Shown: positions 1 through 64,000 of the stretch, piece by piece
Layout of the letters: every line of letters begins with the position of its first letter
Position numbering within the stretch: the stretch's first letter is position 1
Origin: a virus
IMG/VR virus record: IMGVR_UViG_3300034069_000907
Span: 4,016-68,015 of that record
Length of the DNA: 64,000 nt
Reading direction: 5' to 3' (one strand)
Made by a program: the position numbers and the translations under genes
The notes under the pieces: generated by a model
What the model saw: only the letters and a program-made list of their open reading frames with translations
The model's database searches: none
What the model was told of the DNA's origin: nothing

Positions 1-453
1 GACTGTGGAGAGAAAGTACGTAGCGCGCGCAGCTTTCACTGCGAACTACATTACTCAAGGATACGTCGATCGGGCTCGAGCTCTCAACCGGAATTTAAAA
101 GGCGAAGCGTCACCACATCGGGCTACATAACGGTGAGCGGAAAACATGGCCATCCTGTCTGCAATGCAGATGGTATTGGCCTCGAACACAGGGTGGTTCT
201 TCACGACCATATCGGCGCGGGGGAGCATCCTTGCCACTGGTGTAATAAGCCTGTTTTTTGGGAGATTAAGCGAGGCCCATCGAAGCTTGTTGTCGATCAC
301 TTGGATGCAGATAAACAAAACAACAAGCTTCTTAACCTTGCGCCCTCCTGTCACTCTTGCAACGCTAACCGCGGCCTATTCATGAACTGGGTCATGAAGC
401 ACAGGGATGACCCGTTCCTCGCCGAGTTATTCCAGTTTGCGAAGGCTGCTTGA
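1..453 (+). CDS. HNH endonuclease, 5'-truncated at window edge
   Basis: Frame 1 is open from base 1 (DCGEKVRSARSFHCELHYSRIRR...) to TGA 451-453; contains CHWC...VVDHLDADKQNN...SCHSCN, a Zn-binding HNH motif. Confidence 0.85.
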   Translation, partial: DCGEKVRSARSFHCELHYSRIRRSGSSSQPEFKRRSVTTSGYITVSGKHGHPVCNADGIGLEHRVVLHDHIGAGEHPCHWCNKPVFWEIKRGPSKLVVDHLDADKQNNKLLNLAPSCHSCNANRGLFMNWVMKHRDDPFLAELFQFAKAA

Positions 454-680
454 GATGCCTGAGGGCTGATAGATTTAGGGCCCAGCCTTCAGATAAAGGC
501 CGGGCCCCGAGGTCCCCGAGGGGATGATACCTGCTCGCCTACGAGCGTGGCGGATAGGCGATTTGATACGACCCTTTTTCTGGTGTGACAACCCGGATCA
601 GGTGCCAGCGAAATTCAGGGAGATCTCTCCCGAAGGTTCCCCATCCCGGCGGGTTAGACCGGGCGACAAGGAGAAGAGCG

Positions 681-923
681 ATGAGCGGTAATGTGCGGGC
701 GAAATTCTACGTCCAGGAAGTCCGGCACGTCCACACCACGGACCCCACGGCGGTCTGTGCGATCGTGAAGATGGCCGCGGTCTACGGCGACGGTAAGGGC
801 AACGAGACGTGGTCGAAATACACGCCTCAGGGTGCCTTGGAGATGACGATCACCAACCCGGCGGCGATCGAGGCCTTCGAGCTCGGTAAGTCCTACTTCC
901 TGGACATCACGCCGGCTGACTAA
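681..923 (+). CDS. small phage hypothetical protein (80 aa)
   Basis: ATG at 681 with AAGGAG SD upstream; phage-like globular sequence MSGNVRAKFYV...TPQGALEMTITNPAA; GC3-rich codons. Confidence 0.75.
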   Translation: MSGNVRAKFYVQEVRHVHTTDPTAVCAIVKMAAVYGDGKGNETWSKYTPQGALEMTITNPAAIEAFELGKSYFLDITPAD

Positions 924-1074
924 TCCGAATTCGACGTGCGGACGGACAAGGCTAAGGCCCGTGAGATCGAAGCAATGCGGTGGGAGGCCGGTAGGCCGTC
1001 TAACCACCCCTGCCAAGATCAAACCGTGGATGGGAAGCGCGTGGTCCAGCACGTCGAAGCCATAGGGGAAACGA

Positions 1075-1416
1075 ATGCCGGCGGTTATGGCTGATATCGA
1101 CGTAAGACTTGCGCTGCGGGACACCGGGCGCACCAAGGCCATGGTGCTCGGCCTGCCGCATACCGGTGCCACCGTCATCGTGCACACCGCCGTGCTTCGT
1201 GACTACGTGCGCCACATGATCCGGGATCTGCGGGGCGCCACGGTGGAGGCTGCGACCCGCGTGTGCGTGATCCGCGACTCCCACGACATCACCAGGGCGA
1301 TGGCCGGCCGGCGCGGCTCCTTCCACGTAGACCATGCCTTTTGGGATTACGCCCTGTCCCCCCTTCGCGCTGAGGTGGCCGCCCATCTCGACATCATCGA
1401 GAGAAAATCCGCATGA
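1075..1416 (+). CDS. hypothetical protein (start may be ATG 1087)
   Basis: ORF with GC3-rich codons; ATGA overlap with next ORF. Confidence 0.6.
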   Translation: MPAVMADIDVRLALRDTGRTKAMVLGLPHTGATVIVHTAVLRDYVRHMIRDLRGATVEAATRVCVIRDSHDITRAMAGRRGSFHVDHAFWDYALSPLRAEVAAHLDIIERKSA

Positions 1417-1625
1417 CCAAGACCGTCCTCGCCGCCTGCCTCAACGAGTGGATGCGGCGCTACATCGAAGCCCCGAAGCGCTTCGATGCGGAGTTTCAGA
1501 CGGTCCGCGACTTCCTCGAGGATCAGGCCACCGGCGGCGAAGAGCGCTACGGCCTGGAGAGCGCCGAGTACCTCGAGCGCATCGCCTCGGATCTCGGCTT
1601 CAAGCCGGCCGGCAGCGAAGCCTGA
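1413..1625 (+). CDS. hypothetical protein (70 aa)
   Basis: ATGA-coupled to the previous ORF; typical codon usage. Confidence 0.6.
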   Translation: MTKTVLAACLNEWMRRYIEAPKRFDAEFQTVRDFLEDQATGGEERYGLESAEYLERIASDLGFKPAGSEA

Positions 1626-1932
1626 CGTAGTACGTGTAGATCGGGCCGCGCAGGGACTCGCCGCGGCTGAACCGGTCCTCGTGGACGATGCGGGCCGCAG
1701 GGCACTCGCTCTTCACAGCCGCGAGGGCCGTCTCCTTCCGGGTCTCCGGATTGTCGGGGTTCCACCCGAAGTCCACCAGGCCCTTGATCTCCACCGTCAG
1801 ATCGTAGCCCGGGCCGGGGTTGAGATCGACACGGATGAGGTTCTGGCTCTCCAGGCCCCGGGTGTGGGTCTCGGTGCCTGAGCACCCGGCCAGCGCGGCC
1901 GCAAGGATGGCCGCCGCAGTCGTCCGCATCAT
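1600..1932 (-). CDS. predicted lipoprotein (110 aa), antisense to the packaging region
   Basis: Within ORF 1600-2319(-), the segment from ATG 1932 reads MMRTTAAAILAAALAG-C: basic n-region, Ala/Leu h-region, lipobox LAGC; two further Cys. Confidence 0.7.
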   Translation of the reverse strand: MMRTTAAAILAAALAGCSGTETHTRGLESQNLIRVDLNPGPGYDLTVEIKGLVDFGWNPDNPETRKETALAAVKSECPAARIVHEDRFSRGESLRGPIYTYYVRLRCRPA

Positions 1933-2004
1933 CGAATCGCCCCCGCTGAGGGAGCGCAACATGCCCCGCAATCGCGCGGTGCGCCATTGCAGGAAGGACA
2001 CGCT

Positions 2005-2286
2005 ATGAGCCGGACCGGCCCGATCCTGATGAGCGGTGGCAACCCGAACGGCCACAAGCTCGAGGAGCTCCTCGAGACGGTGATCGCTGAGATCCAGGCG
2101 AAGAACACCAGGGTCCAGAATGATCCAAGCTCCGCGGCACAGACCCTCCTGCGGAACAACGCCGACATCATCGTGCGGCTGAAGGAGTGCAGGCGCCTCC
2201 AGGAGCACAGCCTCCAGGAGCTCGAGCGGCTTCACGGGGCCGATCAGGGGCCAACCGGCAAGCCGCGCGTCGGCGAAGGATCGTAA
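2005..2286 (+). CDS. hypothetical coiled-coil protein (93 aa)
   Basis: ATG 2005 after AGGAAGGA SD; helical heptad pattern. Confidence 0.65.
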   Translation: MSRTGPILMSGGNPNGHKLEELLETVIAEIQAKNTRVQNDPSSAAQTLLRNNADIIVRLKECRRLQEHSLQELERLHGADQGPTGKPRVGEGS

Positions 2287-2296
2287 TCTGGGGCTT

Positions 2297-2338
2297 GGGT
2301 CCGACCGCTTCGGCTTCACGGGCGGGACGGTCGGACCC
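2297..2338. repeat. 11-bp perfect inverted repeat GGGTCCGACCG / CGGTCGGACCC upstream of terS
   Basis: Arms at 2297-2307 and 2328-2338, read directly. Confidence 0.7.
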
Positions 2339-2482
2339 TTGGGGGAGTGCCAGCGAGGAACCGGGTACCGCGCCGTGCGATGGTAACGGAACCGAAGCCG
2401 GGCCGGTTCGAAACGGCCGAACAGTTGGCAGCATTAGCAGATGGGTCGGAATTACGAAACCGATCCGGAAAGATGAGATGGG

Positions 2483-2875
2483 ATGGCACCGCGTCGCAAG
2501 GAAATCGCCCAGGTGGGCGGCGGCGACTCGGCGGTGATCGCGGGCCCCGGGTACCGCAAGCCCCCTGAGTGCAAATTCGAGCTCAAGACCGCCAAGGCTC
2601 GGAAGGAATACGGGACGATCTGCCGGAAGCTCTATGAGCTCGGCCGCCTCTCGGAAGCCAAGCACATCGCGGCATCGATGTACGCCTCGATCATGGATCG
2701 GATCGCCCTGGCTGACGCCGACGGGCGCCCGGCCCGCGCATCGTGGTTCACGCAATTGCAGAATCAGTTGAGGGCCTTGGATCTCGATGGGCTTGACGAA
2801 CCGATCGCTGCGCCCGTCGAAGCGCCGACCAACAAATTCGCGCGCATCGGTCTCCCGAACCGTCGCCAACGATAA
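2483..2875 (+). CDS. terS: terminase small subunit (P27-like)
   Basis: Directly upstream of and overlapping terL; KPPECKFELKTAKARKEYGTICRKLYELGRL resembles P27-family small subunits. Confidence 0.7.
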   Translation: MAPRRKEIAQVGGGDSAVIAGPGYRKPPECKFELKTAKARKEYGTICRKLYELGRLSEAKHIAASMYASIMDRIALADADGRPARASWFTQLQNQLRALDLDGLDEPIAAPVEAPTNKFARIGLPNRRQR

Positions 2876-4634
2876 CTTCCGGAACGTCGTCTATGACGGC
2901 GAGGAGGTTCCCGACTTCAACAAAATGGCGGTCTGGTATTGTCAGAACGTCGTTGCAGGGCATGTGCCGTGCTGCATTTGGGAAAAGCTCGGGTGCCAAC
3001 GCTTTCTCGACATGCTGGCGGCGTCCAAGCGTCTAGGGAGCGAGTTCTACTACAGCCCCGACCACGTAACCGACTTCTGCCTGTTCTTCGAGAAGCTCCC
3101 GCACGTCAAAGGCTTCCACGGCACGTTCGTGGCGGAGCCAGTGCAGTGCTGGTGGTTCGCGGCGATCTTCGGGTTCCGGGAGACGGAGACGGGCTTCCGC
3201 TGGACGCGCGCCGCGGAGATCTGGATCCCGCGCAAGAACGCTAAGACGGCAACGGCCGTGGCGATTGCGCTCTACTGCTCGAATTTCGAGGATGAGCCGG
3301 GCGCCGAATGTCTCGTGTCGGCCGGCTCCGAGAAGCAGGCGGACGTCCCGTTCAAGGCGATCCTCGCCACGATCGACAAGGAGCCGGACCTCACCTCGCA
3401 CCTGCTGATCGAGTCCACCAAGGATGACATCGCGTTTCGGCGGACCGGGGCCACCATGTCGAAGCTCGCGGCCCTGGCGCCGAACCTCGACGGCCTTAAC
3501 CCGCACTTCGTCCTGGCGGAGGAGCTCCACGCGCAGAAGCAGGACGTCATCAGCGTGCTCCGGACCGCGCAGGGTGCGCGCCGGCAAGCGCTGTTCCTGA
3601 CGATCTCCACCGCCGGCCGCTCGACCGCCAGCGCGGCCTACTCGGTGTTCAAGGCCGGTCAGAAGATCCTGGAGGGGAAGCAGCACGCGCCCCGCGTGTT
3701 CATCCTCATGTACGCGGCCGATGAGGCGGACCAGAAGAACCGGTTCGATCTCGGCGTCATCGAGAAGCTCAACCCGCTGTGGGGCGTGTCGCTGTTCAAG
3801 GCGGCGATGGATGAGGAGATCCGCAACGCACTCAACTCGGAGGCCAACCTCGCGGAGTACCTGCGCACCCGACTGAACGTCTGGAGCAAGGCCGCAGGGT
3901 CGCTCTTCAGCGTGGACGATTGGGACAAGTGCGGGAACCGGAAACTGAGCCTGGATCTCCTGGCTGGCTTCCCGATGTACGTGGGCGTGGATCTCGCGTC
4001 CCACTCCGACATCAACGCGGCGTGCTTCATGGTGAAGGTGGAAGACACCTTGCACATGGTCATGCGGTTCTGGATCCCGGAGGAATCGGACCGGTTCAAG
4101 GATGATCGGTTCGCCGACGCCTTCATGCGGTGGGCCGAGGACAAGGTCATCATCAAGACCGCCGGGAACCATGTCGATCACGAGAAGATCCTCGCCGACA
4201 TCCTGGACATGATCGAGGGGCACACGGTTCTCGGCTTCGCCTTCGACAACTGGCAGGCCGACTACCTCATGGGGCAGACGGAGAAGCGCGGTTACGAGAC
4301 CTTCCGCGTCTCGAAGAGCCCTCAGCAGCTTACCCGCTCGACGGATGACCTGATCGCCCGGCACCGCAGCCCGGAGCGGCTCGAGCACGACGACAACCCG
4401 GTCATGTCCTGGTGCGTCGGCAACGTGGTGGGCTTTTGGGACACGAACGACAACGTGCTCCCGAAGAAGGAGAGCAAGAATTCTAAGCAGTCTATCGACG
4501 GTATAGACGCTGGAGTTCTGGCGAATGCAGCCCGGATGTACCACGAGGCCGGGCTCATGGAAGGTGACGGGCGGGTGAAGAAAGCCAATCCGAACATCTA
4601 CCTCAAGAGAGGTCTTGCAGGAGCCGCCGCATGA
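2787..4634 (+). CDS. terL: terminase large subunit (start could be ATG 2925)
   Basis: IWIPRKNAKT Walker A, LAEELHA Walker B, TISTAG coupling motif, YVGVDLA and SIDGIDA nuclease aspartates. Confidence 0.95.
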   Translation: MGLTNRSLRPSKRRPTNSRASVSRTVANDNFRNVVYDGEEVPDFNKMAVWYCQNVVAGHVPCCIWEKLGCQRFLDMLAASKRLGSEFYYSPDHVTDFCLFFEKLPHVKGFHGTFVAEPVQCWWFAAIFGFRETETGFRWTRAAEIWIPRKNAKTATAVAIALYCSNFEDEPGAECLVSAGSEKQADVPFKAILATIDKEPDLTSHLLIESTKDDIAFRRTGATMSKLAALAPNLDGLNPHFVLAEELHAQKQDVISVLRTAQGARRQALFLTISTAGRSTASAAYSVFKAGQKILEGKQHAPRVFILMYAADEADQKNRFDLGVIEKLNPLWGVSLFKAAMDEEIRNALNSEANLAEYLRTRLNVWSKAAGSLFSVDDWDKCGNRKLSLDLLAGFPMYVGVDLASHSDINAACFMVKVEDTLHMVMRFWIPEESDRFKDDRFADAFMRWAEDKVIIKTAGNHVDHEKILADILDMIEGHTVLGFAFDNWQADYLMGQTEKRGYETFRVSKSPQQLTRSTDDLIARHRSPERLEHDDNPVMSWCVGNVVGFWDTNDNVLPKKESKNSKQSIDGIDAGVLANAARMYHEAGLMEGDGRVKKANPNIYLKRGLAGAAA

Positions 4635-6070
4635 GTTTCAAGCAATGGTCCGCGGCGGTCGATGGCGCAGCGAAGGAGGCCAGCCTCCCCGGCGTGCCGG
4701 TGGTGAGCCTCAGCAACATGCCGCCCGATCTCCTGGATCGGGGTTGGGACAGCCTCAACGGCCTACTCGGCCTGGATAGCCGCTCGACCTACCTCTACGG
4801 CAAGAACAGCACGGGAATCGCCATTGCGGTGATGTGCGCCGACGTCATCGCCCGCGACATCTCCAAGGCCGAGATGCTGCTCTACAAGCGCCGCACCACG
4901 GGCCGCGGCTACGATCTAGTGCAGGCCAACGAGCACCCCATCGCCCGCATGTTCATGCTGCGGCCGAGCCAGTGGCACCTGTGGGTGGAGCTCTGGCGCA
5001 TGACGGTGCTGCACCTGAAGCTGACGGAGAACGCCTACCTCTACAAGGATGGCTTCCGGGCGGATGGATCCTTCGATGGGCTGATCCCGATCCAGCCGGC
5101 CAACTGCCGGGCCATGGTCTCCCCCGGCGGCAAGCTGTTCTACGAGGTGTTCGCCGGCACCGAATACGAGAAGGCGCAACTCGGGCAGAACTACTTCTTG
5201 GTGCCGGCCGAGCGGATCATCCACATGCGCGGCCGCACGATGGATGGCCTGTATGGGCTCTCGAGCGTGATGCTCGGGGATCCGATCTTCGACATCGTGT
5301 CGGCGATCGGCGCCTATCAGCGCAACGTCTTCGACAACGACGGGCAGCAGGCCCTCGCCTTCGAGACGGAGGGCGCGTTCGGCTCCGAGGCAGACAGCGA
5401 TGCGGCCTTCCGGCGCCTGAAGGGACAGCTTACCGAGCGCTGGAAGAAGTCGCGGACGACGGGCGACCCCATCCTGCTCGAGGCTGGCCTTAAGGCGAAG
5501 ATCATCTCCGCAACCTCGAAGGAATCGGAGGCGAAGGACAGCTTCAATCAGCAGGTGATGCGGATCTGCGGGCTGATGAATTGCCCGCCGCACAAGATCT
5601 TCGCCCTGGAAAACGTGGCGTACAACAACGCCTCCGCCATGAACCGGGCGTACTACAACGACGCGCTCGACCCGGTGGCGACGCTCATCCAGGAGAACCT
5701 TCGCGCCGGCCTCTTCACCGAAGAGGAGATGCTGACGTTCTCGCCGCAGTTCGACCAAATCAAGCTCATGGCGAACGACATCGAGTCGCTCACCAAGCTC
5801 GTGGACATCTGCATGAAGGATGCCCTCCTCACCTTCGATGAGGGACGCGAGGTGCTCCCCTTCCGGTTCGGGCCGATCAAGAACGGCGACCGCCGGATGA
5901 TGCCGGTGAACATGGCGATGATCGGCGCCGACGGCGAAATTATCGCCAACGCGGCCGCGGGCCAGACCCCCAACCTGCCGGCCCCAACCCCGGAGGAGGA
6001 TCCGGACAAGGATCCGGACGCAACCGACGATCAGGAGGGCAAGAACGCTCCCCTGCGGCTCGTGCAATAG
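4631..6070 (+). CDS. portal protein, HK97 family
   Basis: Position after terL; IARDISKAE, ENAY, IIHMRG...GLS, ILLEAGLK, ICGLMNCPPHKI motifs. Confidence 0.93.
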   Translation: MSFKQWSAAVDGAAKEASLPGVPVVSLSNMPPDLLDRGWDSLNGLLGLDSRSTYLYGKNSTGIAIAVMCADVIARDISKAEMLLYKRRTTGRGYDLVQANEHPIARMFMLRPSQWHLWVELWRMTVLHLKLTENAYLYKDGFRADGSFDGLIPIQPANCRAMVSPGGKLFYEVFAGTEYEKAQLGQNYFLVPAERIIHMRGRTMDGLYGLSSVMLGDPIFDIVSAIGAYQRNVFDNDGQQALAFETEGAFGSEADSDAAFRRLKGQLTERWKKSRTTGDPILLEAGLKAKIISATSKESEAKDSFNQQVMRICGLMNCPPHKIFALENVAYNNASAMNRAYYNDALDPVATLIQENLRAGLFTEEEMLTFSPQFDQIKLMANDIESLTKLVDICMKDALLTFDEGREVLPFRFGPIKNGDRRMMPVNMAMIGADGEIIANAAAGQTPNLPAPTPEEDPDKDPDATDDQEGKNAPLRLVQ

Positions 6071-6081
6071 GAGCGGCCACC

Positions 6082-7140
6082 ATGGCGCAGAACGACAATC
6101 TCATTTCGGTCGATGAATTCCTGAATAAGCGGAAATCGGCCGTCGACACGAAGGGCCGCCTGCACAAGGGCGTCATCGGGACGGACGAGAAGGGCGCGGC
6201 GCCCATGTCCTTCAACTCGACCGCCGGCACCTGCCGTTTCACCATGTCCGCCGAGGTCGAAGACCGGGATAAGGACATCGTGTACCAGGCGGGCCTGAGC
6301 CTGACCGAGTTCCTCAAGAACCCCGTCGCGCCCATGTCGCACAATAGCCGGGATTTCCCCGTCGGCGGCTGGAAGGACGTAGAGCAAGTGCTCAACGGGC
6401 GCCCGAAGCGCACCGAAGGCACCCTCACCCTGACAGAGGGCGAGCCGAACGCCGATCGCCTCAAGATCCACCTGGCCGCCGGCACGGTGCGCGCGTGCTC
6501 AATCGGATTCATGCCGAAGACGGTGCAGCGCCGGGCCGTCCCGGAGGATGCGGACAGCTACTCCTGGCCGGGCTACGAGATCCTGTCCGCCGAGCTCTAT
6601 GAGTGCTCGCCCTGCCTGATTCCGGCCAACCCCGCGGCCTTGGCGAAGTCGGCAGAGGCCGGCGGCATGCTCCCGACCGAGATCATCTCCGAGGTGCTCG
6701 ACACCTGGACCCTCGTGTCCGGCATGCTGGTGCCGCGGAAAGCCTTCGAGGAAGAGTTCGCCAAGCACGCGCCCGGGAAGTCGTTCAGCTTCCAGGGCAC
6801 GAACTTCCAGGTCAACGAGAAGGGGATCGCCGAGATCGCCAAGCCGGCGCCGGCCCCCGAGCTCTCCCTCATCAAGCGTCTCGCGAAGGTGCTCGGCATC
6901 GGCGACGACGCTTCCAAAGATCCCGCGAGCCTCCAGGAGGCCCTGAAGACCGCGGGTGCTGAAACCGGAACGGATCCCGTTCCTCCCGAAGCTCAGAACC
7001 AAGAACAGACCCCCGAGCAGCTCGCCCGCGCCGAAATGGCAAAGGACATCGCCGCCCTCGAGGAGCTCGAAGCCATCGCGGAAGCAGAGGCCGAGGTGGC
7101 TCTCCTTGGCGACCGCGTGGCGAAGGCCATGGCCGCCTGA
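6082..7140 (+). CDS. prohead maturation protease, HK97 family, with C-terminal extension
   Basis: EDRDKDIV, NPVAPMSH (catalytic His), ACSIGF (catalytic Ser), LYECSPCLIPANPAA. Confidence 0.92.
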   Translation: MAQNDNLISVDEFLNKRKSAVDTKGRLHKGVIGTDEKGAAPMSFNSTAGTCRFTMSAEVEDRDKDIVYQAGLSLTEFLKNPVAPMSHNSRDFPVGGWKDVEQVLNGRPKRTEGTLTLTEGEPNADRLKIHLAAGTVRACSIGFMPKTVQRRAVPEDADSYSWPGYEILSAELYECSPCLIPANPAALAKSAEAGGMLPTEIISEVLDTWTLVSGMLVPRKAFEEEFAKHAPGKSFSFQGTNFQVNEKGIAEIAKPAPAPELSLIKRLAKVLGIGDDASKDPASLQEALKTAGAETGTDPVPPEAQNQEQTPEQLARAEMAKDIAALEELEAIAEAEAEVALLGDRVAKAMAA

Positions 7141-7207
7141 GGCGCGGCACCCCTCAGTTCGAAACCGGGTGTCGCAACCGCGTCCCCGTAGCAGGAGAAA
7201 ACCCGAA

Positions 7208-8647
7208 ATGTTGACCCTTAAGCAGTGGCGCGAGAAGCTGGCGGGCATCCACAAAACCCTCGCCGAGCTCAAGGCAGCGGCGAAGGCGAAGGATGCCTCT
7301 CCCGAGCAGAAGGGCGCCTACAAGACCGCCCTCGATGGCATCGTGGAGTGCGTGAAGCACATCGATGAGCTCGAGGAGGAAGAGCGCATCGAGGGCCTGG
7401 CCGCCAAGGCCGCCGGCACCCCGTCGGGCGGAAAACCCGGCCAGGAAGAGGGCCACGACGTCGGCGACGGTACCGTGTGGGCGGTCCCGGTGAGCGAGGA
7501 GGAGAAGTCCCCGATCTTCATCCCGACCGTCATCATGGCGTCCCACTTCAAGTCTCAGGCGAATGCCAAGAGCGGGACGTTTCAGTCTCCGATCGAGGTC
7601 ATGCGTGAGGAAGGTTACGGCCGCATCGCCGATGACATCCTCAAGATGCAGGCTCGCCGGGCCCACGAGAAGGGTCTCCGGGTCAAGACCAACTCGACCC
7701 TGACGGCCCAGGACGGCGGCATTCTCCTGCCGACGCCCAACAGCGCCTCGATCATCCCGTTCCTGCGGAGCCAGAACACGTTCCTGGACATGGATCCGCA
7801 GCGGATTCCGCTGATCGGCGGCCGGTACAATCAGCCGGTCGGAACGGGTAGCTCGACCGCCGGGTACGTCGGCGAAGGCGCCAAGAAGCCCGTCGGATCG
7901 CCCACGTTCGGCGCGATCTCGATGAGCTCCAAGAAGCTCGCCGGTATCGTCATGGTGACGGAGGAGGCGCTCAAGTGGAGCCTCGCGGACCTGCGGGCCT
8001 ACATCACCAACGATCTGCGCGAGGCCCTCTCGCAGACCATGGACACGGCCCTGTACTTCGGCGCCGGCTCGGCCACCGTCCCGTTCGGTATCCTCCAGCG
8101 GACCGCGGACATCAACACGTTCGATGCCTCCTCGACCGCCGCCGGCTCCACGTACTTCGCGGATCCGACCAAGCCGACGGTCGCCGAGCTCGACCGGATC
8201 GCCACGCTGATGATCCTCGCGATCACCGATCGCAACATCAGCGCCGGTCCGAAGTTCGCGTGGCTGATGAATTACCACCTCCAGCAGTACCTGATGAACG
8301 CTCGCGGTGCGAACGGTCAGAAGATCTACCCGGAGGTGGAGAACGGCACCTGGAAGGGCTTCCGTCTCGTCGTCACCAACGCCATCCCGAACAACGGCGG
8401 CACCAAGACGGACGAGTCGATCCTGGCGCTCATCGATTGGTCGAACGTCATGTTCGGCGTCGATGAGGATGTGACCGTGCGCACCTCCTCGGAGGCCACG
8501 ATCGACCCGGGCACCGGCGTGCTGGTGAGCCTCTTCCAGCAGAACATGCAGGCGATCCTCATGGAGTGCCGCCACGACATCGCCCTCCGCCGGCCGGGAG
8601 CGATCTCGGTCCTGCGTAAGGCTCGTTGGGGCTCCATCGCCGCCTGA
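7208..8647 (+). CDS. major capsid protein, HK97 fold
   Basis: ATG 7208 after GCAGGAG SD; N-terminal coiled-coil delta domain; DGGILLP, YVGEG..KP, KKLAGIV..TEE, PFGIL motifs. Confidence 0.93.
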   Translation: MLTLKQWREKLAGIHKTLAELKAAAKAKDASPEQKGAYKTALDGIVECVKHIDELEEEERIEGLAAKAAGTPSGGKPGQEEGHDVGDGTVWAVPVSEEEKSPIFIPTVIMASHFKSQANAKSGTFQSPIEVMREEGYGRIADDILKMQARRAHEKGLRVKTNSTLTAQDGGILLPTPNSASIIPFLRSQNTFLDMDPQRIPLIGGRYNQPVGTGSSTAGYVGEGAKKPVGSPTFGAISMSSKKLAGIVMVTEEALKWSLADLRAYITNDLREALSQTMDTALYFGAGSATVPFGILQRTADINTFDASSTAAGSTYFADPTKPTVAELDRIATLMILAITDRNISAGPKFAWLMNYHLQQYLMNARGANGQKIYPEVENGTWKGFRLVVTNAIPNNGGTKTDESILALIDWSNVMFGVDEDVTVRTSSEATIDPGTGVLVSLFQQNMQAILMECRHDIALRRPGAISVLRKARWGSIAA

Positions 8648-8650
8648 ACG

Positions 8651-8710
8651 AACTACCGCAGGATAGTCGGTAGTTGAAATTCGACCGGGCGCCGGAAATC
8701 CCTGGCGCCC
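8651..8710 (+). terminator. two hairpins after the capsid gene (possible terminator or attenuator)
   Basis: AACTACCG/CGGTAGTT (8651-8675) and GGGCGCC/GGCGCCC (8687-8710); no strong U-tract. Confidence 0.35.
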
Positions 8711-8737
8711 GGAAACTCAAAATCCGGAAATTCGGAA

Positions 8738-9307
8738 ATGACCGAAACAGTCATCCACGAGCTCGCGTTTTACGAGGCGCTCGCAGCAGACAACCATCGC
8801 GGCCTTGTGCCGATGCTCCTTCTGGAGAACGCGATGCCTTACGTGATCGGCGACATCGCCGGTTTCGTCCCCAAGGATGCCCGCGCCATGCACGGCAAGG
8901 GGCAGGCCAAGCCGGCCGTCGAGCTCGATGGCGAATTCGAGGACTTCCGCGGCATCGGCACCGGTGAGACCGCGCTCGAGCGTCAGACCCTCTCGGCCGC
9001 CGACATCGAGCGCCTCGACGCCCTTGAGGTGTCCCCGACCATCTTCGCCGAGCGCGCGCTCCAGCGCATCGCCCTGGCGAAGAAGATCAAGGGCCTGCCG
9101 CAGCAGCAGGGCGGGATCACCGGCCCGATCGCCGACGACATCATTCGGGCCGAGCTCTCCCGTCGCGGCCAATCCCTCAGCACGGACGATGCCACGCGCG
9201 GCGAGGCGCTCCAGCAGCGCACCGGCGGCGCCGTGACGTCCGACAACGGCACCGGACCGGATCCGGCAGGCGCCGGCGGCCAGCCCCCGCAGCAGGACGC
9301 CTCCTGA
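8738..9307 (+). CDS. hypothetical head-region protein (189 aa)
   Basis: Strong GC3 codon bias; located between capsid and connector genes. Confidence 0.75.
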   Translation: MTETVIHELAFYEALAADNHRGLVPMLLLENAMPYVIGDIAGFVPKDARAMHGKGQAKPAVELDGEFEDFRGIGTGETALERQTLSAADIERLDALEVSPTIFAERALQRIALAKKIKGLPQQQGGITGPIADDIIRAELSRRGQSLSTDDATRGEALQQRTGGAVTSDNGTGPDPAGAGGQPPQQDAS

Positions 9308-9432
9308 TGAAGGAGGCCGAGACGCCTCCGCGCCCGGCGGTCGACAAGGAGCGCCAGCCCAACCCGCCGCAGAAGACGATGACGCGCCAGCCCGACAAGA
9401 TGGTGCGTGGATCGGGATACAAGACCAAGTGA
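9307..9432 (+). CDS. 41-aa protein missing from the ORF track (MKEAETPP...DKMVRGSGYKTK)
   Basis: TGATG coupling at 9305-9309, open frame to TGA 9430-9432, GC3-rich codons. Confidence 0.55.
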   Translation: MKEAETPPRPAVDKERQPNPPQKTMTRQPDKMVRGSGYKTK

Positions 9433-9537
9433 AGGCCCGCGATCGGCCGGCGCCGCTCCGGCTGATCGCTCCCCCATTTCACCTCGCACGACGTCGCAGC
9501 GCCATCGCGCTCCGTCCCTGCGCAGAGGATTTCTACC

Positions 9538-10164
9538 ATGGATTTGACCGTCATTCGCCGCCCCTCGACGGAGGCGATCCTCGCGTTCGTCACGGTGCAG
9601 GACGTGAAGACGTCCGAGCGCATCACGCACAGCCGAGAGGATAGCCTGATCGAGGATGGCATTCTGGCCGCCTACGACTTCCTGGACGGGCCCGACGGCT
9701 GGATGAACGGCTACTTCATTCTCGAGTCGGAGGTGGAGCTTCACGTCGGGTCCATCGGCAACGTGCTAGAAATCTCTGCCCGTCCCATCGTCAACGAGCA
9801 GGCGGTGCTGTTCGAACGCCGTGCGGACGATGGCTCCTATGTGGGCGTGCCGGCAAGCGACTTCACCATGGCCCGCCAGGATGGGTGTGTGGTGCTTGCC
9901 ACGCTGTCCCGCAGTGCCTTCGCCACGCCGACGGGTGGCATCGTGAACCCGCGAGCGTACCGACTCACCTTTCTCGCCGGCCAGGCCGACAAGGAGAAAG
10001 TGCCGGCCAGTATCCGGAAGGCGATTATCCTCCTCGCCTCGCACTATTACACACACCGCGAGGCGGCCTTCGCGGATCCGCGCACCGGCGCCGTGTCCCG
10101 CGAGATCGAGTTCGGCGTCAAAGCGCTCTGCGGGCGCCTACGCTTCCATGTGGATCACTCCTGA
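9538..10164 (+). CDS. head-tail connector (HK97 gp6 / SPP1 gp15-like)
   Basis: VTVQDVK...EDSLIEDGILAA, VPASIRKAIILLASHYYTHREA motifs; gene position. Confidence 0.88.
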   Translation: MDLTVIRRPSTEAILAFVTVQDVKTSERITHSREDSLIEDGILAAYDFLDGPDGWMNGYFILESEVELHVGSIGNVLEISARPIVNEQAVLFERRADDGSYVGVPASDFTMARQDGCVVLATLSRSAFATPTGGIVNPRAYRLTFLAGQADKEKVPASIRKAIILLASHYYTHREAAFADPRTGAVSREIEFGVKALCGRLRFHVDHS

Positions 10165-10514
10165 TGCCGTCAGTTCCCGCCGGCCGCCGCTCGACCTTCG
10201 TGGAGCTCCAGCGCGCAACTGAGACGCGCGATCCCAAGACTAACGCGCGTGTCCGCACTTGGGCGAAAGTTTCGGAGGCCTGGGTCTCATTCCTGCCCAT
10301 GCGCGGCACGGAGGATTACGTCGATGAGGCCCGGATTGGGCAAGTCGTCGTGCGGCTTGAGGGCGACATGTTCGACCTCGCTGAGGCGCGCAATGAAGAT
10401 CGAATCCTCGAGGTTGATACCGGCCGGATAGTGGACATCAAAGCCGTTCTGCCGAGCCCGGATTTTCGCGACAAAATCCGGATTGAAGGTACTCAGGGAG
10501 AGGGGGCGCGGTGA
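10164..10514 (+). CDS. head closure / head-tail adaptor (SPP1 gp16-like)
   Basis: TGATG coupling at 10162-10166; GRR..VELQRATETRD...WA...AW..FLPMRGTE pattern. Confidence 0.82.
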   Translation: MPSVPAGRRSTFVELQRATETRDPKTNARVRTWAKVSEAWVSFLPMRGTEDYVDEARIGQVVVRLEGDMFDLAEARNEDRILEVDTGRIVDIKAVLPSPDFRDKIRIEGTQGEGAR

Positions 10515-10858
10515 TGTCGATAGTGCCGACCGTCGATTTTCATTTCCGTCGTAACTCCAATGAGCCCGCAATTGCATGGGATTTAGAGGCGGAGGATGGA
10601 GCTAAAGCGGATCTATCTGGGTACGAAGTGGAGTTGATTATTGTTTGGCGAGAGCTTCGGATTGTCAAAAACTCGGGCGACAACAACGGCTTGGTAATTG
10701 ACCGCGATACTTCCCGTGTCACCTGGACACCCACTCTGGAAGAGAGCCGGAAGATTCCAGCAGCAAGAAGCTCGGTCTACGAGCTGTACGGAACTTCTTC
10801 CTCAACCCGCATTCCGCTTGTTACCGGATACCTGATCGGATCCGGCGGAATTACCTGA
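10511..10858 (+). CDS. small beta-rich structural adaptor (BppU N-terminal-like)
   Basis: DLSGYEVELII...GLVIDRDTSRVTWTPTLEES...YEL pattern; family is a by-eye guess. Confidence 0.6.
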   Translation: MMSIVPTVDFHFRRNSNEPAIAWDLEAEDGAKADLSGYEVELIIVWRELRIVKNSGDNNGLVIDRDTSRVTWTPTLEESRKIPAARSSVYELYGTSSSTRIPLVTGYLIGSGGIT

Positions 10859-10899
10859 ACTAAACCCTTGAAATCGAAATACCTCACAGGAGATAAGTC

Positions 10900-11295
10900 A
10901 TGGCGGGATTTTCCGATTACGTTGAGAATGCTGTTCTAAATTGGCTTCGGGGTACGGCAATGCCGACTCCTCCTGCCGGGCAGTACGTCGGCCTTTTTTC
11001 AGCAGACCCCACTGATGCAGCCGGCGGCGGAACCGAGGTCACGACCGCCGTGCGTACCGCGGGCCGAGTTGCGGCGACTTTCAGCGCACCGGATGCGAAC
11101 GGCAAGATCGCCAACTCGGCACTGATCGACTTCGGGAATGCAGCCGGTCCCGCGACCGTCTCGCACTTTGCCGTATTCGATGCGGCTACTGGCGGCAACA
11201 AGCTCTGGTCCGGCCCCCTTGCGGCCTCGAAGAGTGTTGCCGCAACCGATCCCGTCGCCTTCGCGGCCGGTGCGCTCAGCCTGACTTCGGATTGA
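10900..11295 (+). CDS. conserved phage structural / fibre-associated protein (131 aa)
   Basis: AGGAGA SD; SDYVENAVLNW...YVGLFSADPTD...HFAVFDAATGGN motif widespread in phage neck and tail modules. Confidence 0.8.
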   Translation: MAGFSDYVENAVLNWLRGTAMPTPPAGQYVGLFSADPTDAAGGGTEVTTAVRTAGRVAATFSAPDANGKIANSALIDFGNAAGPATVSHFAVFDAATGGNKLWSGPLAASKSVAATDPVAFAAGALSLTSD

Positions 11296-11305
11296 GCCTT
11301 CCGCG

Positions 11306-12736
11306 ATGACGATTGCGCAACGTATCACCGTCCGGCTCGGCCCAGACACTCACCGCGTGCGGGTGCCAGGTCTGCACGCCATAGCCCCAGGCGCATTGCT
11401 CGCGGCGGTGATCGCTCTCTCGGATCCTGCGGCGAATCTTACAGTTGGCAAGGCCCTGGCCGCCGACGTGAGCGCCTCCAGCATCGGTCAGGGCGCGCTG
11501 ACGGCCAGCAAGCCTCTGTCGGTCAGTGTTGTTGCGCAGTCGGTCGCGGCGGCATCGCTCTCGATAGGTAAGACCTTCGACAGCGCAGCCTTCGCGACTT
11601 CAAGCGCAACCGGCGTTCTCACGATCCGCCAAGATTTGTTCGGCGCCGGGCCCTCCACCAGCCTCGTTGCTGCCGATCTCATCGTTGGCAAGTCGCTTCA
11701 AGGCGATGTGACAGCGGCTTCCACCGCCGCTGCCGCTCTGACGCTCTCACAGAATCTGGCGGCTAACGTAAACGCGCCAGCCGTCACCACTGCGGTGCTC
11801 ACCGTGGCGCGTAACATGGACGCGACTGCGCTGGCGCAATCCAGCACAAGCGCAACGCTCAACGTATCCCGGGCTTTGGCCGGCGCTGCTACGGCCACCT
11901 CGCTTGCTGCCGCAGCCCTGACAATTACCAAGGGGCTAGCCTCCGATGTGTTTGCCCAGAGCACGACGAGCGCAGTGCTGACGTCTGCCGCCGCTGAGGA
12001 CACCGATGCGGCGGCCTACCTCAACGCGCAGACCACCGCGCCCAGCAGTACAGAACGCTCGCTAGTCAATGCCCTGGTGAAAGGGCTCAAGTCGGACGGC
12101 GATTGGGCCAGCCTCGACAACATCTCGATCTTCGCGGCCGAGACGGTGCAGGCCGCGCGCCTCAACCTCAAGAACCCGGCCAAGGCTTGGTCGGCCATCA
12201 ACCTACCGACGTTCACCGCGAACCGGGGCTACACGGGAGACGGCGCTTCGGCCTATCTGGACCTGGGAGATCTCTGGAATGCGACCGGCAATCAGTTCTC
12301 GCTGAACAGCGCCACCATCGGCGTCTGGTGCAATCTCCAGGGCGGGACCGGCGTGAAGTCCCCGTTCGGCAATCTCGCGAACAACCCTCGCGACACGGTT
12401 CAAGCCCGCGACACGGCTGGGAATGAGACGATCCAGATCAACCAGACGGCTGCCGACACCTTGCAGGCAAGCCCCGGGACACGAACAGGGCACCGCTCGA
12501 TTAGCCGGACAGGGGCGAACGCGGTCTCAGGCTTCTTCAATGGGGCTAAGGTTCTGACCTCCACCACCGTATCAACGAACATCAACACCACAAACGTATC
12601 AGTTCTCCGAAGCGGTACCGGCTATACGGATGACCGTATTGCTTTGCTCTACTGGGGCGCAGGCCTCTCCGACGCTGCCCTGGCGCGCATCCACAATCGC
12701 TTTAGTGCTTACCTCACAGCAAAAGGAGCCGCTTAA
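11306..12736 (+). CDS. fibre-like protein: nine 20-aa repeats plus C-terminal lectin/LamG-like beta domain
   Basis: Exact 20-aa periodicity at 11438-11977; C-terminal domain resembles an internal domain of 13030-16095. Confidence 0.75.
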   Translation: MTIAQRITVRLGPDTHRVRVPGLHAIAPGALLAAVIALSDPAANLTVGKALAADVSASSIGQGALTASKPLSVSVVAQSVAAASLSIGKTFDSAAFATSSATGVLTIRQDLFGAGPSTSLVAADLIVGKSLQGDVTAASTAAAALTLSQNLAANVNAPAVTTAVLTVARNMDATALAQSSTSATLNVSRALAGAATATSLAAAALTITKGLASDVFAQSTTSAVLTSAAAEDTDAAAYLNAQTTAPSSTERSLVNALVKGLKSDGDWASLDNISIFAAETVQAARLNLKNPAKAWSAINLPTFTANRGYTGDGASAYLDLGDLWNATGNQFSLNSATIGVWCNLQGGTGVKSPFGNLANNPRDTVQARDTAGNETIQINQTAADTLQASPGTRTGHRSISRTGANAVSGFFNGAKVLTSTTVSTNINTTNVSVLRSGTGYTDDRIALLYWGAGLSDAALARIHNRFSAYLTAKGAA

Positions 12737-12990
12737 TGTCTGATATTCTCCTGTTCTACATCATGTCCGCGCTACAGGCCGCTCGCTTCCGTGAGCTCAC
12801 CGCGCAGGATGAGAACCGTCTCGATCCCCGCCTAGTGGATGCGGGCCCCCAGGCAGGAAAGTACGTGCTGCCCAAGCGCATCCGCTTCGCGGAAGAATTC
12901 AAAGCCCATTGGGACGCTTTCGATATGCTGACTGAAGTCGCCATCGATCGCGACGTTGCTTGGCCCCCCGCAGCTTCAGAAGAGCAGTAG
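12736..12990 (+). CDS. hypothetical protein (possible fibre chaperone, 84 aa)
   Basis: TAATG coupling, AAGGAG SD; position directly after a fibre gene. Confidence 0.65.
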   Translation: MSDILLFYIMSALQAARFRELTAQDENRLDPRLVDAGPQAGKYVLPKRIRFAEEFKAHWDAFDMLTEVAIDRDVAWPPAASEEQ

Positions 12991-13029
12991 CTCACAGTAA
13001 ATACCGCTCGCTATTTGGGGAGCTGAAAA

Positions 13030-16000
13030 ATGGCAAAAGAGACAAGACTTGTACCCGGTGCTTCCAGGGTTTCGGGCACTCAATATGTGAGGGCCCCCGG
13101 AGATGGCGATCTATGGGTCGAAATCACCGAGTGGCCGATGGCGGGTGATGTGCCTCATCCCACCATGAAGGGCCAGTTCCTGCGACATACGTTGCCCAGC
13201 ATGGCAGGCCCCAATGGGGTCGGCGGCAAGCGGGTGTCGATGGATAACCTTATCGCGTCTATTGTTTCGGCCAGCTCCAAAGCCATGATGATTTTTGGAA
13301 GCCCTGGGGTTGCTTACGCAGGATCAGCCTTCAGCTTTCAGCCGATCATTTTCGGTGGTTCAGGATCCAAATCATTCACCCTGTCCGGAGTGCTTCCGTC
13401 CGGATGGTCGTTTTCCTCATCGACTGGCTTGCTCTCTACTTCTTCAGCAATCGTCGGCATGTTCACCGGGCTCGCCATCACGGCGACCGATGCGGCTGGA
13501 GTATCCGCGACGCTGCCCGTCACGTTGATCGTCGCCGCCACCATCGAGGCGGCCTCGTACTTCAACCGGATGACGACGAAGCCTGCCGCAGGCGTCGTCT
13601 CGGCGCTCGACACCATGATCTCGACGCTCCGCACCAGCACCGCATGGGCGAAGCTCGATAACCTCTACTTCTTGGCGCAGGACACCTATCAGGCGGCCTT
13701 GCTGAACATCCTCGGCGCGCATCCGCTCCGCGTGGCCGGCTCGCCCACGTTCTCGGCCCGCGGTGGCGTAGCAGGCGCGGCAAACGCTTCGCTCACCAAC
13801 GGCGTGGTTCTGAGCGAGGGCACGCTCGCCAATTACTCCCTGAACTCCGGACATGTTGGCGTCTTCGTGGGAGCGGCGTCAGCCTCTACCTCGCCAATCG
13901 CCGGCACCGGCGCGACCTTCACGACCCAGTTGCTGGCGAGGTCGGCAGGCGGGAACGCGGGCGGCAAGATCAACGGCGGCACCACCATGTCTGCCGCCGT
14001 GGGAACCCGGGGGGGGCATACGGTCGCCTCGCGGACGGGGGCCGCCGCAAGCGCTCTGTATCGAAATGGTGGGGCGGCTCTCGCAACGACGACGAGCGCA
14101 CCAACCGCCGTCCCGGTCTCGCCTCTCTACGTGCTGCGCGACGATACCGCCTACGCGACGGACACAGTTGCGGCCTTCCACTCAGGGGCCGGGCTGACGC
14201 AGGCCGAGAACCAAATCGTCTATGACGCCCTGAACACCGCGATCACCGCCATCACTGCTCTCGGCCCCGCGCCAGCGGCAAACGCCAATGACTTCGACGT
14301 GGTCGTTTACGGCGGCACCCTCTCGGGCCTGATGGCTGCACAGCGGGCTGCCAACCGGGGCGCTCGCGTGGCCATCGTGGAGCCGAGTGCCGAGCTTGGT
14401 GGCGTCGGCCATCACGGTCTGACCTACTTCGATCTCGGCCTCCGTGGCTCCTACCTGCTCGCCAACAACGGCACCGATCGGTTCTTCAAGGCGATCAACG
14501 CGGCCTACGGGCAGGCGGCCCCACTGACGGCGGCACAGAAAGCGGAGCCGAAGGTCTACGATCAGGTCTTCGCCACGACGCTCGCGCAGACGCGGGCCAC
14601 CACATTCCTATCCTCGCCGCTGGTGACGACGGCCGACGTTCAGAAGGCCGGGTCCGCCATCACGGGCATCAAGACGGCGAGTGGCTGGATCACGGGCCGG
14701 CAGTTTATCGATTGCTCGTACGAGATGGACTTGGCGGCCCTGGCTGGCGCTCCCTACCAAGTCGGACGTGAGAGCGTGTCGACTTACGGCGAGCCAGCGG
14801 CAGGCTTCTCGGCCAAAAGGGTCGCCAACGGCGGGTTCAACTACGGGGTCGACGGCGTCACGCCGAACAGCGGCTACCCCGTGCGTCCGCGCCCGGCGAC
14901 GGCGGACGGTGCGGGCGACGGCTTGATCCAGCCCTACAGCTTCCGCTTCCCGATCACGACGGCGGCTGACCGCTTGCCCTTCCCGGTCCCGCCGGGCGGT
15001 TACATCGCCTCGAAGATGGATCAGTTCGTCGCCGTCCTGACGTCGAAGAACGTCCAGCAATTCACGAGCGTGATCTATGTCGGCGGCGACACCGCGTTGC
15101 AAAACAACAAGTTCTGCATCAACGGCTCTCAGGCCAACATCATCCCCTCGCTGGAGCTTCCCGGCGTCCAGGCCGGCTACCCGGATGGCACCCCGGCGCA
15201 GCGGCAAGCGGTGATTGATGAGCTTCGAACGTGGACCCTTCACGTCCTCTACTGCCTACAGAACGATCCACGCATCAGCGCTAGCCTGCGCACGAGTGCA
15301 GCGGCCTACGGTCTCTGCAACGACGAGTTCGTGAACAACCCGATCAAGGGCTTCCCGAACCTTCCCTACATCCGCGAGAGCCGGCGCCTGAAGGGCGCCT
15401 ACGTGATGACGCAGCTCGACGTCCTTCGGGCGGACAATGCGAACAACACCAGCGGTGGAGCGCGGAACAACGTCAAGGCCAACCGCATCGGGCAGTGGAA
15501 CTACGCGCTCGACTCCCATGCGATGGAAATTTACCCGGACGGCACGAACAACATCGTCGTCACCGGCAACGTTGACCCGAAGTATTCCGAGGTCGACACC
15601 TACGACGTCCCATTCACGGCGCTGCACACGGATCCTGCTGGCGCTGGTCACGTCGCGAACCTGACTGTGCCGCAGTCCTACTCGGCATCCTCCGTTGCCT
15701 GGATGTCGGGTCGCCTCGAGCCCAACTTCGCTCAGCTAGCAGAAGCCGCAGGCGAAGCGGCGATGATCGCGGCGGAAGACGGCGTCGACATCTCGGCGGT
15801 GTCCTACACCAAGCTGTCTCGTCGCCTCGGTTCACCGGTGAACACGGCGCTCCCGGTAATCACGGACACCGGAGGTGGCACCTATTCTGTCTCTAACGGC
15901 ACCTGGAACTTTAGCCCGACAAAGTATGATTTCCAGTGGAAGCTAAATGGCGCGACGGTCACGACCGGTAACGGCGCTGCGACCTACACGAGAGATCCTG

Positions 16001-16095
16001 CGGACGCAGGAAAAACCCTGACGTGTGCCGTGATTGCGACCAATATCTCCTCGGCAGCGCAGGCGGTGTCCACTGGCCTGATGGTAGCGGCCTGA
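13030..16095 (+). CDS. multidomain protein: Ig-like, lectin/LamG-like, FAD-dependent oxidoreductase (PF12831-like), Ig-like
   Basis: FDVVVYGGTLSGLMAA...VAIVE Rossmann motif; FIDCSYEMDL, VGRE...YGE, YIRESRRLKG, YDVPF, LEP..AQLAEAAGEAA; SGVLPSGWSFSSSTG He_PIG-like; PVIT..GGTYSVSNGTW..PTKYDFQW Ig-like. Confidence 0.88.
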   Translation: MAKETRLVPGASRVSGTQYVRAPGDGDLWVEITEWPMAGDVPHPTMKGQFLRHTLPSMAGPNGVGGKRVSMDNLIASIVSASSKAMMIFGSPGVAYAGSAFSFQPIIFGGSGSKSFTLSGVLPSGWSFSSSTGLLSTSSAIVGMFTGLAITATDAAGVSATLPVTLIVAATIEAASYFNRMTTKPAAGVVSALDTMISTLRTSTAWAKLDNLYFLAQDTYQAALLNILGAHPLRVAGSPTFSARGGVAGAANASLTNGVVLSEGTLANYSLNSGHVGVFVGAASASTSPIAGTGATFTTQLLARSAGGNAGGKINGGTTMSAAVGTRGGHTVASRTGAAASALYRNGGAALATTTSAPTAVPVSPLYVLRDDTAYATDTVAAFHSGAGLTQAENQIVYDALNTAITAITALGPAPAANANDFDVVVYGGTLSGLMAAQRAANRGARVAIVEPSAELGGVGHHGLTYFDLGLRGSYLLANNGTDRFFKAINAAYGQAAPLTAAQKAEPKVYDQVFATTLAQTRATTFLSSPLVTTADVQKAGSAITGIKTASGWITGRQFIDCSYEMDLAALAGAPYQVGRESVSTYGEPAAGFSAKRVANGGFNYGVDGVTPNSGYPVRPRPATADGAGDGLIQPYSFRFPITTAADRLPFPVPPGGYIASKMDQFVAVLTSKNVQQFTSVIYVGGDTALQNNKFCINGSQANIIPSLELPGVQAGYPDGTPAQRQAVIDELRTWTLHVLYCLQNDPRISASLRTSAAAYGLCNDEFVNNPIKGFPNLPYIRESRRLKGAYVMTQLDVLRADNANNTSGGARNNVKANRIGQWNYALDSHAMEIYPDGTNNIVVTGNVDPKYSEVDTYDVPFTALHTDPAGAGHVANLTVPQSYSASSVAWMSGRLEPNFAQLAEAAGEAAMIAAEDGVDISAVSYTKLSRRLGSPVNTALPVITDTGGGTYSVSNGTWNFSPTKYDFQWKLNGATVTTGNGAATYTRDPADAGKTLTCAVIATNISSAAQAVSTGLMVAA

Positions 16096-16175
16096 ATAAA
16101 TTCTACCCATAACATCGATTCGGCTGGGGCTTTGATTAAGGCAACCAGCCAAATCTCAAGACTCTGGAGGCAAAA

Positions 16176-16676
16176 ATGCGAGGAATTCTTGCGTTCGTCT
16201 GCGGTGCTCTGATCGCAGCGGCGACGCCTGCTGCCGGCGATTATATTCCCTACCGAGACAAGGCAGGCGGCGACGTCCAGCCGTTCGTGCTATTCTGCTC
16301 TACCGGCGTCGGCTACGCGGCTGCGGCTTGCGGTGGGCCGACGACGCCCATGTTCGTCCTCTCGATGCCTTTCGTAAGATCCGGCACCGGGGATCCAATC
16401 ATTTTCGAAGGCGTCACCACCACCGCCAAGCAATTCGCCGTCACGAAACCGCCGGACGCCACCTCCTACCGGTTCTTGAATCCGTGCAACGTCGATGTCC
16501 GGATCCGGCGGGTGTCCAGTATGTCGGAGAGCGTGACGCTTCGGACCGGGACGCGGTTCTTCGCCAGGACGGCCGAGACGCTCGGCACGAGCAATCCCAT
16601 GTTCGTCTCGATCATCGCCACAGCAACCCCGACCGGTGATTGCTCCCCTGAGCTCCAGTACGGGAACGGCGGCTGA
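16176..16676 (+). CDS. predicted secreted protein (Sec signal peptide, 4 Cys in mature part)
   Basis: GGAGG SD; MRGILAFVCGALIAAATPAAG-D signal peptide pattern. Confidence 0.75.
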   Translation: MRGILAFVCGALIAAATPAAGDYIPYRDKAGGDVQPFVLFCSTGVGYAAAACGGPTTPMFVLSMPFVRSGTGDPIIFEGVTTTAKQFAVTKPPDATSYRFLNPCNVDVRIRRVSSMSESVTLRTGTRFFARTAETLGTSNPMFVSIIATATPTGDCSPELQYGNGG

Positions 16677-17464
16677 TGCGCGCCCTCATCGCACTTCTCA
16701 TCTCGGCGGCGCTGATCGTCGCTCCTGCGCACGGCTCGCCCCGCGCAGTAAGCCCCATGATGGGCGACGGCGTGCCGCGTGCTGCCGGGCCTGCCGGACC
16801 GCAGGGAGATTCTGGGCCTGCCGGCGACGCGGGGCCGAAAGGAGAGACCGGGCCCGCCGGCGCTCCGGGACAGGCTGGCGCCAAGGGCGACACGGGGCCG
16901 AAGGGCGACGCCGGGGCCACCGGAACCGCCGGCATCAAGGGGGACAAGGGCGATGCAGGTGCGAAGGGTGACACGGGAGCGGCGGGAGCAACTGGCGCTC
17001 GCGGCCCTCAAGGAGATCCGGGGAATCCGGGCGCGAGCGGCCCTCAGGGAGTCGCTGGAGCCGCCGGGGCGCCTGGGAAGGATGGTGCTCAGGGTAGCCC
17101 GGGGGTGGCTGGACAGGTGGGAGCGACGGGAGCTCCAGGTGCTCCAGGCGCGACAGGTGCCGCCGGCCCCGTAGGCCCGGCGGGCCCGAAGGCCTCGCAA
17201 TTCGTCTGCAACGCGACGATCAGCGAGACGATCGCGCTGGCCGTCACTCTGGCCGGGATCCGGGAGCGCGCCGGCGTCACCTGCGCGGGCGTCCTGACCA
17301 CGGACATCCTGGAGATCTACCCGACGACGCTCCCGACTGGCTTCGCCGTGCACCACGCGGTCCCTACGGCCGCCAACATCTTCCGGGCGACGATCAGCGG
17401 GCCCGCGCTGGCGATCGGCGCCTCCTACTCCATCCCGGTCGCGGTCTATTCGGTGAATCGATGA
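16676..17464 (+). CDS. collagen-like protein with signal peptide
   Basis: MRALIALLISAALIVAPAHG-S; 45 uninterrupted Gly-X-Y triplets counted; C-terminal globular domain with 2 Cys. Confidence 0.9.
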   Translation: MRALIALLISAALIVAPAHGSPRAVSPMMGDGVPRAAGPAGPQGDSGPAGDAGPKGETGPAGAPGQAGAKGDTGPKGDAGATGTAGIKGDKGDAGAKGDTGAAGATGARGPQGDPGNPGASGPQGVAGAAGAPGKDGAQGSPGVAGQVGATGAPGAPGATGAAGPVGPAGPKASQFVCNATISETIALAVTLAGIRERAGVTCAGVLTTDILEIYPTTLPTGFAVHHAVPTAANIFRATISGPALAIGASYSIPVAVYSVNR

Positions 17465-17859
17465 GCACGGCAATTGAGGTGACGATCCATCGGCTCCTTG
17501 CGGTCGACGCTGTCACGGCGATCGTCGGCGAGGACATCAATCCGGACACCGCCGGCGCGCCGCTGCCGAGCATCGCTCTGGACGTAGTGACGGATCGGCC
17601 GTGGGAAGGCCTAGCGAAGTCAAGCGGCACGAACCAAGCCCGGGTGACGGTGAAGCTGCGCACGCGGGAAGCCCTGCAACTCAGCGACCTCGGCGAGGCG
17701 GTGATCGCCGGCCTCAGCCGGGTCAAGGCGACGGTGCAGGGGCGGCGGTGCTCCTGGATGCGCGCCGGCGCCGACGTGACCAGGTGGGCCGACGACGCCA
17801 GCATGTGCGAGCGGCTCATGGATTGGACCGTCACGTACACGGACAAGATCGAGGCCTGA
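17461..17859 (+). CDS. tail terminator (DUF3168 / SPP1 gp17-like)
   Basis: HRLLAVDAVTAIVGEDINPDTAG..LPSI, ARVTV pattern; gene position. Confidence 0.8.
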   Translation: MSTAIEVTIHRLLAVDAVTAIVGEDINPDTAGAPLPSIALDVVTDRPWEGLAKSSGTNQARVTVKLRTREALQLSDLGEAVIAGLSRVKATVQGRRCSWMRAGADVTRWADDASMCERLMDWTVTYTDKIEA

Positions 17860-17860
17860 C

Positions 17861-18274
17861 GTGGGCGACTTCAAAGACGTGTCGGCCATGCTGCGCCGGA
17901 TGGCGCGCAACCCGTCGCGGAATCAGCAGCGGGACGCGCGCCGCACCGCGCTCGAGCCCCTAGTGGAGACCGCCAAGGGTATCCTCCAGCAGAACGGCAA
18001 CAAAATCACGGGCGCGTACATCGAGTCCCTCGGCGTTGCCGAGCAGGATCTCCAGACCTCGGCCGCCGGCCCGATCGCGGGCAAGCGCCACTCGAGCCTC
18101 GGCGTGCTCCTGGAGTTCGGCACCGCCCCACACTTCCAGCCGCGTCGCGGTGTCATGCACCCCGGCGCGCAGGCCTTCCCCCACATGCGCCCCGCCTTCG
18201 ACAGCACCAAGGGTGTCGTCGTCGCCACGCTGGGACGCGAGCTCGTCGGCGCGATCTTCAATCGCCCGCGCTGA
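17861..18274 (+). CDS. HK97 gp10-family neck/tail protein
   Basis: LLEFGTAPH and AFPHMRPAFD motifs. Confidence 0.85.
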   Translation: MGDFKDVSAMLRRMARNPSRNQQRDARRTALEPLVETAKGILQQNGNKITGAYIESLGVAEQDLQTSAAGPIAGKRHSSLGVLLEFGTAPHFQPRRGVMHPGAQAFPHMRPAFDSTKGVVVATLGRELVGAIFNRPR

Positions 18275-18346
18275 TTTCGCCTGAAAACGACGCACCCGGC
18301 GTCCTGGTGAAAATTCGAATTCCGGGAAATTGGAAAAGGAAACGAA

Positions 18347-18811
18347 ATGGCAGATCGCGTTGCTATCGCGGGCGGCACTCGCGTGCTTGTCCGCCTCCTC
18401 GGCTCCACCACGGGCCCGATCGGTACCGCAGCCGGCACCGTCCTTCCGGAGGTGGAGTCCCTCGGCGACATCTCGGAGACCAACGCGGAGGTGCAGGCCA
18501 CCCCGTTGAGCTCCAAGAACATCCGGTACATCGCGGGTCTGACGGACGGCGCGCCGATGGAGATCACCATGTTCCTCCTGACGGACGATGCCGTTCAGGA
18601 GGCCGTGCACGCCGCGCAGACGCAGCGCCGCGAGCTCGAGATCATCGTGCAGCCGGACGACACGGCCTCGCAGTACCGGTTCAATTACCAGCCGACGGGC
18701 CACACCCTGCGCCTCGGCGCGGCGGGCGATCCCAAGCGTCGGGTCGTTGCCGGCCGCGTGAACAGCGCGGTCATCCAGGAGCCGAACCTCAACCCCGATT
18801 ACGACGCCTAA
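18347..18811 (+). CDS. major tail tube protein
   Basis: VESLGDISETNAEVQATPLS...YIAGLTDG..MEIT pattern; precedes chaperones and tape measure. Confidence 0.85.
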   Translation: MADRVAIAGGTRVLVRLLGSTTGPIGTAAGTVLPEVESLGDISETNAEVQATPLSSKNIRYIAGLTDGAPMEITMFLLTDDAVQEAVHAAQTQRRELEIIVQPDDTASQYRFNYQPTGHTLRLGAAGDPKRRVVAGRVNSAVIQEPNLNPDYDA

Positions 18812-18820
18812 GCCGCGTCC

Positions 18821-19375
18821 ATGTCGGATTCGTCCCCTCAGAATAAGGTGCCCTTCCCCCTGGCGGGGGAAGGCGCCACCCTCCGGTTCCGAACCATGGA
18901 TATGGTCGTGCTCCGGGAGAAATTCGGCGAGCCCAAGATCGTCAAGGTCACGACCAAAAACGAGCTTGGGTTTGATACCGAAATCGAGGTCTACGAGACC
19001 TTCACCGATCGCCTCGATCAGCTTGTTCGGTTGAATGATCCGGTCGCCATCATCGCTTGCCTGCGGGCCGGCCTGAAGGAAGAGGATGGCGCCAAGCCGT
19101 TTTCCCGCATCAGCCTCGATGATCTTCCCTTCGGGCTGAAGGACGCGGTTCGTCCGATCCAGGATGCGCTTGTGCTCGGCATCACGGGCGAGTCCTTCGC
19201 TGTCCTGGTGCGGAAGCAAGACGCGGCCGCGGCGGAGGCGAAAGAGAAGCAAGCGATGCGGGATCGCGGCATCGCCTTCAATGACGATGAGGATCCCGCG
19301 CCGGACCCTACGAAGACCCTGACGGAGGGGACATCGTCTCCCGCTGCATCAGGGTCGGGTACCGAGCAGGCCTAG
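18821..19375 (+). CDS. tail assembly chaperone (gpG-like)
   Basis: Position between tail tube and tape measure; acidic, helical. Confidence 0.72.
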   Translation: MSDSSPQNKVPFPLAGEGATLRFRTMDMVVLREKFGEPKIVKVTTKNELGFDTEIEVYETFTDRLDQLVRLNDPVAIIACLRAGLKEEDGAKPFSRISLDDLPFGLKDAVRPIQDALVLGITGESFAVLVRKQDAAAAEAKEKQAMRDRGIAFNDDEDPAPDPTKTLTEGTSSPAASGSGTEQA

Positions 19376-19620
19376 TGACGGATGAGATCCTCGCCATGAC
19401 GCCGGGCGAGGTGTTTGCCATCGCGAATGCCCGGATCGGGTACCGCATGGAGCTCCTGAAGCGGAGCGCTCACCTCATCGCCGCCCTGAGCGGGTTCCGG
19501 TCCGTCAAATCCTACGAAGAGACCTTCCCGACTGAGCGCAAGAAGCCGTTGCTCAAGAAGAAGGGCGATCTCGGCAAATTCTTTGCCCGGATCGATCAAC
19601 GAGTGAAGAAGAAGGCCTAA
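19375..19620 (+). CDS. tail assembly chaperone C-terminal part (gpT-like)
   Basis: EILAMTPGEV motif; lies in the -1 frame, open from 19291. Confidence 0.7.
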   Translation: MTDEILAMTPGEVFAIANARIGYRMELLKRSAHLIAALSGFRSVKSYEETFPTERKKPLLKKKGDLGKFFARIDQRVKKKA

Positions 19621-19626
19621 AGCCAA

Positions 19627-22600
19627 ATGGTCGCTGAGGTCGCCTCAATCGAAGTCACCCTCAAGCTCCTCGGGATCGATCGATTCCAGGCGGGCATGCG
19701 GGGCGCAAGCACGGTCTCCGAGCAGACCGGCGCGCGCGTGGCACGATCGATCGAGAACATCGCCTCAGCGACCAACCGCGCCGGTGCCGCGAGCGCAGGC
19801 CTGGGACGCAGCGACCGTGCGCTCCAGCAAGTCGGCTTCTCCGCGCTCCGGGCCGAGACGAGTGTTCTGGCCCTGTCCAAGGCGCTGACGGCCGCCGGCG
19901 TCGCGGTGGGCGGCCTCGCGGGCGGCGTCGCGTTCAACGCCTTCAAGAACTATGCGGACGCGGCCACCACGATTGCCAACAAGCTGGCGGTGGTGATCCC
20001 GATCCAGAGCCAGCGCGCGGAGATTGACGCCAAGATCTTCGACACGGCGCAGCGCACGCGCACGTCCTACGAGTCGACCGCGGCGATCTTCTCCCGCATG
20101 TCCCTGTCCTCGAAGGAGCTCGGCGCCACACAGGCCGACGTGCTCAAGGTGGTGGAGACGACGCAGAAGGCGCTCAAGGCCGGCGGCGCCACGAGTTCTG
20201 AGGCGGCCTCGATCGCGACGCAGTTGACCCAGGCCCTCGGCTCCGGTCGCGGCCTGGCCGGCGATGAGCTCAAGAGCATCGCCGAGAACTCCCCCGTCCT
20301 GCTGCAAGCCATTGCCACGGAATTCGGCGTCACCACGGGCGCGCTGAAGGACATGGGCGCCAATGGCGAGCTCGCCGCCAAGCGCGTGTTCGCGGCCATC
20401 AAGAACGCGGGATCCGAGATCGATCGCGTCTTTAGCGAGACCGCCCCAACGATCGCCGACGGCATCCAGCAGATCGACAACGCGCTGACCCGCTACATAG
20501 GGAACGTGGACAAGAGCCTGGGGGCGACCAAAGCCCTGACGCAGGGGCTCGGCTTCATCGCGAACAACATCGGGAACATCGGCGACGCCACCGGCCTGGT
20601 GGTCGCGGGCCTCGCCGCCTCCCTGGTGGGCCGGGGCGCCACGAAGGCCACCAGGGCCGTGGTCGATCCCTTCAAAGATGCCCGGAACGCCGCGGCCAAG
20701 AACCTCGCCGACGCGCGGGCCCTGTCGGACGCACGGTTCGCGGAGCGCACCAACGCGCTCGGATCCGCCCTGGCCGCCCGGTACCGTGCGCAGCAGGTTG
20801 AGGCCTCCCCGAGCACCGCCCTCGCCGGACCGAAGGCCATCGCGGATCTCGTGGCGGCCGAGAAGCGCGTGGCCGGCCAGCGCGAGTCCCTGCGCAGCGC
20901 AACCGAGAAGCTGTCCGCGGCCGAGAAGGCGCGCAACGATCTCGCCGGCTCGACGGTCTCGGCCTCCAAGGGCGTGATCCAGGCGGAGGAGCGCGCGGCC
21001 ACCGCCATCGCCAACCGCCGCGAGCAGCTTACGAAGGCCCTCACCGGCTACAGCGCGGCGGCGGGCGAGATCGGCGGCGCTCAGGGATCCCTGTCCAAGC
21101 GCGCGTCCGAGCGCCTGTCTGCGGCCGTGGCAGAGCGCGAGGAGCTCGCCCGCAAGCTGGCGGAGGTGGACGCTCGAGCAGCAGCCGCGCAGGCGCAGGC
21201 TGACGGCGCCGTGACGGGGCGCGGGGCGAAGACTGCCGGCCGGGCCGCGCGCGCCGCGGAGTTGAGCACCGAGATCCAGGAGGCCACGGCCTCAAGGAAC
21301 CGTGTCGGCCGCGCGCTCCAGGAAGCGATCCGGATTCAGAACGAGAAGGAGGAGGCTCTCCAGGCCGCCAACACGGCCGCGCGCGAGAAGGCGGCCGCAG
21401 ACACGGACCGCGTGGGTAAGCGCCTGGTGCAGGCCGAATCCGCCCTGGTGTCCGCGCGTGAGGATCTCGCCGCGCGCGCGGCCCGCACCGCATCCGGCGG
21501 CCCCGTGCGCAGCGCCGGCACCATGCTCAAGGCGATCGAGGAGGAGATCCAGGCGCAGGAGCGCGTCGCCACCCTGACGAAGCGGCGCGACACCCTCTCG
21601 GCGTCCTACCTGGATCTCGCCGGCCGGGCCGGGAATGCATCGGGATCCCTGAAGGCGCCCGACGTGAAGGCCCTGAATGAGGCTCGATCCGCCAGGGATT
21701 CGCTTTTCAAGCAACTCGCCACGATCGATGCGCAGATTGCCGCCAAGACGGCCGAGCGCGACCGGGAGACCGCGGCGATCACGCCGTACGGCCGGAAGGT
21801 GCTCGATCGCAACGACGCTGGCGAAGCGCAGAAGAAGGAGGCCACGGCCGCCATCGCCGCCGCCGCGACCGAGCGCGAGGCCATCGCCAAGCGCCTCGCC
21901 GAGACGGAAGCCCGGATTGCGGAGGGCGAGCAGGCCACCACCGCCCGCACGGCTGAGGCGCGCCTGAAGGCGATCGAGGTGACGTCCCAGGCCGGCCAGC
22001 GCCTCCGGGATGTGCAGCAGGCGCTTGTCGCGGATCTCGGCGTGCTCAATCAGCGCCGCGCGGCCGTGATCGCCAGCGAGGTCGACAACGAGGCGGGCCG
22101 CGCCCGGAAGCTCGAGGAGATCGATCGGCAGATTGCCGACAACCGGAAGAACCAAGCCGGCATCAAGACCGCGATCGGCTTCGGAGAACAGGGCGTCTCG
22201 AAGGCTCGGCAGGCCGTGGAGCTCGACGCTGCCGGCCAACGCGAGGCCGCCAAGGCAGCGCAGACCGCCGCGGATGCCGCCGTGGTCGCGTCCCGCAAGG
22301 CCAGCAACGAGGTGGCCGAGTCCGTCGCCAAGGCGCAGCGTGCCGCCACCGCGTCGGCCATCGTGGGCACGGTTGCCAGGAGCTCGATCGGCGCCCTGAG
22401 CGGTCTCGTGGGGCTCCTCGGCGGCCCGTTCGCCGCGGCCCTGACGGCGGCCAGCGTCGGCCTCGCCGGTTACTCCATCATCCAGGCGCGCGCGGCCGCT
22501 GAGGCGGAGAAGCATGCGGATGCCCTCGGCAAGCTGGCGGAGCGCACGGCGGAGCTCAACGCGCTCCGGGAGAAGGGCGGGGCCCGTCCGGAGAATGAGC

Positions 22601-24927
22601 GCCAGCGCGACGCGATCCAGCAGCGTGACGCGGCGCGCGGAGTGGCGGACATCCGGAACAAGGCGCTCGACACCTTCAACTCGGCGTCGGCCGTTGCGGA
22701 GGGCCGGGTAAGTCTGGGATCGGATTCGGGCCTCGCCGTTGCCGGCCTCAACGACATCGAGAAGGCGGCGCAGCGCGTCGGCATCAACCTCGAGCAGGCG
22801 GTGCTGAACGTGGGCCGGTTGCCCAAGGCCAGCATCGAGGCGGCCGACGCCACCAAGCAGCTTGCCGAAATCCTGACGGAAGCCGCCCGCGTAGATCCCC
22901 GGTATGCCGAGCAGGCCATCGCCCTCCAGGCGCTCGCCAAGGCGCAGCGGGAGGCGGCCGTCACGGCGAAGGAGCATGCGGACGCTGAGGCCGGCATCGG
23001 TGACACGGAGCGCCGGGCGCGGAGCCGGAAGGCTGTCTACGACGCGGATGAGGGCGGGCCGCTCATCAAGGCCCCGCTCTTCAGCCAGGATCGCGTGAAG
23101 GAGGAGACGGACGCGATCAAGGATTACGTCAAGACAATCGGCGCCGACATCGGCAAGATCGGGGAGAACACCTTCCAGTTCCCCGAGCTCGCGATCCTGC
23201 GCCAGCAACTCCAGGCGGCCGTACAGGACGTGGCGACCGCGAAGGTCGCAGCACAGCAGCTTGCCTCAGGCCAAATCATCCCGACCGGGCTGAACGATGC
23301 GATCCAGGCTTTCGCCACCGGGAAGACGTCGGTTGAGGAGTACGCCACCGCGCTCCAGAACGCGCGCGACACGATGCCGAATTTCCGGCCCCTCATCGAG
23401 AGCCTCATCGAATCGGCGAACAAGGGTCTGAGCGCGTCGGCCGCCCTCCAGGAGCTCGATGCGAAACGGGCCGCCCTGGATGGATCCTCGGCCACGATCA
23501 ACATCAACGTCGTCACCCGCTCGATCGGGCAGGTGCGCTCGGAGGATCTCAAGGAGATCGAGAAGCAGAGCGCCGACGCTGATAAGGCCATGCTCGACCT
23601 GTCGTCCAAGACCCGCAACCTGGAGCTCCAGGCCAAGGGCAAGAACGCGGAAGCCAAGGCGCTAGAGCTCAAGGGCCAGCAGCCCGGTATCGATCTCAAG
23701 GCCGCGACGGAGGAATTCCGGAAACAGGAGAAGCTGCAAGACCAGATCTCCGACATGAAGAAGAAGGGACGCAGTAAAAAGCCGAAGAAGAGCCAGGAGG
23801 AAAAGGACGAAGAGACCCTCGCCAAGAAGCTCCAGGAGCTCGACCAGGATTCGAAGGTCGCGGGCCTGAACGACTTCGACCAAAAGACCGTCCGATTCGC
23901 GCAGAACGCCAAGGTCGCCACCGATCAGATTGAGGCCTTCATCAAGGGCGCGCAGTCCGGCGACCTGTCGAACATCCCGCCGACGATGCAGCAGATCTAC
24001 GAGAAGATGCAGCTTCTCGAGGGCGTGAAGCTCGCCAAGAACGCGCTCGATGAGATCTTCCCGGCGCGCAAGCTGGCGCGGGAGCTCCAGGAGCTCGCGG
24101 CGGCCGCCAACGCCTCCCCGGAGATCGCGGCCAACCTGGAGATGATCGAGGCCAAGATCCGGGAGAACAACGCCCCGGATTGGGCCAAGGGATTGACCGG
24201 CGGCATCGCGACCGCGGCGAAATCGGTGGCGGACGGCACGGCCACGATCGGCGGCGCGCTCGAGACGCTGAAGACGAAGATCATCAACCTCGCGCTCGAT
24301 CAGGCGTTCAAGCCATTCGAGACCGCGTTCACGGCCATGCTGACGAAGCTCTCCGCCGGCGACGGTGGCGGCTTCCTCAAGCTCCTCGGCATCGGTGGCG
24401 GCGGTGGCGAGTCCCTGGCGGCCTCGGACAGCATCGCCCTCGCGGGTGTGCCCATGTACGCCGCCGGCGTCACGGATCTCGGCATGGTCCACGGGCCCGG
24501 GAGCGGCACCTCGGATAGCATCCTGGCGCGCCTGTCGAACGGCGAATCCGTGGTTACGGCCAAGGCGACCAAGAAATTCCGCGGGCTGATCGAGGCCATG
24601 AATGCGGATCGGATCCCGGCGTTCTCGCGCGGCGGGATCGCGGCGGCCGGCGCCGGCGTCTCCATGGCCGCGATGATGGCGGCCTCGAGTGCCTCGACGC
24701 AGGCCACGGCCGCCGGCGCCGCGGCATCCCTCCCGCCGATCGGCGTCACGATCATGGAAGCGCCAGGCGGGGACAAGGCCACCAACGTGCGCCAGGAGCG
24801 CCGTCCCGATGGTGGGCTAGAGGTTGTCGCTGAGATGGTGGAGCGCCGGATCGGCGGCCGTGTCGCAAGAGATCGCGGATCAGTCGCGGAGGGCATTAGC
24901 GCCCGCGGCCGGCTGAGGGGGGCCTGA
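19627..24927 (+). CDS. tail tape measure protein (1766 aa)
   Basis: N-terminal tape-measure domain (AQRTRTSYESTAAIF, QLTQALGSG..AGDELKSI), long Ala-rich helix, C-terminal GPGSGTSDSILARLSNGESV. Confidence 0.95.
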   Translation: MVAEVASIEVTLKLLGIDRFQAGMRGASTVSEQTGARVARSIENIASATNRAGAASAGLGRSDRALQQVGFSALRAETSVLALSKALTAAGVAVGGLAGGVAFNAFKNYADAATTIANKLAVVIPIQSQRAEIDAKIFDTAQRTRTSYESTAAIFSRMSLSSKELGATQADVLKVVETTQKALKAGGATSSEAASIATQLTQALGSGRGLAGDELKSIAENSPVLLQAIATEFGVTTGALKDMGANGELAAKRVFAAIKNAGSEIDRVFSETAPTIADGIQQIDNALTRYIGNVDKSLGATKALTQGLGFIANNIGNIGDATGLVVAGLAASLVGRGATKATRAVVDPFKDARNAAAKNLADARALSDARFAERTNALGSALAARYRAQQVEASPSTALAGPKAIADLVAAEKRVAGQRESLRSATEKLSAAEKARNDLAGSTVSASKGVIQAEERAATAIANRREQLTKALTGYSAAAGEIGGAQGSLSKRASERLSAAVAEREELARKLAEVDARAAAAQAQADGAVTGRGAKTAGRAARAAELSTEIQEATASRNRVGRALQEAIRIQNEKEEALQAANTAAREKAAADTDRVGKRLVQAESALVSAREDLAARAARTASGGPVRSAGTMLKAIEEEIQAQERVATLTKRRDTLSASYLDLAGRAGNASGSLKAPDVKALNEARSARDSLFKQLATIDAQIAAKTAERDRETAAITPYGRKVLDRNDAGEAQKKEATAAIAAAATEREAIAKRLAETEARIAEGEQATTARTAEARLKAIEVTSQAGQRLRDVQQALVADLGVLNQRRAAVIASEVDNEAGRARKLEEIDRQIADNRKNQAGIKTAIGFGEQGVSKARQAVELDAAGQREAAKAAQTAADAAVVASRKASNEVAESVAKAQRAATASAIVGTVARSSIGALSGLVGLLGGPFAAALTAASVGLAGYSIIQARAAAEAEKHADALGKLAERTAELNALREKGGARPENERQRDAIQQRDAARGVADIRNKALDTFNSASAVAEGRVSLGSDSGLAVAGLNDIEKAAQRVGINLEQAVLNVGRLPKASIEAADATKQLAEILTEAARVDPRYAEQAIALQALAKAQREAAVTAKEHADAEAGIGDTERRARSRKAVYDADEGGPLIKAPLFSQDRVKEETDAIKDYVKTIGADIGKIGENTFQFPELAILRQQLQAAVQDVATAKVAAQQLASGQIIPTGLNDAIQAFATGKTSVEEYATALQNARDTMPNFRPLIESLIESANKGLSASAALQELDAKRAALDGSSATININVVTRSIGQVRSEDLKEIEKQSADADKAMLDLSSKTRNLELQAKGKNAEAKALELKGQQPGIDLKAATEEFRKQEKLQDQISDMKKKGRSKKPKKSQEEKDEETLAKKLQELDQDSKVAGLNDFDQKTVRFAQNAKVATDQIEAFIKGAQSGDLSNIPPTMQQIYEKMQLLEGVKLAKNALDEIFPARKLARELQELAAAANASPEIAANLEMIEAKIRENNAPDWAKGLTGGIATAAKSVADGTATIGGALETLKTKIINLALDQAFKPFETAFTAMLTKLSAGDGGGFLKLLGIGGGGGESLAASDSIALAGVPMYAAGVTDLGMVHGPGSGTSDSILARLSNGESVVTAKATKKFRGLIEAMNADRIPAFSRGGIAAAGAGVSMAAMMAASSASTQATAAGAAASLPPIGVTIMEAPGGDKATNVRQERRPDGGLEVVAEMVERRIGGRVARDRGSVAEGISARGRLRGA

Positions 24928-25307
24928 TGCCTGAAATTAAGACATGGCCTTCGAGTGTGCCGTACGTGCCGCTGCGAGACGGCTTCGACATGCAGGAGCG
25001 GTATAAGCCGAACCTTTCGCACGACACCGAGCAGGGCCCTGGGCGCCAGCGTGCCGCAGCCTCGAGCATCTGGACCAAGCTATCCTACAAAATTTCCCTC
25101 ACCGAAGATGAGATGACGGTGATCGACAATTTTATTCTCAATGAATTGGCGCAGGGATCGGCAAGGTTCCGTATGCCGGTAGGCCGCTTCTACGCTCCAG
25201 AGCCATGGCCGTTCAAGCTCGTCTACATCGAAAACGGCGTCTATAAGATAGAACCGTTTGGTGCGCAACTAGCTATATCCTTTACTCTAAAAGTGCTGAA
25301 TTGGTAG
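24927..25307 (+). CDS. distal tail protein (lambda gpM position)
   Basis: TGATG coupling to the tape measure gene; WPSSVP..PLRDG...GPGRQR pattern. Confidence 0.7.
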   Translation: MPEIKTWPSSVPYVPLRDGFDMQERYKPNLSHDTEQGPGRQRAAASSIWTKLSYKISLTEDEMTVIDNFILNELAQGSARFRMPVGRFYAPEPWPFKLVYIENGVYKIEPFGAQLAISFTLKVLNW

Positions 25308-25308
25308 A

Positions 25309-25806
25309 ATGGCTACTTCTAGAGAACAGGCACGGGATATGGCGTACGCCGCAGCGCCTGCGTCAAAGCCAATCCTCACCGTCATCATGCTCGATGAGGA
25401 GTCTTTCAGCGAGGCGGTCTACCTGATCCGCGGCCCTGAAGAGGACACCGTCATCCACCTCGAAACCGGGCAGGCCGTCACAGCCATCGCCTGCGGCTAC
25501 AAGGTGACGCTCCACGGGTTCGATAATAAGGGCCCCACCACCGCCAAGGCCGAAATCTCAAACGTGTCGGGCAAGATCCGCCCATACGTGAAGTCGGCTC
25601 GCAATCCGATCCGGGTGGAATACCGAGCATATTACGAGGACGATTTCTCCAAACCGATCGACATCATAACTGGGTACCTCCTCAAGGAAGTCTCGATCAC
25701 GGCCACGCTCTGCCAGGGAGATCTGTCTTTCGCGGAGATCTCAACGCAAGCCTTTCCACTTCGGACATACGACATCGATACCTATCCTGGCCTTTGGAAT
25801 TCGTGA
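25309..25806 (+). CDS. tail tip protein, DUF1833 / gpL-like
   Basis: AYAAAP...TVIML...ISNVSG...FP...YD...YPGL pattern; position. Confidence 0.75.
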   Translation: MATSREQARDMAYAAAPASKPILTVIMLDEESFSEAVYLIRGPEEDTVIHLETGQAVTAIACGYKVTLHGFDNKGPTTAKAEISNVSGKIRPYVKSARNPIRVEYRAYYEDDFSKPIDIITGYLLKEVSITATLCQGDLSFAEISTQAFPLRTYDIDTYPGLWNS

Positions 25807-26201
25807 TGAACCCCGCCGAATTCATTAAATCCGTCTACGGTGGCAAGTGGTCCGTGACGGATCACTGCTGGGATCTTGTGCGCCGCGGTCAGCGAGAGAT
25901 TTATAGCCGCGAGCTCCCTGAGGTGCTGATTTCCGGGAAGCTCGAGGCGCGTGCCCTGGTGCGTATGTTTGATGAGCACCCCGAGCGAGAGCGCTGGGCC
26001 CGTGTGAACATCCCGGAGGATGGCGCGGTGGTGTTGATGAACAAGGGCGGCGCGCACGGCCGCGCCATCCACGCTGGCATCTACTTCGACCTGGACTGCG
26101 GCGGCATCCTTCACGTGGATGATCCGCACGGCGTCGTCTTCGAGGATGCGCTCACCATCCAGCTTCGCGGCTGGACCTGTGATTATTTCGTGCTCGGATA
26201 A
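25806..26201 (+). CDS. NlpC/P60-family tail assembly protein (gpK-like)
   Basis: TGATG coupling; DHCWDLV (Cys), HAGIY (His), ILHV. Confidence 0.8.
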   Translation: MNPAEFIKSVYGGKWSVTDHCWDLVRRGQREIYSRELPEVLISGKLEARALVRMFDEHPERERWARVNIPEDGAVVLMNKGGAHGRAIHAGIYFDLDCGGILHVDDPHGVVFEDALTIQLRGWTCDYFVLG

Positions 26202-26204
26202 CAA

Positions 26205-29200
26205 ATGCCAAACGTCGTTCAGGTCAACGCAGGGGGGCAAGAGATTGCCGCCCCGATCACACTTGACCAAACAGGTCTACGTCTGCCGCAAGTGATCTCG
26301 CGTCACGTCGACCGCTCGCGACCCTTCATGGTGGCAATCCGCCGTCGCCAGGACATCGATACCCCGCTTGACGAACTGTGGGTGGTCCCTGGCTGGAAGG
26401 TAGAGCCTGTCCGCGATGAAGCCGGCAAGATCCTGGTGCAAGGTAAGGTCAAGCCATGGCCGCGCCGGTACCTGCCGAAGGATTGCTCCGTCGTCATCGT
26501 GTACCTCCCTCTTGGTGGCGGCGGTGCGGCTGGCGGCGGATCCCGAAGCAAAAGCCCGCTCGCTGTGGTTGCCGGGATCGCGGGCCTGGCCCTTGCCGCC
26601 TTCGCTGGACCACTTGCAGGGCTCCTCGCCCCCACGCTGTCAGGCGTCCTCGGCGTTGGTACTGGCGTCGCCACCTTCATCGCGCAAGGGGCGTTCGTCA
26701 TCGGTGGTACGGCGCTACTCGCCTTCTCATCGAAGAGCCGTGCCACGAAGAACGCCACGGACACTCGCGAGCTCTATGGCATTTCGGGGGGAGGTAATCT
26801 CCCGAAGCCAGGCGAGACCATCCCGCGCGTGTACGGACGCGTCTGGATCAAGCCGGATCTTTCTCAGCCGGATTTCTCAAAATACGATGGCGATGAGCAG
26901 GCGCTCTACAAGCGCATGACCCTGTCCGTCGGCCAGGCGCGGGTCTACCAAATCCGCGCCGGTAAGCAGGTGATGTGGACGCTAGAGGGCGGCTGGGTCC
27001 CGCCTTTTAACGATGGCCGCAACCGTGTCGAATTCCTCTATGGCACCCCGTCATCCCTGGTGCCCAGCAACGTGATCTCGGCGACGGGTGTGGGAGGCAC
27101 GCTCCCGCGTAGAACCGAGAACCCGTCGATTGCTGGTCCATTCCCGATCAATCAGCGAGGTGCGCTGATCTCCAAGATCGAGATCTCGTTCCAGTTCCCG
27201 AACGGCATCTCCCGGCAGACCACGTTGAAATCTGGAACCGTGCTTTCCAATCAGCCGGCGGCATGGGCGGTGCTGTTTCAGTATGCGCCGATCAATGAGA
27301 GCGGAGCGATCATCGGTCCATGGCTGGTGCTCTACAACGGCAACTCCGGTGCGGAGGGCGCGCGATTCGGTACAAAACCGATGCGCTACACCAAGTCGAT
27401 CGATGTGCCACCCGGGCGCTACGCAGTGCAGGGCTTTAACGTCCAGCCCGACACCTCCGACGCCTCCGGTCCCGGGGATCGGATCGTTGACGCGGCGCAG
27501 TGGGACTCCGCCGTCGGCTACGTGGCGGACGTGGCAGTTCGGCCCGGGATCACCGAGTGCGCCATGGCCCTGTACGCCGGCAAGGGCAATCAGGCCGCGG
27601 CTTTCGGCGAGATCGAGCTCGACGTGGCGGCGATCATCCCGACCTGGACCGGTTCGCAGTGGGTCGACGTCGAGACGCGCAAAGCGGTGTGGGCCTTCTG
27701 CGACGTGCTCCGCAACGCCGATTACGGCGCCGGCATGTCGGAGGAGAGCATGCTCGGCGCACGCGATCTTGCAGCCTTCTATGCCAACGCGATCACGGAA
27801 TTCGACACCTTCGATGACGTGATCCGCGGCCCCGTTTCTGTCTACGAGGCCGGGGCCACGGTGCTCCTGCCGTTCCGGGCAGAGCCGGTTTACCTGGGGA
27901 GGTACTGGAGCTTCGTTCGCGATGAGCCACGCGCCGTGCGCCGCCATATAATCCACCCGCACCAGATCAGTGCGAGCTCAACGAAGGAGAGCTACGACCT
28001 GGATACCGAATCCGGGAAGCACCACGTCATCGGCGAATTCAATCAGGATGGTGATTATAGGACGCCGAATCAAACCCAGGCAATCTACGGCGAAGCCTCG
28101 CGAACTCCTGTGCGCCAACGCTGGACCGGTGTGAGCAATTACGATCACGCTCAACACCTCACCCGCTGGCGCGCGGCTGTGGGCGCTTTCCGCAACTTAT
28201 CGAAGGATTTCGGCGTCGAGCTTGAGGGCCGAATCTACAAGCGAGGCGACTCTATCTCAGTGCCGACGTGGTTCCTCGAGGAGACGAAGGCCGCCCAGGT
28301 GGTCGACGCCTACGGCTATCGTGTGATGCTCGATTGGGCCGTGCCGCTCGCTGCCAACGATCAGATTGTATTCCGCGATCGAACCGGGCGCGAATGGGGC
28401 CCGGTGGGCATCGTGGGTATGGGGTCTGTCGCCGAAGAGATCGTTCTCTCTGCGGCCGACGTTGATCGCATGGAGATGCAGACCGGCCTGAGCTTCTCAG
28501 AGGTGCTGTCGGACGGCGACACGGAAATGACATCCGTCAGCGTCGGGCAGGTGTCCTACCTCAGCGAGAACTATCTCGTAAAGTCGGTCTCCATGACGGA
28601 TGAGGACCGCGCCACCGTCTCCGTGGTGTACGACGCCCCAGAGGTATTTCAGCAGATCGGGGCACCGATTGTGATACCGCCAGACGGCGCGGCTGGCCTA
28701 TCCGATCCGCTGGTGCCGAAGATCCTGGCCTTCACAGCGACCCGCGTTCAGGTCGCCGCCGGGTACATCTGCCAATATGCAATCACGGCCGGCCGTGGAT
28801 GCGTGAGCTTCGACGTCCAGGTTTCCTACGATAACGGAAACCATTTCGAGGATGTGCAGGAGAACGCGAGCGCCGCAACCGGCTCATTTGTACTAAACCC
28901 TGTCGACCCGATTACAATCGTTCTTCGTGCTCGTCCATATGGATCAACCGGACTGCCGGGGCTTTATTTCTATACTGAGCTCCCATTGCCACAATCAGCC
29001 CTTGGAGTATCTCTCCCGCCGATCGATTACGATGATTTCGTTGATGATGTTAAAGCCCGAATCGCGAAGGGTATTCAAGCGCTAGACAAAGCCATTGAGG
29101 CGACCCTACAGGGGCAAATCAACGCCGCTGCCATTATTGATGAGCAGAGCACCCGACAAGAGGGAGATAGGCTTGTCGCCGAGCGGGTCACAGGTGTGGT

Positions 29201-30116
29201 CGCTCAGATGGGCGTTGATCGTGCCGCAACGGCGGCGATTGAGAGCGCAAGTATCAGCCGCGATGAAGCCCTGAGCAGCCGCATCGAGATCGCCACGGCA
29301 CGAATTGGTGCCAACGAAGCAACAATACAGCAAGAGTCTGAGGCGCGCGTCGCTGGTGATAGTGCGACGGCAAGTCAATTCACGGACGTTCTCGCGCGGA
29401 CCGATGCCGGAACGGCGGCAGGCCGTTTCAGCCTACAGGCAGCGTCGGCGCCTAGTGGGGTGACTGCACGTATTCAGGCACTTCTGGCGACGCAGTACGG
29501 CGGCCAAACTTACGGAGCCGGATACTATCTCGATCTGTTGAACGACGGATCATCGCGGTTCGTCGTTGATGCCAACGCCTTCTACATCACAAGCAACGGT
29601 TCCAGTGTTCCTCTTCTCTCGTTCGATGGATTTACCCTCCGCGTTCCCAATGTGGTTCTAACCGCTGCAAATGTCCCTGTCGGCGTCGCCAATACGCCAG
29701 CGAGATTTGACGCGGCGAACTACACATTGATTGCCGGCGCCGGCCAAGTCTTTCAGGCTATCGACCCCAATATGTCGGCGATAGCCTTTTGCGAGAATGA
29801 TTCATTTCCAACCGTCATCACGCTCAACGGGAAGTTCAGTCTGAACGCTTCGACTACACTCGGCTCAATGAACCTTTTGGTCGATGGAAAGCGTGTCGCT
29901 CCGATTATCGTCTATGGAGACACGAGCGGTGTTCTCGGTTTGTCGGCCACCACCCAATCAAATGGTGGCCAATCATTCAGCTTCAGCGCTACCGCTGTTG
30001 TATTCCTTGGTCCCGGCAACCATCAGATACGCTTTCAATACAACTACAACGGAATTGCAGGCTCAGGTGTAACCATCAACGAGATACACATGGCCGCATT
30101 CACCCCGCGCGCTTAA
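26205..30116 (+). CDS. central tail tip / host-specificity protein (gpJ-like, with N-terminal gpI-like part)
   Basis: GETIPRVYGR, RKAVWAFCDVLRNADYGAG, FVRDEP motifs; coiled coil and DUF1983-like C-terminal region. Confidence 0.88.
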   Translation: MPNVVQVNAGGQEIAAPITLDQTGLRLPQVISRHVDRSRPFMVAIRRRQDIDTPLDELWVVPGWKVEPVRDEAGKILVQGKVKPWPRRYLPKDCSVVIVYLPLGGGGAAGGGSRSKSPLAVVAGIAGLALAAFAGPLAGLLAPTLSGVLGVGTGVATFIAQGAFVIGGTALLAFSSKSRATKNATDTRELYGISGGGNLPKPGETIPRVYGRVWIKPDLSQPDFSKYDGDEQALYKRMTLSVGQARVYQIRAGKQVMWTLEGGWVPPFNDGRNRVEFLYGTPSSLVPSNVISATGVGGTLPRRTENPSIAGPFPINQRGALISKIEISFQFPNGISRQTTLKSGTVLSNQPAAWAVLFQYAPINESGAIIGPWLVLYNGNSGAEGARFGTKPMRYTKSIDVPPGRYAVQGFNVQPDTSDASGPGDRIVDAAQWDSAVGYVADVAVRPGITECAMALYAGKGNQAAAFGEIELDVAAIIPTWTGSQWVDVETRKAVWAFCDVLRNADYGAGMSEESMLGARDLAAFYANAITEFDTFDDVIRGPVSVYEAGATVLLPFRAEPVYLGRYWSFVRDEPRAVRRHIIHPHQISASSTKESYDLDTESGKHHVIGEFNQDGDYRTPNQTQAIYGEASRTPVRQRWTGVSNYDHAQHLTRWRAAVGAFRNLSKDFGVELEGRIYKRGDSISVPTWFLEETKAAQVVDAYGYRVMLDWAVPLAANDQIVFRDRTGREWGPVGIVGMGSVAEEIVLSAADVDRMEMQTGLSFSEVLSDGDTEMTSVSVGQVSYLSENYLVKSVSMTDEDRATVSVVYDAPEVFQQIGAPIVIPPDGAAGLSDPLVPKILAFTATRVQVAAGYICQYAITAGRGCVSFDVQVSYDNGNHFEDVQENASAATGSFVLNPVDPITIVLRARPYGSTGLPGLYFYTELPLPQSALGVSLPPIDYDDFVDDVKARIAKGIQALDKAIEATLQGQINAAAIIDEQSTRQEGDRLVAERVTGVVAQMGVDRAATAAIESASISRDEALSSRIEIATARIGANEATIQQESEARVAGDSATASQFTDVLARTDAGTAAGRFSLQAASAPSGVTARIQALLATQYGGQTYGAGYYLDLLNDGSSRFVVDANAFYITSNGSSVPLLSFDGFTLRVPNVVLTAANVPVGVANTPARFDAANYTLIAGAGQVFQAIDPNMSAIAFCENDSFPTVITLNGKFSLNASTTLGSMNLLVDGKRVAPIIVYGDTSGVLGLSATTQSNGGQSFSFSATAVVFLGPGNHQIRFQYNYNGIAGSGVTINEIHMAAFTPRA

Positions 30117-30130
30117 GAATTGGAAGAGCG

Positions 30131-30430
30131 ATGATTACTGTAAAAGTCACTTCGGAAAAGAACCTTCAGTCGGTGGAAGAGATCGCCGTATTTTTGGAGG
30201 AGGGCTACGCTGATCTCATGAAGCGATCGGCGTTCCAGCCCGGCTCTGTGGTGTCGATCATGAACCGTGCTGGGTTGCCCCCTGACATCGGTGTCGGTGA
30301 CATCGCAGTGGTGCTCTTCTCGGATCCTGCTCCAGCACCGTTCACGCATGTGCGCCTTCTGCACGCGAACGGCTCCACCATGACGTTGCAGATGCAAACA
30401 TCCAGCCTCGGGGAGCGGCCCTCGTCATGA
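30131..30430 (+). CDS. hypothetical protein (99 aa)
   Basis: GGAAGAG SD; ATGA coupling to next ORF. Confidence 0.6.
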   Translation: MITVKVTSEKNLQSVEEIAVFLEEGYADLMKRSAFQPGSVVSIMNRAGLPPDIGVGDIAVVLFSDPAPAPFTHVRLLHANGSTMTLQMQTSSLGERPSS

Positions 30431-30672
30431 GCCGTGAACAAGCGTCTCCCCAAGCGGATGGTATTACCATCGCAGACATGAACGGCCGCATCGAGGAGTT
30501 AGAGCGCCAGCGCAACGAAGCTTTCTCTCGCTGCGCTCACCTAGCCGGCGCCAATGCACTCGCGCGCAAAACCCTACTAGAAGCACTGGCCGAGATTGAG
30601 CGCCTGAACGGTTTAATCCCGCAGGCCGCCGCGCTCGCTCAACCTGATCGAGCCTCGGCGTCTCTCGATTGA
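30427..30672 (+). CDS. hypothetical coiled-coil protein (81 aa)
   Basis: Coupled ORF with heptad pattern. Confidence 0.55.
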   Translation: MSREQASPQADGITIADMNGRIEELERQRNEAFSRCAHLAGANALARKTLLEALAEIERLNGLIPQAAALAQPDRASASLD

Positions 30673-30793
30673 GCAAGCCTGCCGCCCCACGCGGCTCCTG
30701 AACTTCCCATTCACTCATCGCCGTGCCAACGCGCCGGGCCGCTTCTTACGGCCCGTCGCGTCCGTTCGGCTGCCTCATACGAAAGAGCCCAAC

Positions 30794-33289
30794 ATGGCCG
30801 CCCTGCCACAATTCCTGATCTCGACGCAAACTGACCCTTATTGGGAAATTCCGTTCTTCGATGCGAACGGCAATCCACTGTCGGTCGAGGGGCGCGTCTT
30901 CGAAGCCTGGATCGCGCCGTCCACCTCAAAGACCGGGGTGGGCGAGCCGGTTGCTCCGATCAAGGTGCTGACGTTCCAGGATGGATTGTCGTTGGTGGCG
31001 CCGACCGACGGTAGCGGTGATCAGACCGTCAAGAACACCTTCGTGCATCAGGTGTCGCGTGCCTTCGCGCAAGCCAATTTCCCACGCGGTGAACTGACCG
31101 CCGATATCCTTGAGGTGGTGGACGGCGCTCGACGCCTCTTGGTACCGGTACGTCTCCGCTACGACGACCCGGCCGCCATTCGTGACTTCGTTGCGGATCG
31201 GGCAGGCGTAACGTTTGGGGCCGGCCGGCAACCAATTGTTACGCCTGTGGCTGTCGCTGGACAGGCGGGTAGGCGGGGCACTGGCATCCTGACTGGCGCG
31301 CTGCCGCCGCAGCCGTCGGACGGCGAGGATGGAGATTATTGGATCGTTGATCGTTCGGCGAACGGGCAGTCAAACGTTATCTACGGACCTAAGGAAGACG
31401 GTGAGTGGCCGGCTCAGCCATCCTCAGCACTTGGTGTCGGCGGTGTAGCTGACGTGCCAGGCCTTCCCAGCGTCCTTGGTGACAAGGCCGATCTCGATGG
31501 AATCAACGCGCCCGGCACGATGGCCGCGTTCCTGGCATCCACGCTGCCGGCACTCCAGCGTGTGATCCAGATCGGAGGCTACTTCACTCCGGGCGGCGGT
31601 GGTGCGCATCTGCGCATCCGTATCGCTGCCCCGCCCGCACCCAAGCCTTGGCAGTGCCAGATCGCGGATGGCTCCTGGTGGGAGATCTCCGGGGACGATA
31701 TCGACGTGCGGGCCCTCGGTGCCGTCGGCGGCGCCAAGGACATCCCCGTCTCACTGCTGCCGAACGATTACGTTGCCCTGCAGGCCGCGCTCGACTTCAT
31801 CGGCATCACCGGCGGCCGGATTAATGTGCCGGGCCACCTTCAGTTCCGAACCGACTCGCAGCTCTTCGCCCGGATCAATCGCCAACTTCCGCCCGCTGCA
31901 ACTGGGGTCGACATTCACTTCTCGCCTAACTCGCGGATGGATCTGGTATCGACCGGCGGAGGCGTCATCGTTGCTGGTAAGGCGATGAAGAGCCTGCTGA
32001 CCGTTCAATTCAATTCGGATTTCGGGAATATTGGTCCCTTCAAGTCGAAGGTTGAAGGCTTCGAGCTACGCGGCAATCAAATGGCGCAGTTCGGCATCAC
32101 GTCCGACTACACCATGCACATGGCCATCGACCGGAACTGCCTGGATGGGTTCACGGCAAGCTGCATCAACTGGACGGGCTACGGCGTCGCGCGCATCACG
32201 CGCAACATCCTTCGGGGCTACTGTGGAATCCGCTTCCAGGGCGGCGGCGGCGACAGCATCATCGCCTGGAACGATTACTTTCCAACCGCGAACGGCAAAT
32301 GCGTTTGGGTCGGAGCCCTCGGTGGCAACCTTCTGATCGACGGCGGCACTTACAACGGCGAGGGCCAAGTCGGCTCTATCGGCGTCGACATCTCGGTTGG
32401 CGGGCCTGGCGCAGACGAGATCAGGCACGTGACCGTTGCCAATGCAGAGTTCTCCGGCATGCTGTACGGTGTCCGAGCGATCAAGTCGGCCACGGCACGG
32501 AACATCTATGCGCTGACCGTCACCGGCTGCCACACCATTCCGGCCGCGGGTGGCGCGGTCAATACCGGTGTGCTGGCACATCTGACCGGAATCGATACGG
32601 CGCTGGTTCATCACAACATCTGCAATGGCATCCGCGGATCGGCTGCAAGCGAAAGCGCAATCCTGGCCTTTGACTGCGACGACCTTCACATCAGCCATAA
32701 CGTGATCGGGAACTACAGCAAACCTGCTGCCTATTTTTCAAACGTGAGGAACTCGACCTTCACTCACAACAAGATTCGGGACGTTGGCCAGTCCGGGGCA
32801 GGCGGGGTCATCATCGACATCGATGGCGGCACGAACTCGACCCAGTTCAACGACAACACCATCATTCAGACGAGCGATACTTTCGCTCAAAACGGTCTGT
32901 ACGAACGGGCAGGAGCGACGGCAAACGAGGGCCTGCGCAACAAGTGGCAGGGCGTAGCGGTCACAGGTGTCGTTGCGCCCGGGTCCTCGAGCGTCTTTCG
33001 CCGGTTCAGCGGCCCGTTCAGTGAAGGGACAGCCTTTCAGAACGCTACGACTGCGAGTGCGAGCGGTGGTCGAAACCTCTCAGTTGTTCGCGCTTCCGTC
33101 GGTCGATGCAATGTAATATTTTTTTCTCCGCACCCGGATGCGAACTACACTGCCAAGGTAGTTGGCGTAGGTTGCAAGGTTGAGGTCGAAAGCAAGACGG
33201 CAAACGGTTTCACCGTCCTCATGCTGGATCTTGGAAACAACCCTCTAGACGCCGCCTTCGATGTCGAAGTTACGTCAAGGGCCGCCTAA
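30794..33289 (+). CDS. tail spike with right-handed beta-helix (putative polysaccharide depolymerase)
   Basis: N-terminal adaptor; GTGILTG..P....GEDGDYW...YGPK motif; IDVRALGAVG...DYVALQAA entry to a pectate-lyase-like beta-helix; C-terminal small beta domain. Confidence 0.82.
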   Translation: MAALPQFLISTQTDPYWEIPFFDANGNPLSVEGRVFEAWIAPSTSKTGVGEPVAPIKVLTFQDGLSLVAPTDGSGDQTVKNTFVHQVSRAFAQANFPRGELTADILEVVDGARRLLVPVRLRYDDPAAIRDFVADRAGVTFGAGRQPIVTPVAVAGQAGRRGTGILTGALPPQPSDGEDGDYWIVDRSANGQSNVIYGPKEDGEWPAQPSSALGVGGVADVPGLPSVLGDKADLDGINAPGTMAAFLASTLPALQRVIQIGGYFTPGGGGAHLRIRIAAPPAPKPWQCQIADGSWWEISGDDIDVRALGAVGGAKDIPVSLLPNDYVALQAALDFIGITGGRINVPGHLQFRTDSQLFARINRQLPPAATGVDIHFSPNSRMDLVSTGGGVIVAGKAMKSLLTVQFNSDFGNIGPFKSKVEGFELRGNQMAQFGITSDYTMHMAIDRNCLDGFTASCINWTGYGVARITRNILRGYCGIRFQGGGGDSIIAWNDYFPTANGKCVWVGALGGNLLIDGGTYNGEGQVGSIGVDISVGGPGADEIRHVTVANAEFSGMLYGVRAIKSATARNIYALTVTGCHTIPAAGGAVNTGVLAHLTGIDTALVHHNICNGIRGSAASESAILAFDCDDLHISHNVIGNYSKPAAYFSNVRNSTFTHNKIRDVGQSGAGGVIIDIDGGTNSTQFNDNTIIQTSDTFAQNGLYERAGATANEGLRNKWQGVAVTGVVAPGSSSVFRRFSGPFSEGTAFQNATTASASGGRNLSVVRASVGRCNVIFFSPHPDANYTAKVVGVGCKVEVESKTANGFTVLMLDLGNNPLDAAFDVEVTSRAA

Positions 33290-33394
33290 TGCCCTACGCA
33301 ATCTACGTGGCCGTGACGATTGAGCTGATCCCGTCGCTTGTCTGCGCCCGGCCGGCGCGGCACCGCTGAAACTTCCTCATTCTGGAGACTACCT

Positions 33395-34324
33395 ATGACT
33401 GCTGCGCTGAATACCGCGGCGTTCTTCTCCTCTGTCCGACTGAACCCCTTCCCGGGTCATCTCACAACCGGGCAGGTTACAGGTATGCAAGCGATGCTCG
33501 ATGCCGCACCGCCTGACATCGATCTCGACTCTCTGGCGTACTGCTTCGCCACGACTCCCATCGAGACCGGCTGGACCATGCTCCCGGCGCTGGAGAACCT
33601 GAATTACACCACTGCCGCCAACATCCGCAGGACGTGGCCCACAAGGTTCGCCAGCGAGGCCGCAGCGGCGCCCTTCGTCCGTAACCCGAAGGCCCTGGCG
33701 ATCAAGGTCTACGGCGGCCGCATGGGCAACGCGCCCGCCCCGTCGGAGGATGGCTGGATCTACCGCGGCGCCGGCCTTGTGCAGAGCACGGGCGAGGAGA
33801 ACGCCATCCGCGCCACCAAGCGCCTGCGCGAGCTCGGCTACCTCACGAAGGATCAGAGCTTCGTCACCAACCCGGAGCTCTATCTCGTGCCGATCCTGGC
33901 GGCCGCCGTCATGTTCATCGGCATGGAAGAGGGTTGGTTCACCGGCAAGAAGCTGTCCGACTTCTTCCGCGCCGGCAGGGCGGACGCCGTCGGGGCCCGG
34001 GCCATCATCAACGGCAACAACAAGGCCGCCGAGTTCGCGCTCCACTGGAAGGGCTTCAAAACGGCTCTCGAGAAGGCGGGGTACAAGCCGGGCGCGGTGG
34101 TTTCCAAAATCCCCGTCCCGCCCGTAATTGTAAATCCGATTTCGGAAAATCCAAAAATGCCTGAAATTAAATCAAATGGCGAGGTGCCGGTGTCGAAACC
34201 CGAAACCTTGCCTGCGCCAAAGCCGGTTGTCGTGCCGGCCGACAAGCCGCTGACCCCGCCCAAGGCGGAGCCGCCCAAGACCCTCGCGGAGGCCATCCGC
34301 CGCCGCATCTTCGGAGTGTCGTAG
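33395..34324 (+). CDS. endolysin, glycoside hydrolase family 19, with Pro/Lys-rich C-tail
   Basis: ATG 33395 after GGAG; ATTPIETG, ENLNY, YGGRMGN, DGWIYRGAGLVQSTG, ARAIING motifs. Confidence 0.88.
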   Translation: MTAALNTAAFFSSVRLNPFPGHLTTGQVTGMQAMLDAAPPDIDLDSLAYCFATTPIETGWTMLPALENLNYTTAANIRRTWPTRFASEAAAAPFVRNPKALAIKVYGGRMGNAPAPSEDGWIYRGAGLVQSTGEENAIRATKRLRELGYLTKDQSFVTNPELYLVPILAAAVMFIGMEEGWFTGKKLSDFFRAGRADAVGARAIINGNNKAAEFALHWKGFKTALEKAGYKPGAVVSKIPVPPVIVNPISENPKMPEIKSNGEVPVSKPETLPAPKPVVVPADKPLTPPKAEPPKTLAEAIRRRIFGVS

Positions 34325-34326
34325 CC

Positions 34327-34908
34327 ATGTTGCCCATCCTCCTTCCCATCCTCAGCCTTGCCGTCCAGCACGCGCCTGCGCTCATCGGCCTCCTGGCCGG
34401 CGACCAGGTGGGCAAGGTCGCTGAAAAAGTCGTCGCCACCGCGAAGGACGTGCTCGGCACCGCCGATCCTGTGCAGGCTCAGGCGAAGCTGGATGCGAAC
34501 CCGGATCTCGCGGCCACGTTCGCGGCCCGGCTCAACGCCGACGTGGAGACCCTGCGCGTCGAGCTCGCCGATGTGGCGAACGCCCGCGCCATGGGCCTCG
34601 GCCTGGTGCAGGCCCGGCACTGGACCGCCAACATGCCGGCGTTCGTCGTCCTCGGCACCATGGGCGCGTACTTCGGGTTCACCGCCTCGCTGTTCTTCAT
34701 CGGCATGGAGATCCCGGAGCGGATGTTCCAACTCCTGATGATCGCCTACGGCACCCTGTCGACGGCCTTCGGTACCGCCCTGGCGTACTACCTCGGCACC
34801 ACGCGCTCGAGCGCCGCCAAGGATGAGCAGGCCACGGCGAACGCGGCCAGCGTGGCGCACCTGCTGACCGGTGCCGGCAACGTCGTACCGCTGCGCAAGG
34901 CCGCGTAA
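34327..34908 (+). CDS. putative holin (two C-terminal TM helices)
   Basis: Follows endolysin; LADVANARAM motif, TM segments, YYLGTTRSS pattern as in 3TM/GTA-type holins. Confidence 0.65.
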   Translation: MLPILLPILSLAVQHAPALIGLLAGDQVGKVAEKVVATAKDVLGTADPVQAQAKLDANPDLAATFAARLNADVETLRVELADVANARAMGLGLVQARHWTANMPAFVVLGTMGAYFGFTASLFFIGMEIPERMFQLLMIAYGTLSTAFGTALAYYLGTTRSSAAKDEQATANAASVAHLLTGAGNVVPLRKAA

Positions 34909-34911
34909 CCG

Positions 34912-35283
34912 ATGCCTGGGGAGGGCCCGCCCATGCCAGCCGTCGAGATCGCACAGCTTCTCAGGGATTACGGCATGGTCGGGGCCCTCGGCCTGGCCCT
35001 CTTCGTAATCGGCGTCCTGGTGAAGTGGTGGCGCGAGGCGATGAATGCCCGCCTCGAGGACAAGGATAAGATCCAGGAGAGAATGGCCGTCGCTCTCGAG
35101 CGGCAGTCGTCGGTCAACCAAGAGCAGACGGAAGCGATCAAGGAGTTGCGCGACGGCCAGGGCGCGATCCTGAAGACGGTGACAGAGGCGGCCCTCACCG
35201 GTGCAGCGAAAGACGGCACCATCCTCGACAAGATCGGCGAGCTCCGTGGGGCAGTCGATCGCAACACGGGGGCTCGGCCATGA
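34912..35283 (+). CDS. single-TM coiled-coil membrane protein (start may be ATG 34933)
   Basis: GMVGALGLALFVIGVLV TM followed by KWWR and heptads. Confidence 0.7.
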   Translation: MPGEGPPMPAVEIAQLLRDYGMVGALGLALFVIGVLVKWWREAMNARLEDKDKIQERMAVALERQSSVNQEQTEAIKELRDGQGAILKTVTEAALTGAAKDGTILDKIGELRGAVDRNTGARP

Positions 35284-35525
35284 ACCTCACGAGCATCAAG
35301 ACGAGCATCTGCCGGCTCATCTGCCCGCACGCCGCCTGTGAGCCCAACAAGGAGATCGAGGATCGCCTCGATCGCGCCGAGCAACTCCACGAGATCACGA
35401 AGAAGGCGGCATCCACGGAAGCCGCATCGGCCAAGGCCCGGGTGGGCGACATGCGGGTTGTGACCAACTCGGCCGTGAAGCGGCTGAGGCACGACAGAGG
35501 CGAGTTCGGGGAAGTAGAGCAATGA
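35280..35525 (+). CDS. hypothetical protein (81 aa, 3 Cys)
   Basis: ATGA overlaps at both ends. Confidence 0.65.
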   Translation: MNLTSIKTSICRLICPHAACEPNKEIEDRLDRAEQLHEITKKAASTEAASAKARVGDMRVVTNSAVKRLRHDRGEFGEVEQ

Positions 35526-36115
35526 TCCTGTATTCCGACAACCGCCCCGAAACGATCCGCTCGAGGGTTGTCTTCTCGGCGTGCATCCTGGTGTGCGCCA
35601 TCCTGATCCTCGGCGTCGTCGTGCCTGAGGGAGATCTCATCATCGCAACCCGGATCTTCCAGGCATCGACCGCGGCATCCGTCGTGGCCGTCTATTGGCC
35701 GGACGCTCGCTCCGCATGGAAATCGAATTCCCCGGAGGTGGGGGATTACCTGATTGTGGGAATCACGATCGGCTGGTGCGCTACGTTCTGCCAAGCGATG
35801 TTCTCGGTGATCTACCGGCTCGCCGGCGGTCCGCTGTGGTTCGCCAACGCAGACGTGAACAGCCTGTGGATCCTGATGAGCAGCATCTCCGGGTGGCTGC
35901 ACATCATGGCGCCGGGTGGCGTGGACGGGAAGGTGCCGCGGCGGAACAGGATCGGTCTCGGCGTCAGCATCGGATCCGCGGTGGCGAGCACCTGCCTGGT
36001 GCTGTGGAGCCGTCCGGACATCGGGCCCACGCTGGAGATGTTCCGGCCGGCGCTCGAGGACACCGCCATCTGGATCTGGAGCCTCATCCTCAGGGCAGTG
36101 CACGCCGTCCTGTAG
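35522..36115 (+). CDS. multi-pass membrane protein (197 aa)
   Basis: Five to six hydrophobic segments; last gene of the late operon. Confidence 0.75.
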   Translation: MILYSDNRPETIRSRVVFSACILVCAILILGVVVPEGDLIIATRIFQASTAASVVAVYWPDARSAWKSNSPEVGDYLIVGITIGWCATFCQAMFSVIYRLAGGPLWFANADVNSLWILMSSISGWLHIMAPGGVDGKVPRRNRIGLGVSIGSAVASTCLVLWSRPDIGPTLEMFRPALEDTAIWIWSLILRAVHAVL

Positions 36116-36140
36116 ATCCCTGCACATTCCGATCGGCCTC

Positions 36141-36176
36141 AGGCCCCCGCTGGCATCCGCTGGCGGGGGCCTTTCT
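36141..36176 (+). terminator. rho-independent terminator ending the late operon
   Basis: AGGCCCCCGC (36141-36150) / GCGGGGGCCT (36163-36172) followed by TTCT. Confidence 0.7.
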
Positions 36177-36177
36177 C

Positions 36178-36424
36178 GTTACAGCATCAGCTACAGCACG
36201 CCGCTACAGCACACCCATTTCCGCCTACAAAATCGCTTCTGTCCGTCCCATCCATCATCGGTGCAATGCTAAAGCGCCACTCACTGAAATTGCTGGATCT
36301 TTCAGCCTTGCTCGACACTTGCGGCCGTCTCCATGCTGTAGGTTCCCGCGAGATTGGGCGGGTTTGGGGGTAATCCGTTGCGTGCTGTAGCCCGGTGCTG
36401 TAGCTCTCGCCGCCGTGCTGTAGC
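36178..36424. mobile_element. attP-like site with inverted arrays of integrase arm-type repeats
   Basis: Left: GTTACAGCA 36178, GCTACAGCAC 36190 and 36203. Right, inverted: GTGCTGTAGC at 36382, 36395, 36415 plus TGCTGTAG at 36334. Adjacent to the integrase; phage genes on both sides. Confidence 0.8.
36238..36318 (-). pseudogene. dusA: 5' fragment of dusA (tRNA-dihydrouridine synthase A) inside attP
   Basis: Minus strand: GGAG, 10 nt, GTG 36318, reading VSSKAERSSNFSEWRFSIAPMMDGTDR; matches the DusA N-terminal motif RFSVAPMMDWTDR, then loses similarity. Confidence 0.8.
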
Positions 36425-36441
36425 TGCCGGGCGGGAGAATC

Positions 36442-37524
36442 ATGGGCACGATCCTCGAGCGCAAGCGCCGGGACGGGACAACCGGATACCACGCTCAGAT
36501 CTCGGTCCAAAGGGATGGGGTAGCGCACCGGGAGACCAAGACGTTCGATCGGCGCCCCGCTGCCGCGGCCTGGATCAAGAAGCGCGAGAAGGACCTCACG
36601 GCGCCCGGCGCGCTGGAGCGACAACGGGCGAACGATCCGACGCTCGGCGACGCGATCGACCGCTACATCCGCGAGTCCGCCAGGGAGATAGGTCGGACCA
36701 AGGCGCAGGTGCTCCGCAGCATCAAGGCGTTTGAGATCGCGGAGCGGCCGTGCTCGCAGATCGGTAGCGCTGAGATCGTGGCATTCGCGCAGGAGCTCTC
36801 CGAAGGCCGCCAGCCGCAGACAGTCGGCAACTATCTCGCGCACCTCTCATCCATCGTGGCGCTCGCCCGGCCGGCCTGGGGCTACAAGCTCGACACCAAT
36901 GCGATGAAGGATGCGCAGGTGGTGCTCAAGAGGCTGGGCATCACGTCGAAGTCCCGGCAACGCGAGCGCCGGCCGACGATGGCGGAGATGGATCTCCTGA
37001 TGCAGCACTTCGGCGGCGTGCAGCACCGCCGGCCGGCCTCGATCCCGATGCAGCGGATCGTGGCGTTCGCGCTCTTCTCGACGCGCCGGCAGGAGGAGAT
37101 CATCCGCATCACATGGTCGGACCTGGATGAGGCGCACTCGCGCGTCCTGGTGCGCGACATGAAGAACCCGGGGCAGAAAGTCGGCAACGACGTGTGGTGC
37201 GAGCTCCCGCTCGAGGCGCTCGCGATCATCGCCGCCCTGCCCCGATCCGATGCGCGGATCTTCCCCTACAGCACGGATGCGATCTCGGCGGCGTTCACGC
37301 GCGCCTGCGCCTTCCTGGGGATCGAGGATCTTCACTTCCACGACATGCGCCACGAGGGCGTTACGCGGCTCTTCGAGATGGGGCGGACCGTGCCGCTCGC
37401 CGCCTCGGTATCAGGGCATCGGAGTTGGGGTAGCCTTCAGCGCTACACCCACGTTCGGCAGACCGGGGATCGCTGGGCGGGCTGGCCGTGGCTCGAGGTA
37501 GTCACGGCGCCCGCCCTCCCCTAG
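36442..37524 (+). CDS. int: tyrosine integrase, dusA-associated (DAI) type
   Basis: STRRQEEI (Arg), HFHDMRH (HxxR), SGH..W..LQRY (His, Tyr); N-terminal arm-binding domain; dusA fragment adjacent. Confidence 0.93.
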   Translation: MGTILERKRRDGTTGYHAQISVQRDGVAHRETKTFDRRPAAAAWIKKREKDLTAPGALERQRANDPTLGDAIDRYIRESAREIGRTKAQVLRSIKAFEIAERPCSQIGSAEIVAFAQELSEGRQPQTVGNYLAHLSSIVALARPAWGYKLDTNAMKDAQVVLKRLGITSKSRQRERRPTMAEMDLLMQHFGGVQHRRPASIPMQRIVAFALFSTRRQEEIIRITWSDLDEAHSRVLVRDMKNPGQKVGNDVWCELPLEALAIIAALPRSDARIFPYSTDAISAAFTRACAFLGIEDLHFHDMRHEGVTRLFEMGRTVPLAASVSGHRSWGSLQRYTHVRQTGDRWAGWPWLEVVTAPALP

Positions 37525-37781
37525 CTGCGGAGTTGCTCGCACTCCTTCCGGGCCGCCGCGATTCGGCGATCCAGGTACGCGGCGAGATCCGTGAGGGCCA
37601 CGCCCTTCGCGCATTTGTGGCCGTCGTCCATCCGGACTAACGGGAGATCCAGGTCGCCGGCGGAGACCTTCCGCACCAGGTTCTCGGGGCTGAGGTGCGA
37701 GAAGTAATCCTTGCACACGCGATCGATCGGGATCACCGCGGCGCCGCCGTACTGCGCCAGGAGGAGGAATTGCGTGTTCAT
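37521..37781 (-). CDS. PrtN-family (pyocin activator-like) DNA-binding protein, candidate excisionase
   Basis: MNTQFLLLAQY..AVIPIDRVCKDYFSHL...LPLVRM...KGVALTDLAAYLD pattern; convergent with int. Confidence 0.82.
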   Translation of the reverse strand: MNTQFLLLAQYGGAAVIPIDRVCKDYFSHLSPENLVRKVSAGDLDLPLVRMDDGHKCAKGVALTDLAAYLDRRIAAARKECEQLRS

Positions 37782-37963
37782 GGGCGGCCCTCATCCCTGA
37801 TGATTACGAGAATGCTCGTCACGACGCCCTCAAGAGCGACGCAGCACCTCGAGCGCTTCTGCTGGCACAGGCACTTCGTCTTGTTCTCGTGCTGGCAGAT
37901 TTGCCAGCCGATCCTGTCGAAGGCCGTCGGCTGTTCGGCCGGCGCAGGTGGGCGGCGCTTCAT
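37778..37963 (-). CDS. small Cys-rich hypothetical protein (61 aa)
   Basis: ATG 37963 overlaps the upstream stop; five Cys. Confidence 0.5.
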   Translation of the reverse strand: MKRRPPAPAEQPTAFDRIGWQICQHENKTKCLCQQKRSRCCVALEGVVTSILVIIRDEGRP

Positions 37964-38223
37964 CGCGCAGCCTCCCGCTTGAGCGTGAAGGCCTGCACGG
38001 TCTCGACGCGCTCGATCTTCCGAATGCGGTCCGTCAGCGTGCCGGCATCGAACCACGATCGTGACTCGGCGGGTCGATCATCCTGGTCCTCATAGTGGGC
38101 ACGCTCGGCAGAGATCAGGCCGGCGAACTCGAGAGGTTGCAAGACGTCCAAGCTGCCGCGGTAGAACACGAGGGCGTTGGGTGGTGCTGCCTGCAATTCG
38201 CGAATGAGATCGGAGACTGTCAT
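37960..38223 (-). CDS. hypothetical protein (87 aa)
   Basis: MTVSDLIRELQAAPPNALV is a common phage N-terminus; coupled ORFs. Confidence 0.7.
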   Translation of the reverse strand: MTVSDLIRELQAAPPNALVFYRGSLDVLQPLEFAGLISAERAHYEDQDDRPAESRSWFDAGTLTDRIRKIERVETVQAFTLKREAAR

Positions 38224-39245
38224 CGCGCGGCCTCCCCGTTGATGGCGTCGACCACGTCGGCCATGTCGCCGGTGCGAGGGCCCCTGGCGCGAGACACAAC
38301 ATCCTTGATCGCGGCCTGAATCACCTCGGGGCTGTACCGGTCGGACACCGTGGCCGGCGCCAGGATTTTCGTACCGTCGTAGATGGTGGCGAGCACGGTG
38401 TAGGGCGTCGGCTCCTCTTCCACCTCAGCGAAGTCCGGATCGTGCTCGAGCACCGCCCGCAGGCCAGCAATATGCGCGTCCAGGTGCCGGCCCGGCTGGT
38501 ATGCCGCCTTGTAGCCGTCGCTGTAGGCCTGAAGAGATCCGGGTGGCAGGCCGAACGATGGGAGTGCGGGGCGCGTCTTCAAGCTATCGAGGGAGACGTA
38601 TTCGACGTAATCGCACGGCTCGTGCTTGGCGTGGAGGTTCTGGCAGATGAGCACAGAGCCGTCCTGGCCTTCCATGACGTTCCACCGCCGGCGGTGCTCG
38701 AGCGCGTCGCGATCCGCCTCGAGGGCCGTGATCTTGGATGCGCGGAGGGCGAGCTCCTCGCGCATGCCGCTGGCGTCGCGTACGGTGGCCTCGAGGGAGG
38801 ATTTCGCGGCGCTGACCTCAAGCCTCAGGGTATCGCGTTCCATGAGCACCGCCCCAGCCTCACAGCGCACCTCTCGCAATTGCCCCTCGAGGTAGTGGTT
38901 GCGTCTGGACAGCCAACGGATCCGGTCTCGCGCAACGGCGAGCACACCCTCAAGATTTGGATCCCGCCTATCCGTGCTGGCGACGGCGAATGCGGCCTGA
39001 TCGTCCGTGAGGTGCCCGCCAGCAATCTGCTCGCGCTTGCACTGGTACCGGGTACCGTGAGGATCCTCGGCGCCGGCCTCGCGCCATCCCGGGATCGGCT
39101 TGATGACCTCGAGGCGCACGGCCTCCTCGACGCCCTGCCAGATCTCGCGACCGCGGGCGGAGATCTCATCGAAGGGGGTGAAGTTTCGGGGGGATTCGCC
39201 CTTAAAGCGGGCGGCGTATGCGGTGCGTCCGTCGAGCATGGTCAA
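38220..39245 (-). CDS. mosaic hypothetical protein with central coiled coil (341 aa)
   Basis: AGGAG SD; ATGA-type overlaps at both ends. Confidence 0.7.
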   Translation of the reverse strand: MTMLDGRTAYAARFKGESPRNFTPFDEISARGREIWQGVEEAVRLEVIKPIPGWREAGAEDPHGTRYQCKREQIAGGHLTDDQAAFAVASTDRRDPNLEGVLAVARDRIRWLSRRNHYLEGQLREVRCEAGAVLMERDTLRLEVSAAKSSLEATVRDASGMREELALRASKITALEADRDALEHRRRWNVMEGQDGSVLICQNLHAKHEPCDYVEYVSLDSLKTRPALPSFGLPPGSLQAYSDGYKAAYQPGRHLDAHIAGLRAVLEHDPDFAEVEEEPTPYTVLATIYDGTKILAPATVSDRYSPEVIQAAIKDVVSRARGPRTGDMADVVDAINGEAAR

Positions 39246-39700
39246 ACTCCTTTCCGGCGATACCCGGTCGCCCGGGCCTGGATTTTCTTGGGTCTGTCGA
39301 AGCCGCGGCCCGCGATCTTGGCCTTTGGCTTGGTCCGTGGCTCCGGGGGCTGTTCCTCCGGAGTGGTTTCCCGGGCTTTTCGCTTCTTCACGAGTTGCCG
39401 GGTTTTCCGCATTTCGCCAATGTCCGTGCCGTTCGTGGTGGCGCCGGTACCGCGCGTCTTGCGGTCGTGGTCCTCCTTGGGCATCCAGCGCAGGTGCTCC
39501 GCGCTGTGCTGGTGCGGGATGTGCTGGCCGGTCTCCTGGCAGACGTCGCGGAGGCCGAGCGCCGGGTGGTGGTCGAACTCCAGCTTGGGGGTCTCATCCA
39601 CCGGCACCCTGCCGAGCGCCTTCCAGGCTTCGACAAGCTGGCGGAGGGCCGCCTCGAGCTTCACATGGAGCGGCGGCTCCCTGCGCTTCTCGGCCTTCAA
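39242..39700 (-). CDS. degenerate HNH-like protein with basic tail
   Basis: TTG start at 39700 overlapping the upstream TGA, GGGAGG SD 8 nt before; EFDHHPAL...HLRWMPKEDHDRKT resembles an HNH core lacking Zn cysteines. Confidence 0.6.
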   Translation of the reverse strand: MKAEKRREPPLHVKLEAALRQLVEAWKALGRVPVDETPKLEFDHHPALGLRDVCQETGQHIPHQHSAEHLRWMPKEDHDRKTRGTGATTNGTDIGEMRKTRQLVKKRKARETTPEEQPPEPRTKPKAKIAGRGFDRPKKIQARATGYRRKGV

Positions 39701-40125
39701 TCCTCGATCCTCCCGGTGATCTGGCGGAGCTCGACGCCAGGAAAGATCTCGGTGACGATGATGAGCTTGGCCCACTCCACGAGCTTCCAGAGTTGCTCTT
39801 CGGAGAAATCGGTCAGGCTCATCGGATCCCGAAATTCCCCGTCGCCGATCAAGCCCTCTCGCTCCACGCAATTCATTTTCAGGAGCATGGCGTTCGAAAG
39901 CGCCCGGGGATTAGGCCAGCGATCGTGATGCTTCACCACGGCGCCCATGATCGACCACCAGGCCGCCCGAGCTTTGCTGCGGGGCTTTTTGACCGGCTTG
40001 GCTGAGAGCTCGGTACCGCGGGCCAGGTCGAAGAATGTGAGCTCATCGAGCGCGGTGGCCGGGACGATCCTTCCGAAGTCGACCCGGAGGATCAGGCCCG
40101 GGCCGTCGTCGCGCTTGGGAGCCAT
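39697..40125 (-). CDS. NinB/DUF1367-like recombination accessory protein
   Basis: KKPRSKARAAWWSIM...PRALSNAMLLKM...DPMSLTDFSEEQL pattern; near Bet. Confidence 0.6.
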   Translation of the reverse strand: MAPKRDDGPGLILRVDFGRIVPATALDELTFFDLARGTELSAKPVKKPRSKARAAWWSIMGAVVKHHDRWPNPRALSNAMLLKMNCVEREGLIGDGEFRDPMSLTDFSEEQLWKLVEWAKLIIVTEIFPGVELRQITGRIED

Positions 40126-40128
40126 GGG

Positions 40129-40773
40129 TCAGGCCGGATGGTGCTCGGCCACGCGAGGCACCAGAGGAGCCACGGGGCCGATGGGCATGCGCTCCCCGTC
40201 GACCAACATCACCATGGGGTTGTCCTCGATCGGCCCCTGAATCTCCACATCCCACATCCCCATGCGGTTCTCGGCGCCCTCGATGTCGCCCATGCTGTAG
40301 AGGTGCCGCACCTCAGCGAGCATGATTTCGCGCTGGCGCTTGTTCTCCTCCTGGAGACCCTTGATCGCCTCTTCGCCGGCGGCCTTGGTCTTGAAGGTTT
40401 CGACCTCGAATTCGCCCTCGCCGATAGGCATCCGGGCCACCCATTGCATGTGCGGCTCGACGCTCGAATGCAGGGCGAACACGGTGTTGCCATCCATGCA
40501 CGCGATGAGCTCTTCCCTGTCGTCGTAGCCGCTGATCTCGTCGGTCCAGTAGACGGGCGCCACGGGGTTGCCCGTGGGCTCGCCCGCGTCGCGCTGGCGT
40601 CGCACGAAATCGTCTCGCGAGCCCAAGAGGGCTTTGATCGAGTCGATGTCAGGCTCCGGGTGCTGGATGAGCGAGAGGAAGGCGCACCCCGTCAGGAACC
40701 CGACGTAGTGCTCCGGTCTCATCAGCGCCGCCATCCGATCCATCGTGGCGAAATCAATCGTAGTGAGTTTCAT
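40129..40773 (-). CDS. hypothetical protein (214 aa)
   Basis: ATG 40773 overlapping the upstream stop; GC3-rich codons. Confidence 0.7.
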   Translation of the reverse strand: MKLTTIDFATMDRMAALMRPEHYVGFLTGCAFLSLIQHPEPDIDSIKALLGSRDDFVRRQRDAGEPTGNPVAPVYWTDEISGYDDREELIACMDGNTVFALHSSVEPHMQWVARMPIGEGEFEVETFKTKAAGEEAIKGLQEENKRQREIMLAEVRHLYSMGDIEGAENRMGMWDVEIQGPIEDNPMVMLVDGERMPIGPVAPLVPRVAEHHPA

Positions 40774-41117
40774 AGCTTTACTTCCTCGCAGGAGTATCGG
40801 GCGGCCAGGATCAGAAGGTTGTCGCCGTGACAGGCGGCATCCGCCGGGCAAAAACAGGCCACGTCTTTGCCGATGAGCTTGGAGATGTTCGCTTGGACGT
40901 AGAGGAGGTGCGCGCGTTGCTCCTCCATGTGCTCGCGGGAGGTGGCCGTCACGAAGCCGTCCAGCACCAGGCGCCCGTGCCAGCGCACACAATCGGCGCG
41001 CGTCCCGTGCACCCCGACCACGAACGGATTGCCGAAGCCGGTGGACCGGTCGACCTTCTTCGCGCCGGCCGGGTACCGGAAGCCCTTGGCCCGCCGGATC
41101 TGGTGGCGAACGGGCAT
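40770..41117 (-). CDS. DUF4326 family protein
   Basis: VDRSTGFGNPF and LIGKDVACFCP...CHGDNL signature. Confidence 0.85.
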   Translation of the reverse strand: MPVRHQIRRAKGFRYPAGAKKVDRSTGFGNPFVVGVHGTRADCVRWHGRLVLDGFVTATSREHMEEQRAHLLYVQANISKLIGKDVACFCPADAACHGDNLLILAARYSCEEVKL

Positions 41118-41404
41118 CAGGCCGGGCCCGCCTGCCCGCAGTAGCCCTCGGTCGGAGTAGCGTCGGCCGACATGGCCGCGGCCTTCTCCGTAGGGCGCTG
41201 CGCAACAGCAGCAGCACGGGCGCGGGCGGAGCTCCCGGAATCCCACCGCCAGAACATGCACCGCGAGCCGATGCACCGGCAGAGATCCTCGATGGTTCTT
41301 GGGTCGGGGTAACGGTTCACCGTGGCGGCCGCCGCTCCTGCGTACACCGCAGCCCGGGCGTTAGGGCACCACTTGGTTTTGGCCTCAGCCTCAGTCATCG
41401 CCAT
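41117..41404 (-). CDS. Cys-rich phage protein (MTEAEAKTKWCP...CIGSRCMFWRW...GYCG)
   Basis: GGAG SD; conserved-looking Cys pattern typical of alphaproteobacterial phage ORFs. Confidence 0.75.
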   Translation of the reverse strand: MAMTEAEAKTKWCPNARAAVYAGAAAATVNRYPDPRTIEDLCRCIGSRCMFWRWDSGSSARARAAAVAQRPTEKAAAMSADATPTEGYCGQAGPA

Positions 41405-41434
41405 TTTGCATTCTCCGAAATCCGAATTTCGAAA

Positions 41435-43126
41435 TTAAATTCCGTTGAGGGTATTCCGGCGCTTCACCACCATGGAGCGCCAGAGGCCGTCGAGAACCGG
41501 ATCCGCGCCGGCCTTCAGAAGCTCGGTGCGCTCGGGGAATGTCGCGGTGCCGATGTCGTTGACCACGGGCACGGTCTCCGCGGCCCCGAGCTCCGCGGCG
41601 AGGCGCTCGGTGAAGGCCTTCGCCCGCGCCGCCACGTCGTCGCCGGCACCTTCCCCGTCAGCAGGTGGAGCCGTGGGCTCTTCAGGCTTCGGATCCGGCT
41701 TGCGCTCCTTGGCGACGCTGAGGCCGTTCCAAATCGTCTCCATCTGCTTCTGGAGCGCCTTCCGATCCTCGACAGTCATCTTGCCGCTCTCAACGAGCTC
41801 CCGACGGATTTCCTTTGTGCCGGCCCACAACTCGGTGAGGCGCGCGTAGTCGACTCCCGGGGCCTGCATCTCCGCGATGATCCAGGCGCGATACTCCTCG
41901 TGTGACGACGTCGGCGGACCATCGGCAGGTGGAGCACCCGGGCCGTCAGCATCCGCGCGCGCATCGGACTGCGCCTTGAACTCCAGGTATTCGGGCTCCC
42001 GCACCTCGACCATGCCGGCGGGTGCCGTGCCGTCATCGGTCTGGACGTAGGCCTTGCGGTCCGGATCGATGAAGAACCGCGGCTTGTGCGCGATCGGCTT
42101 CACGCGAGCGAGGGCGGCCTCGTGCATGTCCTGGTACCGCTGGCGCTCCGTCATCGAGAGCTCACCCTCTACGGTGCCCTCGAAGGTCTCGTGCGCCTGG
42201 TCGACGTCCGACGTGGTCTTGCAGGTTGCGAACAGGTCGCGCGCCTCATCGAGCCAGGCCTCCGGATCGAAGGGCTCATCATCGAGGGCATCCTCATCCT
42301 CCTGGTCGGAATTGAAATTCACGGTGCTGACCGGCTTCTCTTCCGTGAATTCGGCATCCTCAACCGGCGGTGCAGTCGGGCCCTCGGCCGCCCGCGGTGC
42401 CGGCTTCTCTTCGTCGGCAGGGGGAGCGGGCGGCGCCTCGATCGCAGGCGCGCCGGGCTGCTCAGAAATCGGCACGCTGGCGATCGGCGCCAGCATGGCC
42501 TGGCCTTCCATCTCCTCAGCGGCATAGTCGTTGCCGATCTCCTCCGGGAACGCCTTGCGCAGCGCGGCCGCCTCGGCGCACTTCTCGAGTTGCGCGTTGC
42601 CGCGCTTCTTCCACATCTCGTTAGGCTCGGTGCTGCGGCCCTTCTTGGCGTAGGTCTCGAGCCAATAGACTTTCGGCCCGACGAACTTGCACTTCACGCC
42701 ATCGAGGTTCCGATAGACCGTCATCCTGGCCCACTCGGGGAAGGTGAGCGTCACCCCATTGCCAAAGTCGTGGGTGATCCGCGGGCCTTCCTCCGTCTCG
42801 TCGGCGCCGGCGTATTGCCCGGTGCGGAACGCAGTGGTCCGGAGCTCGGAGATCCCGGGCCACACAGTCTCCACCTCCATGCGGCGCTGAGAGTCCCACA
42901 TGGGAACGATGTGCACCGGACGCTTGAACGGATCGAGCTTGCGCGTCTTGCAGTAGGCAAGCGCCATAACGACGGAATCGATGGACTTCGCCGCGGGGTA
43001 AACCGCCCCGACCAGGACGTTCCACGACGTCTTGTCGATCCCCAGGCCGTCGAAACGCTCCGCGATCGCCGGGTGCCAGGGTAGACGTGGGCCTTCAAAT
43101 ACGGCCACCTGCTGATTGTCGCTCAT
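41435..43126 (-). CDS. bet: single-strand annealing recombinase Bet (RecT/Red-beta family) with long acidic C-terminal extension
   Basis: YCKTRKLDPFKRPVHIV, GISELRTTAFRTGQYAG, MWKKRGNAQLEKCAEAAALRKAFP motifs. Confidence 0.9.
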   Translation of the reverse strand: MSDNQQVAVFEGPRLPWHPAIAERFDGLGIDKTSWNVLVGAVYPAAKSIDSVVMALAYCKTRKLDPFKRPVHIVPMWDSQRRMEVETVWPGISELRTTAFRTGQYAGADETEEGPRITHDFGNGVTLTFPEWARMTVYRNLDGVKCKFVGPKVYWLETYAKKGRSTEPNEMWKKRGNAQLEKCAEAAALRKAFPEEIGNDYAAEEMEGQAMLAPIASVPISEQPGAPAIEAPPAPPADEEKPAPRAAEGPTAPPVEDAEFTEEKPVSTVNFNSDQEDEDALDDEPFDPEAWLDEARDLFATCKTTSDVDQAHETFEGTVEGELSMTERQRYQDMHEAALARVKPIAHKPRFFIDPDRKAYVQTDDGTAPAGMVEVREPEYLEFKAQSDARADADGPGAPPADGPPTSSHEEYRAWIIAEMQAPGVDYARLTELWAGTKEIRRELVESGKMTVEDRKALQKQMETIWNGLSVAKERKPDPKPEEPTAPPADGEGAGDDVAARAKAFTERLAAELGAAETVPVVNDIGTATFPERTELLKAGADPVLDGLWRSMVVKRRNTLNGI

Positions 43127-43135
43127 GGTAGTTCC

Positions 43136-44320
43136 TCAGCGAATGGAGGCGCGTTCGACGGACGTAACGCCCTTCATATCAGGCATGCCGGGCCCATAAT
43201 TACGGTAGATCTTGGCAACGAGAGCGTTGAGCAACTCGATCACTTCGGGGTTCTTCTTCAGTTGCTCATAGACCGCATCTTGATCCACGATTGTCGGGAC
43301 CATCACGATCTTGGCGGAGCTCTTCCGGCCCTGTGCGCCCTTGAACGAAGTCGGAGGAGCCGAGACCTGGACAGGTTCGGGCGTCGGAGCGAGCGCAGGC
43401 GGCGGCGCGACGGGCGGCGGGGTCGCTGCTGCTGGCTTGCCGGCCGTAGGGGGCTGCGCTGCTTTCCTGGCGGCCTCAGCCTCGCGGGCCGCCGCTGCCT
43501 CGCGTTCCTCAGCCGCGCGCCTCTCGGCCGCCGCAGCAGCTTCCAAGGCGCGCACCCGGGCGATCTCTGCCGTGGTGTGATCTTCGATCGCCTTGCGGAG
43601 CTTGTCTGCGAGCCCTTTGGTGTCCTCGATCAGCGGGAACCACGCGGCATCCACTGCCCGGCCAGCCTCGAGGTGCGGCTCCTTCTCGGCCTTGTGCGCC
43701 TTCTTGGCTTCGCCCGCCAACGACGTGAGGCGCGAGCGGAGGCCCTGCGCGGCGTCACCCTCTTCCTGAGATGTGACCTTGGCGAGCTTCTCGACCTGGG
43801 GCTTGGCGGCTTCGATCTGCGCGCGGAGAGCCTCGAGGGTCATCTCCTCGATCTCTTCCTCGCTGGCACCGCTGTTGTCGCCGATGACGCCCGGGCGCGC
43901 CGGCGGCGGATCCTTCGGCTTGTCCGCGGCCACAGGGATGGGCTTGAGGTTCAGGTGCTCAGGCCACTCGCGGTTCGCCATCCAGGCCTGGTAATCCTCG
44001 TATGTGATCGGGTGTCGGCCGATGTACGAGAACACTTTGAAATCGTAATCCTCCTCGGCCTCAGCAGAGTCGAGGATCACCTTCGTCCGGTCGGACATGC
44101 CGGTCTTGCAGTGCTTGAAGCCGTCGGAGGCGATCCAGATAGCGACCGGAAACCAGACGCCGGTGGAGCGGTTCTGCGTCCGGTAATAGCCGATCGGCAC
44201 CATCGCTAAGGGCACCTCGAGTTTCTTACCCTTCAGCGCAGCCTGCCAGAACTTCCAGCCGATCGTGTCGGGCTTGGGCGGAGTGCGGCGCTGCGGGGGA
44301 ATGTCGGCCTGTTCGTTCAC
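43136..44320 (-). CDS. coiled-coil hypothetical protein adjacent to Bet (394 aa)
   Basis: Long ORF; HKAEKEPHLEAGRAVDA helical motif; Pro/Ala linker. Confidence 0.8.
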   Translation of the reverse strand: MNEQADIPPQRRTPPKPDTIGWKFWQAALKGKKLEVPLAMVPIGYYRTQNRSTGVWFPVAIWIASDGFKHCKTGMSDRTKVILDSAEAEEDYDFKVFSYIGRHPITYEDYQAWMANREWPEHLNLKPIPVAADKPKDPPPARPGVIGDNSGASEEEIEEMTLEALRAQIEAAKPQVEKLAKVTSQEEGDAAQGLRSRLTSLAGEAKKAHKAEKEPHLEAGRAVDAAWFPLIEDTKGLADKLRKAIEDHTTAEIARVRALEAAAAAERRAAEEREAAAAREAEAARKAAQPPTAGKPAAATPPPVAPPPALAPTPEPVQVSAPPTSFKGAQGRKSSAKIVMVPTIVDQDAVYEQLKKNPEVIELLNALVAKIYRNYGPGMPDMKGVTSVERASIR

Positions 44321-44517
44321 TGCATCGTCTCCGGAGTGGATGGCGCGTCCAGGACGGCCAGGAGGGTGAGGACGTTCGCGAGCCGGCGCTTGGCATCGGC
44401 CACATGCTCCTCGTACTCGAGGATCTCAGCGCGGATCTCTTCGGCATCGTGGCGGAAGGCCTGACGCAGGCCCTCGGACACCGGGGCGAAGGTCAGGAGA
44501 TCGGCGGGATCAGGCAT
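44317..44517 (-). CDS. small hypothetical protein (66 aa)
   Basis: ATG 44517 after GAGG; overlap with downstream start. Confidence 0.6.
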   Translation of the reverse strand: MPDPADLLTFAPVSEGLRQAFRHDAEEIRAEILEYEEHVADAKRRLANVLTLLAVLDAPSTPETMQ

Positions 44518-44639
44518 AGGCGCCTCGCGATTTGCGGCCGGCGCTCCAACGCCCACGCGCGCACAGCGGCGGGGCGGTCGGGTGAATGACGAGCTCATTC
44601 GTGCCAGCAGGAATTTCGGGATTTCGAATTTCGGAAATT

Positions 44640-44668
44640 AATTTGGCAGGGATTTACTACCCCGTAAA
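44640..44668 (-). promoter_or_regulatory. candidate sigma70 promoter TTTACG-N17-CAAATT
   Basis: -35 at 44668-44663, -10 at 44645-44640; same architecture as 47283-47311. Confidence 0.5.
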
Positions 44669-44818
44669 CCCGCAAAATTCCGGAAAATGCCTGAAAATAG
44701 CGAAGGGCCCCCCGAGTGTCCCGGAGAGCCCTTCTAAGTGCAGCCCCAGGGTCCAGGGCCGCTCGCGATGAAATTGAAATACACGAGTTTCTTTACAGTT
44801 CCAATACGCCTGCCAAAT

Positions 44819-45007
44819 TTAATTTGAGGCCTCGAGCGCCTCCACCGCTTTGACGGTATCTCCTGCGGCCCCAACGAGCTCGGCAATCACGAGCAGGATG
44901 GTGGAGACGGCGGGAGGTGTGTGCTTGGCGCGCTCGCGCAGGCTGTCCTGGTAGGTCTCGGCGACGAAGGCCAAGGCGTCCGAATCCGTGGCAAGGCTCT
45001 TTTGCAT
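44819..45007 (-). CDS. small hypothetical protein (62 aa), first gene of the leftward operon
   Basis: AAGGAG SD 7 nt before ATG. Confidence 0.7.
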   Translation of the reverse strand: MQKSLATDSDALAFVAETYQDSLRERAKHTPPAVSTILLVIAELVGAAGDTVKAVEALEASN

Positions 45008-45026
45008 AGTGCTCTCCTTGGGTCTG

Positions 45027-45082
45027 AAAAAGGAGGAGCCGGCGAGAGGCTGGCAGCATCTTGCCCCAGCATCGCCGGCTCC
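45027..45082 (-). terminator. terminator/attenuator hairpin just before the first leftward gene
   Basis: 11-bp stem (45035-45045 with 45072-45082) followed on the minus strand by TCCTTTTTC. Confidence 0.55.
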
Positions 45083-45653
45083 GAGATCCCCGCGTTCCCC
45101 CCGAAGGCAGGCCGATCCGGGTCTCTCACCGGATTGCAGAGGGTCTCCTCCACCTTCCGGCCGGGATCAGGCGCCCGAAGGCCCTGCCCGTTATTGCCCT
45201 CACGGGCATCTGTGTGAGGCCAGAGTTCCGAGCCTAAACGGGTGGATTAGGTCCGCCGTGCTGTCGGTCTCTGGCCTCTACGGCGCGAGGTGCTCGCAAG
45301 ACCGGGTGTTACCGGCGTTGTCGGCCTCCGCCGATTGAGCCCCGATGTGGGGCATCTGTGCGAGGCTCCGGAGCCCAACGGCCTTTCGGCGGACTCTCCG
45401 GAGCCTCTATCCGCTGGACCCTCGCCAGAGATGAGCAGCGGAATTTGAATTACGATGCCAGGATGGAATATGCGGGGCAGCGCTTCCATCCTGGCGATCC
45501 CCCGGCACGGCCGGCTGGGCAGTTGGTTGTGTGTGAACGCAACCCGGGGGACGTGATGAAACTCCCACCGATCGAGATTTCCCGCAATTAAATTAAATTT
45601 CGCGAAACTCGAATTTCCGGAAATTGACTCGCCCCGAAATTGGGCGCTAAACG

Positions 45654-45690
45654 AAAAGGCCCCGGCGAGCGCTACCAACGCTCCCGGGGC
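45654..45690 (-). terminator. rho-independent terminator-like hairpin
   Basis: GGCCCCG/CGGGGCC plus GAGCG/CGCTC stem, followed by TTTTC on the minus strand. Confidence 0.55.
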
Positions 45691-46223
45691 CGATGATCGG
45701 TTTCGCTTGCTGGCGGGACAACCGACGTAGCCACCCTTAGCGGATGCCGCTGAGGGTTTCCAGGGGACGCCCCTGGAATGGCGTCTGTTTCCCTCTGAAA
45801 ATCGAAATTGATCCGTAGCGTCATCGTGGCGATGTGCTCAGGCACGGCGCTGACCGTTGAACGACGCAACCCGCGGGCATCGAGAGTCCTACGGCGGGCA
45901 ACGGAGAACAGAGGACGGGGATCCCGAAAGGGCCCTGCCGGAGGCGTGCGCGCCAACGGTGAAGATGCCCCCTCCCGCGGGGATTCTCCCTGGGGGTAAG
46001 GGGGCATCTTTCGGGTTTCTCCCAACCCTTCCAGTTCAATCCTGAAACATACTCTGTTCTTGAACGATTCAGGTTGAGGAATCGCGCGAGAGTTCTGCCG
46101 ACATAATCTGGCAGAATTTTTTCGAGGCAGAAAAGATTGGACTGCGGATCTCCGCGATAGCTCGAGATCAATAAGCGCTGATCTTCACAGCCAAGATCTA
46201 TCGACCGTGAGGCGAAACGGGCA

Positions 46224-46264
46224 ACGAAATTTCGTCTAACGAATTTGGTCCGACGATTTTTCGT
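46224..46264. promoter_or_regulatory. two operator-like palindromes ACGA-N4-TCGT
   Basis: ACGAAATTTCGT 46224-46235 and ACGATTTTTCGT 46253-46264, partial site between them. Confidence 0.45.
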
Positions 46265-46506
46265 TCACGCCAAGTGTGAGTTGCTTCGAGATCATCCCTC
46301 GATTGCCTTCGAGAAAGCGAGATCCGGCGAGATTTGGCCGAGTGTTCTTTTTTCGTTCCTTGGCGCGGTATCTCGGCCTAACCTGCGGCACCCAAGATGA
46401 GAGCAAGATACGGCTTCATATTTTTTCGTCAGACCAGTTTTAATTCCGCTGGGAGTAGATATATTCGGAGCAACGCATCGACGGCCACCACACGTCGCAG
46501 GGTCCA

Positions 46507-47229
46507 GTGTCAGAGCACCACCCGATAGCCCACGCTTCCGTCGCTCACATGGTCGCGGCAAACCTGCCGCCGGACCGTGCGACCCGTCAGAAGATGATGG
46601 ATGACCTCTTCGCCCGTACGAACCTCGAGCGGGAGATGGTTCGGAAAGCCCGCGAGGAAGCCAAAGCAATGGCGACCCGCAAGATGATGGGCGAGCGCTT
46701 CGACATCGATCCCATCGCGATCCAGATGGTTATGCGCCTCAACTACATGCCACCGCAGCGCCGGGCGAAAGTCTGGACGCAGGTGCAGATCCTCGCCAAC
46801 GACATCGGCCTTGATGAGGACGTGCCCGTTGAGGAGGAGGAAGAGACCGGCCCCGTGTTCGATCGCAGCCGCACCGGCCAGCGCCAGGGCGGTTCGAACA
46901 TCGGCCCTGAGGGTGCACGCGCCGCCCGTGGCGAGAGCCGCAGCGTGATTCGCACCCGCGTAAACCTGAAGATGGCTGAGGAGATGATGGAGCGCGCTCG
47001 AAAGGGCCTGCCCATGCGCCACCGAGTCGGCCGGCCGTCGAACGAAGAGCGCGCCGCCCAGGCCTATGCCGAGCAGCGGCTTGAGGAGGAGTTCGACATC
47101 GCCCGGCAGAGGGATAGCGATCAGCGAGTGATCGAGCACCAGGCCTCCCCGCCGGCCGAGCAGCAGGCGGAGGGCGGGCACCAGGCGGAGCGCCAGGATC
47201 CGCCAAGGGCCATAGACCTCGAGGATTGA
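46507..47229 (+). CDS. GapR/DUF2312-like protein with long C-terminal extension
   Basis: FDIDPIAIQMVMRLNYMPPQRRAKVWTQVQILANDIGL aligns by eye with the GapR C-terminal helices. Confidence 0.55.
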   Translation: MSEHHPIAHASVAHMVAANLPPDRATRQKMMDDLFARTNLEREMVRKAREEAKAMATRKMMGERFDIDPIAIQMVMRLNYMPPQRRAKVWTQVQILANDIGLDEDVPVEEEEETGPVFDRSRTGQRQGGSNIGPEGARAARGESRSVIRTRVNLKMAEEMMERARKGLPMRHRVGRPSNEERAAQAYAEQRLEEEFDIARQRDSDQRVIEHQASPPAEQQAEGGHQAERQDPPRAIDLED

Positions 47230-47282
47230 TCGACCACAGCGGCCCCCACGAGGGGCCGTTTTAATTTCGGGCAATTTCGAGA

Positions 47283-47311
47283 TTGACGGGTTAATTAAAT
47301 ACCCGCAAATT
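47283..47311 (+). promoter_or_regulatory. candidate sigma70 promoter TTGACG-N17-CAAATT
   Basis: -35 at 47283-47288, -10 at 47306-47311; spacer holds CGGGT/ACCCG inverted repeat. Confidence 0.55.
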
Positions 47312-47340
47312 CAAATCTCCCCGAAATTACCCGAGTCACC

Positions 47341-47913
47341 ATGTCTCCCCCCGAACAGTCTTCGGCTGCGGATGCGGCCCCGTCGACACCCGATCGGATC
47401 ACGATCGACACCATCCGCTCTTGGCACGCCCGCGAGGATCGGAACCACTACAACTGCGGCCGCAACATCATCCAGATCGGATTCGTGATCGATGAGTGCG
47501 CGCGGCTGAAGCGCTACGATCGCCGCTATTCCGGCCCGGAGGCCAGGAAGCGCGACAAGGCGGGCCTGCCCCACGATGAGCGCACTTGGTACGTGGACGG
47601 CTCGCCATGTGCCTCGCTTGAGGAAGCAATCGAGCGTCTGAACAAGCCGATCGAGTTCACGGAATATGAGCTCGAGATCCTGGCGCAGATCCCGACTGAG
47701 CTAACCGACATCCGCGAGCTCCGCTGCAAGATCGCCGGCATCGAGCCGGGCGAGGCTCCGATCCACGGTTCCGACTCGCCTCTCTCCAAGGTGACGACGG
47801 CCATGCTGATGCTGGCGGCCAAGGGCGCCACGGAATACGGCCGCCTCCCCATGCCGGTTGAGGACGAAGCGCCCGGCCGGCGCACCGTTGCCGCTATCCG
47901 CAGAAAGGTTTGA
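47341..47913 (+). CDS. hypothetical protein (190 aa)
   Basis: Long ORF downstream of the candidate promoter; GC3-rich codons. Confidence 0.7.
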   Translation: MSPPEQSSAADAAPSTPDRITIDTIRSWHAREDRNHYNCGRNIIQIGFVIDECARLKRYDRRYSGPEARKRDKAGLPHDERTWYVDGSPCASLEEAIERLNKPIEFTEYELEILAQIPTELTDIRELRCKIAGIEPGEAPIHGSDSPLSKVTTAMLMLAAKGATEYGRLPMPVEDEAPGRRTVAAIRRKV

Positions 47914-47916
47914 GCC

Positions 47917-49632
47917 ATGACTTCACCCTCTCAAGATCAAGACCTGCGGACGGCGCTGGAAGGCGACTGGGCCGCACAGATTGCTCACAGCCTCGTCGGC
48001 AAGCCTCGCGATGACATCGCAGAAGCACTGAGAAAGGCCGAAGCAAACGGGCACATCATGGGCCACGCTGCTGCGTCCCCCGCACAGGCACCGGACAAGG
48101 CGGGCGAGCGGGAGGGGGTGGAGCGTTTCCTACTGGAAATGGCGCCTGATGTGCAGCGTTCGGGCGATTTCGTCGGGCTGACATTTAGCCTTTCAAACGA
48201 GGCAGAACAGTTCACGCATTTGCTGTCACGCCTGTCAGAACTCACCTCCCAGCCCGATGAGACTGGGGGAAGCCGGGAGATGAGTAAAGTTCCGGTGCCA
48301 ACGTGGCTACTCAACTTCATCCGAGATGGCGCACGGACGGTGCTACGCACCAGCCTTCCTGGTGGCGAAGATCGAGACGTTGCCGAGCGGGCAGCTAAAT
48401 GGGCTGATGAGCAAGAGTGCTCTTGCGTCGTTTGCGTCGCAGCTAGGGCTCGCCAGCCCAACGGGACCGAGGCGAGCCGGGGCGTGGGTGCGGAGGTCTG
48501 GTATGCGAACGACAAGCTACCAGATGTCGGCCGCAAATTCATTGCGTTGTGGGACGACGGCAGCGGCGCAGCTCTCCTCTACCGGCACGACGATGGCTTC
48601 ATCGACAGTGACGGCGACGACAGCACAGTTCTGAGCACCAGCTTGGATCGCTGGGCCTACCTGCCAGACGATTTCGAGTTTCGTTGCGAGCTTGTGGCAG
48701 AGCCCGGCGAAGCGCCGATGAGCTTGACGGTCGCCGCCACCCCCACGCCGCCCCTCTCGCCCGACAGCACGGGGCCTGCAGCATCCAATTTTCGCGTGCA
48801 TAGCGCACGAGAAGATTTAAGGCCCGCCCTCACCCCGTCCGCACCCATCGCGACCCCCACGCCACCCCTCTCGCTTGACAGCACGGGGCCTGCGGGGGCG
48901 CCCCGCGTCCTGAGCGCCAAGCTGATCCCGTGGGAGCCCAGTAGCGCGGGCGGCGTCGCTTTGGTCTTCAGCGACGGTCTTGAGTGCGCGATGCCTTTGG
49001 AAGGTGAGGCTCGCCCGCCGCGAGATTTGAGTACAGAACAGGTTTCCGAGCTTCTAAGGAAGGCCTGCGATCATGCCGGCGGACAATCTGCCTTTGCCGA
49101 CAAGCACGATCTGTCGAAGCAGTACGTCAATAACGTTTGCAACGGTCAACGGGAGCCGGGACAAGGTATTGCCGAAGCGCTTGGCCTGCAACGGCGTGTG
49201 GTGTTCTCGCCTCTCTCGCCCCACAGCCCGGGGCCTGCGGGGGCGGGTCAGAGCGCACAACAACTGGCAGAAGAAATCGCATCTAAAGCATGGGGCTCGG
49301 TGGAATATGGGGCGCGCCTGACTTCGTTGAGGCATGCGGTCGTCACGGAGATCGTCGCCGCCCTCACCCCGTCCGCACCCATCGCAGCCCCCGTGCGGGA
49401 TGACGGACAACTGATGATGTCCGCTCCGAAAGACCGAGAAATCCTGCTGTACGGCGTCCTCGGTCGAGACAGGTCGATGCGACCAGCTTGGTACATCGGC
49501 AAGTGGTCAGATGCTTGCGGCTTTTGGGCCGCTCACGCCCTTCAGCTTCACGCCACGTCGTGGGCCGAACTGCCGTCCGCACCCGCAGGCGATGTGCCGG
49601 GTGAGGCTCAGACCCAAGACGTGAGGCGATGA
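47917..49632 (+). CDS. mosaic multidomain protein: two DUF551-like modules and an embedded XRE-type HTH, joined by repeated linkers
   Basis: WYANDKLPDVG...RWAYLP and MSAPKDREILL...WAELPSAP; GGQSAFADKHDLSKQYVNNVCNGQREP HTH; internal DNA repeats. Confidence 0.75.
   Translation: MTSPSQDQDLRTALEGDWAAQIAHSLVGKPRDDIAEALRKAEANGHIMGHAAASPAQAPDKAGEREGVERFLLEMAPDVQRSGDFVGLTFSLSNEAEQFTHLLSRLSELTSQPDETGGSREMSKVPVPTWLLNFIRDGARTVLRTSLPGGEDRDVAERAAKWADEQECSCVVCVAARARQPNGTEASRGVGAEVWYANDKLPDVGRKFIALWDDGSGAALLYRHDDGFIDSDGDDSTVLSTSLDRWAYLPDDFEFRCELVAEPGEAPMSLTVAATPTPPLSPDSTGPAASNFRVHSAREDLRPALTPSAPIATPTPPLSLDSTGPAGAPRVLSAKLIPWEPSSAGGVALVFSDGLECAMPLEGEARPPRDLSTEQVSELLRKACDHAGGQSAFADKHDLSKQYVNNVCNGQREPGQGIAEALGLQRRVVFSPLSPHSPGPAGAGQSAQQLAEEIASKAWGSVEYGARLTSLRHAVVTEIVAALTPSAPIAAPVRDDGQLMMSAPKDREILLYGVLGRDRSMRPAWYIGKWSDACGFWAAHALQLHATSWAELPSAPAGDVPGEAQTQDVRR
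48739..49385 (+). repeat. two families of in-frame direct repeats inside the 571-aa ORF
   Basis: A: 48739-48779 and 48853-48893 (38/41), partial 49213-49245. B: CCGCCCTCACCCCGTCCGCACCCATCGC at 48824-48851 and 49358-49385 (28/28). Confidence 0.9.
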
Positions 49633-49928
49633 AGCCCGGCCGCATTCCCTGCTGCGTCCCGTTCTGCCGGCGCACGGCGGATGCGGCGAAGATGGCACCT
49701 CATACCGAGATGATTTGCCAGAAGCATTGGAAGCTGGTGCCGGCGGAGACCAAGGCCCGGTACCGGCATGTCCGGCGCCGGGCAACGAGGATTTGGAAGG
49801 CGATCTACCGCTCCAGCAAGATCCAGCAGCCGGGCCGCGAGGCCCTCTACAATCGATCGGTGCGGGACATCGTCGCCACCTGGGAGCGCATCAAGCGCGA
49901 GGCAATCGAGAGAGCAGCAGGGATTTGA
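49629..49928 (+). CDS. basic Cys/His protein (IPCCVPFCRRT...ICQKHW)
   Basis: ATGA coupling; Zn-ligand-like pattern. Confidence 0.7.
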   Translation: MKPGRIPCCVPFCRRTADAAKMAPHTEMICQKHWKLVPAETKARYRHVRRRATRIWKAIYRSSKIQQPGREALYNRSVRDIVATWERIKREAIERAAGI

Positions 49929-49930
49929 CC

Positions 49931-50104
49931 ATGGCAACTCCGAAGAAACGCAAGGCGCCTGTGCCGGCCGACATCAAGGCCGCTCAGGCTCTCCTCACCG
50001 AGCTCGTCAAGCTGCGAGCCGAGAACAAGGCCCTGAAGAAATCCAACGAGGCGCTCGACCGCGAGGTGAAGGCTCTCGAGAGGAAGGCAAAGGCAAAACC
50101 ATGA
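49931..50104 (+). CDS. small basic coiled-coil protein (57 aa)
   Basis: ATG 49931; heptad pattern; coupled to next ORF. Confidence 0.6.
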   Translation: MATPKKRKAPVPADIKAAQALLTELVKLRAENKALKKSNEALDREVKALERKAKAKP

Positions 50105-50289
50105 GGCTCGCATTCGTCAACGCCGTCGCCATCGCCTGTCTCGTGGTGATCCTCACCACCAAGCCGGTGAAGGCCGCCATGGAGCCGGAAGAGCTCATGG
50201 TGCGCCTCGCCACCGGCATCTCGCTCAAGGCCACGGCGCCCGACCGCCGGCGCGCCCGCAGGATTCGGAGGGCCTTGTCTCATGGCTGA
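50101..50289 (+). CDS. small protein with N-terminal hydrophobic segment (62 aa)
   Basis: ATGA coupling; MRLAFVNAVAIACLVVIL. Confidence 0.55.
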   Translation: MRLAFVNAVAIACLVVILTTKPVKAAMEPEELMVRLATGISLKATAPDRRRARRIRRALSHG

Positions 50290-51244
50290 GAACACCGCAA
50301 TCGAGTGGACGGATCACACCTTCAATCCCTGGTGGGGATGCACGAAGGTCGGGCCCGGGTGCGATCACTGCTATGCCGAGACCTTCGACAAGCGGGTTGG
50401 TGGCGCGCATTGGGGGCCCGGTGCACCTCGCCGGTTGGTCAAGGATTGGACCGGCCCGCGCAAGTGGAACGCCGCCGCCCTGCGCGCCGGTACCCGCCCG
50501 TGGGTGTTCTGCGCCAGCATGGCGGACGTCTTCGACAACGAGGTACCGGCGGAGTGGCGTGAGGCCCTGTGGGATCTCGTGCGCTCCTGCCAGCAACTTA
50601 ACTGGCAATTCGTCACCAAGCGGATCGGCAACGCCGCGAAGATGCTCCCGCCGGATTGGGCCGAGAACTTCACGCACTGCGGGTTGATCGCCACGATCGT
50701 GACCCAGGCGGAGGCGAGCCGAGATATTCCAAAGCTCCTGGACACACCGGCGCGCTGGCGGGGACTGAGCATGGAGCCATTGCTCGAGCGCGTGAGCCTC
50801 ACCGAGATCGAGCTCGTTGGCGGAGACTACGTTTTGAACGCTCTGGTGCCGATTTCAGAGGCTCAAGAGTGGGAATCCAGTTGGTCTCCAGAGGCAACCG
50901 GCATGGAGCTCGCTGCCTGCATCGAGGATTGGACCGAGGAATATGGATCCTATCCGCCGTCTGAGACGAAACCTCGCGGTCTGGATTGGGTCATCGTCGG
51001 CGGAGAGTCCGGGCCGCGGGCTCGCCCGTTCGTCCTGGAGTGGGCGGCCGCCATCGTCGCGGAGTGCGAGGCCGCCGGCGTCCCAGTGTTCGTGAAGCAG
51101 ATCGGGGACGCCCCGCGGGCGGAGAGCTCCGTCGGCGGCACCTTCCCGTTCCCGGCCTCGAAGAAGGGGAAGGACATGGCGCAGTGGTTGCCATCGCTTC
51201 GCGTCCGCCAGATGCCCCGGATCTACGATCAGGCCCATGCCTGA
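50282..51244 (+). CDS. DUF5131 (phage Gp37/Gp68) family, radical-SAM-like
   Basis: TAIEWTDHTFNPWWGCTKVGPGCDHCYAE, FCASMADVFD, SMEPLLE, LDWVIVGGESG, VFVKQIG. Confidence 0.92.
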   Translation: MAENTAIEWTDHTFNPWWGCTKVGPGCDHCYAETFDKRVGGAHWGPGAPRRLVKDWTGPRKWNAAALRAGTRPWVFCASMADVFDNEVPAEWREALWDLVRSCQQLNWQFVTKRIGNAAKMLPPDWAENFTHCGLIATIVTQAEASRDIPKLLDTPARWRGLSMEPLLERVSLTEIELVGGDYVLNALVPISEAQEWESSWSPEATGMELAACIEDWTEEYGSYPPSETKPRGLDWVIVGGESGPRARPFVLEWAAAIVAECEAAGVPVFVKQIGDAPRAESSVGGTFPFPASKKGKDMAQWLPSLRVRQMPRIYDQAHA

Positions 51245-51557
51245 TCCGCATCTCATCGGAAACGGCCGGTGGTGCTCCTGCTGCTACCCCGATGGACCGC
51301 CGGTAGAGTTCAAGCCCTGGCTCCTGAGCCGCGGCTGCAACGAATGCGCCGGCGCCGGCCGGATCGCCTTCACCTCAGAGCAAATCGTGGCCGCCACCGT
51401 CGCCGAGGTGCGGGCCTGGAAAGCAGGGAAGCCCAATGCGAAACCTTCGGACCTCAGCGAAACAGGTGGCCGACTTCGTGAAGAGCGATCGGCTCATCAA
51501 CCCGTTCCGGCCCGGCGGCGAGTTCAACTCCGCCGACAAATTCACCGTCCTACGTGA
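51237..51557 (+). CDS. possible small Zn-finger protein
   Basis: CNECAGAG (CxxCxGxG) and WCSCC; 3' end overlaps next ORF by about 120 nt. Confidence 0.4.
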   Translation: MPDPHLIGNGRWCSCCYPDGPPVEFKPWLLSRGCNECAGAGRIAFTSEQIVAATVAEVRAWKAGKPNAKPSDLSETGGRLREERSAHQPVPARRRVQLRRQIHRPT

Positions 51558-51807
51558 GGAGGTGAAGCGCACCAGGAAGTACCTCGAGGGCCTGGTGGCG
51601 GCGAACCGGATGCTCCCCGAAAACTTCGCATCGAAGGTCGGGGCGCTCGAGGCGCTCCTCGAGGATCTCCACCAGCAGATGACCGATCGCCTGCCGTCCG
51701 AGCTCCAGGACACCGCCCCGGCCATAATTTATTTGAAGAACGAAGCGCACCGCCAAGAATTTTTGAAGTGGGCGCAATCTCAGGGCATCCCGACCCGTCC
51801 GATCTGA
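51436..51807 (+). CDS. hypothetical coiled-coil protein (123 aa)
   Basis: GC3-rich codons, helical composition. Confidence 0.65.
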   Translation: MRNLRTSAKQVADFVKSDRLINPFRPGGEFNSADKFTVLREEVKRTRKYLEGLVAANRMLPENFASKVGALEALLEDLHQQMTDRLPSELQDTAPAIIYLKNEAHRQEFLKWAQSQGIPTRPI

Positions 51808-51936
51808 GAATATCGAATCGCCCCCTGCCACAGCGCCTTGATAATTTCGACGGGGAATTTCATTAAAGGGAAATCGCGTAATTTCGGCGCGTCGGAAATT
51901 CGAAATTCCGAAATCCCACCCCCCCCAGGAGCCAGC

Positions 51937-52932
51937 ATGGCAACCCAAGCCAAATTCTCCAAAGAGCAGGAGGCGATCATCGCTGCGCAAAACGCAGCGT
52001 GCAATCGCTTGCCCGACGACGCCGAGGCTCGGCGCCTCCTCATCTTCAACTGGCGAACTGCCCAGGGCAAAGAGGCCGACGCTGTTGCTAAGGTGAAGGA
52101 GGAGGTAGGTGCCGCCGCGCATCTCAAGAGCCTCACGAAGCGGCACGGCATGGAGAAGCCTGCCCTCGACTTCATCAAGGCGGTGTTCGCCATCGATCCG
52201 CTGAAGCGAGCTCGCGCCATTCGCCAGGTGTTCATGGTCGCGGACGATTACTCCTGGATCATCCGAGACTTGTTTGATGAGGGCGCCTTCGGCTCCGCGG
52301 TGCATGACGACGGCCAGGGCAGCGTGTTCGACCAGACCCGCACCGGCCAGAGCCAGGGCGGTGCCGCTGCACAGCCGCGCACCGTCGCCGAGATGGCGGC
52401 CAGCAACGGCGGCCCGGTCCCGACGCCCGGCCTGGATCTCTCGACCCCGGAAGCCCGTGCCGAGGTGATCGCCAAGTTCGCAGCGGCGGAGCTCGCAGCC
52501 AAGGGCAAGCGCGGTCCGAAGGGCCCGGACTACAAGGAGATGAAGGCCAACGCCGAGGCCGCCAAGAAGGCCGAGGAAGCCGCCAAGGCCGGCGCCGGTA
52601 CCGAGATCCCGCCCGCGCCTCCGGAGGGTGGCAACGTGGTGTCGTTCGTGCAGCAGCAGCGGGAGGCGAACGCCGCGGGCGACCAGATGGCCCGCGGCCA
52701 GAAGCCGGACGAGAAGAAGCCCGAGACTGCCCCCGAGCCCGAAAAGAAGAAGCGCCCCTCGCGCGCCAAGGCGAAGGACGACACCCCTCCGCCGCCGCCC
52801 GAGCAGGAGGCCAGCGGCGAGACCCCGCCGCCGCCTCCCGGTGACGATGACGACGATGGGCCCGACTTTCGTACTGCCCCCGTGGGGTCAAATACGGTCG
52901 GCGATCAGCCGTCTTCGTATGGCGTCCGCTAA
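51937..52932 (+). CDS. second GapR-like paralog with Pro/acidic disordered tail
   Basis: ATG 51937 after CAGGAG; HGMEKPALDFIKAVFAIDPLKRARAIRQV; shares VFDxxRTGQxQGG with 46507-47229. Confidence 0.55.
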   Translation: MATQAKFSKEQEAIIAAQNAACNRLPDDAEARRLLIFNWRTAQGKEADAVAKVKEEVGAAAHLKSLTKRHGMEKPALDFIKAVFAIDPLKRARAIRQVFMVADDYSWIIRDLFDEGAFGSAVHDDGQGSVFDQTRTGQSQGGAAAQPRTVAEMAASNGGPVPTPGLDLSTPEARAEVIAKFAAAELAAKGKRGPKGPDYKEMKANAEAAKKAEEAAKAGAGTEIPPAPPEGGNVVSFVQQQREANAAGDQMARGQKPDEKKPETAPEPEKKKRPSRAKAKDDTPPPPPEQEASGETPPPPPGDDDDDGPDFRTAPVGSNTVGDQPSSYGVR

Positions 52933-52958
52933 CTGAAACCTGCCGGGGCGAGTTCTCG

Positions 52959-53510
52959 ATGCTGATTCAAGCTCTCGACCCGGCCAAAGCCTGCGGGTTC
53001 GCCATTGGACCCGCAGGCGAAAAGCCGAATTCAGGCGTGATCGATCTCCGCAAGTCGGGCCAGCACCGCTCGGTCGGATGCGGCAACATCATCGCCTATC
53101 TCTCCGACACCTGGAATGTCCGGAAGCCTGACGTTCTCGCCTATGAAGCGCCGATGACCATCCAGGCCTGGCTGAACAACGCCAGGAAGTCAGGGCGCTA
53201 CCACGGCAGCGACGCGATCGAGAGCGCCCACGAGTTGAGCGGCGCCATCATGGGCGTGTGCGAGCGCTTCGGCGTCCGCTTCGAACAGGTCTACCGGATC
53301 TCGATGATGACGACGATTACCGGCAAAGCTGGATGGGGAGATCCAAAGCTCAACAAGCAGAAGATCATCCAGGGATTGATCGCCATGGGCATGCTGGATC
53401 CGTGGGTTACGGATGATGACCAGGCGGACGCGGTAGCTTTGCACGTCGCGGCATCTAAGAAATTTGCGAAGGTAGCCCCGCGGAATTTCGGGCTATTTTC
53501 CGGAAATTAA
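52959..53510 (+). CDS. RuvC-like Holliday junction resolvase
   Basis: ALDPAKACGFA (Asp), AYEAP (Glu), TGKAG...K, DDQADAVAL (Asp). Confidence 0.82.
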   Translation: MLIQALDPAKACGFAIGPAGEKPNSGVIDLRKSGQHRSVGCGNIIAYLSDTWNVRKPDVLAYEAPMTIQAWLNNARKSGRYHGSDAIESAHELSGAIMGVCERFGVRFEQVYRISMMTTITGKAGWGDPKLNKQKIIQGLIAMGMLDPWVTDDDQADAVALHVAASKKFAKVAPRNFGLFSGN

Positions 53511-53588
53511 GATTGACCGAAATTCGGAAATCCAGGAAACTCCGAAAACAGGCCGAGCAATCACGCCGCCTGTAACTCAGAGCATCCC

Positions 53589-54002
53589 ATGGACATCGAA
53601 AAGACCCTCCCCCTGGCGGCGGGTATCGCCTCCGCATTCGTGTCGAACCACCACGTCGCTCCTGGTGACATCCCCCGCCTCCTTGCTGAGACCCACGCTG
53701 CGGTGATCGCTGAGGCGAACGGCAAGAGCGCCTACGGATCAGCAGTCGAGCCCGACAAGCCGACGCCGCGCACGCCGTCTGAGGTCAAGAAGTCCATCAC
53801 TCACGACAAGCTCATCAGCTTCGAGGATGGCAAGCCGTACCGGACCCTGCGCCGACACCTCACGACGCTCGGCCTCACCCCGCAGGCTTACCGGGTGAAG
53901 TGGGGCCTTCCGGCCGACTATCCCATGACTGCGCCTGGCTACACCGAGATGCGGTCCAAGCTCGCGAAGTCCATCGGGCTCGGCCAGCGCCCTACCGCGT
54001 AG
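53589..54002 (+). CDS. mucR: Ros/MucR family transcriptional regulator, Cys-less finger variant
   Basis: AGIASAFVSNH, VKKSITHDKLISFEDGKPYRTLRRHL..LGLTP..YRVKWGLPADYPMTAPGY..MRSKLAKSIGLG. Confidence 0.93.
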   Translation: MDIEKTLPLAAGIASAFVSNHHVAPGDIPRLLAETHAAVIAEANGKSAYGSAVEPDKPTPRTPSEVKKSITHDKLISFEDGKPYRTLRRHLTTLGLTPQAYRVKWGLPADYPMTAPGYTEMRSKLAKSIGLGQRPTA

Positions 54003-54005
54003 CCG

Positions 54006-54254
54006 GTGGCGACCAAGTCACTCGACCTCGTCAGCCGAGAGGAGGCCGAGCGCCGCCTCAAGGCTGAGGAGGCGGCCGCAGCGGAGAAGGCCGAGAGGCT
54101 GAAGCGCGGCCCCGACATCCGGTCCGAGTCCTGCTGCGATTGCGGCGCGTTCGGGCCCTGGTGCGACGGGGAATTCAACTACTGCAAAGAGCATGTACCG
54201 CATTCGCTGCGGTACTTAGGCAAGACCCGCGAAGCAGAAGCGAGGCGCAGCTAA
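54006..54254 (+). CDS. small protein with CxxC / YCKEH motif (82 aa)
   Basis: CCDCGAFG...YCKEH; TAATG coupling to next ORF. Confidence 0.6.
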   Translation: MATKSLDLVSREEAERRLKAEEAAAAEKAERLKRGPDIRSESCCDCGAFGPWCDGEFNYCKEHVPHSLRYLGKTREAEARRS

Positions 54255-54829
54255 TGAACAAGCTCGATATGCTTGACCACCTGAACGCGATGAGTGGTGA
54301 AATCGCCGACGTTTCCGATGACGTCGTGCGCGGAATGGGTGAGGGCTATGCCGCCCTGCGCCGTCTCAACGCCATGCAGATCAAGGTGCAGCACGCGATT
54401 TCCGTGGTTGCCCTGAGTTTCCGCACCGATCCTGACATTTCCGATATTGCGAAATCCGGAAATTCCAGCGAAACCGAAACGGCCTTGCGACATGGAACTC
54501 AGGCCCAGGACGGCAGGGAGACCGTGACACCAGCGGGCGAGCTCGTTGGTGGAGTCGGGGACGGGACGGTTGCGGGCAAGGCACCGGGTGAAGACACACA
54601 CGCCGCTCAAACCGTCCAAGCCGTCGCGGTAGCCGCTCCAGGGGAACCTGGGGCGGCTCCGGACGCCGTTGATAGCGTCCTCGATCTTTGGGCAAACGGA
54701 GAGACCTCCGCCGAGGAGATCTACAAGCTCACCGGTTTCCCTGCGGAGCCCATTTTGGAACGCGCCCGTCGTTTCGGTGACACTCGCGTGGCGCGCGGTG
54801 ACTTGCTCCGCCTCGAGAAGGAGGCGTGA
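54254..54829 (+). CDS. hypothetical protein (191 aa)
   Basis: ATG 54254 overlapping the upstream TAA. Confidence 0.6.
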   Translation: MNKLDMLDHLNAMSGEIADVSDDVVRGMGEGYAALRRLNAMQIKVQHAISVVALSFRTDPDISDIAKSGNSSETETALRHGTQAQDGRETVTPAGELVGGVGDGTVAGKAPGEDTHAAQTVQAVAVAAPGEPGAAPDAVDSVLDLWANGETSAEEIYKLTGFPAEPILERARRFGDTRVARGDLLRLEKEA

Positions 54830-55389
54830 TGGCCCGCCTCATCCTTCACGCTCACAGGGATGGATGGGAGACGGCCCTCAACCATCCTGAGGCGGTGGTG
54901 ATCGACTACCCCGCCTCGATGCTGCGCCAGGGCACCCGGAAGTTCGATCTCCACGGATCGCCCCGGCGCCTCGCCTTCCTGGCCTTCATGCTCCGCGGCG
55001 CCGACATCACGCACGCACGCCGCGCCATCGCCCAGGCCGTCTATGGCGACGCTGGCACCCACGATCATCGCGTCACCGAGATCGCACAACTCTGCCGTCC
55101 GGCCTTGGCCTGGCTCGGCATGACCCTCGAGACCATCCACGGGCGTGGTCTCCGCCTGCACTCCGATCCCCGGGAGACCCTGCCGTGCAACGATGCGATT
55201 GCCCCTTCACAGCTTCCGCCTACGCGCTCGAGATCGTTCGGCGACGGTGCGAAAGCCTCACGGCCTCCACGCTCGAATTCGTCGCGGATCTCGAACGGGA
55301 ATGCGTGGAAACACACAAGGCGGCCGCGGCCATCGTCGGTGAGTTCCGCGGAGTCGACCCCGATCTCCAATGGGCCAGCGACTTCCTGA
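54826..55389 (+). CDS. winged-helix DNA-binding protein (OmpR C-terminal-like)
   Basis: IAQAVYG...VTEIAQLCRPALAWLGMTLETIHGRGLRL pattern; 3' end overlaps next ORF. Confidence 0.55.
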   Translation: MMARLILHAHRDGWETALNHPEAVVIDYPASMLRQGTRKFDLHGSPRRLAFLAFMLRGADITHARRAIAQAVYGDAGTHDHRVTEIAQLCRPALAWLGMTLETIHGRGLRLHSDPRETLPCNDAIAPSQLPPTRSRSFGDGAKASRPPRSNSSRISNGNAWKHTRRPRPSSVSSAESTPISNGPATS

Positions 55390-55592
55390 TTTTCGCAGCC
55401 CAACACCCTGAGGCCTTCCTCGCCCTGCGCGAGACCCTCGAGGCTGGCGGATCCTTCAGCCCGCAGCCTCCGCCGGCAACGCCGCCACTACCTCCGGAGC
55501 GCCGCCGGCCCATCCTCAGCGTCGTCACCTCGCCGGCGCCCACGTCCAGCACCACCAAGCTCCTGCAAAGCACGAAGGCCGATCAAGGCTGA
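55185..55592 (+). CDS. hypothetical protein (135 aa, start uncertain)
   Basis: TGATG coupling to the methyltransferase gene; Pro-rich tail. Confidence 0.5.
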   Translation: MQRCDCPFTASAYALEIVRRRCESLTASTLEFVADLERECVETHKAAAAIVGEFRGVDPDLQWASDFLIFAAQHPEAFLALRETLEAGGSFSPQPPPATPPLPPERRRPILSVVTSPAPTSSTTKLLQSTKADQG

Positions 55593-56167
55593 TGCCCAAG
55601 CACCGCGAAAACACCATGCATGCTCACAGCGAGCGTGGTCACGACCTGTATGAGACGCCCGGCGTAGCGGTGCATGCGCTGTTGGAAATTGAGTGGCTTC
55701 CGCATCGAGTCTGGGAACCGGCATGTGGACCGGGCTCAATTGTCGGCGAGCTCAGGGCTGCGGGACACGATGTGATCGCCTCCGACCTGATCGATTACGG
55801 ATGCCCGGGGCAATCGAGTGGTGCCGACTTCCTGAAGGCGACCGCGGCACCGGAAGGCGTCGATACGATTGTGACGAACCCGCCCTTCAAGCACGCCACC
55901 GCGTTCGCCCTCCATGCTTTATCGCTCTGCCCTCGCGTCATCATGCTCCTGCGGCTCGGCTTCATTGCCGGGACGGGGCGCACCCCACTTCTTGAGGGTG
56001 GATGTCTCGCTCGGATGCATGTCTTCCGGAACAGGCTACCCATGATGCACCGAGACGGATGGACCGGGCCCAAGACCTCCAGCCAGACGGAATTTGCCTG
56101 GTTTGTTTTCGACCAATCACATTTCGGCCCGACGATCGTAAATCGCATTTCCTGGAAATCGAAGTAA
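55592..56167 (+). CDS. orphan DNA amino-methyltransferase (m6A/m4C)
   Basis: HDLYETP, VWEPACGPG (motif I), IVTNPPF (motif IV). Confidence 0.85.
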   Translation: MPKHRENTMHAHSERGHDLYETPGVAVHALLEIEWLPHRVWEPACGPGSIVGELRAAGHDVIASDLIDYGCPGQSSGADFLKATAAPEGVDTIVTNPPFKHATAFALHALSLCPRVIMLLRLGFIAGTGRTPLLEGGCLARMHVFRNRLPMMHRDGWTGPKTSSQTEFAWFVFDQSHFGPTIVNRISWKSK

Positions 56168-57996
56168 TGTCCGGTGCGACCGTTAAACTCGAAGGCGTCA
56201 AGAACCCATTCGCCGAGCTTCTTCCGCATTGCTTCGACGTCGAGCAGGAATTGCTTGGCGTTCTCATCGTCCGAAACGACCTCTTTATGGACGTGTCGCA
56301 GATCATCACCAGCGACCACTTCGCGGAGGAGATCCATAAGACGCTGTTCTCCGCGATCGGAATGATGGTGGCCTCCGACCGGATCGCCACACCCTCGACG
56401 CTCAAGCCCTACGTTGGCGAGGCGGACATCGGTAAGGGTCTCACCCCGCATTCGTACCTGGTGCAGTTGGCGGCCGGCGCGTGCACCCCAGCGAACGCCC
56501 TTGGCTACGCAAAGCAGGTGCGCGACTTCGCGGCACGGCGCTACTTCATCCAATCGTGCGCCAAGGCCATGACGGAGGCTTGGGAGCCGCGAACCGACAT
56601 CACCGTGAACGATCTCCTGCGCATGCACGAGGATCGTGTGGAGCTCGTGCGCCCGAAGATCCATGGCGTGAAGAAGGGCTATCGCTCGATGCGAGAGGTA
56701 GCGAAGAGCACGGCGCAGCGGATCCAGGACGAGTCGAACGGCGACGTCCGGCGCGTCACGCTCACCACCGGGTACCGGAAGCTTGATGCGAAGCTCGGGG
56801 GCCTCGAGGCGCCGAACCTCTGCATCATCGCCGGCCGGCCCGCATCCGGTAAGACGGCCCTGGTGACGAACTTCTGCGTCAACGCCGCCATCCAGTTGAA
56901 GGAGGAGAAGATCGCCAACCCGGACTCAAACCCCGGCGTTGTCGGCATCGTCTCGCTCGAGATGGATGAGAACCAACTCGGCGAGCGCATCATCTCAGAC
57001 CTCGCGCAGGTGTCAGGCACGCGCATCAAGCGGCGCAGCCTCGAGGACGCGCACCTCAAGAAGATCTGGCAGAGCGCCTACGATATGGCGGATCTGCCCA
57101 TCTTCGTGGACGACACCGGCGGCCAGAGCATCGCTCAGGTGCTCGCCCGGGCGCGGACTCTGCACCGGAAATACCGGCTGCGGCTCCTGGCGATCGACTA
57201 CCTGCAACTAATCAAGGGATTCCGCTCCAGGAGCAACGAGTCCCGCAGGCACGAGGAGATCGGCGAGATCACCGCCGCCCTTAAGGAGCTCGCCAAGGAG
57301 CTCGGGATCCCCGTGCTGCTGCTGTCCCAGGTCGGGCGCCAGGTGGACGCTCGCGAGAACAAGCGCCCCAACGATTCCGACCTCAAGGAGTCGGGCTCGA
57401 TCGAGCAAGACGCCGACGTGATCCTGTTCGTCTATCGAGAGGAGGCCTACGTCATCAAGGATAAGCCGCTCCCGGGGACGGAAGAATTCGCGGCGTGGGA
57501 GCGGCGCTTCGAAAAGGTGAAAGGCATCGCCGAGATCATCGTCGCCAAGAACCGGTTCGGCGGCGTCGACACGATCGTGATGGGCTACGACGGGCCGCAT
57601 ACGACCTTCCTCGAGGATCCACCGTCGAAACCGATCGATGGTGAAGAGGTGCGCCAGCGCGAGGCGAAGCAGAAGGATGAGAAGCTCCCGGTCAAATCGG
57701 CCATCCTCTTAGAGCTCGTGAAAGGCCTCCTGCTGCATCACGGCCGCCAGCCTACGGAGGAGGAGAAGGAACGGCAGGCCCTGAACGGGCGCCCCCTCCC
57801 AAAGCAATTGCGGATCATCAGCCGCGATATGGTGTTCAAGAATTGGCACGCGGATCGAGCCGCGGGGCAAACGGAAAAGGAAGCACAGCGCGAATATCAA
57901 TCCGCGATGGATGTGCTCCGAGAACGGAAACTGACGGCGAGCTTCGGCTCGAAAGAGGATGGCGTGTTCATCTGGCTTCCCCAAACGACAGGGTAA
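56167..57996 (+). CDS. dnaB: replicative DNA helicase DnaB with C-terminal extension
   Basis: TAATG coupling; EQELLG, GRPASGKT, SLEM, IDYLQL, LLSQVGR, DLKESGSIEQDADVI, AKNRFG. Confidence 0.93.
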   Translation: MSGATVKLEGVKNPFAELLPHCFDVEQELLGVLIVRNDLFMDVSQIITSDHFAEEIHKTLFSAIGMMVASDRIATPSTLKPYVGEADIGKGLTPHSYLVQLAAGACTPANALGYAKQVRDFAARRYFIQSCAKAMTEAWEPRTDITVNDLLRMHEDRVELVRPKIHGVKKGYRSMREVAKSTAQRIQDESNGDVRRVTLTTGYRKLDAKLGGLEAPNLCIIAGRPASGKTALVTNFCVNAAIQLKEEKIANPDSNPGVVGIVSLEMDENQLGERIISDLAQVSGTRIKRRSLEDAHLKKIWQSAYDMADLPIFVDDTGGQSIAQVLARARTLHRKYRLRLLAIDYLQLIKGFRSRSNESRRHEEIGEITAALKELAKELGIPVLLLSQVGRQVDARENKRPNDSDLKESGSIEQDADVILFVYREEAYVIKDKPLPGTEEFAAWERRFEKVKGIAEIIVAKNRFGGVDTIVMGYDGPHTTFLEDPPSKPIDGEEVRQREAKQKDEKLPVKSAILLELVKGLLLHHGRQPTEEEKERQALNGRPLPKQLRIISRDMVFKNWHADRAAGQTEKEAQREYQSAMDVLRERKLTASFGSKEDGVFIWLPQTTG

Positions 57997-58002
57997 TGCG
58001 TT

Positions 58003-59169
58003 GTGACCAAGCGGACGCCGGAAGAGAGACGCGCACAGCATGTGCAGCGGCGGGATAAGGCGGAGGCGTCGGGCAAGGTCTACCGCGCCAAGGAGGAGGC
58101 CTACCGGGCCGGCGGGAAGATCGACAAGGCGGACAAGGCCGGCGCCACGGCCCGCGACTTCGAGCTCAACGCCGCCACACACCGCCGGGCGATCGAGGAT
58201 CTCGACGCTGACGCGCCCCGCCAGCACCGGCTTCGCGAAGAGGCGGCCCGAGTCGCGGCCGTGAAGCAATCGGACCTCGCGAAAGCGCAGGCCGCGGCTG
58301 AACAGGCGGCCCTGGATCGTATCCGGAACGATCCCCTCAAGGTCTACATGGAAGCGCTCCAGCATGCGGGCGAGCTCGACGTGGAAGCGGAGGGCCTGCG
58401 CCTGAAGCGAGACGGCTACTCGCGCGCCGGGTCGCATGTGAAGGCATGGCGAGCAGAGGGCCGCGCACAGAAGCTCGAGACATACGCCGCCGAATGGCGC
58501 GAGGCCGCTCAGGAAGCCCAGGAGGCCACGGAACGGGATCTCTCGCGTGAGCGTGCCGTCGCCCTCAAAGCGGCGGAGCGCCAGGCTAAGGCGAGGCAGA
58601 AAGAGACGGCCCGTCTCGCGGATCTCGGCCTTGAGCAGGACACCGCCACGGCCGGCGCTTCCCGTGAGTACGTGGCGGGCGGCGTCCGCAAGGGGCGCAT
58701 CGTCAGCATGGCGGCCTATGAGACCCTGCTGCACCGGCCAGAGGATCGCACCCAACGCCGCCTAGAGGCGATGCACGACTTCGACGCGCTATGCGGCACG
58801 GCCGATGCCGGCCTCATCCCTGAGCCCAAATTCGAGCACGAGAGCGGGAGCGGCAAGGGCCCGGGCGCCCTGGTGATGGAGAAGCGCGCCGCAGGCCTAC
58901 AGGAGCTCGGAGACCTCGAAGAGGCGATCGGCGCCGGCAACGTCGCGATCTTGCGGGCTCGGATCTATGAGCGGCAAAAGATGATCGCCCTGGTGCGTGC
59001 CGGCTTCGGGGACCGCAACACGGTCCCGCACCTATTCCTGGCCGCCCTCGATGCGATGACCGTCTATTTCAAGACGCGCAACGTGATGGCCGCGCGCCTT
59101 GCTGGTATCGGCACGGCTCAGGCCGTACCGGCCTCGCCGCGAGCCCAGGCCTCCGCCGCCCGGCGATAG
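58003..59169 (+). CDS. charged helical protein, candidate late-transcription regulator
   Basis: Last gene of the rightward operon after dnaB; helical C-terminal domain; function inferred from position only. Confidence 0.65.
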   Translation: MTKRTPEERRAQHVQRRDKAEASGKVYRAKEEAYRAGGKIDKADKAGATARDFELNAATHRRAIEDLDADAPRQHRLREEAARVAAVKQSDLAKAQAAAEQAALDRIRNDPLKVYMEALQHAGELDVEAEGLRLKRDGYSRAGSHVKAWRAEGRAQKLETYAAEWREAAQEAQEATERDLSRERAVALKAAERQAKARQKETARLADLGLEQDTATAGASREYVAGGVRKGRIVSMAAYETLLHRPEDRTQRRLEAMHDFDALCGTADAGLIPEPKFEHESGSGKGPGALVMEKRAAGLQELGDLEEAIGAGNVAILRARIYERQKMIALVRAGFGDRNTVPHLFLAALDAMTVYFKTRNVMAARLAGIGTAQAVPASPRAQASAARR

Positions 59170-59510
59170 GCGGCCGTGACGTCGCGTAGGCCGATCACAC
59201 GGCCAACGAAGAGCCACTCGCGCGGGTAGGAAACGCGCCGCTGGCCCGGCTCGTGAACCTCAAGGACTCGCGGCTCATCGTCCGACAGCAGGAGCATGAC
59301 CGTCACAAAGGACGCATCGAGATTCCAGGATCGTTTGCGGCCCATGTAGAAGCCCTCGGGCATAGGGCCGTCAGAGATCGGCACGATCTGGAGCGCGGAG
59401 ATGTCGACCAACTCGGCGGGCATCGTGTTCGCGCGGTGCTTCGGCAAAGGAACGCGCTTGGCGGGAGGATTCACAAGCCGCGCGCTGTGGCCGGCGTCTT
59501 CGAAGATCAT
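59118..59510 (-). CDS. hypothetical protein, SH3/S24-like C-terminus (130 aa)
   Basis: FYMGRKR...LLLSDDEP...YPREWLFVGRVIG; no catalytic Ser/Lys pair recognised. Confidence 0.55.
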   Translation of the reverse strand: MIFEDAGHSARLVNPPAKRVPLPKHRANTMPAELVDISALQIVPISDGPMPEGFYMGRKRSWNLDASFVTVMLLLSDDEPRVLEVHEPGQRRVSYPREWLFVGRVIGLRDVTAAYRRAAEAWARGEAGTA

Positions 59511-59632
59511 AACGTAAACCCTGGGTACGAATCAGAGGGACGCCGCTAATTGCAATTGAACGCACAAAGGCGGCAGGCGGATCAAGCGGAAAGAGAAACA
59601 TATCCCCGAATTAGGAATACGGTCGCAGGCGG

Positions 59633-60244
59633 TCAGTCTCGGATCTCATAAGAGCGCGGGAGCTCCCACTCGCGGGGCGCACCGGCGCCGGGGCCGTCAT
59701 AGGCGCGCCAGGTCTCCCGCTCGGCGGAGTTGAACCGGCGGCACGCACGATCCCGGCCGGGCCCGGGCTTGGCGACGCCACACGCGGCCAAGGCGCGCCA
59801 CTTCGGGGCGACGTGCTGTCCTGAGGCGGCCAGGGCATCGGAAGGCGTGGCGAGCGGCGCCAGGAGCGCCAGGGCCAGGACGGCGAACGGCACGCCGAAC
59901 AGACGCACGGAAAGCCGATTCCACCACGTATCGCGGATAGGGCCGCCAAGGCGCATCGAGACCATGTGCGCCTCATCCTGGCGCGCGCGGATGGTGCGCC
60001 GCTCGGCAGGCGTCAGGAACTCATCGCGCTCCAGCATGTGCAGGGCGCGCACGGCCGCGTCGGCGGCTTCCTTGCCGTAGGTAGAGACCCACGCATCGGC
60101 CCGCGTCTCGATGGCGCGATCCCGGGCCCGGTAGAACTCGACGCCGGCCAGAAGATCCTGAGCGACCGCCTCGATGGCTTCCGCCGCAAGGGCATGGGCG
60201 CAGGCCTGGATGGATGGGTCGGAGTTGATCTTAGGAGCGGCCAT
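59633..60244 (-). CDS. membrane protein with possible BA14K-like C-terminal motif
   Basis: TM LFGVPFAVLALALLAPLA; ACRRFNSAERETWRAYDGP. Confidence 0.6.
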   Translation of the reverse strand: MAAPKINSDPSIQACAHALAAEAIEAVAQDLLAGVEFYRARDRAIETRADAWVSTYGKEAADAAVRALHMLERDEFLTPAERRTIRARQDEAHMVSMRLGGPIRDTWWNRLSVRLFGVPFAVLALALLAPLATPSDALAASGQHVAPKWRALAACGVAKPGPGRDRACRRFNSAERETWRAYDGPGAGAPREWELPRSYEIRD

Positions 60245-60515
60245 GGCGGGCGATCTCTGTCCGGTGGAGGGAAGCGACGGCCCGGAGGCGCTCGACGCCT
60301 CCAGGAAGCGAGGCGAGGCCTAGAAGCTGGGTCAGCCAGAAAGGCGGCTCCAGGCGCTCAGGGTCGCCGATCTCCCGGAACCACCGGGCGACCGTGGGCC
60401 GCCGGGTGCCAGTGAGCTCGGCGAGCTCCGTTGACGTGATGCCGAGCTCCTGGAGCGCCTGATCTAGGGACTCAGGCGGGAGGCGGCGGAACTCGAATTC
60501 GCGGGACATGGGCAT
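60231..60515 (-). CDS. XRE-family HTH protein
   Basis: LDQALQELGITSTELAELTGTRRPTVARW; GAGG SD. Confidence 0.8.
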   Translation of the reverse strand: MPMSREFEFRRLPPESLDQALQELGITSTELAELTGTRRPTVARWFREIGDPERLEPPFWLTQLLGLASLPGGVERLRAVASLHRTEIARHGRS

Positions 60516-60518
60516 TCC

Positions 60519-61871
60519 TCAGACGCTTGGCGCGTGCAGGGTGGCGGGGCTTGGCGGGTTGGAAGCCATGAAGGCGGCGCCGGCATAGATTCGGACGAAG
60601 GCGGAGACGGGAGCGACCGGGACGGCACCGCGGCGCGTGTAGGGCTTGCGGGGCATCCCGGCTAACCGGATTGACCCAACGTCCTGTAGATCCTGCGCAT
60701 CGGCAAGCGTCAGGCGCCAAGCGCCAAACTTTGCCGCGCCGGCCGGGGCCGGGAACGTGCCATCCTGGACCCGGTCGCGGATGGCGTGCCAGGCCTTCTC
60801 CGACAGGCAGTAAGCGACCACGGGGTGCGTCTCGACCGTGGGCATCCATGCTTCGGCCTCAGGAGCTTCCATGATAGCGGGCGCAGCATCCATGATAGAG
60901 ACCGGCGCCGCAGTTATAATTTCCGGAATAATATCCGCCGAAATGGTCGCGGCCTGGACTGGCGCCGGCATGTTCACTTTTGCCGCCTCAGATGAGGGCG
61001 AGAAAATGGACATGGGGCCGGCCTCAATCTCGAATGTGCCCGGGATCTCGAATTCGCTGCACTCGCCATACGCCTCCGATACAGCCAAAGCGCACCATTC
61101 ATGCATCGGCGAAGGTTCCGCCTGGACCGCAACAGGAGCGGCCAGGAGCGCAACAACGGGGGCAATCTGCGCAACGGCCACGGGGGCGGCCTCGCCGCGC
61201 TGGACGGCAAAGGCCTCGCGCATCAAGGCGAGCTCATTCTCACCGGCCGCAACCGAAGCGCGCCAACCTGCGGCCCCGGCCTCGATCTCCCGGATGACCG
61301 TGTCGCGTGCGTGCGACGGGAGCGAAGCAACCCACGGGCTTGCATTAGCGCCGGCGAGATCGGCCAGATGGGGCGCCAGGCCGGATTCACGCCGCGCAAG
61401 CTCCTTCGCCATCCACTCGACGCGCGCGGCCGTCATAGGCCGGCCCTGGACCGTGCCAGGGATCGCCCGGAGATCATCTGTCAGGCGCGAGCACGTCGCG
61501 GCGTCATAGGCCTGCCCAGAGGCCGTCACGATGCGCGAGAACGCCGGCACGGCCACGCGCTCGCCATGCTTGGCCCGATAGAGACCGATAGCGCCACGGC
61601 AGGCGCCGGCCACGCGCGGCGGCTTGTTCTTGCCGCTCACCAGGTTGCAGCGGAACGTCGCCCCATCGGCAAAGGTCACATCGATGGACTCCAGCGTGAA
61701 GGCCTTCGGGATGGCATAGTCGCTCCACCAGACCGGCGCGTCGGAGGCGGCCGCCTTGGCCTTCGGGAGGGCATCGAACAGGGATGTTGCGACCGCCTGC
61801 CAATCGGCGGTGGCGGCGTTCGCCAGGGCCAGCGTGTAGAGGGCGACGGCGGCGTTGCGTGCGTTGGACAT
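60519..61871 (-). CDS. Ala-rich hypothetical protein (450 aa)
   Basis: GGAG SD; long ORF in the leftward block. Confidence 0.75.
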   Translation of the reverse strand: MSNARNAAVALYTLALANAATADWQAVATSLFDALPKAKAAASDAPVWWSDYAIPKAFTLESIDVTFADGATFRCNLVSGKNKPPRVAGACRGAIGLYRAKHGERVAVPAFSRIVTASGQAYDAATCSRLTDDLRAIPGTVQGRPMTAARVEWMAKELARRESGLAPHLADLAGANASPWVASLPSHARDTVIREIEAGAAGWRASVAAGENELALMREAFAVQRGEAAPVAVAQIAPVVALLAAPVAVQAEPSPMHEWCALAVSEAYGECSEFEIPGTFEIEAGPMSIFSPSSEAAKVNMPAPVQAATISADIIPEIITAAPVSIMDAAPAIMEAPEAEAWMPTVETHPVVAYCLSEKAWHAIRDRVQDGTFPAPAGAAKFGAWRLTLADAQDLQDVGSIRLAGMPRKPYTRRGAVPVAPVSAFVRIYAGAAFMASNPPSPATLHAPSV

Positions 61872-61960
61872 GGTCTAGGATCTCCGCCCCATGGTCGGGG
61901 CCGTTGTCCGCAGGATGTTGCGGGAGATCGGTCGGGGCGCGCCCGGCCGACTTGCTCGCA

Positions 61961-62158
61961 TCAACCGTTGAGAAGCACGTCAGAAACAGCGGCGGCCGTG
62001 GCGGGAGAGATCACCCCGCGCCGAACCCACTTGTCGCATTCCTCATCGATGAGGGACTCGCATTCCTCATCGGACTCGCAATCGGTGAGCGCGGACAGGA
62101 GAAGAGCGGACAGGGCGGCGCCGGCTTCAATCTCGGCGAGGGAAGTAGAGGGGAGCAT
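61961..62158 (-). CDS. small acidic protein (65 aa)
   Basis: AAAGGA SD before ATG 62158; DCESDEECESLIDEECD. Confidence 0.6.
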   Translation of the reverse strand: MLPSTSLAEIEAGAALSALLLSALTDCESDEECESLIDEECDKWVRRGVISPATAAAVSDVLLNG

Positions 62159-62257
62159 GGCAGTCCTTTCGCCCCAAGATCGGGGCCGGGTGGAATTTGA
62201 AATTAATTCGAATTGGGGATTTCGCAAGCGGAAAATCTAATTCCCGCCGAAATTAAA

Positions 62258-64000
62258 TCAGGCCGAAATGGCGACGATGAAAGCGGAGACCACGGCCAAG
62301 AGACCGGCGAGGCTCGCTAAGAGGATCACGGGAGTCGGATGCATCGGCTCCAGGGGAACGCGAGGCGTCTCGGCGTCAGGAGCGGTCCAGACAACGGCCG
62401 GGCCGGTCGCGGCCTGGATGCGCTCCAGGATCTCCGAGACGTCCAGGATCTCAGGAGCCGGGCCAGGAGAGGCCGCGCGCATGTCGCGGCCCTGCTGCTG
62501 CTGCGCCTGCTGAGGAACCATGGCGGGCGCATCCTGGCCCTTAACAGCGGCAACTGCGGCTTTTGCCTGATCCCGCCATGAGGCGAACCAATCCACGAAA
62601 TCGGCGCCTGAGATTTCGAGATCCGAATCTGCTGCGTCGTCGGCCGGCTCGAATTGATCGCGCCACGCATCGAGGGCCGTCTCTAGGGCCGCGAGCATGT
62701 CGGGAGCCGCGCCGATCAATGCTCCATTCGCCTCCCGCTCTTCCAGCGAAAGCGGGCTCTCACTTGAAAGGAGATGCGCGCCCGTCGCTTTCTGGAAAGG
62801 CGCAAGCTCGCCGCCCATATTGCGCACCACCTCCCACGGGCCGGCGGTGTGCTGCGCCTGCGGAGCCTCGCACGCATCATGGCAATCGCCATTGTCACCA
62901 ATGCAATTTGGATCGGACTTGGGGCATCCGTCGTCATCCTGGGGCGTCGCGGCGGCATACTCCCATGCGTCCGCCTCAGTCTCGAATTCACCCTCCGCAT
63001 CAGGGTCGCCATGATGCGCGGCCACGTACCAAAGGCCGTCTTGCGCCTCAGTCACGAACCATCCGTTCGCGCGGCCGACAGGTTCCGCAATAGCGATGCG
63101 AGCCGCCTCCATCGGATCGTAAGGGGCCACATGCTCCACCAAGGCGAAGCGGTCCGCCTCGCCAGCCTCCGCCAGCGCCTCCGCCGCTGTCTCGACATAG
63201 AGACGCCATTTGCCGTCCCGCTTCACGCACCGGCCTTCATTGAAGGTCATGTGCAAAAACCAAGGCCAATCCCCCGTGGCGGCCGCCGTCGCATCGAAGC
63301 TCCACCCGATTGCCAGGGCACGGCGGATACATGCCAAGCGGACGTCCGGAGTCGCGTAGGTCAATTCGCCTTCCTCGACATCGCGAGACGATTCGTAAGC
63401 CAAGGCCGGCGCCTCGCTCGCATCCACCGTGCCCGCGTTCGCCTGCTGCTGCTGGACGGGTTGCGGGACCATGGCCGGCGCGTCAGGCACCCACTCTATC
63501 CCGCCGTCTGAATGCTGCACGTATGTCCCGCCCAGCGGCACCACGCCCTGCGCCTGCTGTACCGGCTGCGCCACCATGGCGACAGGAGCCGGCGCAGGAG
63601 CAGCGAACCGGAAAACCCGCTGGCACGACTCGTCATCATGGCGCCGCATCCGGTTGTGCCCCAGGGCTGCGCATTCCTCCGCATGGTAGGCGTTGGCAAG
63701 ATCCGCCGAACCGTAGGCGAAGGGCCCATGGCGGCGCACCACGTCACCCGCCAGCGTGCGGCATTCAACGAACCACGGGCGCGCCTCTGCCTGGACGGAC
63801 GCCGCAGGCTCCACCACGGGGGCGGCCTCAGGCGCCGGGGCTTGGCAGTACGCGGCCACGGCATGCCCAACGGAAGCGTGATCCGTGACGAACCCGATTA
63901 GATGCCAGTGCGAGTGCGCGGCGGCCTCCGCATTGCAGTCCGACCAAAGATAGACCGGCACGCCATTGCGCTTGCCCGTGCGGACATAGCCGAGAATCGG
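62258..64000 (-). CDS. mosaic multidomain protein, 5'-truncated at window edge
   Basis: Frame open from 64000; contains HTAGPW...ANGALIGAAPDMLAAL phage module and three Gln-rich linkers. Confidence 0.75.
   Translation of the reverse strand, partial: PILGYVRTGKRNGVPVYLWSDCNAEAAAHSHWHLIGFVTDHASVGHAVAAYCQAPAPEAAPVVEPAASVQAEARPWFVECRTLAGDVVRRHGPFAYGSADLANAYHAEECAALGHNRMRRHDDESCQRVFRFAAPAPAPVAMVAQPVQQAQGVVPLGGTYVQHSDGGIEWVPDAPAMVPQPVQQQQANAGTVDASEAPALAYESSRDVEEGELTYATPDVRLACIRRALAIGWSFDATAAATGDWPWFLHMTFNEGRCVKRDGKWRLYVETAAEALAEAGEADRFALVEHVAPYDPMEAARIAIAEPVGRANGWFVTEAQDGLWYVAAHHGDPDAEGEFETEADAWEYAAATPQDDDGCPKSDPNCIGDNGDCHDACEAPQAQHTAGPWEVVRNMGGELAPFQKATGAHLLSSESPLSLEEREANGALIGAAPDMLAALETALDAWRDQFEPADDAADSDLEISGADFVDWFASWRDQAKAAVAAVKGQDAPAMVPQQAQQQQGRDMRAASPGPAPEILDVSEILERIQAATGPAVVWTAPDAETPRVPLEPMHPTPVILLASLAGLLAVVSAFIVAISA

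What the first reader, a model, noticed from the sequence alone, without database searches (positions are those of the whole stretch)
45010..46012. About 1 kb of densely structured non-coding sequence where the repressor gene should be
Seen: stems at 45035-45082 (11 bp, U-tract), 45116-45133 (GAGA loop, minus), 45168-45186 (cUUCGg, minus), 45186-45207, 45362-45407 (12 bp, inner GAAA loop, minus), 45457-45495 (12 bp), 45658-45690, back-to-back 45733-45757 and 45758-45778, long-range ACCGTTG/CAACGGT 45853/45954 enclosing CCC-GAAA-GGG, and 45962-46010 (12 bp). Tetraloops favour the minus strand left of the AT-rich patch at 45586-45650, while a G-U pair and a GAAA loop weakly favour the plus strand to its right. 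Known: HK022 put RNAs, P4 CI RNA and P1 C4 RNA control antitermination or immunity through RNA structure. Inference: one or two large regulatory RNAs, possibly divergent, forming an undescribed RNA-based lysis/lysogeny switch.
Basis: partly seen in the sequence, partly recalled or inferred. Interest (0 to 1): 0.8.

Follow-up and report, generated by a model that had tools for sequence, protein, structure and literature searches.

The report
Two structured RNAs at phage early promoters
The gene-free 1.5 kb between the two early operons of this uncultivated temperate phage holds two conserved, elaborately folded non-coding RNAs that match no described RNA family. They probably control whether transcription proceeds into the early genes.

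Summary
Window 45008-46506 is non-coding: there is no codon periodicity in composition or in substitutions. It folds far better than shuffled sequence (z -4.9 and -6.5).

Ten syntenic relatives from public assemblies show it is better conserved than the neighbouring genes. It consists of two separable modules.

- **R (about 45658-46100, plus strand).** It starts just behind a TTGAC-N18-CTAAAC promoter kept in all 11 sequences. Its 217-nt core is 96.5% paired, against 46-50% in slid controls. 24 of 54 pairs covary. A pseudoknot has 66 of 66 standard pairs. GNRA and UUCG loops and many G-U pairs exist only on the plus strand. A phyllosphere metatranscriptome holds a contig covering R only.
- **L (about 45580-45026, minus strand).** Its 3' block (45215-45030) is 96.7% paired, with 16 of 61 pairs covarying. 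It ends in an intrinsic terminator 27 nt before the first early-left gene.

No Rfam 15 family matches either module. The "RNA-based lysis/lysogeny switch", the long-range 45853/45954 pairing and the GATGCCC trans-pairing are not.

Most likely both are cis-acting leader RNAs that govern termination or antitermination (inferred). The scan has noted analogous, non-homologous structured leaders in other phages, but this sequence family only in this window.

The parts
45612..45625 (.). Perfect 14-bp palindrome AATTTCCGGAAATT overlapping the -35 of the R promoter; operator-like site
   Evidence: 15 sites with at most 3 mismatches in the window against 0.96 expected, mostly in AT-rich intergenic patches. 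Three lie at 45576-45625. Its function is inferred.
45624..45652 (+). Promoter of R: -35 TTGACT (45624-29), 17-nt spacer, -10 CTAAAC (45647-52); start of transcription estimated at about 45657-45661
   Evidence: TTGAC-N17/18-CTA(A/G)AAC is kept in all 11 homologues although the spacer and the upstream sequence differ completely in the distant ones. It is the only match to this pattern in the 64-kb window. It resembles the alphaproteobacterial sigma-70 consensus (my own knowledge). The start site was not measured.
45658..46100 (+). R RNA. 5' hairpins: P1 45658-45691, P2 45697-45725, P3 45733-45757, P4 45758-45778. Conserved core 45804-46020. Conserved 3' tail to about 46100.
   Evidence: - Homologous block 45610-46100 in 11 loci.
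- z -4.92.
- alifold -71 on plus against -41 on minus; 142 against 26 G-U cells.
- Core: 96.5% paired, 24 of 54 pairs compensatory, 0 of 500 shuffles as good.
- In relative L092 the block runs to the ribosome-binding site of the first gene.
- A metatranscriptome contig lies on 45666-45940.
45812..45877 (+). Core helices Ha (45812-15/45874-77), Hb (45818-22/45863-67) and hairpin Hc (45828-51)
   Evidence: Ha 44 of 44 standard pairs, with G-U/G-C exchanges. Hb 55 of 55, with 4 of 5 pairs covarying. Hc 95-100%.
45854..45904 (+). Pseudoknot: PK1 45854-59 with 45899-904, continued by Hd 45870-73 with 45895-98. The 3' strands lie in the loop of the invariant hairpin He (GUCCU 45886-90 / AGGAC 45912-16).
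   Evidence: PK1 66 of 66 standard pairs, 3 of 6 pairs with changes on both sides, slid controls 20-45%. Hd shows CCCG:CGGG, CCGG:CCGG and CCUG:CAGG variants (read from A6). He is invariant in 11 of 11.
45917..45959 (+). Hairpins Hf (45917-36, GNRA loop GAAA/GAGA/GUGA) and Hg (45938-59, UUCG loop in distant homologues)
   Evidence: helices 9 and 10 are 100% paired, 4 pairs covary. The loop motifs are meaningful only on the plus strand.
45962..46010 (+). Long terminal hairpin Hh of the R core; terminator-like stem but only a weak U-tract (UUUCGGGUUUCU)
   Evidence: I15; helices 11 and 12, 12 covarying pairs. The terminator scan did not call it. The tails in relatives are not U-rich.
45030..45215 (-). 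L RNA, conserved 3' block: five abutting hairpin domains with two UUCG loops and GNRA-type loops, the last domain being the terminator
   Evidence: 96.7% paired against 36-49% slid. 16 of 61 pairs compensatory. 0 of 500 shuffles as good. alifold -91 on minus against -69 on plus; G-U cells 35 against 7. Found in 8 loci, including the distant L095.
45026..45082 (-). Intrinsic terminator of L: 11-bp GC-rich outer stem 45082-45035 plus the tail UCCUUUUUC. It lies 27 nt before the ATG (45007) of the first early-left gene.
   Evidence: helices 5 and 6, 98-99% paired. A U-tract follows directly in the window, L088, L086, L087 and L095. In L085, L089 and L093 a second hairpin with a U-tract is inserted.
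45216..45440 (-). L RNA, variable middle: two copies of a roughly 146-nt unit (long hairpin GAGGC...GCCUC, then RCACAGAUGCCC, then a small hairpin). Copy number differs among relatives.
   Evidence: D6, I14; L087 lacks 45220-45365; L085 lacks about 45355-45430.
45440..45580 (.). Conserved 5' block of the left module (12-bp hairpin 45457-95; helix CCCCCGG/CCGGGGG). Probably the start of L, but the strand is not resolved.
   Evidence: alifold -40.3 on minus against -43.6 on plus. Absent from L095. The promoter of L is not pinned down.
46101..46506 (+). Spacer between R and the 240-aa gene: non-coding, conserved only in close relatives, with invariant motifs such as CAGTTTTAATT and TAGATATATTCGG
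   Evidence: 16.7% divergence to L089, against 5.4% in R. Function not determined.
44819..45007 (-). First early-left gene (62 aa). Relatives carry an unrelated 92-98-aa gene in this slot, while the non-coding flanks are kept.
46507..47229 (+). First rightward gene (240 aa, no family match). It was used to find the relatives.
   Evidence: period-3 substitutions, p = 2e-38.

Best explanation
The gap holds two divergently transcribed, conserved, highly structured non-coding RNAs.

R (plus strand, about 45658-46100) is made from a host-type promoter at 45624-45652. It folds into some ten helices with a covariation-supported pseudoknot. It forms the 5' leader of the rightward early operon (240-aa gene ... 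Ros/MucR ... DnaB).

L (minus strand, about 45580-45026) is a modular chain of hairpin domains. Its last domain is an intrinsic terminator directly in front of the leftward early operon (62-aa gene, exonuclease, RecT).

Most likely both act in cis on the transcribing RNA polymerase. They would decide whether it stops at, or reads through, the terminators at the head of each early operon. That is a put-like or attenuator-like control of early gene expression.

Shown here: non-coding nature, conservation, secondary structure, strand (R core and L 3' block), the R promoter, and the L terminator. Inferred: the start of L, the 3' end of R, and the whole regulatory mechanism.
For: **RNA nature and structure.** See (non-coding, z -4.9 and -6.5). 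See for R: 96.5% paired against 46-50% slid, 24 of 54 compensatory pairs, pseudoknot 66 of 66, 142 against 26 G-U cells. See for L: 96.7% paired, 16 of 61 compensatory pairs, G-U 35 against 7.

**Stronger constraint than on the neighbours.** Divergence from L089 is 5.4% in R, 9.1% in the 240-aa gene and 16.7% in the spacer. The left-hand gene was swapped for an unrelated one while L was kept.

**Promoter.** TTGAC-N17/18-CTAnAAC is kept in 11 of 11 sequences with unrelated spacers.

**Leader position.**
- In L092 the R block runs to the ribosome-binding site of the first gene.
- L's terminator lies 27 nt before the ATG, with no room for a promoter.
- L's structured domain abuts the terminator stem with no spacer. 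This is the arrangement reported to suppress intrinsic termination ('tug-of-war', bioRxiv 10.64898/2026.06.17.733018).

**Need for read-through.** Strong intrinsic terminators follow the first gene on each side: minus strand 44734-44702 and plus strand 47238-47260.

**Expression.** A phyllosphere metatranscriptome has a 301-nt contig on 45666-45940 at depth 20, against 2-3 for contigs on the 240-aa gene.
Against: - No transcript ends were measured. The metatranscriptome evidence consists of assembled contigs and could include DNA.
- Hh lacks a good U-tract, so R may have no terminator of its own to regulate.
- The AT-rich patches behind the in-operon terminators could be separate promoters, which would make antitermination unnecessary.
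- R and L are 5-8 times larger than put RNAs and share no sequence or fold with them.
- The higher depth of R than of the downstream gene would also fit a stable, stand-alone RNA.
- The promoter and 5' end of L are not identified, and the strand of 45440-45580 is unresolved.
Confidence: 0.45

Rival explanations
1. L and/or R are stand-alone, trans-acting regulatory RNAs. They could be immunity RNAs of the P4 CI or P1/P7 C4 kind, or an abundant prophage RNA. They would act by base pairing or by binding a protein rather than on their own transcription complex.
For: - R appears in RNA libraries as short contigs limited to R, at higher depth than the downstream gene.
- L ends in a good terminator.
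- The window and its closest relatives share the octamer AGAUGCCC twice in L and its complement in the 3' arm of Hh.
- R occurs without L, and part of L without R, so each is an autonomous module.
Against: - The complementarity is lost in L087 and L093 without compensating change, and is absent from the distant R-bearing loci.
- There is no match to C4 or any other Rfam family.
- In L092 R continues straight into a gene.
- Palindromic operator-like sites at the R promoter suggest protein-based control.
Confidence: 0.2
2. R is a ligand- or factor-sensing riboswitch-like leader. Its pseudoknotted core would be an aptamer for a metabolite, ion, tRNA or host/phage protein. Binding would set expression of the rightward operon and couple the lysis-lysogeny or replication decision to host physiology.
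For: - The core is complex and pseudoknotted, with an invariant hairpin He and invariant joining nucleotides.
- It sits in a 5' UTR.
- It is followed by a long hairpin (Hh) that could serve as an expression platform.
Against: - The downstream genes differ between groups and share no metabolic theme.
- No conserved alternative pairing with Hh was found.
- Hh is a poor terminator.
- R is large for an aptamer.
Confidence: 0.12
3. R and L are 'ornate' large RNAs with a non-regulatory role. They could be an RNA scaffold or multimer, a decoy against a host defence, or the RNA part of a ribonucleoprotein, as has been suggested for other large phage-associated RNAs (GOLLD, ROOL).
For: - Size: 360-550 nt.
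- Dense helices and a pseudoknot, with conservation above that of the neighbouring genes.
- Phage location. GOLLD and ROOL are phage-associated large RNAs of unknown function that form RNA-only assemblies (PMC12286853).
Against: - No similarity to those families.
- The fixed position directly behind early promoters and in front of operons is more typical of cis-regulators.
- No consistent partner gene.
Confidence: 0.13
4. The stems act at the DNA level or are incidental. They could be a replication origin, a cluster of terminators or REP-like palindromes, or protein-binding sites, with no functional RNA.
For: - An AT-rich patch with repeated motifs lies in the middle.
- Hairpins score on both strands in single-sequence folding.
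- A DnaA-box-like TTATCCACC lies upstream of the R promoter in distant relatives.
Against: - G-U pairs are strongly strand-asymmetric: 142 against 26, and 35 against 7.
- GNRA and UUCG loops are conserved on one strand only.
- There is a covarying pseudoknot and a conserved promoter.
- None of these has meaning for duplex DNA.
Confidence: 0.05

Closest known systems
HK022 putL / putR RNAs (cis-acting, protein-independent processive antiterminators; my own knowledge)
   Same: - RNA elements encoded directly behind the two divergent early promoters of a temperate phage.
- They lie upstream of terminators that must be passed to express the early operons.
- No recognisable N-like gene.
   Different: - put RNAs are about 65-75 nt with two stem-loops. 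R is at least 360 nt with about ten helices and a pseudoknot, and L is about 550 nt.
- No sequence or fold similarity.
- The activity is untested here.
P4 CI RNA and P1/P7 C4 RNA (RNA-based immunity; Rfam C4 family)
   Same: - Non-coding RNA in a phage immunity or early region.
- A leader with a terminator.
- In the window, a short repeat in L and its complement in R.
   Different: - No covariance-model match.
- The complementarity is not conserved.
- These RNAs are about 70-80 nt and are processed from the leader.
'Tug-of-war' antitermination (Bushhouse, Fu and Lucks, bioRxiv 10.64898/2026.06.17.733018)
   Same: A stable folded domain placed immediately upstream of an intrinsic terminator, as at the 3' end of L (no spacer between helix 4 and the terminator stem).
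   Different: It was described for ZTP riboswitches and synthetic constructs. No ligand or aptamer is known for L, and the effect on termination is untested.
Large ornate bacterial and phage RNAs: GOLLD, ROOL, OLE (PMC12286853)
   Same: Large, richly structured, conserved RNAs of unknown function. GOLLD and ROOL are often found in phages or prophages.
   Different: - No homology.
- R and L are smaller.
- R and L sit in a defined regulatory position.
Structured leaders behind early promoters noted earlier in this scan (e1-340774, e1-382999, e1-299656, e1-140275)
   Same: The same genomic logic: an ORF-free, pseudoknotted leader between an early promoter and the first early gene in phages that lack an N gene.
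   Different: Different hosts (enterobacteria, phiKMV-like phages) and unrelated sequences. These are unchecked AI notes, not evidence.

Membership tests
Any Rfam 15 family (including C4, GOLLD, ROOL, OLE, HEARO, raiA, 6S, riboswitches, ribozymes) | Covariance-model score at or above the family's gathering threshold | tested here: not met
   0 matches in the whole window; the best sub-threshold score is 23 bits against a 64-bit cutoff (scr5239, E 0.36); all others are weaker.
HK022 put RNA | Encoded in the transcript just downstream of the early promoters and upstream of terminators | tested here: met
   - The R promoter is at 45624-52, directly before R.
- The L terminator and the in-operon terminators were found.
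- The start of L is only inferred.
HK022 put RNA | A two-stem-loop RNA of about 70 nt with the conserved put fold | tested here: not met
   R has about ten helices and a pseudoknot over at least 360 nt. L has at least six domains.
HK022 put RNA | Makes RNA polymerase terminator-resistant in cis, without protein factors | not testable with these tools
   Needs in vitro transcription or reporter assays.
P4 CI / P1 C4 immunity RNAs | The RNA is complementary to repeated target sites in the regulated leader, and this is conserved among relatives | tested here: not met
   The octamer AGAUGCCC / GGGCAUCU is shared only in the closest relatives. It is broken in L087 and L093 and absent from L092, L094 and L096.
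Intrinsic (Rho-independent) terminator (3' end of L) | GC-rich hairpin directly followed by a U-tract on the transcribed strand | tested here: met
   Stem 45082-45035 followed by UCCUUUUUC on the minus strand. The stem is 98-99% paired, with covariation.
Intrinsic terminator (Hh at the end of the R core) | GC-rich hairpin directly followed by a U-tract | tested here: inconclusive
   The 12-bp stem is conserved and covaries. The tails are only weakly U-rich, and the scan did not call it.
Structured non-coding RNA (generic) | Conserved base pairs with compensatory changes above controls; not protein-coding | tested here: met
   0 of 500 shuffles as good; slid controls 36-50% paired against 96.5-96.7%; no coding signal.
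Riboswitch | Aptamer with a defined ligand, plus an expression platform that forms alternative structures | not tested
   No ligand can be inferred, and no conserved alternative pairing was found by inspection.

The most novel reading that the evidence does not exclude
R and L are a new class of large, pseudoknotted phage RNAs that reprogram host RNA polymerase without any protein. That would be put-like processive antitermination with a completely different and much larger fold. Alternatively, they themselves set immunity, giving temperate phages of Alphaproteobacteria-type hosts an RNA-run early switch.
Probability: 0.25. Interest if true: 0.8.

Novelty: new variant of a known kind. Interest (0 to 1): 0.62.

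Why it matters
Large bacterial or phage RNAs with complex, covariation-supported tertiary folds are rare, and each has opened new biology.

This phage has two of them, at the place where temperate phages decide between early programmes, and no antiterminator protein is recognisable. If they act on RNA polymerase, factor-independent RNA antitermination would no longer be known only from HK022-type coliphages. It would extend to unrelated phages of high-GC, probably alphaproteobacterial, hosts from plant and soil habitats.

The pseudoknotted 217-nt core of R is compact and well defined, so it suits structure determination and in vitro transcription assays. Both covariance models can be used at once to annotate metagenomic phages.

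Tried and rejected
**Homologue searches that gave nothing**
- Nucleotide search of the phage collection: no match.
- The repeat GGGCATCTGTGYGAGGC in IMG/VR hit only a Pro/Ala-rich coding repeat in an unrelated circular contig; chance.
- The exonuclease and 240-aa proteins have no relatives in IMG/VR.
- Eighty RecT-bearing IMG/VR loci share only exo-RecT. They have no homologous intergenic region by blastn, nhmmer or either covariance model.
- Exact-pattern scans of the viral, metagenome and genome collections gave nothing or only chance hits.
- The R DNA against 400 sampled genomes of the class of a Reyranella MAG (Alphaproteobacteria) gave only short chance matches, rejected by the model.

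So the host was not identified. Ros/MucR, the promoter type and the habitats suggest an alphaproteobacterium; this is an inference.

**Readings rejected**
- Protein-coding.
- The conserved GATGCCC trans-pairing.

**Left open**
- P1 (45658-91) followed by UUUUCGUUU on the minus strand could be a leftward terminator. The U-tract is absent in distant homologues while the -10 element is kept, so it is read as part of the promoter and P1.
- The strand of 45440-45580 and of the R 5' hairpins could not be settled from G-U counts alone.
- Family searches of the genes next to R in distant relatives were uninformative.
Full report
**Setting.** The window is most of a 68.7-kb IMG/VR virus record with about 64% G+C. 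Genes to the left of the finding run leftward: a 62-aa gene (44819-45007), a 93-aa gene, an exonuclease (43136-44320), a RecT-type annealing protein (41435-43126), a PrtN-like protein, and beyond them the integrase. Genes to the right run rightward: a 240-aa gene (46507-47229), 190-aa and 571-aa genes, DUF5131, a Ros/MucR regulator and a DnaB helicase. The finding is therefore the divergent early control region of a temperate phage.

The stretch 45008-46506 is non-coding:
- Frame-specific GC is flat there, while both flanks show the GC3 periodicity of a high-GC genome.
- Substitutions against relatives are spread evenly over the three codon positions in L, R and the spacer. In the adjacent 240-aa gene they pile up on the third position (p = 2e-38).
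- Indels are nearly all 1-2 nt.

Folding is well above chance:
- 150-nt windows give z of -2 to -6 on both strands from 45000 to 46200, and about 0 in the flanking genes.
- The R stretch has z -4.92 and the L stretch z -6.52.
- Rfam 15 gives nothing at gathering thresholds and only noise at E up to 10.
- No tRNA or tmRNA is present.

**Relatives.** DNA searches of the phage, viral, metagenome and genome collections found no homologue. Eighty IMG/VR loci with a related RecT share only the exo-RecT pair.

Protein look-ups through the two genes that border the gap worked. The 240-aa protein and a 92-98-aa family that replaces the 62-aa gene in relatives led to assembled contigs with the same layout.

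- The close relatives (L085-L090, L093) align over the whole gap.
- L091, L092, L094 and L096/L097 share only the right part, about 45610-46100.
- L095 shares only the left 3' part.

The gap therefore consists of two autonomous modules. Both are better conserved than their surroundings. Divergence from L089 is 5.4% in R, 9.1% in the 240-aa gene and 16.7% in the spacer 46101-46506. L is kept even where the adjacent gene has been exchanged for an unrelated one.

**Module R (plus strand).** In all 11 sequences a TTGAC hexamer is followed, 17-18 nt later, by CTA(A/G)AAC. The spacer and the upstream DNA are unrelated in the distant group. In the window this is 45624-45652, and it is the only such site in 64 kb. 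It resembles the sigma-70 promoter consensus of Alphaproteobacteria (my own knowledge). It places the RNA start at about 45657-45661, at the foot of hairpin P1.

RNAalifold gives -71 kcal/mol on the plus strand against -41 on the minus strand. The same helices contain 142 G-U cells on plus and 26 on minus.

A covariance model of the 217-nt core (45804-46020) recovers exactly the 11 loci. On the model alignment:
- 96.5% of cells are paired, against 46-50% when partners are slid.
- 24 of 54 pairs change on both sides, against 2-9 in slid controls.
- No shuffle out of 500 reaches any of the five measures.

My own counts on the MAFFT alignment add a pseudoknot:
- 45854-59 pairs with 45899-904 in 66 of 66 cells, with three covarying pairs.
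- It is extended by 45870-73 with 45895-98.
- Both 3' strands lie in the loop of the invariant hairpin GUCCU/AGGAC.
- The pseudoknot crosses helices Ha and Hb, which are themselves 100% paired; Hb has 4 of 5 pairs covarying.

GNRA loops (GAAA, GAGA, GUGA) and, in distant members, UUCG loops make sense only on the plus strand.

The core ends in a long covarying hairpin (45962-46010). Its tail is only weakly U-rich, so it is at best a weak terminator. Homology continues to about 46100. In L092 it reaches the ribosome-binding site of the first gene, so there R is a roughly 450-nt 5' UTR.

**Module L (minus strand).** The conserved 3' block (45215 down to 45030) folds to -91 kcal/mol on the minus strand against -69 on the plus strand, with 35 against 7 G-U cells. 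On the model alignment:
- 96.7% of cells are paired, against 36-49% slid.
- 16 of 61 pairs are compensatory.
- 0 of 500 shuffles do as well.

The block carries two UUCG loops and GNRA-type loops on the minus strand. Its last domain is a GC-rich hairpin (45082-45035) followed by UCCUUUUUC, an intrinsic terminator. This leaves 27 nt, including the AAGGAG ribosome-binding site, before the ATG at 45007. In three relatives an extra hairpin with a U-tract is inserted instead.

The structured domain upstream abuts the terminator stem without a spacer.

The middle of L contains two copies of a roughly 146-nt unit, and the number varies among relatives.

The 5' block (45440-45580) is conserved, but its strand is not resolved. 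I could not pin down the L promoter; candidates lie in the AT-rich patch.

**Control region between the modules.** A perfect 14-bp palindrome, AATTTCCGGAAATT (45612-25), overlaps the -35 of the R promoter. Fifteen sites with at most three mismatches occur in the window, against about one expected, mostly in AT-rich intergenic patches. The distant group has different inverted repeats (GGAATACC / GGTATTCG) in the same place. This looks like protein operators of differing specificity, so the promoter itself is probably protein-controlled.

**Expression.** Parts of the region occur in runs of about 16 studies: plant, straw, phyllosphere, groundwater, soil and wastewater.

In a phyllosphere metatranscriptome, a 301-nt contig lies on 45666-45940 at depth 20. 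Contigs on the 240-aa gene have depth 2-3, and nothing lies on L. These are contigs, possibly from several strains, and DNA carry-over cannot be excluded. I count this as weak support for an abundant R transcript that begins near the predicted start.

**How it probably works.** Both modules sit directly behind the early promoters and in front of the early operons.
- L ends in a terminator that every leftward transcript must pass.
- Strong terminators also follow the first gene on each side: minus strand 44734-44702 and plus strand 47238-47260.
- No N- or Q-like protein is recognisable.

The most economical reading is that L and R are cis-acting leaders that set termination or read-through. They could render the polymerase terminator-resistant, as HK022 put RNAs do (my own knowledge). 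Alternatively, stable structure placed right before a terminator could suppress it, as in 'tug-of-war' antitermination.

I put about 0.45 on this mechanism, and about 0.9 on the underlying statement that these are two conserved structured RNAs.

The rivals are:
- stand-alone trans-acting or immunity RNAs (0.2);
- ornate RNAs with another role (0.13);
- a riboswitch-like sensor (0.12);
- DNA-level elements (0.05).

**Novelty.** Neither module matches Rfam 15, and neither was found in the searchable literature. The kind of element is known from put RNAs: a structured leader RNA behind a phage early promoter. Earlier notes of this scan on other phages describe analogous, unrelated leaders; those are unchecked notes, not evidence. 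The folds, the sizes and the phage group are new, so I rate this a new variant of a known kind.

**Limits.**
- There are only 11 R sequences (about 9 distinct) and 8 L sequences.
- The host is unidentified.
- No transcript ends are known.
- The mechanism is entirely inferred.

Noticed in passing
window 8719, 18318, 34155, 44626, 44675, 45576-45625, 47263, 47298, 53484, 53495, 54451, 60918: The palindrome AATTTCCGGAAATT and near copies occur 15 times against about 1 expected. Most lie in AT-rich patches between genes and behind terminators. This looks like the operator set of one phage-wide DNA-binding regulator; candidates are the Ros/MucR, HTH or 240-aa proteins.
   Followed up: partly
window 44600-45007 compared with L085:3975-4467, L086:4070-4568, L087:1-383: The first early-left gene is a replaceable slot. 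The window has a 62-aa gene where relatives have an unrelated 92-98-aa gene. The non-coding flanks on both sides are conserved at 80-86%: L with its terminator on one side, and the terminator 44734-44702 with its AT-rich patch on the other.
   Followed up: partly
window 44702-44734 (minus strand) and 47238-47260 (plus strand): Strong intrinsic terminators lie directly after the first gene of each early operon. Each is followed by an AT-rich patch that carries the palindrome motif.
   Followed up: no
L091:3545-3620, L092:3093-3165, L094:1009-1080 (upstream of the R promoter): Distant R-bearing phages replace the AT-rich palindromes with inverted repeats GGAATACC / GGTATTCG. L091 and L092 also carry a DnaA-box-like TTATCCACC there. 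This looks like a different operator (immunity) specificity in front of the same RNA.
   Followed up: no
L095:560-610: Downstream of the L terminator in this relative lies a tRNA-like T-arm fragment (GGGGTTCGATTCCCTGGCC). It may be a remnant of an attachment site or a tRNA-like element.
   Followed up: no
L087:1340-1660: One relative has an insertion of about 330 nt with a 108-aa ORF between R and the 240-aa gene.
   Followed up: no
window 60231-60515 (minus strand) and 53589-54002 (plus strand): A 94-aa Xre-type HTH protein sits in a leftward cluster at the right end of the window, and a Ros/MucR regulator sits in the rightward operon. Both are candidate protein regulators of the switch.
   Followed up: no
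window 45658-45691 read on the minus strand: Hairpin P1 of R is followed on the opposite strand by UUUUCGUUU in the close relatives. It could double as a terminator for leftward antisense transcription across R. The U-tract is missing in the distant homologues.
   Followed up: partly

Follow-up and report, generated by a model that had tools for sequence, protein, structure and literature searches.

The c4 antisense RNA of phages P1 and P7, which has the a1b1 and a2b2 sites and is represented in Rfam by the C4 family (RF01695), lies at the phage immunity locus, where regulator and duplicated targets are co-transcribed. In both P1 c4 and P4 CI, RNase P-type processing frees the regulator, which then acts in trans as a stable small RNA. 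The P4 immunity region follows the order seqA, CI RNA (seqB) and seqC: a single early transcript carries one complementary site with an identical short site on either side of it, pairing governs premature termination, and the sequence varies among related elements with complementarity kept (as summarized in PMC4825925).

Here, we analyze a comparable arrangement in a window of 64,000 nt, by which we mean the whole stretch of DNA under study, part of a 68.7-kb IMG/VR virus record. On its + strand, where the rightward genes of this temperate phage begin, a conserved pseudoknotted RNA at 45852-46054 carries a 7-nt address twice, as copies A and C, and the complement of that address once, as segment B. 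A, B and C form the arrangement common to P4 and P1, namely duplicated targets flanking a complementary segment in one transcript, and, as in the P4 system (PMC4825925), the sequence varies among relatives while complementarity is preserved. The premature termination that pairing governs in P4 is, for the window RNA, something we infer.

The window RNA resembles both the P4/P1 immunity RNAs and terminator/antiterminator platforms, and it is not a member of the C4 or IsrK families. Searches with the Rfam models, C4 (RF01695) and IsrK (RF01394) among them, found no match to this RNA, whether in the window at gathering thresholds, in 44500-46550 with E allowed up to 5, or in 10 relatives with E allowed up to 0.1. 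Unlike P4, the window RNA is without sequence or structure match to C4/IsrK-type models, has a conserved pseudoknotted core of ~200 nt, belongs to alphaproteobacterial hosts, and pairs B with C in a local hairpin beside a U tract, for which a cis switch is the simplest reading. It differs from P1/P7 c4 in giving no match to the C4 model, in having one address rather than two, and in lacking icd/ant-type genes downstream. The likeness to riboswitch and attenuator platforms lies in an A:B helix that closes a multi-helix core and competes with C for the 5' arm of the terminator; unlike known riboswitches, the RNA matches no aptamer in Rfam and its regulated genes are not conserved, and the competing 7-mer is hypervariable to a greater degree than known riboswitch P1 helices.

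The rule described below concerns a whole family of alphaproteobacterial prophages: at the head of an early operon, two copies of a hypervariable 7-nt address accompany one copy of its complement. Should this address determine for which phage transcripts end or continue, the family would represent a P4-like RNA code of immunity or specificity, built on a new fold and operating in another bacterial class.

The interval between the two operons and its motif copies

A gene-free interval of ~1.5 kb separates a leftward operon, comprising orf62, a 93-aa ORF, an exonuclease and a RecT-type annealing protein, from a rightward operon whose first gene, at 46507, encodes a GapR-like protein. Genuine genes in this region have GC3 near 0.8 and GC2 near 0.45, and the ORFs within 45010-46500 are all flat in GC3 (~0.6-0.66); the stretch is therefore non-coding, and the possibility of a hidden protein gene within it was ruled out on the same ground. 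Folding beyond that of shuffled sequences was found for the minus strand of 44990-45600 (z -8.2) and for the plus strand of 45630-46025 (z -5.3).

The divergent control region (45585-45640) is AT-rich, contains the palindrome AATTTCCGGAAATT and presumably holds promoters and operators; a sigma-70 consensus scan of this region gave no match. The heptamer CGAAATT/AATTTCG occurs 23 times in the window against 6.6 expected, a count reached by 0 of 100 shuffles. Its copies are concentrated between genes, in promoter-like stretches, and often form inverted pairs, as does AATTTCCGGAAATT at 45612-45625; examples lie at 609, 700, 41425-41436, 44612-44633, 45596-45641, 45803, 46225-46234, 47263-47328, 51843-51907 and 53484-53524. 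The element probably binds a phage or host regulator or else acts as a promoter element.

A blastn search against the phage record collection found nothing, protein-anchored searches by way of orf62, the exonuclease and the GapR-like protein also came back empty, and the GapR-like protein was not found in 401 genomes. Close relatives of this protein occur only on Logan or short JGI contigs, and the closest phage relatives are 82% identical in the GapR-like protein and 60% identical in RecT.

All five copies of the motif on which the original prediction was built lie in the gene-free interval, and its coordinates proved correct throughout: four GGGCATC copies are on the + strand (45204, 45350, 45875 and 46002) and one is on the - strand (45964). 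The 16-mer GGGCATCTGTG(T/C)GAGG likewise recurs at 45204-45219 and 45350-45365, identical at 15/16 positions, or at 16/17 with one extra base. The motif had been picked post hoc. Across the window, the 7-mer is not over-represented (27 copies vs 19.1 +/- 4.3 in shuffles), but 4 of the 6 exact AGATGCCC 8-mers in the 64 kb are clustered within 45204-46009. The copies are not independent events, because a perfect 12-bp inverted repeat (45962-45973 / 45999-46010) accounts for those at 45964 and 46002, one in each arm, and those at 45204 and 45350 are parts of a single duplicated module. The five copies split into two unrelated groups, on two different RNAs.

The conserved rightward RNA

The rightward RNA (45852-46054, + strand) comprises S1, address A, the helices P2, P3 and P4, the B:C hairpin and a tail, and its family is represented in some 13 phages and prophages of alphaproteobacteria. 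The window sequence matches the covariance model of this family, R1, over its full length with 151 bits (E 2e-38), being itself one of the five R1 seed sequences, and members outside the seed score 52-120 bits. The first lead came from a weak blastn match 5' of the RecT gene of a metagenome contig (L003), a location equivalent to that in the window, which prompted a pattern scan that led to three viral contigs; R1 was built from these five sequences and then found a further metagenome contig (L008). The 13 intact members come from viral contigs, metagenomes and Rhizobiales-type genomes, with R1 matches in prophage-like loci in 2/151 and 8/151 sampled Rhizobiales-type genomes. Two genus-level searches gave zero new R1 members, and the 4 matches to a looser family pattern are chance matches and not members. 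Short-sequence resemblances to the cobalamin riboswitch, RNase P-like RNA, group I introns and hammerhead RNA are unsupported by Rfam.

A 17-row alignment has 87.8% of its cells in pairs, and in 22 of the 37 pairs both partners have changed; 0 of 500 shuffles match this, though the pairing figures are somewhat flattering since the alignment was fitted to the model. As a control, sliding the partners lowers pairing to 40-60%. The fold of 45852-46054 reaches -193 kcal/mol on the + strand vs -175 on the - strand.

The S1 segment (CCGUUG, 45854-45859, + strand) pairs with CAACGG at 45899-45904, toward the 3' end of the P2 loop, creating the pseudoknot. In a position-restricted test, cognate S1:S1' partners form 5.0 bp on average vs 3.7 bp for non-cognate ones, and 0 of 50,000 permutations reach this value, a count that, like the other permutation counts given here, overstates significance, as the 13 sequences are related and not independent; by unconstrained duplex energy, cognate pseudoknot partners cannot be told from non-cognate ones. 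A possible second pairing on the same strand, S2, between CCCGC (45870-45874) and GCGGG (45894-45898), was read by eye only. The P2 hairpin (45886-45916, + strand), closed by GUCCU and AGGAC around a conserved loop, is nearly invariant among members, with a compensated A-U replacing G-C in L008. P3 (45917-45935, + strand), an outer stem plus CCC-GAAA-GGG, shows both-side changes in 6/7 pairs and has GNRA loops across the family. The window copy is without the GGUGCAAUUCC hairpin and lies opposite a long structured leader instead of a repressor gene; member L046 carries GGUGCAAUUCC together with CCC-GUAA-GGG and a CCUCACC/GGUGAGG stem.

Upstream of the conserved RNA, the + strand transcript has a structured 5' extension (45655-45851) that is window-specific and not kept in most relatives. 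Genome members (L046, L052, L053, L054, L056, L057 and L059) mostly carry, about 20-45 nt 5' of the R1 match, a hairpin with a compensated stem and the conserved loop UGCAA(U/C)U within ACCGGGUGCAAUUCCCGG. This hairpin is absent in the window, L003, L047, L055 and L008, and L045 has one of similar shape with a different loop; in the window, L003 and L008, a structured extension of ~200 nt stands in its place. Degraded or interrupted copies of the RNA were also observed, at L058:1501-1681 (- strand), L060 and L061, the B:C hairpin of L058 having been lost to an AT-rich insertion beside an opposite-strand 295-aa ORF.

The genes 3' of the RNA vary by member and include GapR-like, RelA_SpoT-like, DUF5131 and methyltransferase genes as well as unknowns, and a comparison of upstream and downstream genes of R1 members revealed no common family. 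The downstream genes are unrelated among members, as would suit a self-contained control module. In L046 and L057, the next gene is convergent with the RNA, an arrangement more in keeping with a free-standing RNA than with a leader.

Individual members show further features in their surroundings. In L046, the product of the gene divergent from the RNA (2539-3231, - strand) is an RNA chaperone with a ProQ/FinO domain (Pfam E 1e-24), and a T-arm-like sequence, CCGUUCGAAUCCGG, lies at ~3735-3760 (+ strand), ~50 nt 3' of the RNA; this may represent part of a tRNA or what is left of an attachment site. In L052 (257-1486, - strand), the RNA is followed by a RelA_SpoT-domain gene, small alarmone synthetase-like and assigned to phrog_4773.

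The address, its complement and a proposed cis switch

Address copy A (GGGCAUC, 45875-45881, + strand) lies directly 5' of the conserved GAGAG-GUCCUACGG, adjoining the almost invariant CGAAAGUCCUACGG on its 5' side. Copy C is the identical 7-mer ~140 nt 3' of A, at the 3' base of a long hairpin. The 5' arm of this hairpin (45962-45973, + strand) contains B (GAUGCCC, 45964-45970) and belongs to the perfect 12-bp inverted repeat described above; the 3' arm (45999-46020, + strand) contains C at 46002-46008 and ends in the tail UUUCGGGUUUCU.

Each element has exactly two address copies, at fixed positions near +22 and +165. The A and C 7-mers are identical in 12 of the 13 intact members, across 7 address types (GGGCAUC in the window, GGGGGUC, GGGAACC, GGGAGUC, GGGAAGC, GGGUGUC and GGGGUU(G/U)), a degree of identity that 0 of 200,000 permutations reach. 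The B arms track the address (GAUGCCC, GAUACCC, GAUUCCC, GUUUCCC, GCUUCUC and others) and, with G-U allowed, are complementary to A/C at 7/7 positions in 9 of 13 members and at 6/7 in the rest. Cognate A:B pairs score modestly above non-cognate ones (7.25 vs 6.64), and pairing between the G-rich address and B arms rich in pyrimidines is loose in general. The original prediction had invoked the logic of P4 seqA, seqB and seqC for an action of the right-hand RNA on two sites in the leftward leader. This interpretation is partly supported, being right in kind and misplaced: the functional triplet lies inside the right-hand RNA, where A, B and C co-vary in 13 relatives, and pairing with the leader is unsupported.

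In the window, the B:C hairpin reaches -44.7 kcal/mol (z -4.7) on the + strand, with a 25-nt loop, the tail UUUCGGGUUUCU and a U tract of 2-4 U; every member has 2-4 U immediately 3' of C and an A-rich run before B. The U tract stands directly against the base of B:C, and the hairpin is therefore terminator-like; the terminator scan does not list it, owing to its long loop. When the window RNA is cut before C, A:B forms a helix closing P2-P3-P4, and when the full RNA is folded with C present, the B:C hairpin takes over.

We propose that the rightward RNA is probably a cis-acting termination/antitermination switch set by the alternative between A:B and B:C. The rightward transcript would begin with the conserved pseudoknotted leader RNA (45852-46054), in which the phage-specific address is written in A and C and its complement in B. 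Pairing of B with C, which supplies the lowest seven pairs of a strong hairpin abutting a short U tract, would lead to termination. Copy A, which sits beside the pseudoknotted core and would be made before C, could capture B instead; once formed, A:B would pull the hairpin base away from the U tract, and the polymerase would read into the early genes. The state of this switch may be set by the fold of the core itself, by a factor bound to the core, or by a B-type RNA supplied in trans, as in P4.

The leftward leader and rival readings of the motif

The two left-hand copies lie in a structured, non-coding leftward leader RNA of ~570 nt (45010-45585, - strand; -302 kcal/mol, z -8.2), which has two GNRA and two UUCG tetraloops on the - strand, the other strand having one GNRA and no UUCG. 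Leader module 1 (45189-45286, - strand; -41.8 kcal/mol, z -4.4) contains repeat copy 1 (45204-45219) and consists of a hairpin at 45216-45278, ACACAGAU and the small hairpin UGCCC-GUGA-GGGCA. Leader module 2 (45335-45412, - strand; -43.6 kcal/mol, z -4.3) contains repeat copy 2 (45350-45365) and consists of a hairpin at 45362-45407, GCACAGAU and the small hairpin GCCCC-ACAUC-GGGGC. The modules are 146 nt apart and share a layout of long hairpin, (A/G)CACAGAU and small hairpin starting with GCCC. Their stems have diverged with compensation (GAGGCUCCGGAG/CUCCGGAGCCUC vs GAGGCCAGAG/CUCUGGCCUC), while a 17-nt junction block, which corresponds to the 16-mer noted above, is kept at 16/17 positions; that the block was kept while the adjoining stems changed with compensation argues for selection on it, with no given role. 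In the leader RNA, the sites read AGAUGCCC and are B-type, like the regulator segment and not like its targets.

Leader homologues were sought in 46 related loci and 401 genomes (G239, which is unpublished, being counted only in this negative tally), with the contigs of the closest relatives, encoding P0005 and P0011, left out, and only chance-level matches of 25-45 nt were obtained. The double-repeat DNA pattern had 0 matches in viral contigs.

The helices of 10 and 9 bp that had been proposed between the right-hand RNA and the leader do exist, but their length is not above chance. The two RNAs can form 12 ungapped helices of at least 10 bp and 32 of at least 9 bp, among which the proposed ones rank 6th and 13th, and 60/60 shuffles reach at least 10 bp, with a mean longest helix of 12.4 bp. 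Opening the leader sites costs 6.2 and 8.7 kcal/mol, opening A 6.9 and opening C 18.3, which leaves a net pairing energy of ~-4.7 kcal/mol for A with copy 1 and an unfavorable ~+10.6 kcal/mol for C with copy 2; whole-length RNAduplex values are meaningless for RNAs this long. Conservation of the motif pairs, which the prediction also called for, was not found among the relatives: none has paired extra address copies, and three single copies over 13 loci correspond to chance. Pairing of the right-hand RNA with two leader sites is thus unsupported. Separately, GGCGUCUGU at 45780-45788 (+ strand) can form 9 bp, one of them G-U, with ACAGAUGCC at 45213-45205 and 45359-45351 (- strand); this pairing would cover the single-stranded part of the leader repeats, and its length is within chance.

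A P4/P1-type immunity, in which B would be released as a stable small RNA that pairs with A and C in trans and forces termination, is possible though doubtful, and we hold with the same reserve that its targets would be transcripts of the same or a superinfecting phage, with the variable address setting specificity. The order A, B, C in one transcript, with A identical to C and both complementary to B, reproduces the P4 layout (PMC4825925). The address differs among related phages with complementarity kept, as for heteroimmune variants, and the element is located at a divergent early control region. Nevertheless, B does not lie in a loop and pairs with C just 25-45 nt away, favoring cis folding; moreover, there is no sign of processing, the downstream genes are neither antirepressor nor replication genes, and the Rfam searches (E up to 5 for the window and 0.1 for 10 relatives) returned no C4, IsrK or other match. 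The cis switch is our preferred reading of the rightward RNA. The two B-type leader sites might pair in trans with A and/or C, or the reverse, and so couple the divergent transcripts, which we regard as unlikely; equally improbable is the accompanying model, in which the antiterminator could not form once A was captured, and binding of the leader would favor its own terminator at 45035-45082. Two of the six AGATGCCC copies in 64 kb do sit in the leader, on the right strand, within the best-kept 17 nt of two otherwise diverged modules; the address was defined independently from the family, with an exact 8-nt complement expected ~0.01 times per 600 nt; and A, for which a low opening cost of 4.1 kcal/mol is also given, extends its pairing with copy 1 to 10 bp (-17.8 kcal/mol). 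Against this stand the chance-level helix lengths, the net energies and the lack of paired extra copies in relatives, all given above, as well as the burial of the GCCC of each leader site in a local hairpin, the post hoc choice of the motif, and the absence from 401 genomes of a leader homologue in which covariation could be sought.

A stronger form of this coupling, in which the leftward RNA fills the repressor slot, its two modules displaying AGAUGCCC to capture A, block the antiterminator and force B:C termination, seems less probable still. If true, leader capture of A would constitute an RNA-only immunity switch, created from extra copies of the regulator recruited onto the divergent transcript. 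The address rule is directly testable, and the appealing idea of pairing in trans rests on helices no longer than chance. At the other extreme, the motif might be functionless, its leader copies a by-product of local duplication and its right-hand copies the arms of an ordinary hairpin, as the lack of window-wide enrichment and the dependence of the copies on one hairpin and one duplication would suggest. We consider this highly improbable: identity of A and C with a compensating B in 12/13 members cannot be a by-product, which refutes the reading for the right-hand copies, and in the leader the 17-nt block was kept while its flanking stems changed with compensation. On the preferred reading, a cis switch in the rightward RNA, the two left-hand copies would represent a conserved single-stranded-plus-hairpin junction in the separate leftward leader, and their match to the address would be either a coincidence or a lineage-specific add-on.

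The leftward leader would end in its own terminator before orf62. A terminator-like hairpin (-40 kcal/mol, z -3.6) with 11-bp perfect arms (45082-45035), followed by UCCUUUUUC, occupies 45026-45082 on the - strand, just ahead of the ribosome-binding site and ATG of orf62. This orphan small gene (44819-45007, - strand), 3' of the leader, had no relative among 5.8 billion protein clusters. Its GC1/2/3 values of 0.67/0.44/0.78 and its codon bias are of the coding type, and its ribosome-binding site is good. The gene is flanked by the terminator-like hairpin at 45082-45035 upstream and by a clear terminator at 44734-44702 plus a U run downstream.
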